A stretch of 60,578 nt of DNA, filler included, from Dugesia japonica (Eukaryota), in assembly GCA_001938525.1 (NCBI GenBank). It is 5 parts of 5 records of this genome, joined end to end, with 100 filler letters (N's around TTAATTAATTAA, not from the genome) between each part and the next. Parts side by side here need not be neighbours in the genome. Positions count along the whole stretch, not along the records: positions 22,365 to 42,009 come from MQRL01610384.1; 4 more parts are not named here. One strand, given 5' to 3'. A program made the position numbers and the translations under genes. The notes below the pieces were generated by a model. It saw only the letters and a list, made by a program, of their open reading frames with translations. It made no database searches and was not told the DNA's origin. Positions 1-60,578 of this stretch are shown piece after piece. Each line of letters begins with the position of its first letter. Positions within the stretch are counted from its first letter, which is position 1.

Positions 1-687
1 TTATTCAAAAAAAATTGACTAACATTTTTAAGTAAATTAGTTTTAGTTATGATAAGAATTACTTTTAAAAATTACCAATTATAATTTACAAATATTGAAC
101 TGTTATTTTTAAATCTCAACACATGGTCAAAATGAAATTAAAATTTGTCACTAAATTTATTAAATACTCATGCTTATTGCATATCGTTTTTGGCTACTAT
201 AAAATATTCAATTCAGCAATTAGTCACTATTTTTCGATTTTAAAAAACGTGATTATTAATAGACAATATTTTCAGTATATAAAATCAATATTTAGAAATA
301 ACTTTAAATTATTTCCAAATAAAAACCCAACTCTAAATAAATTTTAATATATTTCAATATCGATCATCACAACTCATTAATTAACAAATCAATAATTCAT
401 CTTGATTGCCACACTTGTTACAAAAAAATAATTTTAAATACAAAACAAATTTTTTTGCAATTAATATTTATTAAAACATTGTTTTCAATAGCTGTAAAAT
501 AAAAATAGCAAAAACCTTAACACAGTTAATTTATTAAATGATCATTCAACACTAGACACATCATACAAATCTAATATTTTGTGGGAATAACATAAAATCA
601 TTCACGATTTTAATTTATTCACAAAAACAGTCACAATTTAACGCTGAATCACTGGAATGTTCTCAGTATTTCGAGCGCTCGAAGTTT

Positions 688-1292
<605 letters not shown>

Positions 1293-1921
1293 TCAATTGA
1301 AAGTAAAATATTTTAATGAGTTGGAGGAATTTATAAATGAAACGTAAACAAACAAATATAAATGTGCTAAATTACCGATATTTGATTAAACAAAAGAATA
1401 TAATTTCATATAAATCTCAAATTAAAATAATATTAACAAAAGCATTTAAATTTAACTAATTAATTTTAAATTTTAATGTAATAATATAGTGTCTTCATAT
1501 TTGTTAATCAAATTAATATTATGATATTTTTATTATAATTTTGGCCCTAATAATTTAACTCAATTAATAATAACATGAAATTCCTTTTATAATTTCCATA
1601 TTAATAATAATTCAAACATTTTTACTTCAAGAAAGGGCACCGTGTAATAAAATTATTTAATAAAAATTAATATGTAAATATTTAATTGAAACAGTTTTTT
1701 TCTATTTTACTAGATTGTTCAATATTTCGACATAGTTTTCTATTGGTGTTACTCGGTGACGAAGTTCTAAATAAACAAGTACCGGAGCGCTGCCAATTTT
1801 GATAGATATTAACCCCTTAAGATTAATATAGATATTCCCCTACACATTGTGCAATTTAATCGATGTTGATAATAACAATGTAAGCAGAAAATTATTTGAA
1901 AACTTACACTATTTAAACTTC

Positions 1922-2240
1922 TTACAAAACCTTCCAGACTGGAATCCCTTCAATTTCTGTAAGTTTGCAGTGCCGGATCTTCGTATACGTGGCTGTCCGA
2001 GGATTTCTTAACCATTTTTGAACAGGATTCCAAAGTTCAATTGGCGAACGTTGAAGTTTAATGAACGATAAATATGATAAGTGTTTTATTAACAATATTG
2101 TTTTAGTGTCTTTTAATATTAAGTTCATTACACTAAAACTTCTTTTACATGCAGCAGCACTGTATGGTATTATTTTAGAAAACATAATTAATTGTTCTAA
2201 TTCTGACACAATATGTCATCCTTCATTGCCAATATACTCT
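1922..2240 (-). mobile_element. hAT transposase C-terminal (dimerisation domain) fragment
   Basis: IPYSAAACKRSFSVMNLI...LSYLSFIKL resembles the hAT S-x-A-x-C-E-R-x-F-S-x-M-N motif; similar to the fragment at 47370-47580. Confidence 0.7.
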
Positions 2241-2472
2241 CGAAATCCAATAAACGTTTTNNNNNNNNNNNNNNNNNNNNNNNNNNNNNNNNNNNNNNNN
2301 NNNNNNNNNNGAAATAAAACCAAGCATTTCCTTTGTATTCACACTTACATAAAATGTGAATATATATTGTATGCATTTCTGAAAAAGGTGAAGGATTATG
2401 ATCCAGCTTGATTACTTCATTGGTGTTCCTACTATACTACTACCCCAATTTTAAAATTTTCACCACTTAGGT

Positions 2473-2716
2473 CAAGCGCGCACTCAGTGGGAAACTCACG
2501 GGCTTCAACCCCCTCAAACCCATAAACATTTTCGCTCCACTATGGACGAAAATCGATTAAATGGGTTGGCTTAGTTAAACTTCCTATCCAAAATAAATAT
2601 AAAATATTTTAATCATGTATTATATATTAAAAATCTGTAAGTTGAAGTCGACTCTTATTATTATTGTTATTTTCTTTTATTTGAACATCCAAGCGAAAAA
2701 CCTGAGTGCACGCCTG
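2473..2716. mobile_element. hAT-type MITE
   Basis: TIRs CAAGCGCGCACTCAG / CTGAGTGCACGCCTG (13/15 complementary); 8-bp flanks ACTTAGGT / AATTAGGC are a degraded TSD. Confidence 0.65.
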
Positions 2717-2735
2717 AATTAGGCTATATCTAAGG

Positions 2736-3034
2736 CAGCGGTTCCCAACCTGTAAGTCGCCTGACAATTTTTTAGGGGTCGCCTGAACCTTCTGAAAATT
2801 AATTTTTAAAATAGAAAAATGTTTTTTNNNNNNNNNNNNNNNNNNNNNNNNNNNNNNNNNNNNNNNNNNNNNNNNGCTATAAAATTGACTGGTTTTTTAG
2901 AAATCAAATACATAATAGTTATCTGCAAAAATGTGGTGAAGGAGGAGCAACCAAATTAATTTTATCGTAAGGGTCGCCACAGCTTGAGAAACGGTATCAA
3001 GTAGTCACAGCACCAGAAAGGTTAGGAGCTGCTG
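2736..3034. mobile_element. hAT-Charlie-type MITE (contains an N gap)
   Basis: TIRs CAGCGGTTCCCAACCT / AGGTTAGGAGCTGCTG, internal GGGTCGCC motifs, NTCTAANN-type flanks. Confidence 0.7.
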
Positions 3035-5399
3035 CTCTAAATCATTGTATCTCTTTGCTGAATTCCTCAAGTATTTATCCAATTTCATCTTTGCCGTTAT
3101 CGTCATTATTTTCGTTATCGTATTAAATAATCATATTCTGGACAATCATTTTTTATTGTGCTAATGTTCCTCCCAAAATGAACTCTACTGCTCATACCCT
3201 CAAAATGTTATCAGTAATTTGAAGAACATAATCATTTAAATTATAAGTATTACAAAAGTTAAATTCAGAGCAACAATTACTTTATTAAATTTGTAAAAGA
3301 ATCTCTATTACTATTAATTCATCCTTACTTTTGTAAAAGATCTTCTATTATCGTTTATTTTAAAAAATAAGCACGCATTTAACTTAGAATTTATCTTAAA
3401 AATTATAATTATAACATACTGTTACATTTTCAAAAACGCACTTGTTTACTAATTAAATATAGTACATAATTAACGTACGTAGAGCATAGACANAATTAAG
3501 AGCAAAGAGTCTTGCAAAATATTGGAGTCTTTCTTTGTCATTGATGTAACAGAAACCTTTGCATAACTTAATTATTAAATTATTTACCTTTTTAAATCTT
3601 TAGTAGTAGTTTTAAACTTCAACTAAGAAAACTGATTAACACTGTTAGTTTTATTCGTTTTCTTCTTCATTTAAATAAACTAAAACAAGACTTTTGATTC
3701 AAAACTCTATTTAAAATACAAATAATTCTTCTTTGAAATTCTCTTTGCTTTTTGAACGCTTCATTCAAAACTTGCCTTTCCCAATTTATATTTTTAAATA
3801 ATAATACATTTAAACAAATTTATTATATTTATTAAAAATATATTTTACAAATATTTCGAATTTACATTTTAAAAATTTCAACTAATAAATATTGGTTTTC
3901 AAATTTCATAAAAAAATTTTAACTAATAAATATTCATTTAATAAAAACATTATTGACTTAAATTTTAAAAATATTTACGAATTTTTTAAATTACCTGCCA
4001 AACTCGTTAAAAACCTCATGACCACCGGTGGGTCACTCCACTGCAACATTAACGGCCCGCGTGCTCACGGATGGGTACACGACATGTTTTACTTGGGGAC
4101 TGCTTGTACACCAGTGGGCATGATTTAAATACAATTTATGTACAGTAGTCAATTCGCTGGTACCTCAAAGAGATACCGTATATAGCGGATTTAGTTAATT
4201 TGACATAGAACTCATTTTAAATATTAAAAAAATACGTAATTCACAATAAAAAAATGCCGGTTTATATGTGAGAAATACTATTTTGCAGTGCGGTCTTCAA
4301 CGTGCTAAATCTTGTGAAAATAGCAACTGCATACATAGATTTTTAGAATCTACCTTTAGCTGATAAATTTAACTACTTGCATTGGCTGGTTTTCCATTCA
4401 TTTTCTCTTATTGGCCAATTTTTCGAAATTCCAAATTTCATGAAGTTTNNNNNNNNNNNNNNNNNNNNNNNNNNNNNNNNNNNNNNNNNNNNNNNNNNNN
4501 NNNNNNNNNNNNNNNNNNNNNNNNNNNNNNNNNNNNNNNNNNNNNNNNNNNNNNNNNNNNNNNNNNNNNNNNNNNNNNNNNNNNNNNNNNNNNNNNNNNN
4601 NNNNNNNNNNNNNNNNNNNNNNNNNTAGTATTTATCTTAGAATGAAAGGTTATCAGCCAATAAATAAAGTAATGAAAAAGAAAATAAATAAAACAGTCAA
4701 TTTATTAAATAAATCTATCGTTTGAAATTAGAATGATTTATTATACACAATGCATGAAATAAAGTCTATTCATTTTACTTATTTCTTCAGTTACTAAATG
4801 TAAAATTAATTTAGTATTTTCTTTCCTAATTTCCACGAAAAAAGATTTTGGCTCATATAGTTGTTTCTTACAGATTTTCATTCTCTTATTCCGATACTTC
4901 GTAATATCCTTCTACTTTTAATCTTGTTATTCTTTTTCACAATTGCTTACATGTGCCCCAGATCTTTAACTTTTCTTCGATTCTTACTCAATACATTAAT
5001 ACCCATATACTAGTTTTTTACACTTTCTTATTCATAATTATACATTCGCAAACTGACTGTATTTTTAATTCATTCAAACCCATGGTGATTGTTTCCTAGT
5101 TATTCTTTATTTTGCTTTTGCGTACTTTGGAGGTTTGGAATCTCTTTCGCCATAAAAAAATATTCAGTCAATTTTTTATCTTAGTTATACTCTTTAAAGA
5201 TCGGTAATGTTGTTTTAATTAGTTTTGCATTCCTTTGCTTCTGGTGCTATTACCGCCTTTTGCATTTGAGATATTCATTTGCTTTTAATTATTTTAATGG
5301 TATCTTCCGATTATTATTCTTCACTAGTATTTACCTTTTACCTTTTTATTCTTCCTTCTTGTAATTGCGAACACCTGGATTTGTGTATTTTGTGTATTG

Positions 5400-6119
5400 A
5401 TCAAAGATTAAGATGTCCTCATTTGTAATTGTTAAACCGTTTACGAAAATCTATGAAAGTTGGAAAAATCTTTGCTTTCTCTAAAAATGTTTGTTTTCTA
5501 TCGGAACTTTAGAATATTAATCAAAATGTTATGACGAGATATCATTGCAAAATTTTAACAAAGTTGGAGGCCTCTTAATATAAATAAAAAATTTACAACC
5601 GCTTTCATCAACAAATATATTTTTGTTATCGTTTAATAAAGCATTGGTTAAAAACTCAGAGGCAAAACTTCGGCGCAATTCAATTCTTGTTTCGTCATTT
5701 ACCCGATCGATTATTAAATTAATTCTTTTTAATGTAACTTTGAGTTTTAATAAGAATAATCATTATTGTTTTTATGGAAACTATAATATAATATTCTTCA
5801 CTGAAAATATAATTTCTTTCATCATATTTATCGTTACCGCAGGATTTCTTTCGATACACATTTCACTAAATGATACAATTTCATTGTCAATTTTGATGGT
5901 TGGCTTACGGTATTTTTAGACTTTGATAATGGCATTTATAGTTGTCCTTTTAATTTGATGGTCGCTGGCCACCTTTAAAATGGTTTTGCCGTTGTTTACA
6001 ACTTTTTCAACTATAAGTAATCTCATTTCATTAATCATATGATGTCTGCTGTTGGAATTGACTCGTTCTGTATTATCCATGCTGGGAATAATTAATTTTA
6101 TTTTTCTATTTAATGACAT
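5400..6119 (-). mobile_element. Degenerate IS630/Tc1-like transposase
   Basis: N-terminal HTH (KVASDHQIKRTTINAII), then VTLKRINLIIDRVNDETRIELRR...NIFVDESG with the first catalytic Asp; stops and frameshifts present. Confidence 0.7.
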
Positions 6120-7439
6120 AAAAGAATCATTTAAATAACGATTACTTATTTAAAAATTGAGTTAACAATTTCTATTAAATTATATTATTTATTATTAGAA
6201 AAGTAGCAATTTCATTTTTTGAAATAGACAATTTTATAATTAAAATGCTATATTAGTAATAATAAAATTGATTATTGTAAAAATTTTATTTTTTATACAT
6301 TTATTTTCTAATAAATTTTAATTATCGCTTTATTCATTGAAGAATTTCGACATTTTTCTATGATATATTTAATAATTATATCTTTTTTCTCTATTGTTTT
6401 TTGTCAATTACTCACAGATCAAATTATAATTTCACGNCCCCCTCCAAGTAAACTAGCAACAAATTCTGATGAAAGATAAGAAAAGAAATAATCAAGATAA
6501 AAAATTACAAAATGAAAAAAACTGTATTCCAAATTATGTAATTTTTTGTGACAAAAATCCAAATCAAAGATTTGTTGTGTAAAATTTAAATCATTAAAAT
6601 GATTTCCGGTGATATAATGACACAAACAGTTGGATGTAATTTTTAATTTGAAATTTTCTTTCTTGATTTTTAGATTTTTTTCATTTGATTAAAATCTAAT
6701 TTATTTTTTACAGTGAATAAAAAAATTTATTTATTTTTTTATTGGCTTTTTCTATTCTACTAAATTAAAATTTTTTCTTTTTAAAATTCATACTATCGTT
6801 TTTATAAAATTATTTTTTCAATTAATATCAAATCAAAAATTTATAATTCTAAATTTTATTTTTGAAATTNNNNNNNNNNNNNNNNNNNNNNNNNNNNNNN
6901 NNNNNNNNNNNNNNNNNNNNNNNNNNNNNNNNNNNNNNNNNNNNNNNNNNNNNNNNNNNNNNNNNNNNNNNNNTTTTAAATAATATGTTTTTGATAAAAT
7001 ATTTTTATCTTTTGTTTTTGAAAAGAATTACCACAAATAGCTTTATAATAATGAAAAAAAATAATTAATTATATTAATAAAAGTTTTTCTAGTGTTAAAT
7101 AATATATGTATATATAAAAACTAAAACAATGATTTTAGATTCTACTTATGACAATTTTTTATTATTATTATTTCTTGTATTAAATTTCTTTCAAAGCCCC
7201 ACAAAGAAACTTTGCACAGGGCCCCGCTTTTGTTCGGACTGGCCCTGATTGCAATATCTTTCATCCTTTATTATTTTAGTATGATAAATACAGGAAATAA
7301 TAAGCTTATTAATACAAGTATTTTTTGTACCATATTTAGTATGAACCTAATATTATATATTTTAAAGCGTTACCCTTAAATTAAACATGTTAAAAAAGTA
7401 ACCGTAATAAAACACATGTTAAAATTTTAATAAAAACAC

Positions 7440-8290
7440 TTTTATAAGAATTTATTTATTTTATTAGTATTTCTTCATGTTTTTTTCTATGTAGTGTAGA
7501 AATGTAGCCTGTTCCTAGTGTTTTCCATGTAANNNNNNNNNNNNNNNNNNNNNNNNNNNNNNNNNNNNNNNNNNNNNNNNNNNNNNNNNNNNNNNNNNNN
7601 NNNNNNNNNNNNNNNNNNNNNNNNNNNNNNNNNNNNNNNNNNNNNNNNNNNNNNNNNNNNNNNNNNNNNNNNNNNNNNNNNNNNNNNNNNNNNNNNNNNN
7701 NNNNNNNNNNNNNNNNNNNNNNNNNNNNNCCATCACAAATGATTCATTTGGGACCACAAAAATTTTGTCTTGGTTTCTGTAATTGGATGCACAAAGGTGC
7801 TTGTGGTTTGAAAATAATTCTTGAATTGTTTTTGAGTTTAGCATTTTTTTATTATATTCTGCATGATTTTAGCTATATTTCCATTAATAAAAGGTAGTTT
7901 AATAACTGTGTTTGTTTTTGGTTTGATTTTATTTTGTTTTGCATTTAAAGATAAATATTTCGATATAATTTTATTTGGATAGCCATTATTTAAAAATTTT
8001 TTGCAACTTGAGAGAGATCAATTTCATTTTTTCATTTGAAAATAGTCTCTCAGCTCGAATTCTTTCACCTTTAATTATACCAATTTTCTGGCTGATGGTA
8101 ATATTACTACTCCAAGGTAATATATGTCCACTGTGAAATGGTTTCATATATAATTGGGTAGTTAATATATCACCAAGTTTCTTTTGAATTAAAGTGTCCA
8201 GAAAAGGAATCTGAAAGTCAATTGATTTCGCCAAAGTGAATTTAATGTTATTATTAATACTGTTGGCTAGTTCTAGAAAGTGAGAGCGGC
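7440..8290 (-). mobile_element. Penelope-like retroelement fragment (RT thumb, linker, probable GIY-YIG remnant)
   Basis: NSINNNIKFT..IPFLDTLI..LTTQLYMKPFHSG..WSS..SQKIGIIKGERIRAERL...GYP...LPF is the typical PLE RT C-terminal pattern. Confidence 0.75.
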
Positions 8291-8539
8291 ATCAAAATTT
8301 CTCTTGAACAATTTAAAATTAAAAGCAATTTATCAATAGAAGCGTTGATTGAAATTGATTTTTCTAAAATAAAAATGTAAGATATTGCAGGTTTGTATAG
8401 GTTTATAAGACGAAATTGTTCATTAGCAATGAATGACCATCATTTAGACGATTGAAATAAAATTTTGGTAATAAATATATTATTTTTGTTTACTATTTCT
8501 TTATTGTTTTCCTATGATTATTTGAAATTCCATATATAT

Positions 8540-8641
8540 AGTAAAAAGACTTGTCAATAATATTAAGGATTTATTTAAGAATACTATAATTTGTATTATT
8601 CAAACAAAATTGACTGTTTACATAATCACTATTTTCTAACT
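8540..8641 (-). repeat. 3' LTR (102 bp) of the Gypsy element, preceded by PPT TTGAGAGGGA (8651-8642)
   Basis: About 90% identical to 11877-11977 by manual alignment (about 10 differences); AGT...ACT termini. Confidence 0.85.
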
Positions 8642-11600
8642 TCCCTCTCAATTGAAATTGAAACTCGTTTTAACCATTCAACTCGTTTTGACTTTGGTTT
8701 ATCTGTAAAATTCAGCAGGACTTGATGGGGACTTAAAAACCTAATAATCGTATACGGACCTTCATTATTGTCTCCACTTATATGAATATTACGAGGTTTC
8801 TTTTTTACAGGAATATTTTCACCAATGGCAAATTGCCCGTGACCTCTTGTATCTGATTCGTACTTTCTCATTTCCAACGCAACTTGTTTAAGTTCTACTT
8901 TTGTTTCATTAACCACTTGTTCATGATTATTGGGCTCATTTCTCGACAACCCATGTAACAGAATTTTTTGCCCACCTAGAACTTCAAATGGAGATCTCTT
9001 AATAGCGCTTTGATATGTTGTAAAAAATTGAAAATTCAATCTTGGGAATGTATTTACCCCAAGTAAATCTATTCTTATCACTATTCATTGAAGTGACTAA
9101 TATATCTCTGACTATTCTAATTACTCGCTCTGCTAGACCATCGGATTGATGTTGGTAAGGTGATGTAAGTTCTTGCGTAATTCCAAATCTTCCACACAAC
9201 AATCATTTTGCTACCTTCAAAAACTCTACCCGATCAGATAAGATTGATTTTGGTTTTACAAATCGGTAAATCCATTGGTTCTTTNTTGCATCTGATATTG
9301 CTGTTTCATCTTGTTTACTAAGAGGTATCTATCGAACTAGTTTGCTAAATTTATCGATAATAACAAAAACGTACTTTTGATTAAACTTATACTCAGAAAA
9401 ATAGGCCACATCTATTACAATTTGTTTTAGTGGTGCAAATTCATTTCTAGGTAACAATAGTTCTTTTGTTCGACCAGTGTAGACCTTTCTTTTAGCATAT
9501 ATTTTACATTTTTGAATTTCGTGTTCAATTTTTCTACTCAAATATTCCACTAACTTATTGCTTCCCAAATGACATAGTTCTTCGTGCAAGTATTTGACTA
9601 ATTTTAGTGAGTAATTTTCTGGTANATATATTAGTTTTTTTTCTTGATCATGTTTAATTATAATATTCCTAAATAATTTGAATTTATCTATACTTTTAAA
9701 ATGTTTGCTTTTTTTCACTTCAGTAGTTACATCATTATCCAAGCCTTGTATCCAGCATAATATTGATCTTAGTATACCCCATTTCTTTTGTAACTCTTCC
9801 ATATTTTCGTAATAAAATACATTTTCATTTACATTGTTTATAAATCTAACTTTAGATTTATTCCCTTTACCATAATCTAGTTAAACATTGACTACACATC
9901 GTTTCATTTATTCTGGACAGACCGTCAGCATTACTGTGATCTATTTCTTTCCAATATTCTAAATCAAAATTTAATCCAGAAAGATTAGCAAACCAAGTCT
10001 TAAACTGTGAACTAATTGATTTATTTGTTTTCTTCATATTAATCAAAGCTTTATGGTCAGTCCTTATTTTAAACTTTTCCCCAATTAAATAATGCGTAAA
10101 ATGCATAACAAATTCATGAATAACTAAAAGTTCTTTTCTGGTTACACAATATTCTTTCTCCTGAGAATTTAAAACTCTCGAAGCTAAATCTATGACTTTT
10201 TCATCATCTTTGTAGTCGTTTTGGTTTAGAACAGCTCCGATAGCTCCAAAATTTGCATCAGTGTCTAGAATCATTTCTTTTGATGGATCAGGAAATGCCA
10301 ATACTGGTGCTGTAGATAACTCATACTTAAACTTTTGGAAGCTACTTTCAGCATCTTTGGACCATTCAATTATTTTTTCATTGACTGATATCATTGAATA
10401 TAGTGGCTCAGTAATAATTGCAAAATCTTTGAAAAATTGACGATAATAATTACTTAGTCCCAAAAATGATCTTAACTGCGTAACACAACCTGGAGTTGAG
10501 GGTTCTGTAGTTTGTTTTATTTTAGCAGTTTTATTTTTATTTTTAACAGTTAGTTTAGAAAAAACACCTAACAATCTAACTTCTGATTTAATCATACTAG
10601 ATGCCCCAATTTGGATCCAATTTTCTTAACTCATCACTGCTATTGATGCACCAGAACCCCACAGAATTTCAATATCACAGCCATTACAATTTATAATACT
10701 CCATTGCCATCCGTCTATCTTCTGAAGCATTCTAAATTATTCATCATTCATTTCATCTTCCTATTTCCTATCTCTATTATTAATAAAGTTTATCGACTCA
10801 ATTCCACCGACGAGATAGCTGTTGGTAGAAGTTTATTTCCATTTCACTATCATCAATATTATAGATTTCATTAAAATTATTCATCTCGTTCACACTTTGC
10901 TCTTCGTCATGTATACATGATATTCTTCCATTTTGATGGCCATTAGTAACCAAATCTTTAAAATAATGACCATTTTTACCACAAATTAAGCATTTTTCTT
11001 CAGCGGACATTTATTTCGTCTATGATTCATATTACCGCAATAAAAGCATGTACTTTGTTGTAAAATTTCATCATGTGAAAGTGCTTTACCCCTGCACTGC
11101 TTGTAGAATTTCATTGCAATTATCTTCATTGATATTTGCGGTTTAAATTTCTATCTCAATCCTCATATGCAGTTGATTTTTCAGATTGATTTCTATTTCC
11201 TGAAGATTTAAAATATACTGAATTCCTTTGGTGCTCAAAATTAAATTCAAACGTTGATTATAATATCGAGGATTACTAATCCCTTACGAATATGTTGGTT
11301 TCATGACATAGACTTCCCGATGCGGAACCAATTTTTCTAAATTCTTTTCAAATTCTCTTCTTCTTTTGTCAAACATTGATGGGTCAAGGGCAAAGGATTC
11401 TCGCAGTTTCTCACTTTGTAATCCCTGCAGAATAAATGTTAATTTCTTTTGAAACACGCCTGTAACCATTTTTTAAACTCATATCTCAAATTTTCTGTAT
11501 TTCTTGTCTATTCTCTGTTTTATTAATGAAAATTCTTTGACTTCATGATAAATCGATTTTGTATTTGTAAAGGTTTTCATAAACCATTTTTCGACCTCCT

Positions 11601-11876
11601 CATTAGTAACAGAATCATTTGAACATGTAAACTTTTCCCACAACTTTTTCGCATCACCTCTTTGAAGCATATCTAAAGCGAAAGCTAATTCCATTTGATT
11701 GAATGTCGCAAAATCTTTCGCTGTGTGCATTCAATCTTCGTCACCTTAACTGAGACCATCAAAGAAATTTGGTTTCGGGATTAACATTTCTTGCGTTTTT
11801 TGAGGCTAGTTAGAAAAACCTTTTGCTCTTCTTCGTGTTTCGTTCTTGTTAACGCATTAATTTCGGCGTGGTTCCC

Positions 11877-11977
11877 AGTAAAAAGACTTGTCATTAATAT
11901 TAGGTATTTATTTAAGAATATATAATTTGTATTATTCAAAACTAATTGACTGTTTAAATAATTACTATTTTCCAACT
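11877..11977 (-). repeat. 5' LTR (101 bp) of the Gypsy element, followed by PBS TGGGAACCACGCCGAAAT
   Basis: Direct repeat of 8540-8641; the PBS TGG overlaps the last LTR nucleotide. Confidence 0.85.
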
Positions 11978-11980
11978 TAT

Positions 11981-12115
11981 ATAAATTTCTAAATTGAATT
12001 ATAAAATTCCTAAATCGAATTATAAAATTTCTAAATTGAATAATAAATTCCTAAATTGAATTATAAAATTCCTAAATTGAATTATAAATTCCTAAATTGA
12101 ATTATAAATGCTAAA
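11981..12115. repeat. Minisatellite, about 21-bp unit ATAAAATTCCTAAATTGAATT, about 6 copies
   Basis: Visible tandem iteration. Confidence 0.85.
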
Positions 12116-12500
12116 TTACATTAATTAAATTCTTATACAATCACAATGAAATAAATGCAATTTTATAAATAAATTTATAACAAATTAAGAAAAAATAAAT
12201 TTCATTCTGTAAATAACATGAAAAAGAGATTCTTTCCATTAAAAAGCTTCGTTTAATTGATTCTCTGTTGGCCAAGTTAAGAATTTTAGCAAAATCACTA
12301 GAAAATCTCGGCGTAAATTAGGAAAATTCAATTAATTGAAGATAATTGTTGCTCTTGATATACATGATGTTGCATCCAACTTGTAGAATGTGATTAACCA
12401 ATCAAATCTGATAAACTTATTCAACTCTTTTGATTTCATCTTCAGTTATTGTTATTNNNNNNNNNNNNNNNNNNNNNNNNNNNNNNNNNNNNNNNNNNNN

Positions 12501-12512
12501 TTAATTAATTAA
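12501..12512. other. Artificial contig-joining linker TTAATTAATTAA between N runs (also 22309-22320, 42054-42065, 50881-50892)
   Basis: Identical 12-mer with stops in all six frames, flanked by about 44 N on each side at four sites. Confidence 0.92.
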
Positions 12513-12939
12513 NNNNNNNNNNNNNNNNNNNNNNNNNNNNNNNNNNNNNNNNNNNNGACGGTGTACAAACGATTTACTACCTCCACGAAGGGTAACGGTA
12601 GTTGAATAGGTAATTTAGGAACGAAATATTTATTTCAAAACCTCTGGACACTATGGCTACTTGTGGAGATTTATTTTAATTATACTCAAGGTAGAATATT
12701 CCAGGCAGTTAGAAGTAGGTTGGTACAAAAGTTTCTGCTAAACAATATGNATGCTAACTCACAAGGTAATGAATTAATGACGTAGGTACTCATTTGCGGA
12801 TAGTAAAGATTTATTATTGGTCACTTTATGAAGTAAATTATAAGTATGGGCTAATGGGATAATTAGTCATATCACTCCTCTATTCCTCAGATTAATATTA
12901 TTCACTATATAAAAGTAAAATAAAATTTTGAAAATCATT

Positions 12940-13326
12940 AATAACCATAATAATAACCTTAGTAATAATAATATTAATAATAATCATCAGGGCAACAATA
13001 GTAATAAGAGTAATCACAATTATTACGCATGTCAACAACAGTGTTAATAATAAGCCTAACGATTTTAGCACTAATAATCATAATAACCAAATTAATACTG
13101 ATNNNNNNNNNNNNNNNNNNNNNNNNNNNNNNNNNNNNNNNNNNNNNNNNNNNNNNNNNNNNNNNNNNNNNNNNNNNNNNNNNNNNNNNNNNNNNNNNNN
13201 NNNNNNNNNNNNNNNNNNNNNNNNNNNNNNNNNNNNNNNNNNNNNNNNNNNNNNNNNNNNNNNNNNNNNNNNNNNNNNNNNNNNNNNNNNNNNNNNNNNN
13301 NNNNNNNNNNNNNNNNNNNNNNNNNN

Positions 13327-13366
<40 letters not shown>

Positions 13367-15084
13367 GTAATAATAGGAATAATAATAATGATAATAATGA
13401 GGATTAATAATAGTAACCATGAGGTTGATAATAACAATACTAATAATAATAGTAATTCATTCTAGTAATAATAATAGTAATGACAATAATAACAATAAAT
13501 AATAATAGGAATAACCATTTTGGTAATAACTAAGAATCTTAATAATAGTATTAACCTTAATAATAATATTGATAGTAAGGTGAGTTACCATTCCTAGTTA
13601 GATTAATACTGATTTTAATTAATTTTAGCAAACACAAGTCAATCATAAGAGAATATAATATTTTTTTAAAATATCAATTAAATTACAAAACAAAAAAAAA
13701 CAACTGAACATAAACTAACTACCTCGGTTCGAAGACTACGCTGGATTTGATGGATAATAGGTTGATACTTGAACGGATCTGGTCACAGGAATTGAGAACG
13801 ACAATAATTTGTAATCGAAAATATAATTTCTTATTAAGATATTTTTTATATATATATTTTTTTATTTTCTTTCTTGCGTATTTATAGTGAGATTTACTGA
13901 TGATTGTTGATGCTGATTACAGAAGGTAATGGGATCTCTTCTGATAAATAGTTCGATTTATTAGTCTAGCAAATGTCCTTTTNNNNNNNNNNNNNNNNNN
14001 NNNNNNNNNNNNNNNNNNNNNNNNNNNNNNNNNNNNNNNNNNNNNNNNNNCCTTGAATGAGATGCCGATTGACTGATAGTACTGTCGCCGATTTATTTTG
14101 ACCGAAAATTTGAGAGTAGCGTTCTTCTCGAATTTCAATTTAAAACAGCTATGCGATTTTGATTAAGGGTTGACAAATTCGAATAACAATTCTTTAATTA
14201 ATATTTTTAACAACTGATTTAGTTTTGATTTACTAATCTTTGGTGTTTTTGAGTGTGTTGTTTTTAATGTTGATGGGTCCTTATATATTAATTTTACACC
14301 TTCCTTCTCCCTGGATTGGTGAATTTTAATGGATTAATAAAAACATTCTTTATATCGGGTTTACATTTTTTGATNNNNNNNNNNNNNNNNNNNNNNNNNN
14401 NNNNNNNNNNNNNNNNNNNNNNNNATTTTACACCTTCCTTCTCCCTGGATTGGTGGATTTTAATGGATTAATAAAAACATTCTTTATATCATGTTTACTT
14501 TTTTTGATTAATTGTTCCTTTTTCCGATAATTCGTTTTTATTTTCTAAATATAAATTGGGAAAATTGGCATTTTCTCCTTTTTCTCATAATGGATTTGTA
14601 TATTTTAGCCGTTGAAGATGTTTTATTTAATAATTACTTGTTTTGTTGGCAAAATATTTATCTTTTTCCGCCAATATATTTAATTGTTCGTTATTACGTG
14701 GTTGGGTTCTGTCCCAACACTATTATTATTGTTATTATTAATTATTATTATTTGTATTATTATTATTTTAATTATTTTATTTATTATTATTATTATTGTT
14801 TTTATTAATTATTATTATTTGTNNNNNNNNNNNNNNNNNNNNNNNNNNNNNNNNNNNNNNNNNNNNNNNNNNNNNNNNNNNNNNNNNNNNNNNNNNNNNN
14901 NNNNNNNNNNNNNNNNNNNNNNNNNNNNNNNNNNNNNNNNNNNNNNNNNNNNNNNNNNNNNNNNNNNNNNNNNNNNNNNNNNNNNNNNNNNNNNNNNNNN
15001 NNNNNNNNNNNNNNNNNNNNNNNNNNNNNNNNNNNNNNNNNNNNNNNNNNNNNNNNNNNNNNNNNNNNNNNNNNNNNNNNNNNN

Positions 15085-15128
<44 letters not shown>
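12940..15128. repeat. (TAA)n/(TTA)n microsatellite tracts bordering gaps (also about 27727-27897, 33876-34092, 42110-42170, 42730-42802, 50796-50836)
   Basis: Pure and degenerate ATT/TAA runs; they produce the poly-I/L/Y/N pseudo-ORFs in the track. Confidence 0.85.
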
Positions 15129-15217
15129 CAAAAATCATTTCTTGTCACAACTAAATATGCAACGTTGTGGTATTTTAAAATATATTAGGCTGGAATTTTT
15201 TAAAATTAACTAACTCT

Positions 15218-15385
15218 TTTTTCGAAGATGGAATAAAACAGTTAAATGAAAAGATGGCTATAAGAAGCGAGCTCGGATCTAGTTGGATACTAAGTCGCAT
15301 ACTGGAAAAAAATTTTAAGATTACAAAAGTATCNNATATCAGTAGGTTATCTGGTCATAGCTACATTCCAACACCAAAAGAGTTT
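15218..15385 (+). mobile_element. Polinton/Maverick pPolB N-terminal fragment
   Basis: Reads FFEDGIKQLNEKMAIRSELGSSWILSRILEKNFKITKVSxISRLSGHSYIPTPKE, matching the GSGW...G-x-SYIPLP motif upstream of Polinton PolB. Confidence 0.6.
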
Positions 15386-16699
15386 ATAATAATTATATAA
15401 ACATATTTCTATATATATACACACATATACACACACACAAAATCAGATTTTACCTCACTTTTAATTAATTTTTCCGTTTAAATTAATTATTATTTTCTTG
15501 CATTTATTTCTTCATTTGATTTTCTTTTCTTTCGTAATTTTAATAATTTTGTGATTTCTATAATTAATCACATTTGAACTTGATCTTTTAAATTTCTTAT
15601 TTAATATTGACTGGTTTTTCCATTCTGGCTTCCTCGCTGGTTCTTTACTTTAGTACTGGTCATTTGTGACCCCTTTTAACTTGGATTATTGTTCCTCGGG
15701 GTGTTTCGCCCCAACACTAATATGAAACAAAGTTAAGCAACTTATAATTAATATTTATTAAAATTGATCAATTTAAATTTAACATGAATCAAATTTTATC
15801 TGCTTAAAATTAATACAAATCAAATTAAACAGTTTAAAATTAATATAATTAATAAATTAAAATGGATCATTTAGAATTAATTAAATAATTTTGTTAATTA
15901 AATATGGCCTGAATGGAATAATTTCATATTATTTCGCCATTTAACAATATTAAGTAAGATGTTTAATTTAATTTGCTATAATATTAATTTTATTTTAGAT
16001 TATTTAGGAAAACCTACTATGATTTGTGATAAATAATATGAAAATTTATAGTCATCAATGTTATTATAAATTTGATCAATTATGAAAATAATGAAGGATT
16101 TAGATTAATTTAAATTAAACGGTAATGATTTTCTTAAATTGTAATAATTTTCGTAATGATTTTATTTAACGTTAAAAGTTTAGAGTTTAATGTTTTAAAA
16201 TTATTAATTTCTTTTCAATTAATAAATTGATTTTCAGATATTAATTGTTGTGAATTCTTAATTTTATGTATAAAGTTATTGGAAATATGGTAAATTATTA
16301 TGAATTATGATCATTGTTATTTGACTATAAGTAAGGATTTATTTTTATTTAAATTAAAGGTAATAATTTTATTTTAACGATAATCTTTTTCTTTAATGAT
16401 TTAATTTAATGAAACTTTAGTAATGCTTTTATTTTTAATGATAATAAGTAATGATTTTCTGGAATGATTTAATTTAAAGATTTATTTAATATCATGTATT
16501 GAATTTATAACAGTTGACTTTGAATTCTTTACCATTTTGCCGATCTGTGTCTAGTCAAATAATGGCGTTGACGACTAACTGTTTTTATCTTATAAAGATT
16601 ATACAGTTGTAGCAATGTATATTTGAGACCGGATGTGAACGGTCAGAAGCATTGGTACCAGAGATTCACATACTGTAATCAAGCTTAGTCTAGTTAAAA

Positions 16700-16830
16700 C
16701 TATACAAGCTGGTCGATAAGTTCAATCATGAACGGACTCGATTGGATGCTAATGGACCTTGATGGATTCGCTCCGTCGGACTGTACATGTCGGAGGAGGT
16801 AATGTAATGGTATGGAATTCAAACAAAACT
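16700..16830 (+). mobile_element. Tc1-like transposase relic
   Basis: RRTVHVGGGNVMVW resembles the Tc1 motif TVKHGGGSVMVWG; a KFN-like motif lies upstream. Confidence 0.45.
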
Positions 16831-17280
16831 GTTATTGAAACAATGTATGAAAATAATTTTAATAATATTATTGATAACTTTACTTAGAATACAAATAATA
16901 TATGGATTTTATTTATTATACTAAGTCAGAATAATTTACTTAAACATATAAATATTAAGAATGATTTTCCTCGGGATAGTAATCATCTCTTTTGGTGTGC
17001 AGCTAATATTAATGGAACTGTGAACATATAATGCTAGGAGCATTAAATAGTTTTGTTCAGGGATCATCTAATGTTGGTTACATCCAAGAGTTTGTACCCA
17101 TAGACATTTCATAGTTTGTACCCTGTAACAACTAATGTTTCCAACCAACATTTCATAGTATGAACACAGAAACATACATTAGTATAAAACTTGAGAAATT
17201 AATGATAATATTGCCCGGGGGAATTTTATGTTAATATTAATATTGCCAGGGGAAATAAAATTCGATTAAAATTTTGTTGA

Positions 17281-17869
17281 ATTAAAACAAACATAAGCTT
17301 TTCAATAACCTTTCTATGAAGAAACTCAAAATTATTAATTTCATTTAATTTAAACAAATAATCATTTAATTTCGATTAATTTAAACAAAAATCAATAATT
17401 ACACTCAATTTAAACAAAAATAATTAATTTTACTTAATTTAAACAAGAAATCAACAATTTTACTACATTAAAACAAAATAAATAATTTCACCTCATTTAA
17501 ACAAAAAAAAGGGTGCCGTGCGGATCTATCAAAATAAAGTCTGGCCAATCAAATCGATGGAAACATGTGTGCGGCCAATCAAATTGAAGCCCCAAAAAAA
17601 ATTTTTAAATTTTTTTCAAAGCATGTGGAGCCGTGCGTAACTATCAAAAAAGTACGCGCGCGGACCTATTACAAAAAAAATGTGCCCGTGGTGACCTTTT
17701 GAGAAAATCAAAAAAAAGTCTAGCCAATCAAATCGATGGAAGCATGTGTGTGGTCAATCAAATTGAAGCCACAAAAAAATTTTTTTTTAATTTTTAAAAA
17801 AAATTGTAAAAAGGGGGTGGGGGTTGAGGCTTAAAAGCCTGTGGGGCCGTGGGGACCTATCTACCTACT
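17281..17869. mobile_element. Putative Polinton right terminal inverted repeat
   Basis: About 30-bp AATTTAAACAAA tandem array, duplicated CCAATCAAAT block, GGGGGTGG, ending CTATCTACCTACT; homologous to 51040-51339. Confidence 0.55.
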
Positions 17870-18912
17870 GGCGTTTAGATCTAGCTTTTCTGGCAGACAT
17901 CACATTTAAATTAAACGATTTAAACCTTGAATTGCAAGGCAAGGATAAATCGATATTTTAAATGATGAGTTCCATAAATGCCTATAAACAGAAGCTCATC
18001 CTCTTAGTAGGTAAACTTTAAAAAAACAACTTGACTTATTTTCCAAATTTGATCGCACAGCTAAACAGTTCTGCTGCAACAAAGTACGATGCAAACAGAT
18101 ACATAACTGAAATAAAAAAAATCAATACAGAGTTTGATAGACGTTTTCAGGATTTCAAAAAACTCGACGGAGTGATCTTATTTATAACCAATCAATTTGC
18201 AACAGACATTCAGGTAGAAGAAACTGCAGAAAAACTTTCATTGCTATTTGAAATGGATATTGAAAACCTGGAAACAGAAGTAATTCATCTACAAAACGAT
18301 GTTCTTATTAAATCAAGAGCATTTGAGGGAAATATTTGGAAATATGTATCGGCAGAAAAGTTTCCATCCTTGCAAAAATGTTCTGAAAAATTGCATGCAT
18401 GTTTTGGATCAACTTTTATATGTGAATCAGCATTTTCGCAACTAAAAAGAATCAAAACAAATAATCGCAATAACTTAACGGATGAACACTTGGACGCATG
18501 TATAAGTGTTCATCTTGTATTACTACAAGAAATTGTATTACTACATATACCCCAAACTACAAAAGAATAGTATATGAAATGCAATGTAGAACATCAAACG
18601 CACCAGGATTTTCAAAATAAATTCAAACGAAACTCTTAAATAGTTTTAGGTAAAACCTTAGGTTTCAGATAGAAAACACATATGTTTCACAGTAAGCCAT
18701 ATTATTGGCCAACTAATCAATATTGAAACATTCTTAAGACATGTGGTATCCATCAAACATACGACAGTAACTGAAATAAAATAAGATTAAATTAAAATAA
18801 TTTTGTTTTATTTCATTATTATCACATATATACCGATAATTCATTCCAGTCGATCGCAATTGCTTTAATGTATCAAAAGTAGCTCTGTTGAAAAAAATAG
18901 TGGGCATCACTG
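17869..18912 (+). mobile_element. hAT (SPIN/Charlie/GTF2IRD2-like) transposase 3' half plus right TIR
   Basis: WRLDLAFLADITFKLNDLNLELQGK ... FPSL..FGSTFICESAFSQLKRIKTNNRNNLTDEHL; ends AAAAAATAGTGGGCATCACTG. Confidence 0.85.
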
Positions 18913-18949
18913 CTATAGATCAATATTAATTTTCATAAATGTATTAGCA

Positions 18950-19590
18950 AGTTCCTTTAAAAAAATCTAGACCGGTAGTTCTTAATGTTAATATTATTAA
19001 ATTTGACCAGTTCCTCCCTCATTACATTTCCTGATTTATATCTGACAAAAACTGCAAGCTGTACGCTACTATTTACGTCCATGCTCTCATATAAAGCATT
19101 TGAATATATTTCGACACATTTTAAATCCTAATTGATTTGAAAATAAATATTTTCATCTAATCTTAATAGTCGTTCATTTAATTGTATTCTATCTTATACG
19201 CCACTCATTAATGCGCTTTACGATCAAATACTTTTCTATAAAATCCGCAAATGGTTCCAAAAACATCTCTTTGAAAAACTCATCATCCGAAAGCGGTATT
19301 CCATGTCGTGCAATGAAATGTTAGCAAAGTTAGCAAATGTAATGTTGTTTTTAGGAATTAGAAAGGCTGTACATACATTGGATTTAGATAAATATTGTTT
19401 TATGAGAAAAATGTTCTTTTTTCTTCTTCTGTTAAAGCAATAAGATTTGTATGTATTTTTTCAAAATTTCGCTTTACATTGTAAGTACGAGGTGATACTT
19501 TCCTTGAAATTTATACAAAGAATTTGTGAGTAGTTGTAGGATTTGGATGAATTTTATGTTGTTGGAAAGGTTGGATGTTGACGCATATGA
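18950..19590 (-). mobile_element. hAT-Charlie (ZBED8/SCAND3-like) transposase N-terminal relic
   Basis: Frameshifted HFIARHGIPLSDDEFFKE and ALYESMDVNSSVQLAVFVRY...REELV motifs. Confidence 0.65.
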
Positions 19591-20314
19591 TGGTACCGAT
19601 TTTGAGTCGAGTTGATGGATTATTGATTTATTTTTTTGGTGATTAAAGTTTAAAAGTTAGTAANNNNNNNNNNNNNNNNNNNNNNNNNNNNNNNNAGTAT
19701 ATTTTGATGAGAATATTTTTTTCTGAGTTGAAATTATTTGTATAAAAAAGATGAAGGTTGATTTGATAAGAAAAAGGTATCTTGATTTTTTAGATGTGTG
19801 AGTGTGTGTGTCGTATTGTCTGTGTCGAATTGTCATGTAACCCTTGAACTCGTATTATTCTTCTTAAGTTTCTTAACCGCGGGTATTCTAAATATCTATT
19901 AATATTTAATTATTAATATCTATAATTAGAAAATGGTAAATAGAATCAAATTGTAAAAACTTATTTACTTAAACTTATTTAATAAAAAACTTTATAAATC
20001 CAGCAAATGTTATAAATAATGTAAGCAATGCGCGCTAATTATGTTGTTCATTTGTTGGTTAAAATTAAATACAAATACAAATAGTTAAAAAATTTATTAA
20101 GCGTTTTGTAAATCCAACAGTAGATGATGGCTCACCGTCAGTAAAGCATGATACAATTATTTTTAAGAAAACGTAAAATACTCTATCTTAAAAATATTTT
20201 CCTAAAAATATTTCTAAAAAACCCAAATATTTTTATTTTTTTTTATTTGAATTAAAAAATCAATGACAATAATGAAATAATATTAGTGAATATTGTAGTT
20301 ATATTAAAATAAAT

Positions 20315-21560
20315 ATAACGGCGACAAATTAAATGGTCAGAATTTAATTCAATTTTTGGTCAGAATAAAAATATAAATGGTCAGAATAAAATTATAGATG
20401 GGTCAGAATAAAATTATTATAGGGTCAGAATTTTATAACTATTTCGGTCAGAAAATATTGATGATGGTCAGAAAAAATTAATCATTTATTAGAATAAGTA
20501 ATCAACAAACCTTTTTGATACAACACATAACACTTAAAAAATCTTTAATTATGTTTATCTTATGATTTTTTCATTACTTACATATATATCTTGTTTTATT
20601 TCACATGTCATGTAGCATGTTTTATATTAGTTAAATAATGTAAATATTTTTAAAGGGGTAAAAGACCAATTACAGATTTCTGGATTAGACAATTCATGGA
20701 TGGATATTGGAAGGAAAGTGGCCCTGTCCTATATATTGGAATTAGGATAAATCGGAAAAGGAACATGATGGTCATAATAAAAAAAATATCAATTTTTATA
20801 TCCATTAAGCGACACTAGCGATTTCTACAATGGCCATGGCTCTAGTAGTCTTGCCCTTATTGGACGATTTGTCATAAACACTTTACTTTGGACCAATAGC
20901 GACGCTTACAAACACCAAAACAAAATTCAGACCACGTGTCAAAATAAATCTGACCAAATAATATAAAATATGATCAATTTTATTTAAATGATGACCATTT
21001 TATATTAATTCTGACTGTTAGTTTGGTTTGGAAAACTCGTCACACTATCAATATCAAAATCCGAATTCATAACAATACTTTATTAAAATCAAAACTATAA
21101 CCAACATTAATTGTTAAACAAACAAATTAAAATCATGTGTTTGGTGATCTTCTTTTTTTATTTATTAAAAAATTAAACTTTATTATTCAATAATTTTAAT
21201 TTATCCTTAAACTAATATTTGTTTATTTAAATTTTTCCTCAATAATTTAATTTATTATTTATTTCAATTTTCATTTTAAAATTTATGCCAAAATCTCAGC
21301 CTATTTTTAAAATTTTATTTATTAAAAAATAAAACTTTATTATTCAATAATTTTAATTTATACTTAAACTAATATTTGTTTATTTAAATTTTTCATCAAT
21401 TTAATTTAATCTCTTTTTTAGACAGAAAATTTTAAAAAATAAGATCACCAATCACACAAAAATTTCAACTTGCTTTACAAAACTGCTCACACTGACCATA
21501 AATAATTTATTCTGCCCTCTGTAATTGTGACGATTTAATATAAATTCTGACAAGAATATA
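20315..21560. repeat. Foldback/MITE-like element with GGTCAGAA subterminal repeats and inverted TTCTGACC copies; includes a ~95-bp direct duplication (about 21155 and 21315)
   Basis: Seven GGTCAGAA copies at 20335-20475; reverse-complement-like copies at 20925-21017 and 21490-21552. Confidence 0.5.
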
Positions 21561-21699
21561 ACTGATATATATATATATATATATATATANNNNNNNNNNN
21601 NNNNNNNNNNNNNNNNNNNNNNNNNNNNNNNNNNNNNNNTATATATATATATATAAGTAATAGAATAATTACCTTTTTTTACCTTAGGGGTATACTAAC

Positions 21700-21850
21700 C
21701 GTACCAAATGAAAAATGTTAAATGTTTAATGAAAAATTTTAATGTTTAATGAAAAATTTTAATGTTTAATACACAAAGTTACTTTAAAATATACAAAGTA
21801 ACTTCACACAAAGTTACTTTAAAATATACAAAGTAACTTCACACAAAGTG
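21700..21850. repeat. Short tandem repeats (20-bp AATGTTTAATGAAAAATTTT; 35-bp ACACAAAGTTACTTTAAAATATACAAAGTAACTTC)
   Basis: Visible tandem copies. Confidence 0.8.
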
Positions 21851-22365
21851 AATTAATAATATACTCAATCAAAAGTTGAACATTTTATAGCCATTTGTTA
21901 GCCATTTCATATACATTTTTCATATAGAAAATGGCATATGAATATGAAAAGGCAACATCAGATAATGTTGAAAGAAACATTAAATGTGCCAGTAGTTTTG
22001 ATTCAAATTTATTTATTAANNNNNNNNNNNNNNNNNNNNNNNNNNNNNNNNNNNNNNNNNNNNNNNNNNNNNNNNNNNNNNNNNNNNNNNNNNNNNNNNN
22101 NNNNNNNNNNNNNNNNNNNNNCACTTTAAATAAAGCATTAAGAGAATTAAATTTAATACCACAAAGAAAAAGATATCAAAAACTAAAATATTATTTTAAT
22201 GAAAAAACTAATACATTTATTGATGATCAATTTGGTAATTATTTTTTTAATGTTAAAACTAAAANNNNNNNNNNNNNNNNNNNNNNNNNNNNNNNNNNNN
22301 NNNNNNNNTTAATTAATTAANNNNNNNNNNNNNNNNNNNNNNNNNNNNNNNNNNNNNNNNNNNNT

Positions 22366-22670
22366 TCGGCTAGCAAGTTTTTATATAATGCACACAACCC
22401 GTTTGAGCACCTGAACCCAATAATTATTTTCCTTAAGAGTTTCTGAATTTAATTGTTCATAAACATTTGACGTAATAATCTCTGCTTTAGAATTGTTTCT
22501 AACTGTCGGTGTTGTCATGTATTTTCGTGCTGAGATAAAAATTCTGTTCCATTTTTCCAATCAGAATAACCTGTTGTGGTCAGTGCTGAACTACCACTTC
22601 GTAACAATCAACAAGGAGCATAATAAATTGACTGGTTAATTTCCGAATATTCTTGATAAAGTCAACGTAT
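22366..22670 (-). mobile_element. hAT (ZMYM1/DUF4371-like) transposase relic
   Basis: TGYSDWKNGTEFLSQHENT*QH ... ENNYWVQVLKRVVCII*KLASR. Confidence 0.6.
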
Positions 22671-22739
22671 GAANNNNNNNNNNCGCAATTTTCTTCGAAA
22701 AACACTTTCATTTAAATATCTTGCTACTTTGTCTGTATA

Positions 22740-23225
22740 AACCTTTTTTGTTGTTGTTCCTCAAAGGTACCGAAGAAAAATGCTTGATATATCTATCGCA
22801 GGTCATCTAGGAGTAAATAAAACTCGAAAGAGAATTGAAAAGTTCTTCAATTGGCCAGAAATGGTAAACTATATTAAACAATCGTGTAAAGGTTGCTACC
22901 AGTGCCTAAAAGCTATCAGAAAGCTAGCTGTTAACAAAACTTCTTTTGTTACGACACCAAATATTGGGGAACCATTTTTCAGAGTTTGAATCGATATGAT
23001 TGGACTACTAAATCTATCAAACAGAAAAAAACAGGTTTATAATCGTTATAATTGATCATGCAACTAGATATTAAGAAGCTATACCAGTACCAAATATATG
23101 TACAGAAACAATGGCTAGAGAGATTTCTCATTATTTCTGTAAGGTAGGTATACCAACTGAGATTCTTACTGATCAGGAAACTAACTTTTTAAGATCAATA
23201 ATGATGTAATTATATAATTTTCTGA
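22740..23225 (+). mobile_element. Gypsy-type integrase fragment (H2C2 zinc-binding domain plus rve core)
   Basis: GHLGVNKT..RI...FNWP.M...CKGCYQC, EPFFRV*IDMIG, IIDHATRY*EAIP, GIPTEILTDQETNF. Confidence 0.85.
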
Positions 23226-23629
23226 GTCAATGAATAAATTAACAATGTTTAATTTTGTGGTTTTTGTATTAGAATACAATTTTAAATTAGGATTTCAATT
23301 AGATTCATCTATAAATTGTCACAAAACTATTTAAGTGCAATGTTTAGGAATCAATAGATAAACCAAATAGAAAATGTACGGTGTGTAAAAATAGCTTTAA
23401 AATATTTTATATTATTTTTGCGCCCCGTTTAACTTTTAGTGCCTACAAATATTCTAAAATTCGCCAGGGCAACCTTTATTCTCTCCAATACCGCCAGAGG
23501 GCCGTGCACCACAGTTTGGAAATCTATGTTCAAAACCAATAGCATCATCATCAGTATTGTCGCCAAATAGAAAGCATTTAAAAAACATTTACTTGTTTCA
23601 ACTGGACTGTAAGCAACTATACTAATGAA

Positions 23630-24780
23630 GTGAAATACAATAAATTCATTAGAAATGAGTGCAAATTCGATTTCTTAAAGAATATAGAGGAAATTACTAA
23701 TAATATGGCGTACTTTTATTATCAAACAAATGAAAAAAAGAAAATAATTCCACATGAAGAAGTAATGCCATTCACTGCTAAAACCAAATGTCATTTTTGC
23801 CGCAAATCAATAGTAAACCCAGTTCGTAACCATGTTTACTTCACAGGAAAATGCATCTTAATGACTGCAATTTAAACTGAAAAATGTATAAACAATTGCC
23901 TACTGTCTTTCAAAATTTCAGAGGATACGGTCTACATCAGATTTTGAAGTATGGATTGAACAAATTCCGAAATTGTAACGTCTCATGCATACATACAATA
24001 TCAGAAAAATTACGATCTGATTTATTGACTCGTACAAATTTATTATTTCATCATTGGACGCAGTAGTTAAAGCTTTAAAAAAAGGCAACTTTGACAAAAA
24101 ATGAATTTAAAGATCAAAGGATAACAATATCTAAGGGGATATTTTCTCACAGTTATGCAACCATTCGCAACTTCTGGTTGAAACAACAGCAGTGTCACCA
24201 AGATGAGAAGAAGTAAACAAGCAAGACTATCAAAGAGCATTAGAAATATAGACAATAACTTGTTGTAAGAATTTGTTGAATTATATGATGATGTATCCAA
24301 AGCTGGATCTATATTTGTTGGCTGATTTCTTTCAACAGTTCCGTGCAAAGTCCTAGAGCTATGCAATAACCTAGAGCTAGTAACAGTCGTTGGCATTCCG
24401 TACATGATTGGAATTCTACTAATTGGAGGTAGAGATGGTTGTACCAGCAGAAATACAGGATCAACTGAATGATTTGCCAGTAGCAACAGAACATCAAAGT
24501 ACCTCAGGGTTTAATGTTGCAAAATTTATGTTAACACACTACCCAAAGAACAATTACATTATTCACTGGAGGCTGTTAAAAATGTACCTAAGATTAGGTG
24601 TACAAATAACAAAAATGCACAAAAAAATCAAATTTAGTCAGGCTAAAGTATTCCAAAAAATATAGAATTAAATACTGAACTAAGATCAGGATGCCAAACA
24701 GAGTTAGAGAAGAATTACTATAATTTGTTAATTAACAGCCTATATGGTAAAAATGAAGTGAATATAAAGAAGATAATTTA
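23630..24780 (+). mobile_element. Polinton/Maverick protein-primed family-B DNA polymerase pseudogene
   Basis: CHFCRKSIVNPVRNHVYFTGK, PTVFQNFRGYGLHQI (exonuclease HNxxGYD-like), EVEMVVPAEIQDQLNDLPVATE, YIIHWRLLKMYLRLG...FSQ, IELNTELR...EKNYYNLLINSLYGK (polymerase motif B); frameshifted and internally deleted. Confidence 0.85.
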
Positions 24781-26979
24781 AATCTACATCAAGGTAATAA
24801 ATTTATTTTGTTGATAATATCTAATTTGTTTCTATTCAGACATGGCATTAAACGAAAATCGATTTAGAACTACTGTTGTATATGTAATTGTGATGTTCAA
24901 TAAATTTTGTATTTAAAATTGAATTTTGTTTTATTAAAAGAAAATCTGAAACACCATTTAAATATAAAAATCTTTTTTAAAATTTGTTTGTTAATAAAGA
25001 ATTTTAAAAAAGAATTAAATTATTGTATCTAAAGATAACAGATATTCTGTCGAAACATATAATATATAATAAATATATATTTAAATGGCGTTTCAGTGTT
25101 ATTTTTCTTAGATTAATTTATTTTATTAGTTGATTATTTACTTTTATTTAAAAGTTTTTTTTATAATTTTGTTTCAATATATACTCAAGTACAAAGAGCA
25201 TGAGTCATACATTTTCAATATGTGTGCAATAGGGATGAATGTTAAGCAAATATCATGAGTCATGCCTGTGCAATACAAATGCAGATTAAACAAAGACATT
25301 GCAACACGAATTTAAATTAAACAAAGGACTAATATAAAAAAAATTAAAACTTTAACAAACTGGTTAATAATGAATTTAGATAAAATTATAGACGATATGA
25401 TTGATCATATTTGTACAAATTAATCTGATGATGGTTAATCACTGCTTGTAACAACTAATCAAGATAGTAATCCTTTTTTATATGACTAATTAAATCTAAA
25501 TAAATATTTAATAATTAGATACTGATGCAGTTCAACAAGATGCTGTAGAAATAGTTGAAATAAATGCATCATTAGAAGAAGATATTAGTGAAGAAATGAT
25601 TGATACTCACCCAAATGAAGAAAATGATGATGAAGAAATAGATAAAATTAGTATACTGCAAATTGACAAAGATGTTGATGAAGAGATTTNNNNNNNNNNN
25701 NNNNNNNNNNNNNNNNNNNNNNNNNNNNNNNNNNNNNNNNNNNNNNNNNNNNNNNNNNNNNNNNNNNNNNNNNNNATATATACCAAAGTGATTGTCTATG
25801 TGTGTTACCTTGCATAAATATTTCAATTGCAACACATAGAAGTCAATAAAAATTAAAAAGAAGTCATTACAATTTCTTTTAGAAATTACATAGAAGTCCC
25901 CAAAAGATTTCAAATTTCTACGAAAAAATATTTCAAAAATAGATAAAAATCATTACAAATTACATAGAAGTCAATACAAAATGCATAGAAGACATTTCAA
26001 ATAACATAGAATAAAATACGTATTACATAGATGTCAATGAAAATTTTCAAATATACTAAAGTAATGGTGTGTGCATGTGTTTACTTTCAGAAATTATGAT
26101 TAAATATTTTAATTGATTACATGTGTGAAATAAATGTACCATAAATGCAAGTTAAAATTTTCATAAACTTTTTAAAATAAATTTTTTTATTTACAATTTG
26201 TAAGTAACTAATTTATTTATGTTTTATTTAAGTTTTAAATTTATATGGCGAATATCTCGCTACGTATTCGTAAAAATGATTTGAAAACATGGCATCTGTA
26301 TTCGTAATCTCATTTAAATTTATTGATATCTAGTTCGATACAATTTGAAAAAGAAATATCACCAAAAATCCATTTTTAAAATATCTGTNNNNNNNNNNNN
26401 NNNNNNNNNNNNNNNNNNNNNNNNNNNNNNNNNNNNNNNNNNNNNNNNNNNNNNNNNNNNNNNNNNNNNNNNNNNNNNNNNNNNNNNNNNNNNNNNNNNN
26501 NNNNNNNNNNGCTTTTCGATAAAAGTTTAGGAGACAATCCTATTTTACTTTTGAATTTTCCATCTAAATGTGAAAACCAAATTTCTAAAACACCTTGTTG
26601 GGTCGAGGGGTTCTCATTTAAAGAAAACAAATTTTCGATGATGCAATGTAAACGCAGTTTTTAAAACTGCTAATATGTTTTAGTACAAATTATTATTTCA
26701 TTATAACTATAACTATTATTGTTATAGTGTTCAGATGCGCTACACCTTTTATCTCCAGAACGAAATATTTTAGGACAAAGGTTATTTAGACAATGTATAN
26801 NNNNNNNNNNNNNNNNNNNNNNNNNNNNNNNNNNNNNNNNNNNNNNNNNGTCACACCTAACTGAACCCACGACTGCACCATGAGAACCGTCACGTCATTC
26901 GCATATAAGAATACAATGACGATACCAATACTTTGAATTCATACCGAGAAAGATGAATACCAAATATTGAACTCCTGTG

Positions 26980-27245
26980 CGAATTTATCACCCAATCAGA
27001 TTGCAAGAAATTCTATACTATGTCAAGGTTTATACCACCAGAGCTTATTTAGACAATGTATAGTCAGTCTTTAATTCTGTGTCGAATGGTACGAAATTCA
27101 AATTCATAAGTTTAAAAAAAAGAGGCTGTTTGAGTTTTCAATTTTACATCTTTAATAATATATACCATCCTAAAATTCTATACCAATGAAATTTTTATAC
27201 CACTTTACCAGTGGGGGTGGTACAATGCGCTACTATCTATATACT
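26980..27245. mobile_element. Putative Polinton right terminus
   Basis: GGGGGTGG...GCGCTACTATCTATATACT matches the termini at 17869 and 51339 and the reverse complement of 28509. Confidence 0.45.
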
Positions 27246-27534
27246 AAATTGGATTCTGAAATTAAATGAACTCTCGTAAGTTAAAACTAAATTTTATACA
27301 TTTTTTCTATTTATAAAATTCAAGTTTAAATTAATTTTTCAAATTTATCTAGTAAGAATTATTTTTTTTTCCACATAAATTATTTGACATTTCCAATATC
27401 TTATTATTTCATTTTTCAGTGACAGAATATGAAATATTAAAAAGATTTATCCGCTCTCAAGAATAGATTAAACATTCATTAAAATTTAAATTTTTAAAAT
27501 ATAAATTTATTAAAAATATGTTACATAACGTTAC

Positions 27535-27715
27535 TTGATTATTAGAGTATGCCCAAGAACCGAAAGATAATCTGCATATTTGATCATCAAATGGAAAATA
27601 GGAAATATCCAATCGACACGAACTTCGCATTGTTACAATTGGTTTCCATGACAATTGTCCACCACTATTAATAGTTACAAGGGATTTATGATATTCTGTA
27701 AATTTTTCTTGAACA
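27535..27715 (-). CDS. Nicotinic acetylcholine receptor subunit, Cys-loop exon (181 nt)
   Basis: TTTTCAG acceptor and GTAACG donor; encodes (S)VQEKFTEYHKSLVTINSGGQLSWKPIVTMRSSCRLDISYFPFDDQICRLSFGSWAYSNNQ with C-x13-C and loop B GSW. Confidence 0.95.
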
Positions 27716-27749
27716 CTGAAAATGATATATTATTATTATTATTTTTATT

Positions 27750-27800
<51 letters not shown>

Positions 27801-27850
27801 NNNNNNNNNNNNNNNNNNNNNNNNNNNNNNNNNNNNNNNNNNNNNNNNNN

Positions 27851-27898
<48 letters not shown>

Positions 27899-27904
27899 GT
27901 ATGA

Positions 27905-28132
27905 TTATTCATTTAAAAAACAAGCTTCGATCAAAATTTGTTTATTTTGTTTTTGATAATAATTATTAATTATAAAGTCAATTCCTGATGAAGACAAAGT
28001 CGAAATATAGAACTATTATCAAAAGCCAAAGAAAAACAAATTTTGATCGAAGCTTTTAGTTTAATGAATTCTGAAAAACGATCAATGGTTACGTCCAGCA
28101 ATTATTCTCGCAATAATTGCAATTGTAAACAA
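27905..28132 (+). mobile_element. Short non-autonomous Penelope-type repeat (pseudo-LTR plus inverted partial copy), copy 1
   Basis: Inverted arms AAGCTTCGATCAAAATTTG / CAAATTTTGATCGAAGCTT; 28037-28130 matches the reverse complement of 37793-37886. Confidence 0.65.
27978..28015 (+). ncRNA. Minimal type I hammerhead ribozyme motif
   Basis: TCAATTC-CTGATGA-A-GAC-AAA-GTC-GAAA-T-ATA-GAA: intact core, 3-bp stem II, palindromic AUAU stem III, short stem I (TTC/GAA). Confidence 0.6.
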
Positions 28133-28508
28133 TTATGATTATTATTATTATTATTTAATTAGAATTTTTGGCGATAAAGTTTTTTCTGATATAAATAGCT
28201 TTAAAACTAATCATCATTAAATTGAAGCATAATAATTTTTCTTTTCAGACTTAATATTTTAAAATCAAACATTTATAATAATGTGAACATTTTCTTTTTC
28301 CGATTGTTTATTAATCAAATTTGGGAGCGTTATTGTATTAAATTAAATTTTCTGGTTCAGAATAATTATTTTCAATTTACTTTAAATTCAGCATTATTAA
28401 AAATATTTTAATTTAAATTTATTTTAACAAAAATTATATGGAATTTAATTATCGAATATTGATGTTTTCAGAAATAAATTAAAAATAGCTTCTTCCAATT
28501 CTACATAT

Positions 28509-28680
28509 AGTAGGTAGATAGTAGCCCATCAGAATAGCCCACACTCCCGATAACGTGTCCTGAAAATTTTATGTTTGGAAAATTGCGTCATTTTGATTGG
28601 TTAATTTCAGAAGAAAAAATTTTAGATTTCGAATTTGATTGGTCAAAAATCTGAGTTGATAGAAAGTGGCAGTTTGGAAC
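28509..28680. mobile_element. Putative Polinton left terminus
   Basis: Begins AGTAGGTAGATAGTAG, the exact reverse complement of the 13-nt end at 17857-17869, followed by two TTTGATTGG (CCAAT) boxes. Confidence 0.5.
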
Positions 28681-29894
28681 AGCATACATTCAACCCCCCA
28701 GAATTATTGATGTATAGAAACTTAATCCCTATGTTTTTAGTTGCGAATTTAAAAATTACATCATATTAGGTAACATTACGTCACTGTTTTTAAATTTTTG
28801 CTGCGTATTTAGTTGGGAAAAATATTTGCACACAAATTATGTAATTGAATAAATTTAATCGGCGAGATTTTACGTATTAGGATTAACTGTTTTTCAAATT
28901 TTCCTATGTTTTTAGTTGGCGAGCAAAGATTTATGTGCAATTACATAACTTTTGAATCTTAAGTTTTCTAAGAGACAATATTTTTCAAGCTTTTTAGGCG
29001 AAAAAAAATTTTATGGAGTTTTTTATGGGAATCCGGGTGAACATCCCATGTTATTTAAATAATATAAAAATATAAAGTTTTTTAAATGAAATATTTTATG
29101 GAATCTGGGTGAACATCCCAAATTTTTGAGAAAAATATTTTTTATGCTCAGATTTCAAAATTTTTATACCAAACTGCTAAGAATTTTTGGTTTTTCCAAT
29201 ATTTTACATAGAATTTTTCGAAAAACTTCTTTCTTCTCAAAATTGGTCAACAAACTGTCTATTCGATAGAAAACATTTTGCTGAGTATAAATATGTTAAC
29301 CTAAAATCGGAATTGGAATTTGATTTTACAATTATATTTTTCAAAAATAAATTTTAACTGAAGAAACTTGTTAATTTATTTTATTTGAAGTAAATTATTT
29401 TGATGTGTTGTTAATTTATTTTTATTAATAAGTGTTACTATTTATTGTTTACAAAAACAAATTCTGACATAAAAGATTTATTAATAAAAAATTGACCAAG
29501 AAAATATGAAGGTAGCATGAAAAAGTAATAGATATTCAACAAAGAAAGGAAGCAGGAAAATTCCTCAGCTGAAGAAAACAATAAATTATTGAACAGAAAT
29601 AAATAAGGATCTCAATAATTATTACTATATTACTATTATTAATATATTACTATCTCAATAATAATTACTATAAGTAATCTCAAAGATTACTATAAGCCAT
29701 AACAAGTGAAGATAATTAATCTGACACAGGCCTACATGCGATAGCAACATCCCTGGAAACCCAGCAAAACTAACATCTCTACAGTTATTGATATTGTAAA
29801 NNNNNNNNNNNNNNNNTAAATATAAATAATTCATATTTATATAGAAAATGCAAACTTTTAATGAAAACAGAATAATTTTAATTAAAATATTAAC

Positions 29895-30004
29895 CTATTA
29901 AACAGGACAATATCTGGTAACCATATTTTGTTGCATGGAATTCTCAATTTGCTGACAAGTTCGTATTCACTAGTATTCCATGATAACCTTTTATCTGTCC
30001 ATTC
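29895..30004 (-). CDS. nAChR subunit exon (110 nt, loop A)
   Basis: TTTAG acceptor and GTTAAT donor; encodes [37 protein letters not shown]. Length and phase are typical of nAChR genes. Confidence 0.95.
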
Positions 30005-30939
30005 CTAAACATTTAATAAATTATTATTATTTAATAGGATTACTATTTTAAAAATTTTTCAAATCAATCTTTACCTATGTAACGCTTCTAAAGGGTTTGA
30101 AACTAAGTTTTTGCCGAGTTATGTAGTGTTTTATCTGTAGATTTAAGAGTAATGGACAATCCACAATTAATCAAAACTGTTTTATTTATTGAAATATGAA
30201 AAAATTAAAATTTTTAATTTTTGTTTAAATGTGTCTAAATGAATTCTCAACCTCAACTTTTTTAATTTTCAATGCTCGGTGAAAAACCTACTTTCCAACT
30301 TTATATTCATTATATATTTATGTATTTCATTATCCACTATATTTAGAATACCAACAAATTAGATTTAAAATTTTGTAATAAAGTTTTACACAATTTAATG
30401 CATTGATGACCCATATCGTTTGTCACTGTACATATTGAATCTAATGTAAACCAGTTATTTTCACTTTAAATATAAGGTAAAGATCTAACTATAGAGAATT
30501 TAATTTATTTTATCATCTTATCACACATTCAAAGTTACAATAAAAAAATAAAAAGTTTTCTTAATTTAAATGCATGCAATGTGTAAAGAAGAAAGTTGAT
30601 TCTCGTCTGATTGATTATAATGTTGTAGTTTCTACAAATTTGATCAATCAGATTGAGACTTTAATGAATTATAGATATTGTGAAAAAGCACTTCAATAAT
30701 CTCAGATTAAAGAGTTATGAAAATTGATGAATTTTGAAGAAAACCAAATCAAAAACATTAGCAATTCCAAGCAGAATTGATCTCCCAAAAAAGAAGCTTT
30801 ATTTCATAAATAAATCTTTTATTAGTAAAAACTTTTTTACAAATATTAACTACTAAAAACACCATATATTCAAATTCTTTCATTTCATTACCGTTTATTT
30901 TTGGTACTTTTCTTCAGAAATTACATTACTTTAAAATGT

Positions 30940-32142
30940 GTTGTTTTGTTTTTACAAGTTTAGAGAACTCTAAACAATTCATATTTAAGTTGTATTGGAT
31001 TGATAGAAGTGCATCAAGAGTATAAACATTCAAACGACTTTTATTATCATCCCAAATATTGTTCATAAGCGAAAGAGTTCTCTCCACTTTGGTTGATGTA
31101 CCTGCAAGACCAAATCCAAATTCGACTAATTTTTCCGTATTGACTAAAGCCGTTGAATTTTCATGAAAATTATTAAAACTTTTAATTCAAATGTTTTCAG
31201 GAGATAATTTTGAGTCTATCCAGCTTGAAATATTACTTTCAACAAAAAATTTCATTAGACCGTATTCCTCAAACAACAACTGTATAGATGCTAAAATGTT
31301 TATAAAGTTTTGCAATTACTACTTCTATATCAATTTCTAAAATTTCACATTCAGCACTTGATGCACTGTGAGCAATATGAGCGCAGCATCCATTTCCGAT
31401 AATATTGTGTTTCAACTCATTTTGAATTTTTCTCCAAAGATTATTCGTTCCTTTTCTATTTATACCTCTGAAATTTAAGTTTGTGTTATCTGTTGAATAT
31501 GCAATAATTTTGTCACTTAATTCGTTTTTTTGGAATGTCATCTATAAGGCTTATACAAACTGTTGGTGGTTGCTTATTATTAATTGATATTATTGTTACT
31601 CTCCAATTGATGATACTTAAAGTTTTATTAAAGAATCGAACAACAATAGCAACATTTTACTATTTTTATGATTAGATGTATCTGTCATCATTGAAGCAAA
31701 GCTTATGAATTTCATCTTAACACACTTAATCTTGTCAATAAATGGTGTGATTACCATCATGGTAATTACCGGTATCTTTGTCCGTCTTAAGGTAAATTTT
31801 TTGTCAAAAGAATTGTTTATTAATTGTAATGAACAGTTATTCTAGTGAAAATCTAAATTGTCGATTCTTTAGCAGCAATCATAAGNNNNNNNNNNNNNNN
31901 NNAGTTCTCTTGAAGAAACCGCTTAGCTTTTTTACTAGACGATCCAGCTTCGATGGATGTTTTATGGCGTTTAATTTCAATATGTTGAATAATATCTGTA
32001 CGACCACCAGAAGCAATTGAAAACTTTGTTGAGCAAATATTAAAAAAATGCTTTACATTTATCACCGTCCACTTTTATAATAAATTCAAATTCTGCGGAA
32101 TATTTCGCATTCCAGGCAGTTTTTCTTTTCTTTCCGGACATT
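30940..32142 (-). mobile_element. Internally deleted hAT-type transposase
   Basis: N-terminal zinc-finger-like ICSTKFSIASGGRTDIIQHIEIKRHK; AYSTDNTNLNF..GNGCCAHIAH (CxxH); C-terminal GTSTKVERTLSLMNNIW...SRL. Confidence 0.75.
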
Positions 32143-33358
32143 TTGGACTAAGAAATTTAATTTCTTATACCATAAAAATATTGAAAAATAATCAGTAGTT
32201 TAATTATAATTTTACTTACAGAGAAGAATTATAAAAATTTTTTCGGAACATTAACTGAATTTTTGCTAATAATTAGTTAATAAAAATAAATTTATTATTT
32301 TTCGATAACAAAATAATTAATTATGTTGATAGGTGTGAAATTAAAGGGTAATCAGCTATGCTAAATTGAAAATTGAAAATTTTCAATAACAGTTGCAACA
32401 TCACATGCTAAAATAGATTTATTTTTTCCATCAAAATAAAATTTTCAATAAAAACCGAAAACAGTTTACATTTTCTTAAAATAAGTGTTTTTAGGTTTAA
32501 ATATGATTAAAATTAAATTTAATTAAAAAAATATTCTGTGAGATAAAATTGTTAAGAAACATACAAAAAATTAAATCTAAATTTTACAGTTTACCATCGA
32601 TGAGCGTTATTTTTGGAAGACAGATTGAAAACATTCAGACATTTTAGAAAATATAGTGCACATTTGTTTGGATAACATTATGAAAATTATTTAAACAGTC
32701 GAATTTCAAAGAATATACAAAAATCCTTTTCAACATTCTTTGAAATTAAATTTCTTAACCGCTGTCACCATAAAAGAAAAATCAAAATCCTAACAAATTG
32801 AAAAATACGAGACAAATCTTGACAAAACGAGATACTGGNNNNNNNNNNNNNNNNNNNNNNNNNNNNNNNNNNNNNNNNNNNNNNNNNNNNNNNNNNNNNN
32901 NNNNNNNNNNNNNNNNNNNNNNNNNNNNNNNNNNNNNNNNNNNNNNNNNNNNNNNNNNNNNNNNNNNNNNNNNNNNNNNNNNNNNNNNNNNNNNNNNNNN
33001 NNNNNNNNNNNTTAAGACTTTAAATACTAATTTTATTGTGATATTTTTAAAATTAAAATAATTAAATTAAAAATTAAGTTTGTCGATTTATTATTTAATT
33101 AGTTATTTAATTAAACTAAATTCTATTTTAAAATTTTAGATATTTGTATAATTTTATCGAATTAACGTTTTTAATAAAATATTAATAAATTTTTTTAAAA
33201 CTTTTCAATTATCTTTGAATGAATCTTAATGAATTTTATTTAATATATCTTAAAAATACTGATATTTATCATTTAACTCTTGAAATGAAAGTTTTAATTT
33301 AATTTTTATTTAAATTAGTTATCACATACAATTTATGTAAATAAATTATAAACGATAC

Positions 33359-33403
33359 CTGATTTAGCCAAACAATTGTTGTAAGAATTTCATTTTTTTC
33401 ATC
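33359..33403 (-). CDS. nAChR subunit exon (45 nt, loop D)
   Basis: TTTTTAAG acceptor and GTATCG donor; encodes DEKNEILTTIVWLNQ, the conserved 15-codon nAChR exon. Confidence 0.93.
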
Positions 33404-33874
33404 CTTAAAAAATATTTCTTNNNNNNNNNNNNNNNNNNNNNNNNNNNNNNNNNNNNNNNNNNNNNNNNNNNNNNNNNNNNNNNNNNNNNNNNNNNNNNNN
33501 NNNNNNNNNNNNNNNNNNNNNNNNNNNNNNNNNNNNNNNNNNNNNNNNNNNNNNNNNNNNNNNNNNNNNNNNNNNNNNNNNNNNNNNNNNNNNNNNNNNN
33601 NNNNNNNNNNNNNNNNNNNNNNNNNNNNNNNAAAATCATGTTGTATTTTCCGGCTTTGCTACCTCTTAAAACAGTAGTGGTGAACCTTCATTAATGTTCC
33701 TAAGCAATATCTAAGCGGAAAATTAAGAGAGTAAACCGGTCAAATCCTATAATGCCCGGCAAATTTTCACAGAATTTCTATTTATTTTATATGTTATCTT
33801 TAATAAAAAACAAATAATTTTATAATAATTCTATTATTTATATGAAAAATATATTAATAATAATACAGAAAATC

Positions 33875-33935
<61 letters not shown>

Positions 33936-34027
33936 NNNNNNNNNNNNNNNNNNNNNNNNNNNNNNNNNNNNNNNNNNNNNNNNNNNNNNNNNNNNNNNNN
34001 NNNNNNNNNNNNNNNNNNNNNNNNNNN

Positions 34028-34095
<68 letters not shown>

Positions 34096-35528
34096 TGCTA
34101 GTATTACTATGATTATTATTAATTATGAACAAATTAATTGTGAACAATATATAAAAGATACTGATATAAAGTAGGATAAAATTGTTAATTTTTTTATTCA
34201 GAAAAACTCAACGTTTGCTGATATTGATATTCAAAAATTATAGATTTTACATTTGCATAAACAAGTCAACTTTCAATAGATATTTATCTTTTATTTTTTT
34301 TGTTGAGATCACTCTGTTGAAATAAGTGACATTTTACAAACTGTTTTATAACTTGGAGTATCAATGAGCATTTTCAAAAATAATAGAAAGTGATAATGAT
34401 TTCTACTTCTTATGATTGTAAATTTCATCTACCTTCTTACACAATTCCACTGTCATTGTACTTATTTTCGAGATTTAAACAAAAATTAGCATAACAAATC
34501 ACTTTTAGAAATCATGATTTCTTAAATATGAATACATGTTTTATTTTATATTGAAATAGTTAAAATTTTGGTTAGTCGTCATGAATAAAGGAATGCGCAC
34601 TGAACAAAGCTCCCTGTGCGAAGTCTTTGAAAGTTGTCAAATGGCTGTGCACACACACAGCTTTGAGGAAACAGTGCTTTTATGGTTTCTATGCTATGAA
34701 TTGGCGAACAAACAAATATTAATTGATATTTATCTTTTAAATAATTAAATATTATTTAAAGTCGTAAATTCCAAAAAACAACCACTGCTTTTTATCAACT
34801 ATTTTACTTATTTTTTAAAACCATATAAACTAGTTTTTTTGTGCATCCAACTGTTATATGTAACCTATATGTATTCAATTAAAATTGGACATAATTTTTA
34901 AATGTCCAGTTAATTTTGTGTATTTTTATAGACAAAGTAATATTGTAAAATACAGTGACAAAAATAAATGTAGCAGAAAAATTGATAAATACCAAGATAA
35001 TAAAATAAGGCAGCGAATAAATTTTAATCTAAGAAAACCAATTAATAACTATAATAATTTCGTCACTCTCCAGAGATGCTGCTACTCGAGGACAAACAAT
35101 CCTAGTGTTATTTGTAAACACTACTCGTTTAAATTTAGACTTTTTGTAAGCAAAATACATATTTTGTAAAAAATTTATTAATTAATTAATATCAATCTAA
35201 TTTGTTTACATAATTATTTTGTTAATACTATCCTTAAATTTATGTTTTCTCTTTATTAGGCAGAATTTCACTTGAAGTTTACACAAAGAATAATGTATTG
35301 TTTAAATAAACAGCTTTTAATACATTACAGATTAATTATCAATTATCCAAGTAATAATTTCATAAATATCGTTAATTTAAAAGAAATTAACTGTTTTGAA
35401 ATTATTGATGTGTGTGTATGTAATATTCCGAAATCGGACGCACACAATATACAATCGAGAAAACATACACAAACAAATTACATAATTGAAAATATTTATG
35501 AATTGAAATCATTTTTTTTCAAATTGCA

Positions 35529-35948
35529 ATGAAACCTATATCAATTGCAATTTTTTATTTGATAATAAAATGTGTGAGTTGCCAAATGAATATTCCGTTG
35601 AATGAAAATGGATTAATTAATCGAGAAGATTGGAAATATTGTGCTTTATCAATCTGTGGAACTAACAATCCGGGTATAAAGTTATATTAATGAAAATTAC
35701 TTTTGAAGAAATTGTGACTTATTTTTCAAGGTAATTTCACTTGGGCTGAAAAAAGGTGTTGTGAAAAGGGAAATTATTTGAATCCAGCAAAATGTTGTGT
35801 TTATATTTCTACAATGGCAAAAATAAGTTTTATAACATTTTCTGTTATCGTCATCTGGGGAATTTTGATTATAATTTGGATATTAATTTTTGTTAAAAAG
35901 AAGATCTCTAACAATTCTGATAATAATCACACAACTGCTTCTTCGTGA
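35529..35948 (+). CDS. 120-aa type I single-pass membrane protein with a six-cysteine (C-C-CC-CC) ectodomain, Shisa-like/STMC6 candidate. Exon 1 35529-35673, intron 35674-35730, exon 2 35731-35948
   Basis: Spliced translation: MKPISIAIFYLIIKCVSC-QMNIPLNENGLINREDWKYCALSICGTNNPGNFTWAEKRCCEKGNYLNPAKCCVYISTMAK-ISFITFSVIVIWGILIIIWILIFV-KKKISNNSDNNHTTASS*. 57-nt GT...TTTTTCAAG intron; AATAAA at 36009. Confidence 0.75.
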
Positions 35949-36959
35949 ATTATCAAATTTTTTCATATTTTGCAGCTATCGATTATTTGTAAATGTAAAA
36001 AGTGAATGAATAAAAATTTATAATTGTTTTATCAGTATATCTCAACAGAAAAGTTATAATTGTCCCAAATATACTATAGATGAAATACTCTAATTAAAAT
36101 TTAAATATGTAAATTTATTTTTCTTAACACCCTTCGCAATTTATATATTTTAAGGTGTATTGGAGTGAATAATTTAACGTATTTATTTTTTAGCAACTAA
36201 AATTTAGTGTTTCTTTCCGTGTTTACAATCGAAACTATAGTTATTAATTATTTAATAAAATAGATGCAATTTTTAAATTAGAAATAATATTTATGAAAAC
36301 ATAAACACGTAGCTATTTTTATATAGGATCAGAGATACAACTTGAATTGTTTTAAAGATTATTATAATTTTATCAGTATTTTTTAGAACATTCTTTTACG
36401 TTTTGATTTTGCAAAAAATATTCCTCATGATTATTTAGTTTAAAGATATAATTGCATTTAACTGTTAAATATTTTTGACAGAATTTTATTTTTAGTTCTT
36501 TTAAAATGACATTAAATTATTTATTCAAATTAAATGGTAATCACAAATGTTTTGATAGCATTTTAAAAATACATCATTTGTAGCAAATAAACATTTTATT
36601 AAATTAATTTACGTTAATAGTGATTTAAATATATGATTATTTATATCATTCATCGTATCATTATGTAAATAATTATATTTATTTATGGACTTTTTAAATT
36701 GTGATTATTAGTATTATGTCAGTCGATTGTAATTGATATTAATTATAATTATTACTCGTATTTATTATTTCCCCCTTCGTTATGCTTCTTGGTCGGCCAT
36801 AAAGCATGACATGAAGTTTTTACATAAAATATTAGGTATGGTTGAATGTATACTAATCAGGTATTTTTGGAATAATTAATTTTGGGTTAATACATTAATC
36901 AGTAGGGTTTTATTTGAATTAAATATTTATTGATTTTAACAAAAGTGCAAGTACAAATC

Positions 36960-37510
36960 AAGAAAATATTTCCCCCACATTATTTACAATTCTTTCCTAA
37001 AGATTTGGTATTTTTCGTTGAAAATATCCTTTAGTTTGGAAGTAAAGAAGTTATCAAGCCGATTTCGAAACGCGACGTTGTGATCAAAGAGATTCCTTGA
37101 ATATTGTTAGTTTGAGATCGAAACAGAGGGAAATCTGATGCAGAAAGATCTGGAGAGTAAGGTGGATGCGGAATAACCTCAAAACCGATCATAAATAGCC
37201 TTTGTAATGTTAGCAGTATGATTTCGAGCGTTATCGGGATGCAAAATGATTTCTTTCCGGTCGCTTTTCCTTAATTGCAATTTCAAGACAATAGAGTTGT
37301 GAACAGTAAATGCTAGCACTAGCGGTTATATATCTTGGAAACAATTCATAGTATATGACACCGTTTTTGTTACATCAAATGCGCAACATCATTTTACCCG
37401 GATGTCTACTAGATTTTACAAAAGAAGTTGCCTTTTCATTAGGACTAAGCAATTAATTTATCTTCTTGATTATAAATATCATGCTATAGTCAATTGATGA
37501 CCATCCATCA
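36960..37510 (-). mobile_element. Mariner transposase relic
   Basis: GKMML...GVIYYELF...YCSQL..LEIAIKEKRP and FEVIPHPPYSPDLSASDFPLF (YSPDL motif). Confidence 0.85.
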
Positions 37511-37792
37511 TAAAGGTCAATTGCTGAGTTGTTTAGTGTGAATTTTCATTAATTAAGATGTCCGTATAATCCTCATCATAGTTTTACTGTTTTCCTGTAA
37601 GTTTGAATAGTTTATGGAAAAAATTGAAATTATCACCAAATTCAAAATTTCTAAAATAATATATTAAACTATAGTATGCTATTAAGACAACTTTAATACA
37701 CAATATTTAATATACCTAACAATATTTAAAGATTTAAAATCAGAAAGTCTATATATCCATTTAAAAAAAACATTCAATCAATTTCTTTTTGT

Positions 37793-38030
37793 TTTACAAT
37801 TGCAATTATTGCGACAATAATTGTTGGACATAACCATTGGTCGTTTTTCAGAATTCATTTAAAATAAAAGCTTCGATCAAAATTTGATTTTTTTTTGGTA
37901 TTTGATAACAAATCGATATTTCGATTTTGTCTTCTTCAGGAATTGACTTTCTTCAATTCCTGAAGAAGACAAAATCGAAATATCAAATACCAAAAAAAAA
38001 CAAAATTTTGATAAAAGCTTTTATTTTAAA
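37793..38030 (-). mobile_element. Short Penelope-type repeat, copy 2, forming a long palindrome with two back-to-back hammerhead cores
   Basis: Perfect 32-bp inverted repeat 37915-37946 / 37953-37984 with a 6-nt spacer and longer imperfect arms; homologous to 27905-28132. Confidence 0.7.
37909..37946 (-). ncRNA. Minimal type I hammerhead ribozyme motif
   Basis: Minus strand reads TCAATTC-CTGAAGA-A-GAC-AAA-ATC-GAAA-T-ATC-GATTTG: CUGANGA/GAAA core, AUC cleavage triplet, stem I CAAUUC/GAUUUG. One mismatch each in stems I and II. Confidence 0.5.
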
Positions 38031-39821
38031 TCAATTTATTTTTATTGCAATTTTAAAATTGTAAATTTTTCAAGTTAAAAAAATTTTAATTTATCTGAGA
38101 AAACGACTTACGAAAATTTATATTCAATAGTTAAATCAACATTTATCAATCATTTTCAATAAAAAATATTTTCCTAAAATTTAACTCATTTCTTATTATT
38201 TTTTTTAATATTTAATTTATCTTAATATTCATATTTAATTTTTTCTCGGAAATTGAAATATTTTAGAATACACCTTTTTATTTATTTTATCTTTGTACTT
38301 TAATTATTTATTTAATAAATTCAAATTAACCATTTATTTATTCCTCATAAAATTTATGCCAATTAACTCAATATCATTATACGGATTTATTCGTTTTATA
38401 ATAATAAATTTCGGAGTATTTAAACAGACGTAAATAATAATAATAATAATAATAACAAATTAAATAATTATTTACAAAGAACTAGAAAATTAGAGAATTT
38501 GAAAAAATATGTCTCTAAAGTTTATTCATTTTGTAATTTTTAATAAATATTTATTGAATTTACTTTTTAATTTGTAAATTTTCCTAAGGAGTATTAGGAT
38601 CCCAATGATAACTAGAATGATAAACGAAATTAATCGAATACGAATCAATTATTATTAAAATTTATTCATAAAATTAAATAATTAATTCTTCTAAAGTGAA
38701 TTCGTATTTTTGAATTGGAAGTCTTTATTTTTCACAAGCTAATAATTTTTATCTATACACAAATTAAATAAAATCCCTTAAATTTATAAATAAAAAATTA
38801 TACAATAATAAATTAATTTTATTATAAGCAAATTAAAATAATTAATAGTTGGATTTGTTATTGCACTACAATTGTTATTTAAATAAATATAAATAAACAA
38901 TGCTTATACCAAACTAAATAAAATCAATTTTATTNNNNNNNNNNNNNNNNNNNNNNNNNNNNNNNNNNNNNNNNNNNNNNNNNNNNNNNNNNNNNNNNNN
39001 NNNNNNNNNNNNNNNNNNNNNNNNNNNNNNNNNNNNNNNNNNNNNNNNNNNNNNNNNNNNNNNNNNNNNNNNNNNNNNNNNNNATATCTAAATAATATTT
39101 ATTAATAACATCCACTGCAATCGACACATGATTGTCAACTGGAAGCAAGTTGATTTATTTCAATAGTGTCCTGATTTCAATAAACTATCAGAAGGCATTT
39201 TCAGCAGCACATTAGTTGTTAAAAATGTTACCTTGCAGGAAGAGCTCAAAATGTTTATAAATGACAATTGGCAAGTGAGAGGTGAGTATGGTGAACGCTG
39301 CAAAATTTCGTACCCCAAACACATACAAATTTCCTATCATAATGTATGCAACGTGTGATTGTAGATTGCCATGAAGAATAATAGGACCTACTCAGTTGAT
39401 CAATGTCAGACGAAATTGATTCATTTTTTAGGGCATCTTATTGATTTAAATTTAAATTTATCATTTAAATTTTAAAAAATCTCTTTTTAATTGATTGTTT
39501 TTCAGTGGCAGTAAGTCAAAAAATGAGCGTTGTTTGGTAGTCTTTAAGTGATGGGTATTCCAATTGGATATGCANNNNNNNNNNNNNNNNNNNNNNNNNN
39601 NNNNNNNNNNNNNNNNNNNNNNNNNNNNNNNNNNNNNNNNNNNNNNNNNNNNNTTATCTGACTTGCAAGATAGTCTTTGTTTATCTTGGCGCATTTTGCG
39701 TTTAGTTCGATGTTATTAATTTTGAAATAGTATTTTTTTTGAATATTTTTATTGTTTAAATTGTAAAATAAAATTTTTAACGTAATTTTTATAGCTAATA
39801 ACGGTGATAAAAAAATATTAC

Positions 39822-39958
39822 CAAATCGTAAATCATAATTAAAGTAATCCCTAGTTTCAAAACAATTGGCTGATAAGAACTTGGAATTGGTCGTAGATGT
39901 TTGTTATAGTTTTTAAAGATATTTTGTAAAATTTTATATTCTTGCGACTTTGTACTGG
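39822..39958 (-). CDS. nAChR subunit exon (N-terminal helix and beta1)
   Basis: TTTATTTCAG acceptor and GTAATA donor; encodes STKSQEYKILQNIFKNYNKHLRPIPSSYQPIVLKLGITLIMIYDL (E..L...Y....RP motif) and joins DEKNE in phase 0. Confidence 0.9.
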
Positions 39959-40019
39959 CTGAAATAAAGAAATAAATTAATAGATGAGTTATCAAATAAA
40001 TATATTTTTAAATAAGTAC

Positions 40020-40113
40020 ATAAGTTAAGTAAACCCAGGAAAGCCCAAAAATTTTTAGATCGACTTTCACGTTTTCCTGCACATGCTAAGTAAAACAAAG
40101 TGTAAAGAAACAT
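40020..40113 (-). CDS. Probable first (signal peptide) exon of the nAChR subunit
   Basis: ATG at 40113 opens MFLYTLFYLACAGKRESRSKNFWAFLGLLNL, in phase with the next exon via a 61-nt GT-AG intron. An alternative phase-1 donor exists at about 40070, so the exon end is uncertain. Confidence 0.5.
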
Positions 40114-40722
40114 ATCCNAGATTTAATTGAATTTATTAATAAAGTAAAATTAATTAATTTTATTAATTAATTAAATTAAATAGTTAAATAATTGTGTGTC
40201 ATCAATGATACTATGGACTATGTCAGGTTAAAATGTTAGTAGAATAATGAAAAGCTGATGAATGAAAATGACAAACGAAAGTTAAAAAAACAAACAAAAT
40301 CGAACTAGAAAAAAGCTAGAATATCAAAAATAATGCAATTATTCACAAGTAAATAAAATAAACTGTGTCAGGGTATTATACCAGACAAATTAACTTAAAA
40401 TATCTCATCTAAACGGCATCTTATTAAATNATAAATCATCGTGTTGGTTGATTTGATATAGATTGATTTGGTTTAGATAGCGATACACTTCTATACTGTA
40501 ATATAAAGTTATTCTTCTAAGTAGCATTGATGATTCGAGTAAAGATATTAATGTAATGTAATAATATATCACTGAATAAGACCTAAATAAAAATGACGAA
40601 TGTCAGAAAATTTAAAATACAAGTATAAGATTATATACAAGACTATATTGTGTAAATTCTGTAAGTGATAAAATATCAATAAAAATTTCATTAAAAATGC
40701 AACTTATTGCATTGTTCTAAAT

Positions 40723-40799
40723 TAATTGATTTCACAACTATTGATTTCACAACTATTGATTTCACAACTATTGATTTCACAATTAATTGATTTCACAAG
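40723..40799. repeat. 15-bp tandem repeat AACTATTGATTTCAC, 5 copies
   Basis: Visible tandem iteration. Confidence 0.9.
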
Positions 40800-42109
40800 A
40801 CAAAGTTTCAATAGCTAAATTAAATCAATGAGCGCCAGATACCTTTGTAATAGAGTCACCCACGCAGCCAAAATGTTGGTCACAAGGTGGCCAGTCAGAT
40901 CTTGGAAATATATACTATTTATTGTTAAATATTATTTAAATTTAAAGCTATACTCTAACAGTAATCATTATTATTATAATGATAATAATAACTGTAATAA
41001 TGAAGGGGTTCCAGGTGTGCTTCATTGCAAAATATCGTTATTGTCCTATTTCTATTACGATCCGTAGGAGTCCTAAATTCCACAGACATTCCCAAGTATT
41101 AGATCGAGAGTTTTAGTTTTCGATCCACTAATTCTGGTTACCTTAAGTTTATGCCAGGCTCGTTAGAGTTCGGATTATCTGATTTGTGCTTGTTCTTGGT
41201 ATGTCGATTATGAATAACATATTGAAGAATCCCTTTCAGTAGCGATTCTTTTACTAATATTTGGGTGCCTGATGCGCTAACATGAATAAATTCAAACAAC
41301 TTACACTTCCTTTATATTATAAATTGACTAATAATAAAATCGTCAAATAATATTCATTAAAGTCATAAGAGTGCTTTGCTATTACATTAAGTAAAATATT
41401 AATTACTAATGGTCAATTGAACCCGTGGTATAAGCCATCACGTATGATCATGATGAAATGAATTCGTAATATTAAAAAGGACAAACAAATTCATAAATCT
41501 AAAGGTTATCCAAAATCTATTGTGGCAACATAACCATTAACCTTTCTTATCTCGTTAAAATTATCATTGCTATTATTATATTCTTTATTAATTATAATTG
41601 TTAGTTAGTGATAAACTTTCTGAAAAGTCCATTAAATTCAATAAATTTTTATTTATAACACAAAATTTCATANNNNNNNNNNNNNNNNNNNNNNNNNNNN
41701 NNNNNNNNNNNNNNNNNNNNNNNNNNNNNNNNNNNNNNNNNNNNNNNNNNNNNNNNNNNNNNNNNNNNNNNNNNNNCGATTTTCAATTTTTAACCCTTAT
41801 AATAGTAATCTTCAAATTTATAAATAAGTACTAATAATCTATAAAGCATTCTTTAAACACTAAATAAAATAATTAAAATAACTACTTAAGTGTATTAAAT
41901 CTAATAGGCAATGTATTACTCATAATATTCTCCAAAATACATTAAAACTATCACATGAACTATACATAGTATGTTCTTAAAATAATTATATGACTAAATA
42001 TTGTAAAAANNNNNNNNNNNNNNNNNNNNNNNNNNNNNNNNNNNNNNNNNNNNTTAATTAATTAANNNNNNNNNNNNNNNNNNNNNNNNNNNNNNNNNNN
42101 NNNNNNNNN

Positions 42110-42171
<62 letters not shown>

Positions 42172-42745
42172 TATAAGGAAATATTAAAAAATATTATGGA
42201 AAAATGGCTGTACCAATACTGTGCTTTTTCAGGCATAAATAGAGTTTATATCAGAGACGAGGCCAATTTGTTGTATCAGGTGTCCAAATAAGTTTTTTCA
42301 ATTTTTTTAAAAGAAGGTAAAAGTCAAAATTTTTAATTTTAAATATATTTATTCATAAAAATAGAATAATCCATCAAATTTTCTCACGTTACTTTCATAA
42401 TGACAACGAAAAAATCAATCACAACACAATTTGTTTAGACATGGTCTTAGAATATAGAATAATGAATTCAACATTAAAATGCAAATATGTTATCTAGAAC
42501 AATATGTGACGTTTGGGTACAATGTCATAGGTCGAACGAAAATGCCAAGAATGGGAAGATTAAAACAAAGGTATTGAGAATGATTGAAAAGGAAAAATAT
42601 GGGCAATGAACCATTTCTGTAAAGAAAAGATTCAATCAAGAAAACAAGAATTTCGGATGGCAAAATAAATTTAAAATGGTATCATCTAGTCTGTTAAATT
42701 CAATAAGTGTCTCAAACTCATTTAACGATATTATTATTAGTATTA

Positions 42746-42802
<57 letters not shown>

Positions 42803-44830
42803 NNNNNNNNNNNNNNNNNNNNNNNNNNNNNNNNNNNNNNNNNNNNNNNNNNNNNNNNNNNNNNNNNNNNNNNNNNNNNNNNNNNNNNNNNNNNNNNTGA
42901 AAAGAAATACATAAGTTAATATGAATTAATAATAAATGATGTTTTTTGTGAGTTAAAGCAGAACGTGTATAAATTATATGTTTTGAAAGAGATACCGCTC
43001 TTGGGATTTATTATCAATTGAAATAAACTCAAACAATAAACAGCTAAACAGTAAAGATTTGAAATTATTTATATTGAATTTATGAAGTGATAAATAAACA
43101 ATAAAATATGGCAATTGTTGACAATATTTCTAACTTTTAATATCTTATTTTTAAATATTATTCTTAAATTTTTATAATTTGTATAATCATTTCAAAGACA
43201 TTTTGTTTTATTAAATTTCCGTTATCAAAATAAATAAATTTTATCTGGAAAATGAAAAATCGGATATTGGAATTAATATGAAATTATCACTGTAATTAAT
43301 TTATTGACAATTTATGAACTTTAATTAGTTTAATCGATTTGAATAATTAAATTAATATTTCGATTTATATTAAAAGTACTTTTACATTTGAATTTCATAA
43401 TTATTGGCGATAGAAAACTAACGACAAACAATGCTGAGTTGCGAAATCGCCACACACATAAATACATGCAAACACAAACTCTCATACATACACAAGTATG
43501 TCGATTCATTCTTGTTGTCTTTGCATTGAATCAATTATGACTCACGATTATGAATGTAGACAACATTATCAATGGATAATCGTATAATTAGCAACCAATA
43601 GAAATACAGTTCCCTTAAGAAGCATATTTAGAAAGTAAACTTTACTGATGACAAAATAACACCAACTATCGATTAGATGGATTACATTTTTAATAGTTAT
43701 TATTTACTATTTGAAAGTAGTCTACATAAAATGGAGATTGATGAATCACCAATGAGACAAGAAATAATAAATTTATCAATTCCAGTATCCATTCAATTAG
43801 CTGTTGTCCCATAAAACTGACTAATAATAGCTGGCTACATAATTATTTAGTAACCTAATAGAAACACTGCCCTTGACAAGCTATGTAGTATTTTACAATA
43901 ACTAATTCAAGCTTTTTTCAATCTGGAAACTCGTTGATAAAACACTAATAAAATTTCAGTTTTTAAAAAAACCTTTTGTAGAATAAAGTATTTTGTGGAA
44001 ATTTTGCCTTTAACTTTTGTTTTGCAATTTTTTTTAGGAATTTTGAATAAGTGGTATCAAACTATTGTGACTCCAAACTGCAAAAAATTCAAGTAGTTTA
44101 ATAAAAACTGTATCTATGTATTGCATTTACTATCCAGATTTAGCCTTTAGATCCACTAACAATGAAATAAAATGGAAAACAACTAGCAGAACGTCTGAAT
44201 AAAAAATTAATTTAGTAAATACTCGAAATTTCCGTAAATGATTCATTATTACATTTTTATCTTTAATTTAATTTTTTAACTGCCAATGTTGAGATTTGCT
44301 CCGCATTCACCCACAGACACTTTTCACACTTTTATTATTTATTAAATAAATTGCTCTTAAATTTNNNNNNNNNNNNNNNNNNNNNNNNNNNNNNNNNNNN
44401 NNTTTATTGATTTTTCTATTTCCCCGAAAAATTCGTTAATTTACCTATCTTGAATTCATGAAAAATCCACGAATTTCCAAAAAATAAACAAAATAATGCG
44501 AAACAAGTAAGCATTCTTTACAAATATTAAAAATTAAAAATCTAGATTTAATTTCAAATATTTGTTAAAAATGCCAATTATAAAGCATAAATTTTGTTTA
44601 AATATCGCAATTTTATAAGAACGTATTTATAATTATTAATATTACAGGGTTTTCAACTTAATTTAATCCTTTTGTAATATATAATTTAATCTATGGTTAA
44701 AAATACTAAATTTTAAAGAAATTATGAGACAAGAAAATTAAATTTTCAAATATTTTATTAAAAATCTTCTTTTCTAACTCATTTTACCGCAAACTCTCTA
44801 ACATGACTAAAATAGTTTAAACTACCCGTT

Positions 44831-45140
44831 TCAGTAATATTCAGTTGCTATTGTTGAGTTAATAGCAACATATAAATCTTTTGTATTTGAATTATTTGTC
44901 TTCATCAAACTTCTTCCATATTTTTGTCTCGAAGTGCAACTTACTCCAAACTCATCCAGAAATAGCATATTATCTTCATCATAACTTAAATAATTTACAC
45001 AATAATTAATTTTACTTTCTGATTTTCTTTGTTGAGGAATCAATTGTATTCTTTTAAAAGAATAATTCAATGCTGTTATTGAATTATTGTTGGTACTTAA
45101 ACTAGCTTCAATATAAATAGTTGGGATTGTAATTTATTTT
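44831..45140 (-). mobile_element. IS630/Tc1-like transposase fragment
   Basis: NYSFKRIQLIPQQR...MLFLDEFGVSCTSRQKYGRS resembles YSxKR...FxDExG...YGRS. Confidence 0.7.
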
Positions 45141-46734
45141 TCAATTGATTTAAAGTAATGGAAACATATATTGCTGATCGAATAAAACTTTTAACTTTTT
45201 CAGTTATAATTTTAATTCTAGCTTGTCATTTACACTTATAACCAAATTTACAGTTTTAGTTTCGACAATGGAAAATAATGGTTCATCGATGAAAGTACTA
45301 TATTTATCATTGAAAAACTATGGACTTATCATAGAAAATATGAGTTTTACTATTGGAAATAAAGATATGGTCATAGAAAATACTTAGTAGAGTAAATCTA
45401 CTCACTAATTATATTAAATTTATTCTATATAGTCATATAATCAATTTAATTTGCTTAATTTGTCTACATTTTGTTAATATACCCATATTTTTCACCATTT
45501 CCTATTTTTCCCCATGTATTCTCTATTTTCCACAATATTCCTCATTTTCCTTATTCTTCCACGTTTTATCCTTTTTATATAGAATTGCTATATGTTTCTT
45601 CATAGACCTCACTTTATTAATCTTTAGAAAGACATTTAGATATAAAAGGAGACATTAAAACTGAATAATGGTATGCGATTGCTGGTATGACATGCTTTTT
45701 ATTAAAAATAATATAATAATTTTAATATATTTTCGTCATCTATTTGTTTCTCTGTATCCCTGCTTACACAGTGGTTTCTTGCTTGCACCTTGTATTCGTT
45801 TCCTTTAGATATCTAATTGTCAGCTAAATTGATAGTGAAATCAATATAAAGTCTATAACGTATACATTATTTGGATTTATATGAAGATTATTCATTACTT
45901 ACTGAGTGAAATGACAAACTATTCTTGTGATAATTTGGTAAGCTAAGTGATTTTTAAATGTATCTAAATTAGTAATGGCTTATCAGGTTTAGGCTTTATT
46001 TATTTGTATTAAAAGAAGATTTATTTACATATTAGTCCATATATTATCATCACATTGGTTATTCTAATAACTTTTTCGTTTTCTTCTTTCCTATTTTTTG
46101 ATATGTTTAATGAAGCTATTGGCCTAAAGATTATTGAATCTTTAAAATTAAGAATTTTTTCTTCTTTGTCATAATTGTTTGAAAAGGGATTTTCAATCTT
46201 TTTAGATGAAGTAATCGATGTTAACTTTCTTGGTTTGATTATTTTAATATTCGCCAATTATAATATTTTATGTTTCTCTAGTAAGTTCTCAATATTCGAT
46301 TTTTAATTATTTTATCATTTTCTTTTTCTGATTTCAAAATTATTATAAAATATTCAATAGATATTTACTAAAATTTTATCTAATTTGATTGATAATTTTA
46401 TCATTTCTGTGGCTACAGGGTCATGTTGACACGATGCCCATATCTGTAATTTTGATCTATTCTTCAATTAATTAATCAATCAATTATTTTTAGGTTTTCT
46501 TTTCATATCATATTTATTTATTTATAAATATTGATTGATTTACAGATTTTCTATTTCTTATTTAGTTTCATTTAATTATTTGATTATTTGGCGGTCATAT
46601 TGATGTTGATTTTCAATTTTATTAGTTATATTAGTTCTTGATGTCTCTAGTATATCAAATATTTTCCANGGTGCTCGAAATAAAAATAATGGTCTATTAT
46701 TATGCAAGTTTCTTATTTATTGGTTAGTTATATC

Positions 46735-47772
46735 CAGGGCTTAATTTCGCCCGGAACAGCTTTCCGGTTCTTTTTTAACAAATATTACGTGAAAATGTTT
46801 CTTATTAGTTTTTGTTTTGTTTTGTTTTTCCACTGCTTTTGTTCAAAATCTTGGAATTATGCATAATGCCATGATGAAGCTATCGCATTTATCTTTAAAA
46901 CTGAAAGCAAGAAAATGTACAATAAATACAGCTCACCATGAAATATGTTTACAAGTTCGTATTTTTGAATCCATGATGGATCAACCAGGAAGGCATTATT
47001 CCAAAGCAATAGCGGCAGTGCGAAAGAAACCTTTTTGTGGTGTTGAACTTGTAATTGGAAAAAAACAGAAGTTATCATATCTAGTGGTCAATTTTATAGG
47101 AGTTTGGCCAATAACCTTTGTTCAAGAATGTTTGTAATTGAACACAATGATACAAGTAAATCTGAAAAATTACTGAGATAGTTTAAAGTATTTTATCCTA
47201 ATTCTAGTAAGTGGCCTGAAATTAAAAAATGTTGCATACGATACGCGAAGAAGAGGTCTGCTTGTCGTCACAAAGATTTAATATAAATCAAGAAACTGCA
47301 ATGAGAAATTTTCGAACATTCATACACACGACTGGCAGTGAAATTCGTACAAATTTAAATCAAATTTTTACAGCAATACCTATAATAGCAATTTCAAGTG
47401 CAGAATGTGAGAGGGATTTTCAGCTATGAATATATTAGTTACATCAACACGTTCGTCTTTATTGACTAGAACTCTCTCAAATTTGCTATTTATAAAACTT
47501 GTTGATTCTCAACTCATTTGTTTCCATCCCAAAATATATGTTCACAGTTGGCTAGCCAAATGAAAACCTAGTGCTCTAGACACTCAATCGAGATCTAGGA
47601 GTGCTAAAGTATTTAACGAAAATATGAAAAAAATATGGAATTTATTATGTTTTTTGTTTAATAAACTGAAATTAACTCTATCGTCTTTAAAATTGTAATT
47701 TTGTAAGAAAAATAGTAAATTATCACTATTCTTCCGTGCGTTCCGATTATTTTTTTTAGAAATTAAGCTCGG
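46735..47772 (+). mobile_element. Internally deleted hAT element with both TIRs and TSD (1038 bp)
   Basis: TIRs CAGGGCTTAATTT / AAATTAAGCTCGG; 8-bp TSD GTTATATC / ATTATATC; frameshifted transposase C-terminus IIAISSAECERDFS.MN....RSSL....LSNLLFIKL. Confidence 0.85.
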
Positions 47773-49545
47773 ATTATATCTTATTATTACTGCTATATTA
47801 TAAAAAAATTATTTAGTTAAAATTTTTGATGTCACAACAGATTGTAAACAGGTCAATGGATTTGCAACTTTTATAGAAGATATTTAATATTTGAAAATCC
47901 TCATGGTTTTACAGTTTATGAATCACTGAGTTTTATGATAAATAATTCATTTTTTCTTTTAGGCAGCCTATTTAATCTAATATCTAATCTTTTTAATTAG
48001 CTATTTATTTGCCTTCATATTTCAACATCATTTCAAAATTTGATTTATTTATTTTTTCCATTATTACTTTTCACTAATCTAAATTTCTTCATTCATTTGT
48101 TAATTTATTTATCCCTTCGCATTTCTTGGTATGATATTCTTTTTTTATTTATTTTTCACTTAAATTCTGTATTTTTACTTAATCGCTGATTTGTGCTAAA
48201 ATTATTTTCAATTTGATTTATCGTTTAATTTATGAATTTGATTTGAGATTTAATTCAACTTATCGATTTTATCAGTTCAGTTTGTTAAATTTAATTTTTA
48301 CCTCGATAAATTCTGCATTTATTTGTCTATTATATTTTAATTGCTTCCTACTCAAGAGGTTTCTATTGCTTCATTGTCCATGCTTTATTATTACAAATGT
48401 GCACATTAAATGATTGTTATGTAAAAGATTTTGTAAATAAATAATTTAATAAAATATATAAATTCTTTGAGAAATTGTGTATAAGAAAGCGTCTAATAAT
48501 AATAACGAAATTAAAAATAAAACCCTTTTCTGATATATTTCGACAAATCAACGACCATCATTGTACAAAATGAAAAATTTGAGATTCAGTCTTCATTATT
48601 CAAACAAAGATTTAAGCAATTATACTGAATATTAGACAGCTATAATAAAAATTCAAATTTTTTTTGCTATTAATTTTTTATGAAATTTAAGCATATATTA
48701 AAATTTTAAACCCTATAAAAAGTTTTATACAGGTTTTAAACTTTTAAAGAATTTCAATATTTATTTCAATATTAATTCCTGAAATTGTTTTTATGCAATT
48801 ATTAATCGAAAATAAACCAAGTTAAATTGAAGTACAAATAAAACAATAGTAAAATGTATTATATAAAAGTGCCAAGTGGCCAAAAATTAAACAATAAAAC
48901 AGTAAAAAATATTTACCAGATAATAAGTTACGGTAAACAGGTCTATGGTTCCTCCTCATTAAATCCAACTACAGAAAGAGCAGCATACTGTAACAGCAAT
49001 TCTAATAAATTAAAATAAAAACAATAGTAAGATATCACAACATCGAAATAATAATTTTGCAGTTTCAAATCAAATATTATTCTTTTATAATCGAAATCGA
49101 AATAAAAATCAAATAATAATTAATATTATTGATTAAACAAATCAATATATCAGATCTATTTGTAGCTCATTTTGTTAAATTTTCTCGATTTTATTTTATT
49201 AACAATAATAGTTAAAAAAAGTTCAATATTTATCGATTAGTAATTTAAAAAGGTAAAGATCTATATCTACGAGTAAACTCTACAAATGATAAATATTATC
49301 AATGAAGGCACTAGCCCCGTTAACAAAAGGAGATATTTATAAATTAATCGATTAATGAGAGATTCCAAAGTCAATATCAATCCATCAATCAAATTGCAAA
49401 AATTCAAACCAATAACATTTTCAACTAAATGATATGAGAAAATCGCATGCAAAATATTGATCAGTAAACACATATTAATTATTACATATAACTATTGATC
49501 AATGCTGATTTGAAAATGAAATAAAAAAAATTATAGGATAATTTT

Positions 49546-50287
49546 CTATGGAGGAAAATGCTGGTATGCGCGACTGGAAAATTTAATTGGAGAAACTGGA
49601 GGTTCAATTGAGCTTGTTATGTGACCTGAGAAATTTGAGAGGCCAAATTGTTGCTGAACTCCAGCAGACTTTAGGGAATATAATCGACTATATTGTGATA
49701 ATAGTGGACTATTATTTATTCTACTGGGATTGAGCTTGGGAAATTTTAGATGAGGATGACTTTCCAGTTTTAACGCGATAGTGGTATTGGCTTTTCGTGG
49801 TTTAAGAAGTAATTGATTGATGAATGTTCGAGGAGATGAAATTGATTTACACAATGACTGATAAATACAACTAGGCCAAGAATGTGAATGTCGAAGAGAT
49901 TTGGATTTGAAATTTTCAATCGAATCATAACATTTCAATTGTTTGATTATTGTATCGGAATGGAAAGGTCGGCTGTCTTGTTTCGACGAAAGGAATTTAC
50001 GTCTAAGGAGGCAGGATAAAGGCCGAAGAGTTTCTGTACTACTATCAGAAAAAGGACTATTATCATAGCTGCACACAGATTCTGGTTGATTGGATTCCAA
50101 TTCAATTGATTGAAGTTTCGGGAGAACTGATTTGATTCTTTTCTTTTTCTGATACACTTGTGATGCATGAATTTGTAAATCATTAAATGATGAATACGAA
50201 CTATCATTGAAATCTTCACTAGTTTGAGTAATATCCGAGGTGCGGCTTAAAGTTGATATTTGCGACATACGTTTTGATTGACTTAAC
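49546..50287 (-). CDS. Ser-rich, probably disordered orphan coding exon (about 246 aa), likely terminal
   Basis: About 750 nt without a stop in AT-rich DNA, raised GC, TTTTGTTATTTAG acceptor at 50288; no recognisable domain. Confidence 0.6.
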
Positions 50288-50791
50288 CTAAATAACAAAA
50301 ATTTAAATAAAATTAAATAATGATTTTATGATATAGAAGCAATGACAACTGAAATTAAATCAATAAGAATTCATTATCAAATAAGCAATCAACATGGAAA
50401 TAAAAATAAAATAAATAAGTTATTTATTAACTATTTTATTAACTATATATATAACGTTTTCGTCAACTAGAAAAATATATAATTTTTGTATAACTATCAA
50501 TAAAGAAGATTAATTACAGGTGTTCAGTACACAAGAATAATGTTTCGTTTTTAAAGATTTTATTCGTTTAAATTTTAAACTTTAAAATATGGAATGAATA
50601 TTTTATGATTAAAAAAAACTGATTTGGGAAATTGAAAACCTCGTAAATGTCCCAAAAACTGAATACACTCATCACAAATAATTTAAAAATACATTTAAAT
50701 ATTAAAATCTGTTTGTCATAGTATCTTCATAAACTATATTAATAAGTGAATTAAAAATCACTTTGTCATAATCGTCTCATAATCAAACCAC

Positions 50792-50836
<45 letters not shown>

Positions 50837-51039
50837 NNNNNNNNNNNNNNNNNNNNNNNNNNNNNNNNNNNNNNNNNNNNTTAATTAATTAANNNNNNNN
50901 NNNNNNNNNNNNNNNNNNNNNNNNNNNNNNNNNNNNTTTAATTGAACTTAATGATTTAACTTAATGATATAACTTATTTATTATGAAAAGAAGCACATTC
51001 AAAGGTAATTTATTTTGTTATTTAAACTATAACTTGTTC

Positions 51040-51339
51040 ATGAAAAAATTCAAAAATTATTGATTTCATTAAATTTAAACAAATAATCATTTAATTTCGA
51101 TTAATTTAAACAAAGAATCACTAATTTCATTAATTTAAACGAAAAAACAATAATTTCCTTCAATTTAAACAAAATTAATGACTTTAACTTAATTTAAACA
51201 AAAAATCGATAATTTTACTTCATTTAAATAAAATAAATAATTTCACCTCATTTAAACAAAGAAAAATGAAAAAAAATCGGGTGACAAAAAAAAATTTCCC
51301 TGGGGGGTGGTTGTTCTCGTGCGCTTCTATCCATCTACT
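51040..51339. mobile_element. Putative Polinton right terminal repeat (shorter variant)
   Basis: AATTTAAACAAA array alignable with 17325-17510, then GGGGGGTGG...GCGCTTCTATCCATCTACT. Confidence 0.55.
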
Positions 51340-52004
51340 GGTTTATGATTAAATTGACTAACTTTATTGATAAAGAGATATCTAAATTTACTATATATAA
51401 ACCTGGAAAGTAATTTACGACGATGTTTATTATTCATAAATTTTGATAATAATGTTAAATAACGAATGTTTATGAAGTTTCGTTGACGATAATTTCCTTA
51501 GAAATTGAAGATGGGGTCAAATTAAAAATGAAGTTTCCTATTGTAAAGGAATTTTTATGAATTGAACTCGCGAGATTACTAAACTGAAATTTAAAATCTT
51601 GATTTAAAGATAAATTCTCCAATTATTAGGTAGTAATTTTATCAACAATTACAACGATGTTCATTCAATTATATGTGTTGAATTTTCAATAATGATAATT
51701 ATACAATGAATAATTGTAAGATCTTTTCATGCGACTCAAAATCTAAAATTAGTATAAAAAACAAGTCGGGAAGCGTCAGATTTTGAGATCAACAAGAGAC
51801 GAAGCTCTCGCCTAGGACTTTTTCTTCCCTGCTCGAATAAAGAACAAGATTACAATCAAATCATATGAAATATTCAAGTATTATGTATTATTATGTATTA
51901 TTATGCATTATGTATTATATAAGTATTATATAAAATTGTATCGAATTGTAATTAAATAGTCGTTGATATGATAGATATTTTCATAATAATGTATTAGTAC
52001 AAAT

Positions 52005-52475
52005 ATGCCAAAGAATTCTTCAGTAAAGGAGGCTAAAAGATCGTTAAACGGATGGAGTTTTGTGACACCACTGCCTGTATTAGATGTTTCTTGGAGTGAT
52101 ATCGAGACAGATAAATACCTGTGATGGGTTGACCAGGCTAAATTGCGAGACCAGGAATTGGAAATTCAGGAGCAACCTAAAACAATCCGAGAACTGCGGC
52201 AAAGAATTTTTAACTTAGAAAACGAAAGACTAATCTTCGCGCTAGATCGGGTTCAGCAAAATCAATCTCTGACATATTTATTAAGTCGCATCTCGAAGCA
52301 CCTTAAAAAGCCACCATTAATTAAGGAACGGAGAATAGTATTTGAACTAAATCTATTGGAGCACAACCAGGTCGGAAAACGATTAGATTATAGTATAGAG
52401 CGAATAATGCTAACGCTCGTCGCTAAGTTAGATAGTCTAGAAGATGGAGAGATAATTGAGGAAATGACAGTGTAA
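52005..52475 (+). pseudogene. Intronless coiled-coil ORF (156 codons) with one in-frame TGA at 52122
   Basis: ATG 52005 (MPKNSSVKEAKR...) is in frame with track ORF 52143-52475; a single TGA interrupts it. Confidence 0.45.
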
Positions 52476-52656
52476 AGACGAAATTTGTATATAACTGTGA
52501 ATATAATTTCTTAATCGTTGTTATTTGGTTTGATAATTTATTCATCATATAGCGCAGAGCAAATAAATAATGAACAATTATATGTTACGATTAAAATATT
52601 AATGTTTAAACAATAATACATTGTGATTACAATAAAAATCTGCCTTCTAATTTAAA

Positions 52657-53037
52657 ATGACATCGATGATAGGTAAATTGAATGGGCCATCGCGAGCAGA
52701 ATTATTATCAAAACAAGTATCTAGTCGAGCTGAGCTCAAGAAAGTGCGTAGAGAGTGCAAGGAACTCAAAGAAGAGATAAGTGCAATAAAGAAAAAGATG
52801 TCGACGATGCGAGAGCGGTTAAGTGTGAGCCGCAGCAGAGAATTATCGCTGATCTCAAACAATCGTATTCTCGCCGAGATAGTGAAGTCATACGCGAATC
52901 GGGAAGCTGCAATTCTTGCAAACACAAAAACTCTCTGGAAGGAGTATGAGGGTAATAAGAAAGTTGACTTGGACTGCATAATTACAGAAAAACGATTTTT
53001 GGCTCACAAATACCGCATGTATCAAATACTTCATTAA
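52657..53037 (+). CDS. 126-aa basic coiled-coil hypothetical protein, possibly of mobile-element or viral origin
   Basis: Intact ATG-to-stop ORF, CpG-rich relative to flanks, heptad-like ELKKVRRECKELKEEISAIKKKM, AATAAA just after the stop. Confidence 0.5.
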   Translation: MTSMIGKLNGPSRAELLSKQVSSRAELKKVRRECKELKEEISAIKKKMSTMRERLSVSRSRELSLISNNRILAEIVKSYANREAAILANTKTLWKEYEGNKKVDLDCIITEKRFLAHKYRMYQILH

Positions 53038-53214
53038 AAAGAATAAAATACTAAATTAAATTAGTAATTAGCGACAAATGAAATAAAGTAAATGAATTAT
53101 TTATAGTGTTGTGTATTAATAATAATTTATTAATAAATTATTAATAATAATTTCTTAATAATTATTAATAATAAAATAATGATAATAAATTACATTATTT
53201 TTATTCCCTTAAAA

Positions 53215-53898
53215 ATGAATTTTAAAACAGAAAATATAATTAAAAGGAAAAGACTAAGTAGCGCGTGAAATTATTTTGAAAATATTTCTGACAACAGTGT
53301 TAAATGCAAAGAATGCAACCACATGATATCAATAAATTAGCAGACAAATGGTATGCTGTATCATATTTATAAGGAACATGAGCAAAACACAGCCTTAAAT
53401 CACGAAATTGAAGTAAGAGAAAGTTCTGAAAAGCTAATTTATAAATTAATTTTACAAGACGGGCTGCAACTTTCATTTTTAGATTTAAGAGTTTAAAATT
53501 TTGCAGTTATAACGAACAACTATTGATTTTAAATGACATTTGTTCGGAAACGAATTTACTAGAAACAAGCAGTGATTTAATAATCAGTCAAAACAATAAA
53601 ACCAAAGACTTTTTACTTTGAAATGACTATAGTGAAAAACAAGAAATATTATTTGATGAAATCTCAAATTATAAAACGATACCATTACTAAATATATTTG
53701 ATGACCCTCTCATCTTTTGGAAGAACAAAAAATAATTTTACCGAAATTATCTAAACTTGCAAAGAAATATCTATGCATTCCTGGATCAAGTTCATCTTCT
53801 GAAAGAATATTTTCTTGTACTGGATTTATTGATAACGAATTAAGAAACAGATTGACGCCTTAAAATGTCGAAATGCTTGTTTTCTTAAAGAATAACTT
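53215..53898 (+). mobile_element. Internally deleted hAT (BED-finger) transposase
   Basis: BED-like YF....VKCKEC...MLYHIYKEH; C-terminal DPLIFWKN...LSKLAKKYLCIPGSSSSSERIFSCTG....LRNRL...VEMLVFLKNN. Confidence 0.8.
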
Positions 53899-56253
53899 AT
53901 CTCATGTTTGTGAGGGTTAGTGAGCATTGCCATTTTGTATAATAGTAAATAAATAATTTTGTAAATAATCAATTTTGAAAATACAAATAAATAGATAATA
54001 GAATTTTATTAAGGTATAGTAGTAAATATTAATATAATAAAAGAGAAAATAATTCTGTAAATACATATTTAAGAATAGATATATGAATAATAAAAAAATG
54101 ATAATAATCGGGATAATAATAAATATTGATAGTTTAATGTAATAATAGGAGTAATGATAATAATAAATAATAAAATGATAAATTATAATAAATAATGATA
54201 TTACAATAATATGTATAATAATTATAAAATTAATAAATTTTAAAAAATTTAATAATAATAAATTTTAATTAGGCTTTGTTTCAAGCGATTTAATAAAGTC
54301 AAACAAATGACTAGTAATAGTCACATGTTGATAAAAAATAGAAATGTCCAAATTTGGTGATTTTAGTGATCATTTAGAAATCACTTAATTTGGACATGAT
54401 GGCGTAATTTGATTGGTTGTACAATTATATATAATTGCACCTAGATAATCATTTTACGCACAGAAATTAATTGAAAAAAAGCAGTTAAAATAAATTATTA
54501 TTTATTTCACTAGTTGAATTTAAAAGGTATATTTTAATTTCTTTTAAAATTATTAGAAAACTATTTCTTCAATCAATTCGATTGTAAAGTTATTGATCAA
54601 AAAAGATCAAATTAGGGGATAAAATCTATTAACTTAAAATCAAAAAAAGCGACGCAGATTTTTTTACAATTTTGACGGTAGCTTTTAAGTAAACAAATGG
54701 CTTCCCTGCTTATTCATTTTTTATTATTCGTCTTGTCAAAACGGTGACGACAGACGACTCGATATTTTTTGGCAATTAGGTTGTATTAACTCTGTCTTCA
54801 TAAGTATAACGGCTAGTAAATTAATTGTTATTGATTTAAAATATTCGTTGTATTATTGAAAATAAATCTTTGAAGTTTATTTTATTCGTTCTTAAATTTA
54901 TATATTATTTTATTACATTAATAACAATATTAAATATAATAAAGAATTTTAAAGACAATTTGAAATAAATAATTTCCTTCCAAACTCTCTTAATTTACCG
55001 CATCCGGAAATTAACTGAATTTTTGACTCAGATACGAGCACTCATTGTGAGAAATATTAAAATTATTTTTATTTACAAAAACGCAAAATACATAATGAGC
55101 ATTCAATTAAGAAACTTATTAAAAGCAAAATAATAAAAATCGAATTAATTTCATCAGAAAGTTAGAACAGAAAAAAATGATTGTTTCTTAGTGTTGAAAA
55201 ATCAGTAAACGAGAAAATTATGGTTGGAAAACTGATTTTGGCGTAGATTATAGAAATTCAAATTCGAAAATCGTAGAAAATTTGTGGAAATATAAAATTT
55301 GCGACGTACATGATTCTGAATAAGTAACGAAACGTAATTGCCAAAATTCTGATGACCATTATTAAATGAAAGAATTGTTTCGATTTGATTTTTCTGTTCG
55401 CTTATTGATCAAATAAAATTTAGGTCGCAGTTGAAATGCAGTTTTTTAATAAATGTTTTAAGCTCGAAAAACAATTTAACCCGAGTTTTAAATACAAACC
55501 AACAGTTTCATGTAGAAATAAGTTATGAAAAAGGTTATCTGAAACTGACCTGAATTTTTACTCTAATTGGGTTGAGCATCTGACTTACAAATGAATATAA
55601 GCAATAAACTTAAGGCATTAAAAAAAATCAACCCTAATGAACACAGATGTATACCAACAAAATGAAACAGCGATCTAAATTTGTTAAATAACGTTCAAAG
55701 CTAGAAATCAAAACAATTTTATCAAATAATACATTTTACGTAATACTAATTAATTCAATTTTTGTTGATAAATACATACTTTTTTAAATGACAAACTGTT
55801 TTGGAATTTAAATATTTTATTTATATCATTTGACTTCAATTAGTTCAAATTTTAATTTCAATTTAAAAACGGTTTCGTAAACACTATTTTCATATGCTGA
55901 TAAAGTCGTCTGATATCGAAAGGTAAAGTTCAAAAATTAAAATACAACTGTTACATAGATTAATTATAGAATTAGGGGTAGAATAACAGAAAAATGGTTG
56001 CGAAAATAAATTATTTTGTGACAATTTTAATTAAAACATTTACGTTTACAGCTGATTTCAATAGCAAAAACAATTATACTAGTCTTATTGTAAACACAAT
56101 TTATGCATACAAACACAGATATGGTGCATAAATACTTATAAATGTCATAAAGACACACAAACACACACTAATGAGTTGATGTTAACATATTTACACACAT
56201 TTATTGTATGTAAATTAAGCTCAAATTTTAAATCAAAATCGATTGATATTGAA

Positions 56254-56913
56254 ATGTTTCAAAAATGTAGATGGAAAACGCTTTCTAGTGACCTTTGTTG
56301 GATGATTTATTTGGGATTTGGGCGTTTCATTAGAATAGTTTGCTATGTTATGATATTAATTGTTTCAATATCAAGTATGGTTACACTTCACGAAAATGGA
56401 TGCGGTATTATGCCAGACACAAAAGCCAAATCGGAATATTTGTCCTTATCACTTCAAAGTAATGATTCCCAAATCGAAATGGATGAAAATTTCAGTACAA
56501 AATACCTTGATCAAACAAGTTGTTTGTTACTCAATCTTTATCATCTCTGTTTACCAATTCCAATATCTGTTATTTTAACTTTGCATTTTATAAGTAGTGT
56601 GTTCTGGTTTCAAACCTATATGAGTAATATTCAGAATAGTCAGAGATTGTTAAAAAAGGAATTGTTTATTTTAGGCATGACTATATTTGTATGTTTTTTC
56701 AGTTTCTTAGTAAGTTCAATGATGAAACACTTTGTTCGAAGATGTGTTGAATGTTCAGTACAAGTGATTTCGAACCTTAATCAAACAGAAATCCTTAATT
56801 GGTTTTCTTCTTTCATTTTAATTTTTCTCTGTGTGATGGGTATACTTAATTCATACATTTATTATAGTATTATGAAAAAACAAAAGGAAAGTGATATTTG
56901 TTTTAATATTTGA
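56254..56913 (+). CDS. Intronless four-transmembrane (tetraspan/MARVEL-like topology) protein, 219 aa from the ATG at 56254
   Basis: Long stop-free ORF with four hydrophobic segments, Cys residues in both predicted luminal loops, and AATAAA at about 56927. Confidence 0.7.
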   Translation: MFQKCRWKTLSSDLCWMIYLGFGRFIRIVCYVMILIVSISSMVTLHENGCGIMPDTKAKSEYLSLSLQSNDSQIEMDENFSTKYLDQTSCLLLNLYHLCLPIPISVILTLHFISSVFWFQTYMSNIQNSQRLLKKELFILGMTIFVCFFSFLVSSMMKHFVRRCVECSVQVISNLNQTEILNWFSSFILIFLCVMGILNSYIYYSIMKKQKESDICFNI

Positions 56914-59210
56914 TTTTTTAAAAGTAAATAAATATTGCTTTGATAAAAATTGATATTTTCATCTTTAATTTTGTTAGTTAATTCATTTTAATTTTTTATT
57001 AAAGATTTTAGAAATGTGTTGCTAATTTGATAAAATTTTAACATGTGACAAAACAAATATTCTTGTCATGTTGAACTTCAAATTTATCTTGGATCTTCAC
57101 TGTAATTTTCTCAATTCTCTTTTGTAAATATTACTAAGTGTTATTTATTTTTGTATTTGTATGATTTTTATTAATGTGATAATTAAAATAAAACTTCTTT
57201 CTATGAATTGTTTTAAGCAATTGATTGTTTTCATGTTCTAAATAGATGTTTAACTAATATTCTGACTTCATTTTATTACACAATTTTTGGAAATACCAAC
57301 AAGTTTTGTAATAGTTAAATGAAAACAAGATGTGATGAGTAAATCGATAAAATGAAGAGAAATATTGGAACTAGTTCAGTAATTTTCTTTATGCTAATTT
57401 GAATTTTTTAAAAGTGNTTTCGAAATTTCGCATTTTTATTAGTCGTTACTTTTCAGTAGAAAATATTTTTAATTTCGAATGTTACTGGTAAAAAATCGTT
57501 TAGGAAGTTTTGAACTTTGGTATATAATTTTCTCGGTCAAAAATGGTCGTATGATTTTGAATTTAATTCAGAATAAAAAATACTCTTTACATTGTCTAAA
57601 TGACTATTAATAGGGTTTCTAACTTTTTTAACAGAAAAACAGCTGTTTTTCCAATGAAAAATTAAAAACAGGAAAACTTGTTTTTTCCATAGCTATGTTT
57701 AGAATTTTTTTATATTGAAAATTTTGTATAATTACGAATTTGTTTTAATTGTTAAAAGTTCAGTATTTTTTCGAAATAGATTCTTCTAAGCATTCTTCAT
57801 GTTCTTCGTTGTTTATCTGTGACGTACTCCCTTCGCAATACTTGTATCTGATTCTAATTCTCCAACCATTTTTATTTATTTTTTATCAGAACTCGGTCCA
57901 TTGCTACTTATATATCAAAGTAAAAATTTAATTTAACATAATAACCGTGAAAACAACAATCTTACTTTTAGTTATTTCACGAAATTTTATGGTATAACAA
58001 GAAAAATAATTGGAAAGTCTTGCAAAGTCTTTCGCACATACCAGCATATTACGAATTAAAAATAGTAATATTAGTATTATTGTTATATAATATTTAATGG
58101 GTGTTATGAAAAGTTGGAATCGTGGTCATATAGCTTAAAGAAACAGTTATAATAATCAATAATTATATAAATTATTATTATAATAATAATTTAATTCCTA
58201 TAACTAACTTTAGCTATAGGAATTAAATAAAATTACGTAAATTGAATTAGCTTGAGAATAAGTAGTTAGTAATACGAATAGTAAACAATTATTTAATTAT
58301 AAGATTAAAAAATTATAAAATTACAATCAGAAATTTACAATGACCAAAATACTGACGTACAATACTACTGTAGCAAACGATGATAACCAATAATAACTTG
58401 CAAATAATCGCGGACTAACAGTTAATATCCACCGATAATAATTGTCAAATTAATTATTATAATTTCCTAAGTTAGAGTTTTTAGTAATTTTTTAATGTAA
58501 TAAAAATAAATAACTAAAAAAACTATAAAAGCACCTAAAGTTAGGCAAAAAAAGGTGTCACAAACCTAGAAATAAATAAATATACCGAAAGTTAATTAGC
58601 AAAAAAATAATAAATTAAATATTAAAAAAAATATTTGTTCTTAAACTGACGATTGTAAATAAAATATTAAATAACATTCTGCGCAATCTCATTTTACGTT
58701 AGAGTTTTTCCATAATTTAAGAATTTCCTCCAATAAAATGATATGACATTGAAGTACCCTCAATATTTGGTCGCGTAGCCTAAAGGGTACGCGAATCTAA
58801 CGTTGAGAAACACTGTTTTAGAGTAATCACTTAACTCTAAATTCTTTTCAGTTGAGATAAAGCACATTGCAGTCTCCGTCTAGAGTTTCTCAAAAATTGG
58901 CTCACGAGTCTTGTAAGTCATATTATTCCAAAATTCATAATTAGACATCAAGACACCTTGATTGTGTTTTTACACCATGATTTTTAATATTCCTNTTCAT
59001 CAATCTATTTAAATTCACAACTACTGTGTAATGAATTTTTTTACCTTTTTATAATAAAAAAAGATTGTTTTTCTGACCATCTTTCACTTTATATTGATGA
59101 ATTATGCCCAAATTCGGATGTTTCATAACAATATCCTCTTCATCTTCCGTGCATGAGAGTTTCATGAAAGGAAATTTATTGATAGTCAAGGATTTCGACT
59201 CTCAGACATT

Positions 59211-60578
59211 CAAGGACGGATCCACAAGGGGGCGATCGCCCCCCCATAGCCGAATTTTCATAAAGCTTTATAATGATAAGGAACGACTACTCATATGAAT
59301 ATTTGAATGGTAGCATGAAAAAGCAAAGAAGAAATGAAAAATTAAAAACAATTTTGTATCTAAAAATCAAAACAAACATGAGAAAAATAATTGTAAAAGT
59401 ACTAAATGCTAAAAAAGATAAATTAAATAAATTTTATAATAAATAAATTTAATTAATTAATTGAATAAATTATTTAAATAAATAGATTCATTTAAATAAA
59501 TTAATTTAAATCATTACAAATAATTTTTAAGGTATAATTATTTAATTATTATAAATATATCAGAATTTGTGATTTTTTTTAGAAATCAAACGATCAATGC
59601 AAACGCCGATTTTACAATTTTTAAAAAAAACAAAATCAAGATAACATTACAGAATCAAAAAATATAAAACCAGTAGAAGCACTTTTGCCTGAAGAAATAT
59701 TTTCTTTCCCTCCATCACTATCGCTATCGACATTATCATCGTCATCTTGCGATTCAAAAGACATTGGTAATTTTATAGAAAGGCTAGACGACATCACCAA
59801 ATATATTATCATTAAAAATTTTTAGCAGTCACTTTCAGCTTTCAAATTTCCATTTTCTGTTCACCAAAAGTGTAAGATTGAAGAAAAGAAGTGAACTCAC
59901 CATAATCATCTTTTAAATCATAAATGGCTTGTATATTCTGATATTTATAAATGTCTCTTCTGCAAATATTTTGTACTATATGCTGAATTTTGTGTTGCTA
60001 ATAGAAAAATTAAAGTGGAAAAGTTTATAACAAAACCTTTGACAAAGTTTGCAAAATTATAAGGAAAGATTGGTGAATTTTAATTACACAAAACTCTGTA
60101 ACTGCACCTTCTAGGTTTTGTCAAGTTTTTAGTGATCTTTCGAAATCGATTACAAATTTAATTAATTCTAATAGATAAAAAATATATAAAGATAATCGCG
60201 AACGGTTGACATCTTTTATTAAAACTATTCTTCTCATGGACGACCAAAATATAGCTTTTCGTGGTAGACGTGATGATGGAAAAATTGATGATAAAAAAGA
60301 TAACGAAAATCCATTGAAAAATGAAGGAAATTTCAAAGAACTGTTAAAATATCAGGTTGATGCTGGTGACACTGTTCTTGAAGCTCATTTGAAAAATTCA
60401 AATTCGAATGCCACTTATATAAGTAAGACCACACAAAGTCAATTAATTGAGGCATGTGTAGACGTCATCAAACAAACTAAGGCGTAAAAAGTATATGCTG
60501 TCCTCTGTCCTTGTTACAACCATAGTTTAAATTTTTCGATTTCGATATCATCAAATGTCACAAGTATTCGAAATTCGA
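59211..60578 (+). mobile_element. hAT-Tip100/THAP12(PRKRIR)-like element, left end plus decayed transposase, running off the window
   Basis: Terminus CAAGGACGGATCCACAAGGGGGCGATCGCCCCCC; KWLVYS...LFCKY; QNIAFRGRRD...GNFKELL...L.AHL.....ATYISKTTQSQLI (DUF4371); CYNHSLN. Confidence 0.85.

Follow-up and report, generated by a model that had tools for sequence, protein, structure and literature searches.

A hammerhead-bearing repeat family of the planarian Dugesia japonica as a probable leader stub of a Penelope-like element

The closest described counterparts of the locus analyzed here are the minimal hammerheads of Penelope-like elements (PLEs; PMC4209133), the insertion units of EN+ PLEs (Adineta Pen2a, PMC3846280; Craig et al. 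2021, PMC8557442), the Poseidon element of Anolis (PAc; Frangieh et al. 2024, PMC11167929) and the animal non-LTR retrozymes (PMC7229834; bioRxiv 10.64898/2026.07.22.740005); all but the first are cited for the available portions of these sources. According to those portions, a pLTR is combined in published PLE insertions with an inverted truncated copy and with a tail on one side (PMC8557442), and in Adineta Pen2a the pLTR and tail cover 22 ORF amino acids and are accompanied by an inverted pLTR and a 9-bp target-site duplication (PMC3846280). In the anole, the PLE enzyme was found to cut at ATT, to begin reverse transcription 111-118 nt into the ORF and to use uncleaved RNA, and hammerhead cleavage was dispensable in vitro (PMC11167929); the function of PLE hammerheads has been called unclear (PMC8557442).

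We analyzed a window of 60,578 nucleotides (the whole stretch of D. japonica DNA under study, assembly GCA_001938525.1, filler included) that contains two copies of a hammerhead-bearing repeat. In our assessment, copy A is quite probably the leader of an EN+ PLE, consisting of a pLTR with a minimal hammerhead and the likely first 22 codons of the ORF, placed head-to-head with a truncated mirror copy, the whole being flanked by target duplications, and likely formed when the element's own enzyme primed within the beginning of the ORF and extended the copy no further than the 5' end of the RNA. The layout of such a stub is already known in other animals; the family is ordinary, yet new. Copy A is organized as follows.

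27728-27899, unstranded: (ATT)n microsatellite containing an assembly gap, into which copy A inserted
27900-27909, + strand: left target-site duplication, 10 bp, ending in ATT and overlapping the inverted arm by 3 bases (exact direct repeat)
27907-27964, − strand: inverted 5'-truncated copy of 28011-28069 (mirror arm), ending 1 base from the predicted cut site
27965-27973, unstranded: stretch of 9 bases separating the arm from the sense unit, specific to copy A by the drop in depth (filler or remnant)
27974-28131, + strand: constant 158-bp sense unit, pLTR with hammerhead followed by the tail (5' border, depth, copy B)
28070-28131, + strand: one-sided tail of about 62 bp, lying beyond where the mirror arm ends and containing a 9-bp hairpin (folding, alignment)
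28134-28143, + strand: right target-site duplication, exact 10-bp repeat of the left one

The inverted arms (36 nt, 86% alike) form a single long hairpin when folded (z = −6.6, a stability that none of 200 shuffles matched), and (TTA)n arrays lie on the flanks, so that both of these features, which an earlier note on this DNA had described, were borne out. An exact 10-bp duplication was reached by 0.5% of 1500 random position pairs, a null that is not microsatellite-matched; the 10-mer itself occurs 7 times in the window, and copy A sits in simple repeat. The second copy lies outside any microsatellite.

37790-38033, − strand: copy B, with the sense unit at 37950-37790 and a mirror arm from 37953 to about 38036 that includes an antisense hammerhead
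38043-38029 and 37790-37776, − strand: duplication flanking copy B, 15 bp with 1 mismatch

Copy B was found at E 4e-59, and its sense unit is 90% identical to that of copy A over 158 columns; a duplication as good as its 15 bp with one mismatch arises in only 0.07% of 1500 random position pairs. An inverted truncated pLTR, a one-sided tail and a target duplication are present in both copies, and both duplications end in ATT, one of the two window copies being inside an ATT array, a kind of repeat that makes up 0.9% of the bases here. The length of the mirror arm, by contrast, differs, from 58 bp in copy A to about 84 bp in copy B, with further end points in contigs at 27975, 27991, 28039, 28053 and 28060; in 164 and 186 contigs, the arm runs on into the antisense hammerhead. 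Because the longer arm of copy B includes this antisense hammerhead, the copy folds back almost entirely (z = −16) and its ribozyme is predicted to be fully blocked by its own fold-back. A weak blast match at 6975-7030 was rejected as a further copy when it disappeared with the sense unit alone as the query. As a separate observation, copy A has a mirror arm that ends 1 base away from where the cut is predicted (27964 / 28011), and the arm of copy B contains an 11-base deletion whose start coincides with the cut site and falls in a microhomology of 4 bases; these are two cases only and may be due to chance.

In its head-to-head arrangement, its one-sided tail, the 22 ORF codons in pLTR plus tail and the target duplications (10-15 bp in the window copies), this structure agrees with the EN+ PLE insertion unit as described in the available parts of PMC3846280 and PMC8557442, and it differs from that unit in that the copies lack an ORF body between the repeats and that the pLTR part of the sense unit is only about 96 bp. 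With PAc, as far as the available part of PMC11167929 describes it, the family shares a tail made of ORF-start sequence, a target ending in ATT, inserted copies that keep an uncut hammerhead and the lack of RNA reads ending at the cut site; the PAc ORF, however, begins inside the hammerhead, whereas in copy A the ATG lies 55 nt past the cut site.

The hammerhead of copy A is real as a sequence motif, and self-cutting is predicted. Each of the motif parts named in the earlier note is present at its place on the + strand.

27980-28014, + strand: minimal type I hammerhead of copy A (descriptor match; cleavage is a prediction only)
27982-27984, + strand: TTC
27985-27991, + strand: CTGATGA
27992, + strand: extra A between 9 and 10.1
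27993-27995, + strand: GAC
27996-27998, + strand: loop AAA
27999-28001, + strand: GTC
28002-28005, + strand: GAAA
28006-28007, + strand: TA
28008-28009, + strand: U16.1-A17
28010-28012, + strand: GAA

On both strands of the window, this hammerhead was the sole match to a type I descriptor; among 500 dinucleotide-shuffled windows, 4 had any match and none had one with a palindromic stem III. The predicted cut falls between 28009 and 28010. The motif has the PLE minimal core (CUGANGA / GAAA / UH) in type I order and shares with the PLE minimal hammerheads of PMC4209133 the unpaired base between 9 and 10.1 (A27992), the G10.1-C11.1 pair (G27993-C28001), a palindromic 15.2-16.2 (UA in copy A, AU in about 13% of the depth), a stem I of 4-5 bp in the family, and the occurrence mostly as single dispersed copies with some pairs on opposite strands. 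Its assignment to the minimal type I hammerheads of PLE pLTRs, made in the earlier note, is thus supported in all listed traits. The differences are in the stems: the Schistosoma and Drosophila examples have a stem II of 6-8 bp as opposed to 3 bp in copy A and 2 bp in copy B, and in stem III, the AUAU palindrome, there is the 2-nt insertion known from the Drosophila/rotifer/shrimp variant instead of no insertion. The compactness of the motif stressed in the earlier note does not set it apart, given that related PLEs elsewhere share the 3-bp stem II and the 2-nt palindrome, and that stem I is 5 bp in the family majority, in which position 28013 is occupied by T (98% of the depth), and was shortened in copy A. 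The stem I of copy A has 3 bp, with pairing probabilities under 0.13 in folding calculations. Because the active dimer of copy A is computed at +2.8 kcal/mol as against −8.1 for the best dimer fold, ribozyme activity of this particular copy appears doubtful. Rfam gave 0 matches at the gathering score and no hammerhead family at any threshold tried over the whole window, and two chance matches only (E 0.94 and 3) with the local sequence; this silence is expected because the hammerhead variant is so short. The exact 29-base pattern yielded 0 matches in metagenome contigs; the 120 loci that a 16-base pattern retrieved from viral contigs were dismissed as chance, as none closes stem II and none matches past 35 bases. 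Our literature search found no paper on this hammerhead family; the supplements of PMC4209133 and PMC8557442 and Repbase, which were outside its scope, may list it.

To survey the family, public DNA runs (X1 among them) and RNA runs X21, X22 and X23, all under the same species label, were aligned to the window copy. At 80% likeness, 21,218 and 22,011 contigs of two runs map to 27900-28480, and 4,149 contigs of DNA run X1 cover the 63-base hammerhead stretch, in support of the large dispersed family that had been proposed. Contig depth is 0.1-2.2 million within the element compared to near 10, the single-copy level, to the right of 28139; the depth summed over contigs reaches 0.7-0.8 million across the core as opposed to about 10 in the flank. 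Although neither a copy number nor a count of molecules, it suggests thousands of copies once an approximately 30-fold overcount is allowed for. GC content is 16-31%. To the left of 27974, depth drops by more than tenfold, and unrelated sequence precedes this position in 235 of 445 reads of X22, 207 of 357 reads of X23 and 343 of the 4149 X1 contigs, being AT-rich in the reads of both RNA runs. Because this 5' border is sharp and the mirror arm is variable, the constant unit is the 158-bp segment, and the size of 230 bp is particular to the insertion of copy A.

These borders bear directly on the suggestion, made in the earlier note, that the locus is a retrozyme-like unit of about 230 bp, with tandem monomers being transcribed, cut by paired hammerheads, circularized and re-inserted. 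Such an origin would account for the type I hammerhead with a palindromic stem III and for a size within the 170-400 nt range of animal retrozymes (available part of PMC7229834), a derivation of retrozymes from pLTRs has been argued (available part of bioRxiv 10.64898/2026.07.22.740005), and a back-joint from 28008 to 27974 occurs in one of 4149 X1 contigs, among the joints listed. Like the animal non-LTR retrozymes in the available parts of these two sources, the unit is short, non-coding and PLE-related. These retrozymes, however, are marked by tandem repeats with hammerheads that are mostly canonical and by plentiful circular RNA; none of this was seen here, in RNA libraries made with oligo-dT, which do not sample circles. 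There is no tandem unit anywhere in the window; the sequence before 27974 is heterogeneous and does not correspond to the unit's own 3' end (agreement 0.44-0.46); and head-to-head joints (27974/27974 in 17 X1 contigs, among the joints listed) dominate over head-to-tail ones. Reads in X22 number 445 of 13.6 million, from libraries that would miss circles. A retrozyme origin appears very improbable, and the unit of constant size without tandem arrays departs from the one initially proposed.

The pattern of variation is compatible with a hammerhead that has been maintained. Among the rows listed for X1, more than 10% of the depth is variant at 5 of the 39 positions of 27974-28012, namely N7, one loop 2 base, 15.2, 16.2 and N17, all of which are free in a hammerhead, whereas the core and paired bases vary by 4% or less. 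Specifically, N7 is C in 76% and A in 18%, the loop 2 variant base accounts for 19%, and N17 includes C at 22.5%, U at 3.6% and G at only 0.6%. The extra A27992 and the G10.1-C11.1 pair show variants under 3% across the family, and N7 and N17 are the sole core positions at which copies A and B differ. The variants at 15.2 and 16.2 (13.3% and 13.9%) change AUAU to AAUU, keeping the palindrome; from these equal shares, we infer a paired swap on one molecule, and this UA-to-AU swap may represent one ancestral event. That all five variable positions fall among the 14 classed as free has a hypergeometric p of 0.003, or 0.01 with the paired swap taken as one; alignment of reads to one copy under-counts variants at any position. 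Downstream, at 28015-28098, many variants exceed 10%, among the rows listed. Accordingly, the core is better conserved than either the free positions or the downstream sequence, the opposite of what the earlier note had named as grounds for abandoning the ribozyme interpretation.

The connection to a parent element comes from the tail of the unit and from a second fragment in the window.

28064-28132, + strand: open frame of 23 codons from ATG that matches the N-terminus of the PLE protein P0001 (14 of 19 identical)
7459-8276, − strand: decayed PLE 3' part (RT thumb, linker, endonuclease end) of the same or a sister family, in four pieces with 73-92% amino acid identity to P0001, with frameshifts, a stop and an assembly gap

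The tail peptides of copies A and B match the first 19-20 residues of P0001 with 46.9 and 45.6 bits, compared to a maximum of 30.3 bits for 300 shuffled queries, and both copies keep an open ORF start. The link to a PLE ORF that the earlier note had proposed to look for is thus in place: by this match of 18-19 residues, the tail likely corresponds to the first 22 codons of a P0001-like ORF. P0001 has 843 amino acids with an RT plus, at the C-terminus, a GIY-YIG (Pfam RVT_1, 29.6 bits, at the cut-off; GIY-YIG, 21.6 bits, just below the cut-off of 22.6), an architecture shared by its Atlas neighbours. In the decayed fragment, the stop-free frame 7986-8291 resembled a PLE RT thumb and had no Pfam match. 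A search of viral contigs with P0001 gave no match. We infer that the hammerhead would be contiguous with the full ORF in the parent; direct adjacency of pLTR and ORF is seen only in more distant loci. There, the descriptor matches on the coding strand in 4 of 26 related metagenome loci, compared to 1 of 1040 shuffles, and unfiltered inspection of 15 of the 26 behind the ORF or match end showed a complete hammerhead in L121, L124, L128 and L131, located 24-33 nt after the stop, with stems that are different but paired; L121 and L124 are close kin. The 15.2-16.2 palindromes of these loci are CG, AU and CCG. In L128, at about 1978-2010, the three bases CCG lie between 15.1 and 16.1, and a dimer would pair around a central C-C mismatch.

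A proposal that the UGA of the hammerhead core serves as the ORF stop codon, as the frame 27965-27988 ends in NS-stop like P0001, was abandoned, since its first three residues fall beyond the family border and since the related loci have 24-33 nt between stop and core; the likeness is probably due to chance. As for the affiliation of the parent, P0001 has the DKT motif and the CxCX5C linker, marks of the Hydra clade, yet keeps the CCHH endonuclease motif that is absent from that clade; this Cys-rich linker also sets it apart from Penelope/Poseidon, which lack one. The linker finger is CX2-3CxxC in its relatives P0008-P0011 and a shortened form in P0001, to be compared with CX2-5CxxC plus CCHH in Nematis/Neptune. 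P0001 and its relatives P0004-P0012 form a PLE group with DKT, with the CxCX5C linker in P0001 and P0004-P0006, in which CCHH is nonetheless present. To judge from these motifs, the group could possibly be a link between the Hydra and Nematis clades.

Taken together, the fixed 5' border, the variable arm, the one-sided tail, the ATT-ended duplications, the tail peptide and the restriction of variation to tolerated positions lead to the interpretation of the family as leader stubs. Under this model, the PLE enzyme would prime reverse transcription at about codon 22 of its own ORF, run-off at the RNA 5' end would yield the 158-bp leader copy, and a second truncated copy would be joined to it head-to-head, with the hammerhead being kept by selection in the parent elements. 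The length of the tail, about 62 bp as opposed to the published 30-40 bp, counts against this model.

A fixed 5' border in most copies, furthermore, is also expected from a short non-autonomous master. In that alternative, the 158-bp unit is a true non-autonomous element, whose short masters, holding the enzyme binding and priming site, are transcribed and re-copied in trans by the PLE enzyme in a SINE-like manner. The sharp 5' border in about half of the RNA reads could be read in this way, as could the very high abundance compared to one decayed ORF fragment in the window and the existence of several subfamily-level variants, and pLTR sequences can act in cis for trans-mobilization (available part of PMC3846280). 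However, run-off at the 5' end of a full-length mRNA gives an identical border, the start of the ORF is uninterrupted in either copy, and the minimum template of the anole enzyme, albeit from another clade, needs 172 nt of ORF (available part of PMC11167929) compared to 69 nt here. The RNA reads also argue against short masters, being mostly inside unlike sequence, on both strands and without end pile-ups. Reads on the hammerhead stretch number 445 of 13.6 million in X22 and 357 of 13.2 million in X23, in both orientations (181/264 and 162/195 first/second mates), and 85-88% of them run on into unlike sequence; no pile-up of read beginnings or ends was seen in X21, X22 or X23, whose oligo-dT libraries are poorly suited to show one. 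These reads fit passengers in host transcripts; their bearing on circles is weak because oligo-dT libraries miss these. All considered, we regard an origin from a non-autonomous element as unlikely and the leader stub as the better explanation. As a side observation, the ATG variant that matches the start of P0001 (28076-28078) occurs in about 11% of X22 RNA reads (28078 G: 107/979) and in 0.4% of X1 contig depth, measures that are not strictly comparable; it may mark a transcribed subfamily.

Copy A lies within a gene, and its neighbourhood allows a further alternative to be weighed.

27484-27695, − strand: nAChR-type Cys-loop exon downstream of the host intron, with putative limits
29895-30001, − strand: nAChR-type exon lying upstream (by motif match only), so that copy A falls within the intron

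The neighbouring nAChR exon proposed earlier is borne out by Pfam (Neur_chan_LBD, E 3e-17) and by the best PDB match (nAChR alpha-9, E 4e-13); a homologue search with this exon gave no match. Its acceptor is indeed close by, but the distance of about 260 bp given at first has to be corrected: the nearest likely acceptor AG, at 27696-97, is separated by 211 bp from the edge of the element and by 289 bp from C3, with an assembly gap in between. Copy A is intronic because the second nAChR-type exon lies at about 29895-30001, and because the gene is on the − strand, the hammerhead of copy A, on the + strand, is antisense to the nAChR pre-mRNA. Retention of copy A by the host to regulate the nAChR gene, through intron cleavage or a hairpin, would be in line with this position about 210 bp from the acceptor and with arms that would fold in the pre-mRNA, but the hammerhead sits on the opposite strand, the CTGANGA core is absent from the pre-mRNA strand, stem I is shortened by one of the changes private to copy A, and with thousands of copies intronic insertions are expected anyway. 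Such a regulatory role is scarcely credible. In the same intron, at 28380-28439, there is a second repeat of lower copy number (depth 140-690 compared to about 10).

Other features of the window include broken pieces of an LTR retrotransposon at 8629-10625 on the − strand, with an RNase H-like domain (E 4e-27), adjoining the decayed PLE fragment, hAT transposase remnants on the + strand at 18022-18570 and 60179-60487 (Dimer_Tnp_hAT, E 2e-8; DUF4371, weak), and two arrays of a similar 29-30 bp minisatellite at 17328-17507 and 51052-51269. The segment 688-1292 on the − strand contains what we take to be Arf1-like GTPase exons.

A more speculative extension, which we consider decidedly unlikely, is that the stubs are a self-renewing SINE-like parasite of the PLE, a 158-nt leader with a start site, a ribozyme and a priming site that is copied anew in trans, with a mirror arm that in some cases ends at the ribozyme cut, as in copy A, where it is 1 base off. 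If this were true, and if arm ends piled up at the cut genome-wide, the thousands of copies would be a fossil record of in vivo hammerhead cutting during insertion, something that in vitro experiments did not demonstrate. Since the family numbers thousands of copies, with borders that are fixed and target duplications that are clear, and has a candidate intact parent ORF, one can tally the stops of its mirror arms and ask whether any insert starts at the cut site, which bears on the role of PLE hammerheads.

What the first reader, a model, noticed from the sequence alone, without database searches (positions are those of the whole stretch)
35529..35948. Hidden Shisa-like (C-C-CC-CC) membrane microprotein nested antisense in the nAChR intron
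Seen in the sequence, and absent from the ORF track: removing one 57-nt GT-AG intron gives 120 aa. It has a signal peptide, an ectodomain with C-x4-C-x14-CC-x10-CC and an NFT sequon, a 24-residue TM, a KKK stop-transfer, a short tail and a downstream AATAAA. Established knowledge: C-C-CC-CC before a single TM is the signature of STMC6/Shisa-like families (WBP1/VOPP1, TMEM92, CYYR1, CX), and vertebrate Shisa proteins are auxiliary subunits of AMPA and GABA-A receptors. Inference: a minimal member without a PY motif sits inside a Cys-loop receptor gene and could be a co-regulated auxiliary or trafficking partner. The nesting may also be coincidental.
Basis: partly seen in the sequence, partly recalled or inferred. 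Interest (0 to 1): 0.82.

Follow-up and report, generated by a model that had tools for sequence, protein, structure and literature searches.

The report
Small cysteine-rich membrane gene in receptor intron
A real, polyadenylated mini-gene lies antisense inside an intron of a nicotinic-receptor gene and can encode a 120-residue single-pass membrane protein, but its tiny intron is often left in, it has no detectable relatives, and nothing links it to the receptor.

Summary
Removing 35674-35730 (57 nt, GT..AG) joins 35529-35673 to 35731-35948 into 120 codons. These encode a signal peptide, C-x4-C-x14-CC-x10-CC, an NFT sequon, a 24-residue TM segment, KKK and a 17-residue tail. No simulated ORF carried this whole feature set.

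RNA shows a real plus-strand gene. One RNA contig ends at 36029 with a non-genomic A17 tail, 15 nt after AATAAA.

Splicing is mixed. Contigs from two studies retain the 57 nt, which carries three in-frame stops, so they encode only a 53-aa secreted-type peptide. In a third study, the depth pattern of one raw read pair cannot come from two contiguous reads. It matches a read that skips the predicted intron, though other skips fit too.

The host is a nAChR-type subunit gene on the minus strand. The mini-gene sits in its 6.4-kb intron (39821-33404).

Family membership is not shown. The exon pieces have no Pfam hit. Exon 2 has no HMMER hit among 1.84 billion proteins. Language-model similarity to CYYR1, DUF2650 and Shisa-like is weak. 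The PY/proline-rich tail is absent.

Most likely this is an orphan type I membrane microprotein with an STMC6-like layout, and the nesting is coincidental.

The parts
35503..35528 (+). Minimal 5'UTR. The transcript start is at or upstream of 35503.
   Evidence: A raw RNA read of run X22 begins at about 35503 (13 bases in bin 35422-35515). The ATG at 35529 is the first ATG downstream of that point.
35529..35673 (+). Exon 1 coding part: signal peptide (residues 1-18) and the first two ectodomain Cys (C-x4-C). It ends in phase 1.
   Evidence: Covered by RNA contigs X9 and X10 from 35552/35554 and by X22 reads.
35674..35730 (+). 57-nt GT..AG intron that preserves the frame and carries three in-frame stops. 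It is retained in the assembled transcripts of two studies and probably spliced out in one read of a third.
   Evidence: The donor GTATAA and acceptor TTTTTCAAG resemble host-gene sites GTATCG and TTTTTTAAG. GC is 0.19.
35731..35948 (+). Exon 2 coding part: NFT sequon, CC-x10-CC, a 24-residue TM, KKK, a 17-aa tail and the TGA stop.
   Evidence: GC of 0.284 equals exon 1 and exceeds the UTR and flanks.
35949..36029 (+). 3'UTR with AATAAA (36009-36014) and the poly(A) addition site at 36029.
   Evidence: The X9 contig (493 nt, depth 23) ends at 36029 followed by 17 A. The genome there reads TTATCAG, not A.
35529..35690 (+). Alternative 53-aa ORF of the intron-retaining mRNA: a signal peptide plus a 35-aa peptide with one C-x4-C pair and no TM.
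   Evidence: ORF list. Retention is shown by contigs X9 (35554-36029) and X10 (35552-35983), both without gaps.
39822..39958 (-). Host nAChR-type subunit exon (start of the ligand-binding domain), upstream of the host intron.
   Evidence: Pfam Neur_chan_LBD positions 2-39. Splice sites TTTCAG| and |GTAATA.
33359..33403 (-). Host 45-nt exon (DEKNEILTTIVWLNQ), downstream of the host intron that holds the mini-gene.
   Evidence: Acceptor TTTTTTAAG|, donor |GTATCG.
29895..30004 (-). Host exon with loop A (WLPDIVLFN).
   Evidence: PDB phmmer: the best hits are all nAChR subunits, E = 1.5e-11. Boundaries.
27535..27715 (-). Host exon with the Cys-loop (C-x13-C, FPFD) and loop B (GSWAY).
   Evidence: Pfam Neur_chan_LBD 115-156, E = 1e-13. 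PDB phmmer nAChR alpha-9, beta-3 and alpha-7, E down to 6e-12. Boundaries.

Best explanation
This is a real two-exon mini-gene on the + strand that is absent from the protein collections searched. It is transcribed from at or before 35503 and polyadenylated at 36029. It lies inside the 6.4-kb second coding intron of a minus-strand nAChR-type subunit gene.

Its single 57-nt intron is spliced inefficiently, which gives two mRNAs:
- The spliced mRNA encodes a 120-aa type I single-pass membrane glycoprotein. It has a cleaved signal peptide, an ectodomain of about 61 aa whose six Cys probably form three disulfides, one N-glycan site, an aromatic-rich TM helix, a KKK stop-transfer and a short Ser/Thr/Asn tail.
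- The intron-retaining mRNA stops inside the intron and encodes a 53-aa secreted-type peptide.

The protein is a lineage-restricted orphan. Its layout copies STMC6/Shisa-like adaptors, but it lacks their PY tail. If it works like them, it would act through ectodomain or TM contacts with other membrane proteins in the secretory pathway or at the surface, not by recruiting NEDD4-type ligases. The nesting in the receptor gene is most likely coincidental.

Shown: the transcript, its strand, the poly(A) site, the retained isoform and the host gene identity. Inferred: the spliced isoform (one read, from depth arithmetic), translation, topology, disulfides and function.
For: ORF anatomy is exactly as described.

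The poly(A)-tailed RNA contig ends 15 nt after AATAAA. RNA contigs from two studies and raw reads from a third cover the gene.

The X22 depth bins cannot be produced by two contiguous reads of 141 nt or less. A read skipping 35673-35729 reproduces them exactly.

All in-frame stops between 35529 and 35948 fall inside the 57-nt GT..AG segment.

Exon-like GC appears in both exons but not in the intron or UTR.

The joint feature set was absent from 3719 simulated ORF models.

The candidate's splice-site types match those the host gene uses, including an AAG acceptor and a GTAT donor.

In the spliced model the stop codon sits 61 nt before AATAAA, giving a normal 81-nt 3'UTR.
Against: The two assembled transcripts (X9 at depth 23, X10 at depth 2.9) retain the intron, and no joint was reported. 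The 120-aa frame is therefore not the major RNA form in those samples.

The spliced read is a single read inferred from binned depth. Other skips of 26-62 nt also fit the bins.

No homologue was found. Two word searches were empty, HMMER on exon 2 gave 0 hits, and neither piece has a Pfam family. Conservation, the usual proof of coding, is therefore missing.

Hydrophobic, Lys-rich ORFs are favoured by 25% GC composition.

The features tested were chosen after seeing the sequence.
Confidence: 0.55

Rival explanations
1. The gene is effectively single-exon. Its functional product is the 53-aa signal-peptide-bearing peptide (35529-35690), secreted with one C-x4-C disulfide loop. The downstream Cys/TM frame is untranslated 3'UTR, either by chance or as a relic.
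For: Both assembled RNA contigs, from two independent studies, run through the 57 nt without a gap, one with a poly(A) tail at depth 23. No joint was listed.
Against: Exon 2 has exon-like GC, unlike the true 3'UTR. A 72-codon open frame in the same frame as exon 1 with a coherent TM/KKK/CC-CC set is very unlikely by chance. All stops are confined to a GT..AG-bounded 57 nt. The X22 bins require a skipped read. The 35-aa mature peptide has no dibasic or amidation sites and no relatives.
Confidence: 0.22
2. It is a true but minimal member of the STMC6/Shisa-like superfamily. It serves as an auxiliary or trafficking partner of the nAChR subunit in whose intron it is nested.
For: The C*C*CC*CC pattern before a single aromatic-rich TM matches the published family signature (PMC5578492 S1 Fig legend). 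CYYR1, DUF2650 and Shisa-like-2A clusters appear among the language-model neighbours of exon 2. A precedent exists for a small single-pass nAChR auxiliary protein encoded inside a receptor-related gene: EAT-18 in lev-10 (PMC7173930).
Against: The neighbour scores of 0.79-0.82 and recognition of 1983 are below the tool's thresholds, and unrelated viral clusters and Flu M2 rank higher. The pieces have no Pfam hit, even at E up to 10. HMMER gave 0 hits. There is no PY motif, proline-rich tail or PDZ-type C-terminus. The gene is antisense to the host and has its own poly(A) site. No expression or interaction data exist. Transcript abundance varies about 100-fold or more between RNA runs, with no host data to compare.
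Confidence: 0.05
3. It is a non-coding or spurious polyadenylated transcript from an AT-rich intron, for example a cryptic promoter plus a chance AATAAA. Neither ORF is translated.
For: No homologues for either ORF. AATAAA and TATA-like strings are frequent at 25% GC. One-intron ORFs of 100 aa or more arise by chance about 1.5 times per 18.5 kb.
Against: The first ATG of the transcript has a good context and opens a signal peptide. The feature set was never seen in simulations. GC is raised in just the two coding parts. The transcript recurs in at least 11 studies' runs at partial to high word share.
Confidence: 0.08

Closest known systems
STMC6 / Shisa-like single-pass adaptors (CYYR1, WBP1/VOPP1, TMEM92, DUF2650, CX, Shisa-like/FAM159)
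   Same: Signal peptide, six ectodomain Cys arranged C*C*CC*CC directly before one aromatic-rich TM helix, and small size.
   Different: No proline-rich tail and no [LP]PxY motif. The tail is 17 aa without Pro or Tyr. There is no profile or HMMER similarity and only sub-threshold language-model similarity.
Vertebrate Shisa6-9 (CKAMP) auxiliary subunits of AMPA / GABA-A receptors
   Same: A single-pass Cys-rich protein that could in principle accompany a ligand-gated channel.
   Different: Shisa proper has a C*C*CC*C*CC*C pattern, a long proline-rich tail and a PDZ-binding C-terminus (PMC10531659). This protein has six Cys, a 17-aa tail ending in ASS, and no Shisa_N hit.
C. elegans EAT-18, obligate auxiliary protein of the EAT-2 nAChR
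   Same: A very small (71/78 aa) single-pass membrane protein with no vertebrate homologues. Its first exon lies in an intron of a gene for another nAChR accessory protein, lev-10 (PMC7173930).
   Different: EAT-18 has the opposite topology (N-terminus inside), shares exons with lev-10 on the same strand, and its function is shown experimentally. Here the gene is antisense and independent, and nothing has been tested.
Taxonomically restricted microprotein genes nested in long introns, with retained short introns
   Same: A short two-exon gene, no relatives, its own poly(A) site, a host intron that also carries low-complexity repeats and masked or gapped stretches, and variable expression.
   Different: Nothing distinguishes it from this ordinary class except the STMC6-like Cys pattern.

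Membership tests
STMC6 / Shisa-like superfamily | N-terminal signal peptide | tested here: met
   Residues 1-18 have an MK n-region, an 11-residue hydrophobic core and a VSC|Q cleavage-type site. Hydropathy window 1.4-1.7. This is a heuristic only; no SignalP was available.
STMC6 / Shisa-like superfamily | Six ectodomain cysteines in the order C*C*CC*CC (PMC5578492) | tested here: met
   C-x4-C-x14-CC-x10-CC in the spliced model. The pattern needs the splice, because C1 and C2 are in exon 1 and the two CC pairs are in exon 2.
STMC6 / Shisa-like superfamily | Single TM helix shortly after the Cys domain, with aromatic residues | tested here: met
   Residues 80-103 have a hydropathy peak of 3.09 and contain F, F, W, W, F. 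The TM lies 8 residues after the last Cys.
STMC6 / Shisa-like superfamily | Proline-rich cytoplasmic region with PY ([LP]PxY) motifs (PMC6125347, PMC11399591) | tested here: not met
   The tail is 17 aa (KKKISNNSDNNHTTASS) with no Pro and no Tyr.
STMC6 / Shisa-like superfamily | Detectable sequence or profile similarity to a member family (Pfam Shisa_N, CYYR1, WBP-1, DUF2650, CX) | tested here: not met
   Pfam scans of exon 1 (48 aa) and exon 2 (71 aa, holding four of the six Cys plus the TM) at E up to 10 gave none of these families. phmmer of exon 2 against 1.84 billion proteins gave 0 hits. Atlas features were 0.79-0.82, below the 0.9 lead level. The whole spliced protein has no reference and was not scanned.
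Shisa proper (Shisa1-9) | Cys pattern C*C*CC*C*CC*C and a Shisa_N domain (PMC10531659) | tested here: not met
   Only six Cys, in a different pattern, and no Shisa_N hit.
Receptor auxiliary subunit (Shisa6-9 type) | C-terminal PDZ-binding motif [ST]x[VLI] | tested here: not met
   The C-terminus is A-S-S.
Receptor auxiliary subunit (any type) | Physical or functional interaction with, or co-expression with, the receptor | not testable with these tools
   No interaction job was run because nothing beyond neighbourhood suggests binding.
Gene nested in an intron of a nAChR-type gene | Flanking exons of one Cys-loop receptor gene on the opposite strand, in consecutive order | tested here: met
   Minus-strand exons map to LBD 2-39 (39958-39822), the 45-nt DEKNE..WLNQ exon (33403-33359), about 59-94 (30004-29895) and about 97-157 (27715-27535). 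All best PDB hits are nAChR subunits.

The most novel reading that the evidence does not exclude
The 120-aa protein is a stripped-down STMC6-type single-pass protein that acts as an auxiliary or trafficking subunit of the nicotinic receptor subunit whose intron hosts it. Regulated retention of the 57-nt intron would switch it between a membrane-anchored form and a 53-aa secreted form. This would be a flatworm-style counterpart of EAT-18 within lev-10.
Probability: 0.04. Interest if true: 0.75.

Novelty: new member of a known kind. Interest (0 to 1): 0.3.

Why it matters
If the 120-aa protein is made, it adds an unannotated, lineage-restricted membrane microprotein to this genome. It also shows how two-exon genes with short introns escape ORF-based annotation in very AT-rich genomes. 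The retained-versus-spliced choice would yield a secreted or a membrane-anchored product from one 0.5-kb mRNA, which can be tested directly. The more exciting idea, a receptor auxiliary subunit nested in its client's gene, has no support at present, so the finding is of modest interest.

Tried and rejected
- Word-index protein searches with exon 2 (71 aa) and with the 53-aa ORF found no candidate at all, not even a self hit.
- An exhaustive HMMER search of exon 2 gave 0 hits at E <= 1e-3.
- Pfam on the two exon pieces gave only weak TM-driven matches below cut-off, such as NICE-3 and adenovirus E3A.
- Atlas features for the 53-aa ORF gave nothing above 0.76.
- tblastn and blastn of the gene against the rest of the piece found no paralogue or repeat copy, so it is not part of a repeated element within the piece.
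- Rfam at gathering threshold over the piece gave no family.
- Pei & Grishin 2012 (PMC3295595) is not held. The family definition was taken from papers that cite it.
It was therefore neither scanned whole against Pfam nor folded, and no complex prediction was attempted.
- The organism could not be named, because run and organism labels are coded and the exon-level atlas hit only says Eukaryota. 'Flatworm' is therefore unverified.
- Pfam did not confirm the mariner-like or hAT-like look of several intronic ORFs. Only an integrase zinc-binding domain at 22780-22986 passed.

Full report
**1. The observation.** The piece (22365-42009) has 25% GC. On the + strand an ATG at 35529, with G at -3, opens a 53-codon ORF that ends at TAA 35688-35690. 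Removing 35674-35730 joins it to 35731-35948 and gives 120 codons. The removed segment is 57 nt, from GTATAA to TTTTTCAAG.

- an 18-residue signal-type N-terminus
- C-x4-C-x14-CC-x10-CC
- an NFT sequon across the junction
- a 24-residue hydrophobic segment at residues 80-103 (hydropathy up to 3.09)
- KKK, then a 17-residue tail
- AATAAA at 36009-36014

The whole stretch 35529-35948 is therefore a single genomic frame. Its only three stops (35688, 35691, 35715) all lie inside the GT..AG-bounded segment.

**2. Is it more than chance?** The bare ability to build a one-intron ORF of 100 aa or more is not unusual. Markov-simulated sequence of this composition yields about 1.5 such models per 18.5 kb, and 77 of 100 simulations had at least one.

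The feature set is a different matter. Among 3719 simulated models:

| Feature | Share of models |
|---|---|
| Signal-like start | 20% |
| TM segment | 2.2% |
| Signal + TM + K/R cluster | 0.05% |
| Even number (six or more) of ectodomain Cys | 0.1% |
| Two CC doublets | 0.08% |
| All features together | none |

These figures come, and the features were chosen after seeing the sequence. GC content is 0.29 and 0.284 in the two exons, like the host exons at 0.28-0.34. It is 0.19 in the 57 nt, 0.17 in the 3'UTR and 0.20-0.23 in the flanks. The gene is single-copy within the piece.

**3. RNA evidence.** Runs from at least 11 studies hold part or most of 35500-36020. Several very small runs (7-77 million letters) are among them, which implies high expression in some samples. 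Four runs were laid on 34200-37000.

- X9 gave a 493-nt contig at depth 23 that covers 35554-36029 without a gap. It continues with 17 A that are not in the genome, which reads TTATCAG after 36029. This is a genuine poly(A) tail, 15 nt after AATAAA, and it fixes the strand as +.
- X10, from another study, gave a contig covering 35552-35983 without a gap.
- Both contigs retain the 57 nt, and no joint was listed.
- X22 (raw oligo-dT reads, about a quarter of the run read) laid only one pair.
- X21 laid nothing on the gene.

Transcript abundance therefore differs by about two orders of magnitude between samples.

Single-read joints are not tabulated, so I reconstructed the X22 pair from its binned depths: 0.14, 1, 0.98, 0.72 and 0.13, which total 279 bases. 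No two contiguous reads of 141 nt or less reproduce those bins. One read must skip 26-62 nt, either 26 nt inside 35704-35797 or a stretch ending exactly at 35729. The predicted intron, with its cut shifted by the ambiguous G, reproduces every bin. An unspliced pair would give 0.70 and 1.0 instead of 0.98 and 0.72.

Both isoforms therefore probably exist. Retention dominates in two samples. The spliced form rests on one read, and that read is inferred.

**4. Splice signals.** The host gene's own sites in this piece are the donors GTAATA, GTATCG, GTTAAT and GTAACG, and the acceptors TTTCAG, TTTTTTAAG, GTTTAG and TTTCAG. The candidate's GTATAA donor and TTTTTCAAG acceptor are of the same kinds. 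The less common AAG acceptor is used by the host's conserved 45-nt exon.

**5. Surroundings.** Minus-strand exons encode a Cys-loop receptor ligand-binding domain, in consecutive order:

| Host exon (minus strand) | Content | Evidence |
|---|---|---|
| 39958-39822 | Pfam Neur_chan_LBD positions 2-39 | |
| 33403-33359 | 45-nt exon DEKNEILTTIVWLNQ | |
| 30004-29895 | loop [10 protein letters not shown]; best PDB hits all nAChR subunits, E = 1.5e-11 | |
| 27715-27535 | Cys-loop with FPFD, and GSWAY; E = 6e-12 to nAChR alpha-9, beta-3 and alpha-7 | |

The host is therefore a nAChR-type subunit. The mini-gene lies antisense in the 6.4-kb intron 39821-33404. That intron also holds low-complexity repeats and masked or gapped stretches.

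**6. Relatives and family.** None of the searches found a relative:
- Word searches with exon 2 and with the 53-aa ORF found nothing, not even a self hit. The protein is therefore not in the public collections searched.
- HMMER of exon 2 against 1.84 billion representatives gave no hit at E <= 1e-3.
- Pfam gave no family for either piece.
- Language-model neighbours of exon 2 include CYYR1 (0.82), DUF2650 (0.80) and Shisa-like-2A (0.79). Unrelated giant-virus clusters and Flu M2 score higher, all scores are below 0.9, and recognition (1983) is under the tool's 2300 mark. This is a resemblance in kind, not evidence of homology.

The published signature of Shisa-like/STMC6 proteins is a signal peptide, C*C*CC*CC, a single aromatic-rich TM and PY motifs in a proline-rich tail. 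The first three are met here. The PY/proline tail is not met, and neither is profile similarity. Shisa proper has an eight-Cys pattern and PDZ-type ends, which are also not met.

I therefore do not file this protein as a member. It has an STMC6-like architecture.

**7. How it most likely works.**

Shown:
- a plus-strand, polyadenylated mRNA of about 0.5 kb
- an intron-retaining isoform that can only give the 53-aa signal-peptide-bearing peptide

Inferred:
- A spliced isoform gives a 120-aa type I membrane glycoprotein with three ectodomain disulfides.
- The retained isoform has no downstream exon junction, so it should escape junction-dependent decay and accumulate. This could explain its dominance in assemblies.
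- Without a PY tail, ER-retrieval signal or PDZ motif, any adaptor-like action would have to go through the ectodomain or the TM helix.

A role with the host receptor is possible in principle. EAT-18, a 71/78-aa single-pass obligate auxiliary protein of the EAT-2 nAChR, has its first exon inside an intron of lev-10. Nothing here speaks for such a role, though. The gene is antisense and independent, and no co-expression or binding data exist.

**8. Verdict.** The gene is real. The 120-aa product is plausible but is not the dominant RNA form in two samples. Family membership and the receptor link are unsupported. This is a new orphan microprotein gene of an ordinary class, a nested and lineage-restricted one, with an STMC6-like layout. 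Interest is modest.

**Limits.**
- The organism could not be identified, so 'flatworm' is unverified.
- The whole spliced protein could not be submitted to the Pfam, structure or complex tools because it has no reference.
- Related eukaryotic genomes are outside the collections offered, so the absence of orthologues is weak evidence.

Noticed in passing
window 33359-33403 (-): The host receptor gene has a 45-nt exon (DEKNEILTTIVWLNQ), the size I recall for the matching short exon of vertebrate nAChR genes (from memory, not checked here). It uses an AAG acceptor and abuts an N run (33421-33631).
   Followed up: partly
window 40071-40113 (-): A possible first coding exon of the host receptor: ATG followed by a short hydrophobic stretch (MFLYTLFYLACAGK), a GTGAAA donor and phase 1, which fits the phase of the acceptor at 39959/39958. 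Read by eye only.
   Followed up: no
window 22780-22986 (+): A retroelement fragment: Pfam Integrase_H2C2 zinc-binding domain, E = 2.3e-11.
   Followed up: partly
window 37031-37319 (-) and 39160-39324 (-): Short ORFs with an HPPYSPDL / SPYSP motif that looks like decayed mariner-type transposase. Pfam did not confirm this at E <= 0.01.
   Followed up: partly
window 34677-34896, 34739-34756, 35164-35190, 36631-36653: RNA contigs and reads of X9 and X21 lie only partly on these intronic spots and run on into unlike sequence. They are probably expressed copies of dispersed repeats elsewhere in the genome, not part of the mini-gene.
   Followed up: no
window 27655-27969 and 33842-34174: Long trinucleotide runs (ATT/AAT and CTT-like), partly masked by N, give spurious poly-Ile/Asn/Leu ORFs in the ORF list.
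   Followed up: no
window 35498-35506 (+): A two-codon upstream ORF (ATG AAT TGA) sits just 5' of the first RNA read start at about 35503. Whether it is in the mRNA depends on the true transcription start, which was not determined.
   Followed up: no
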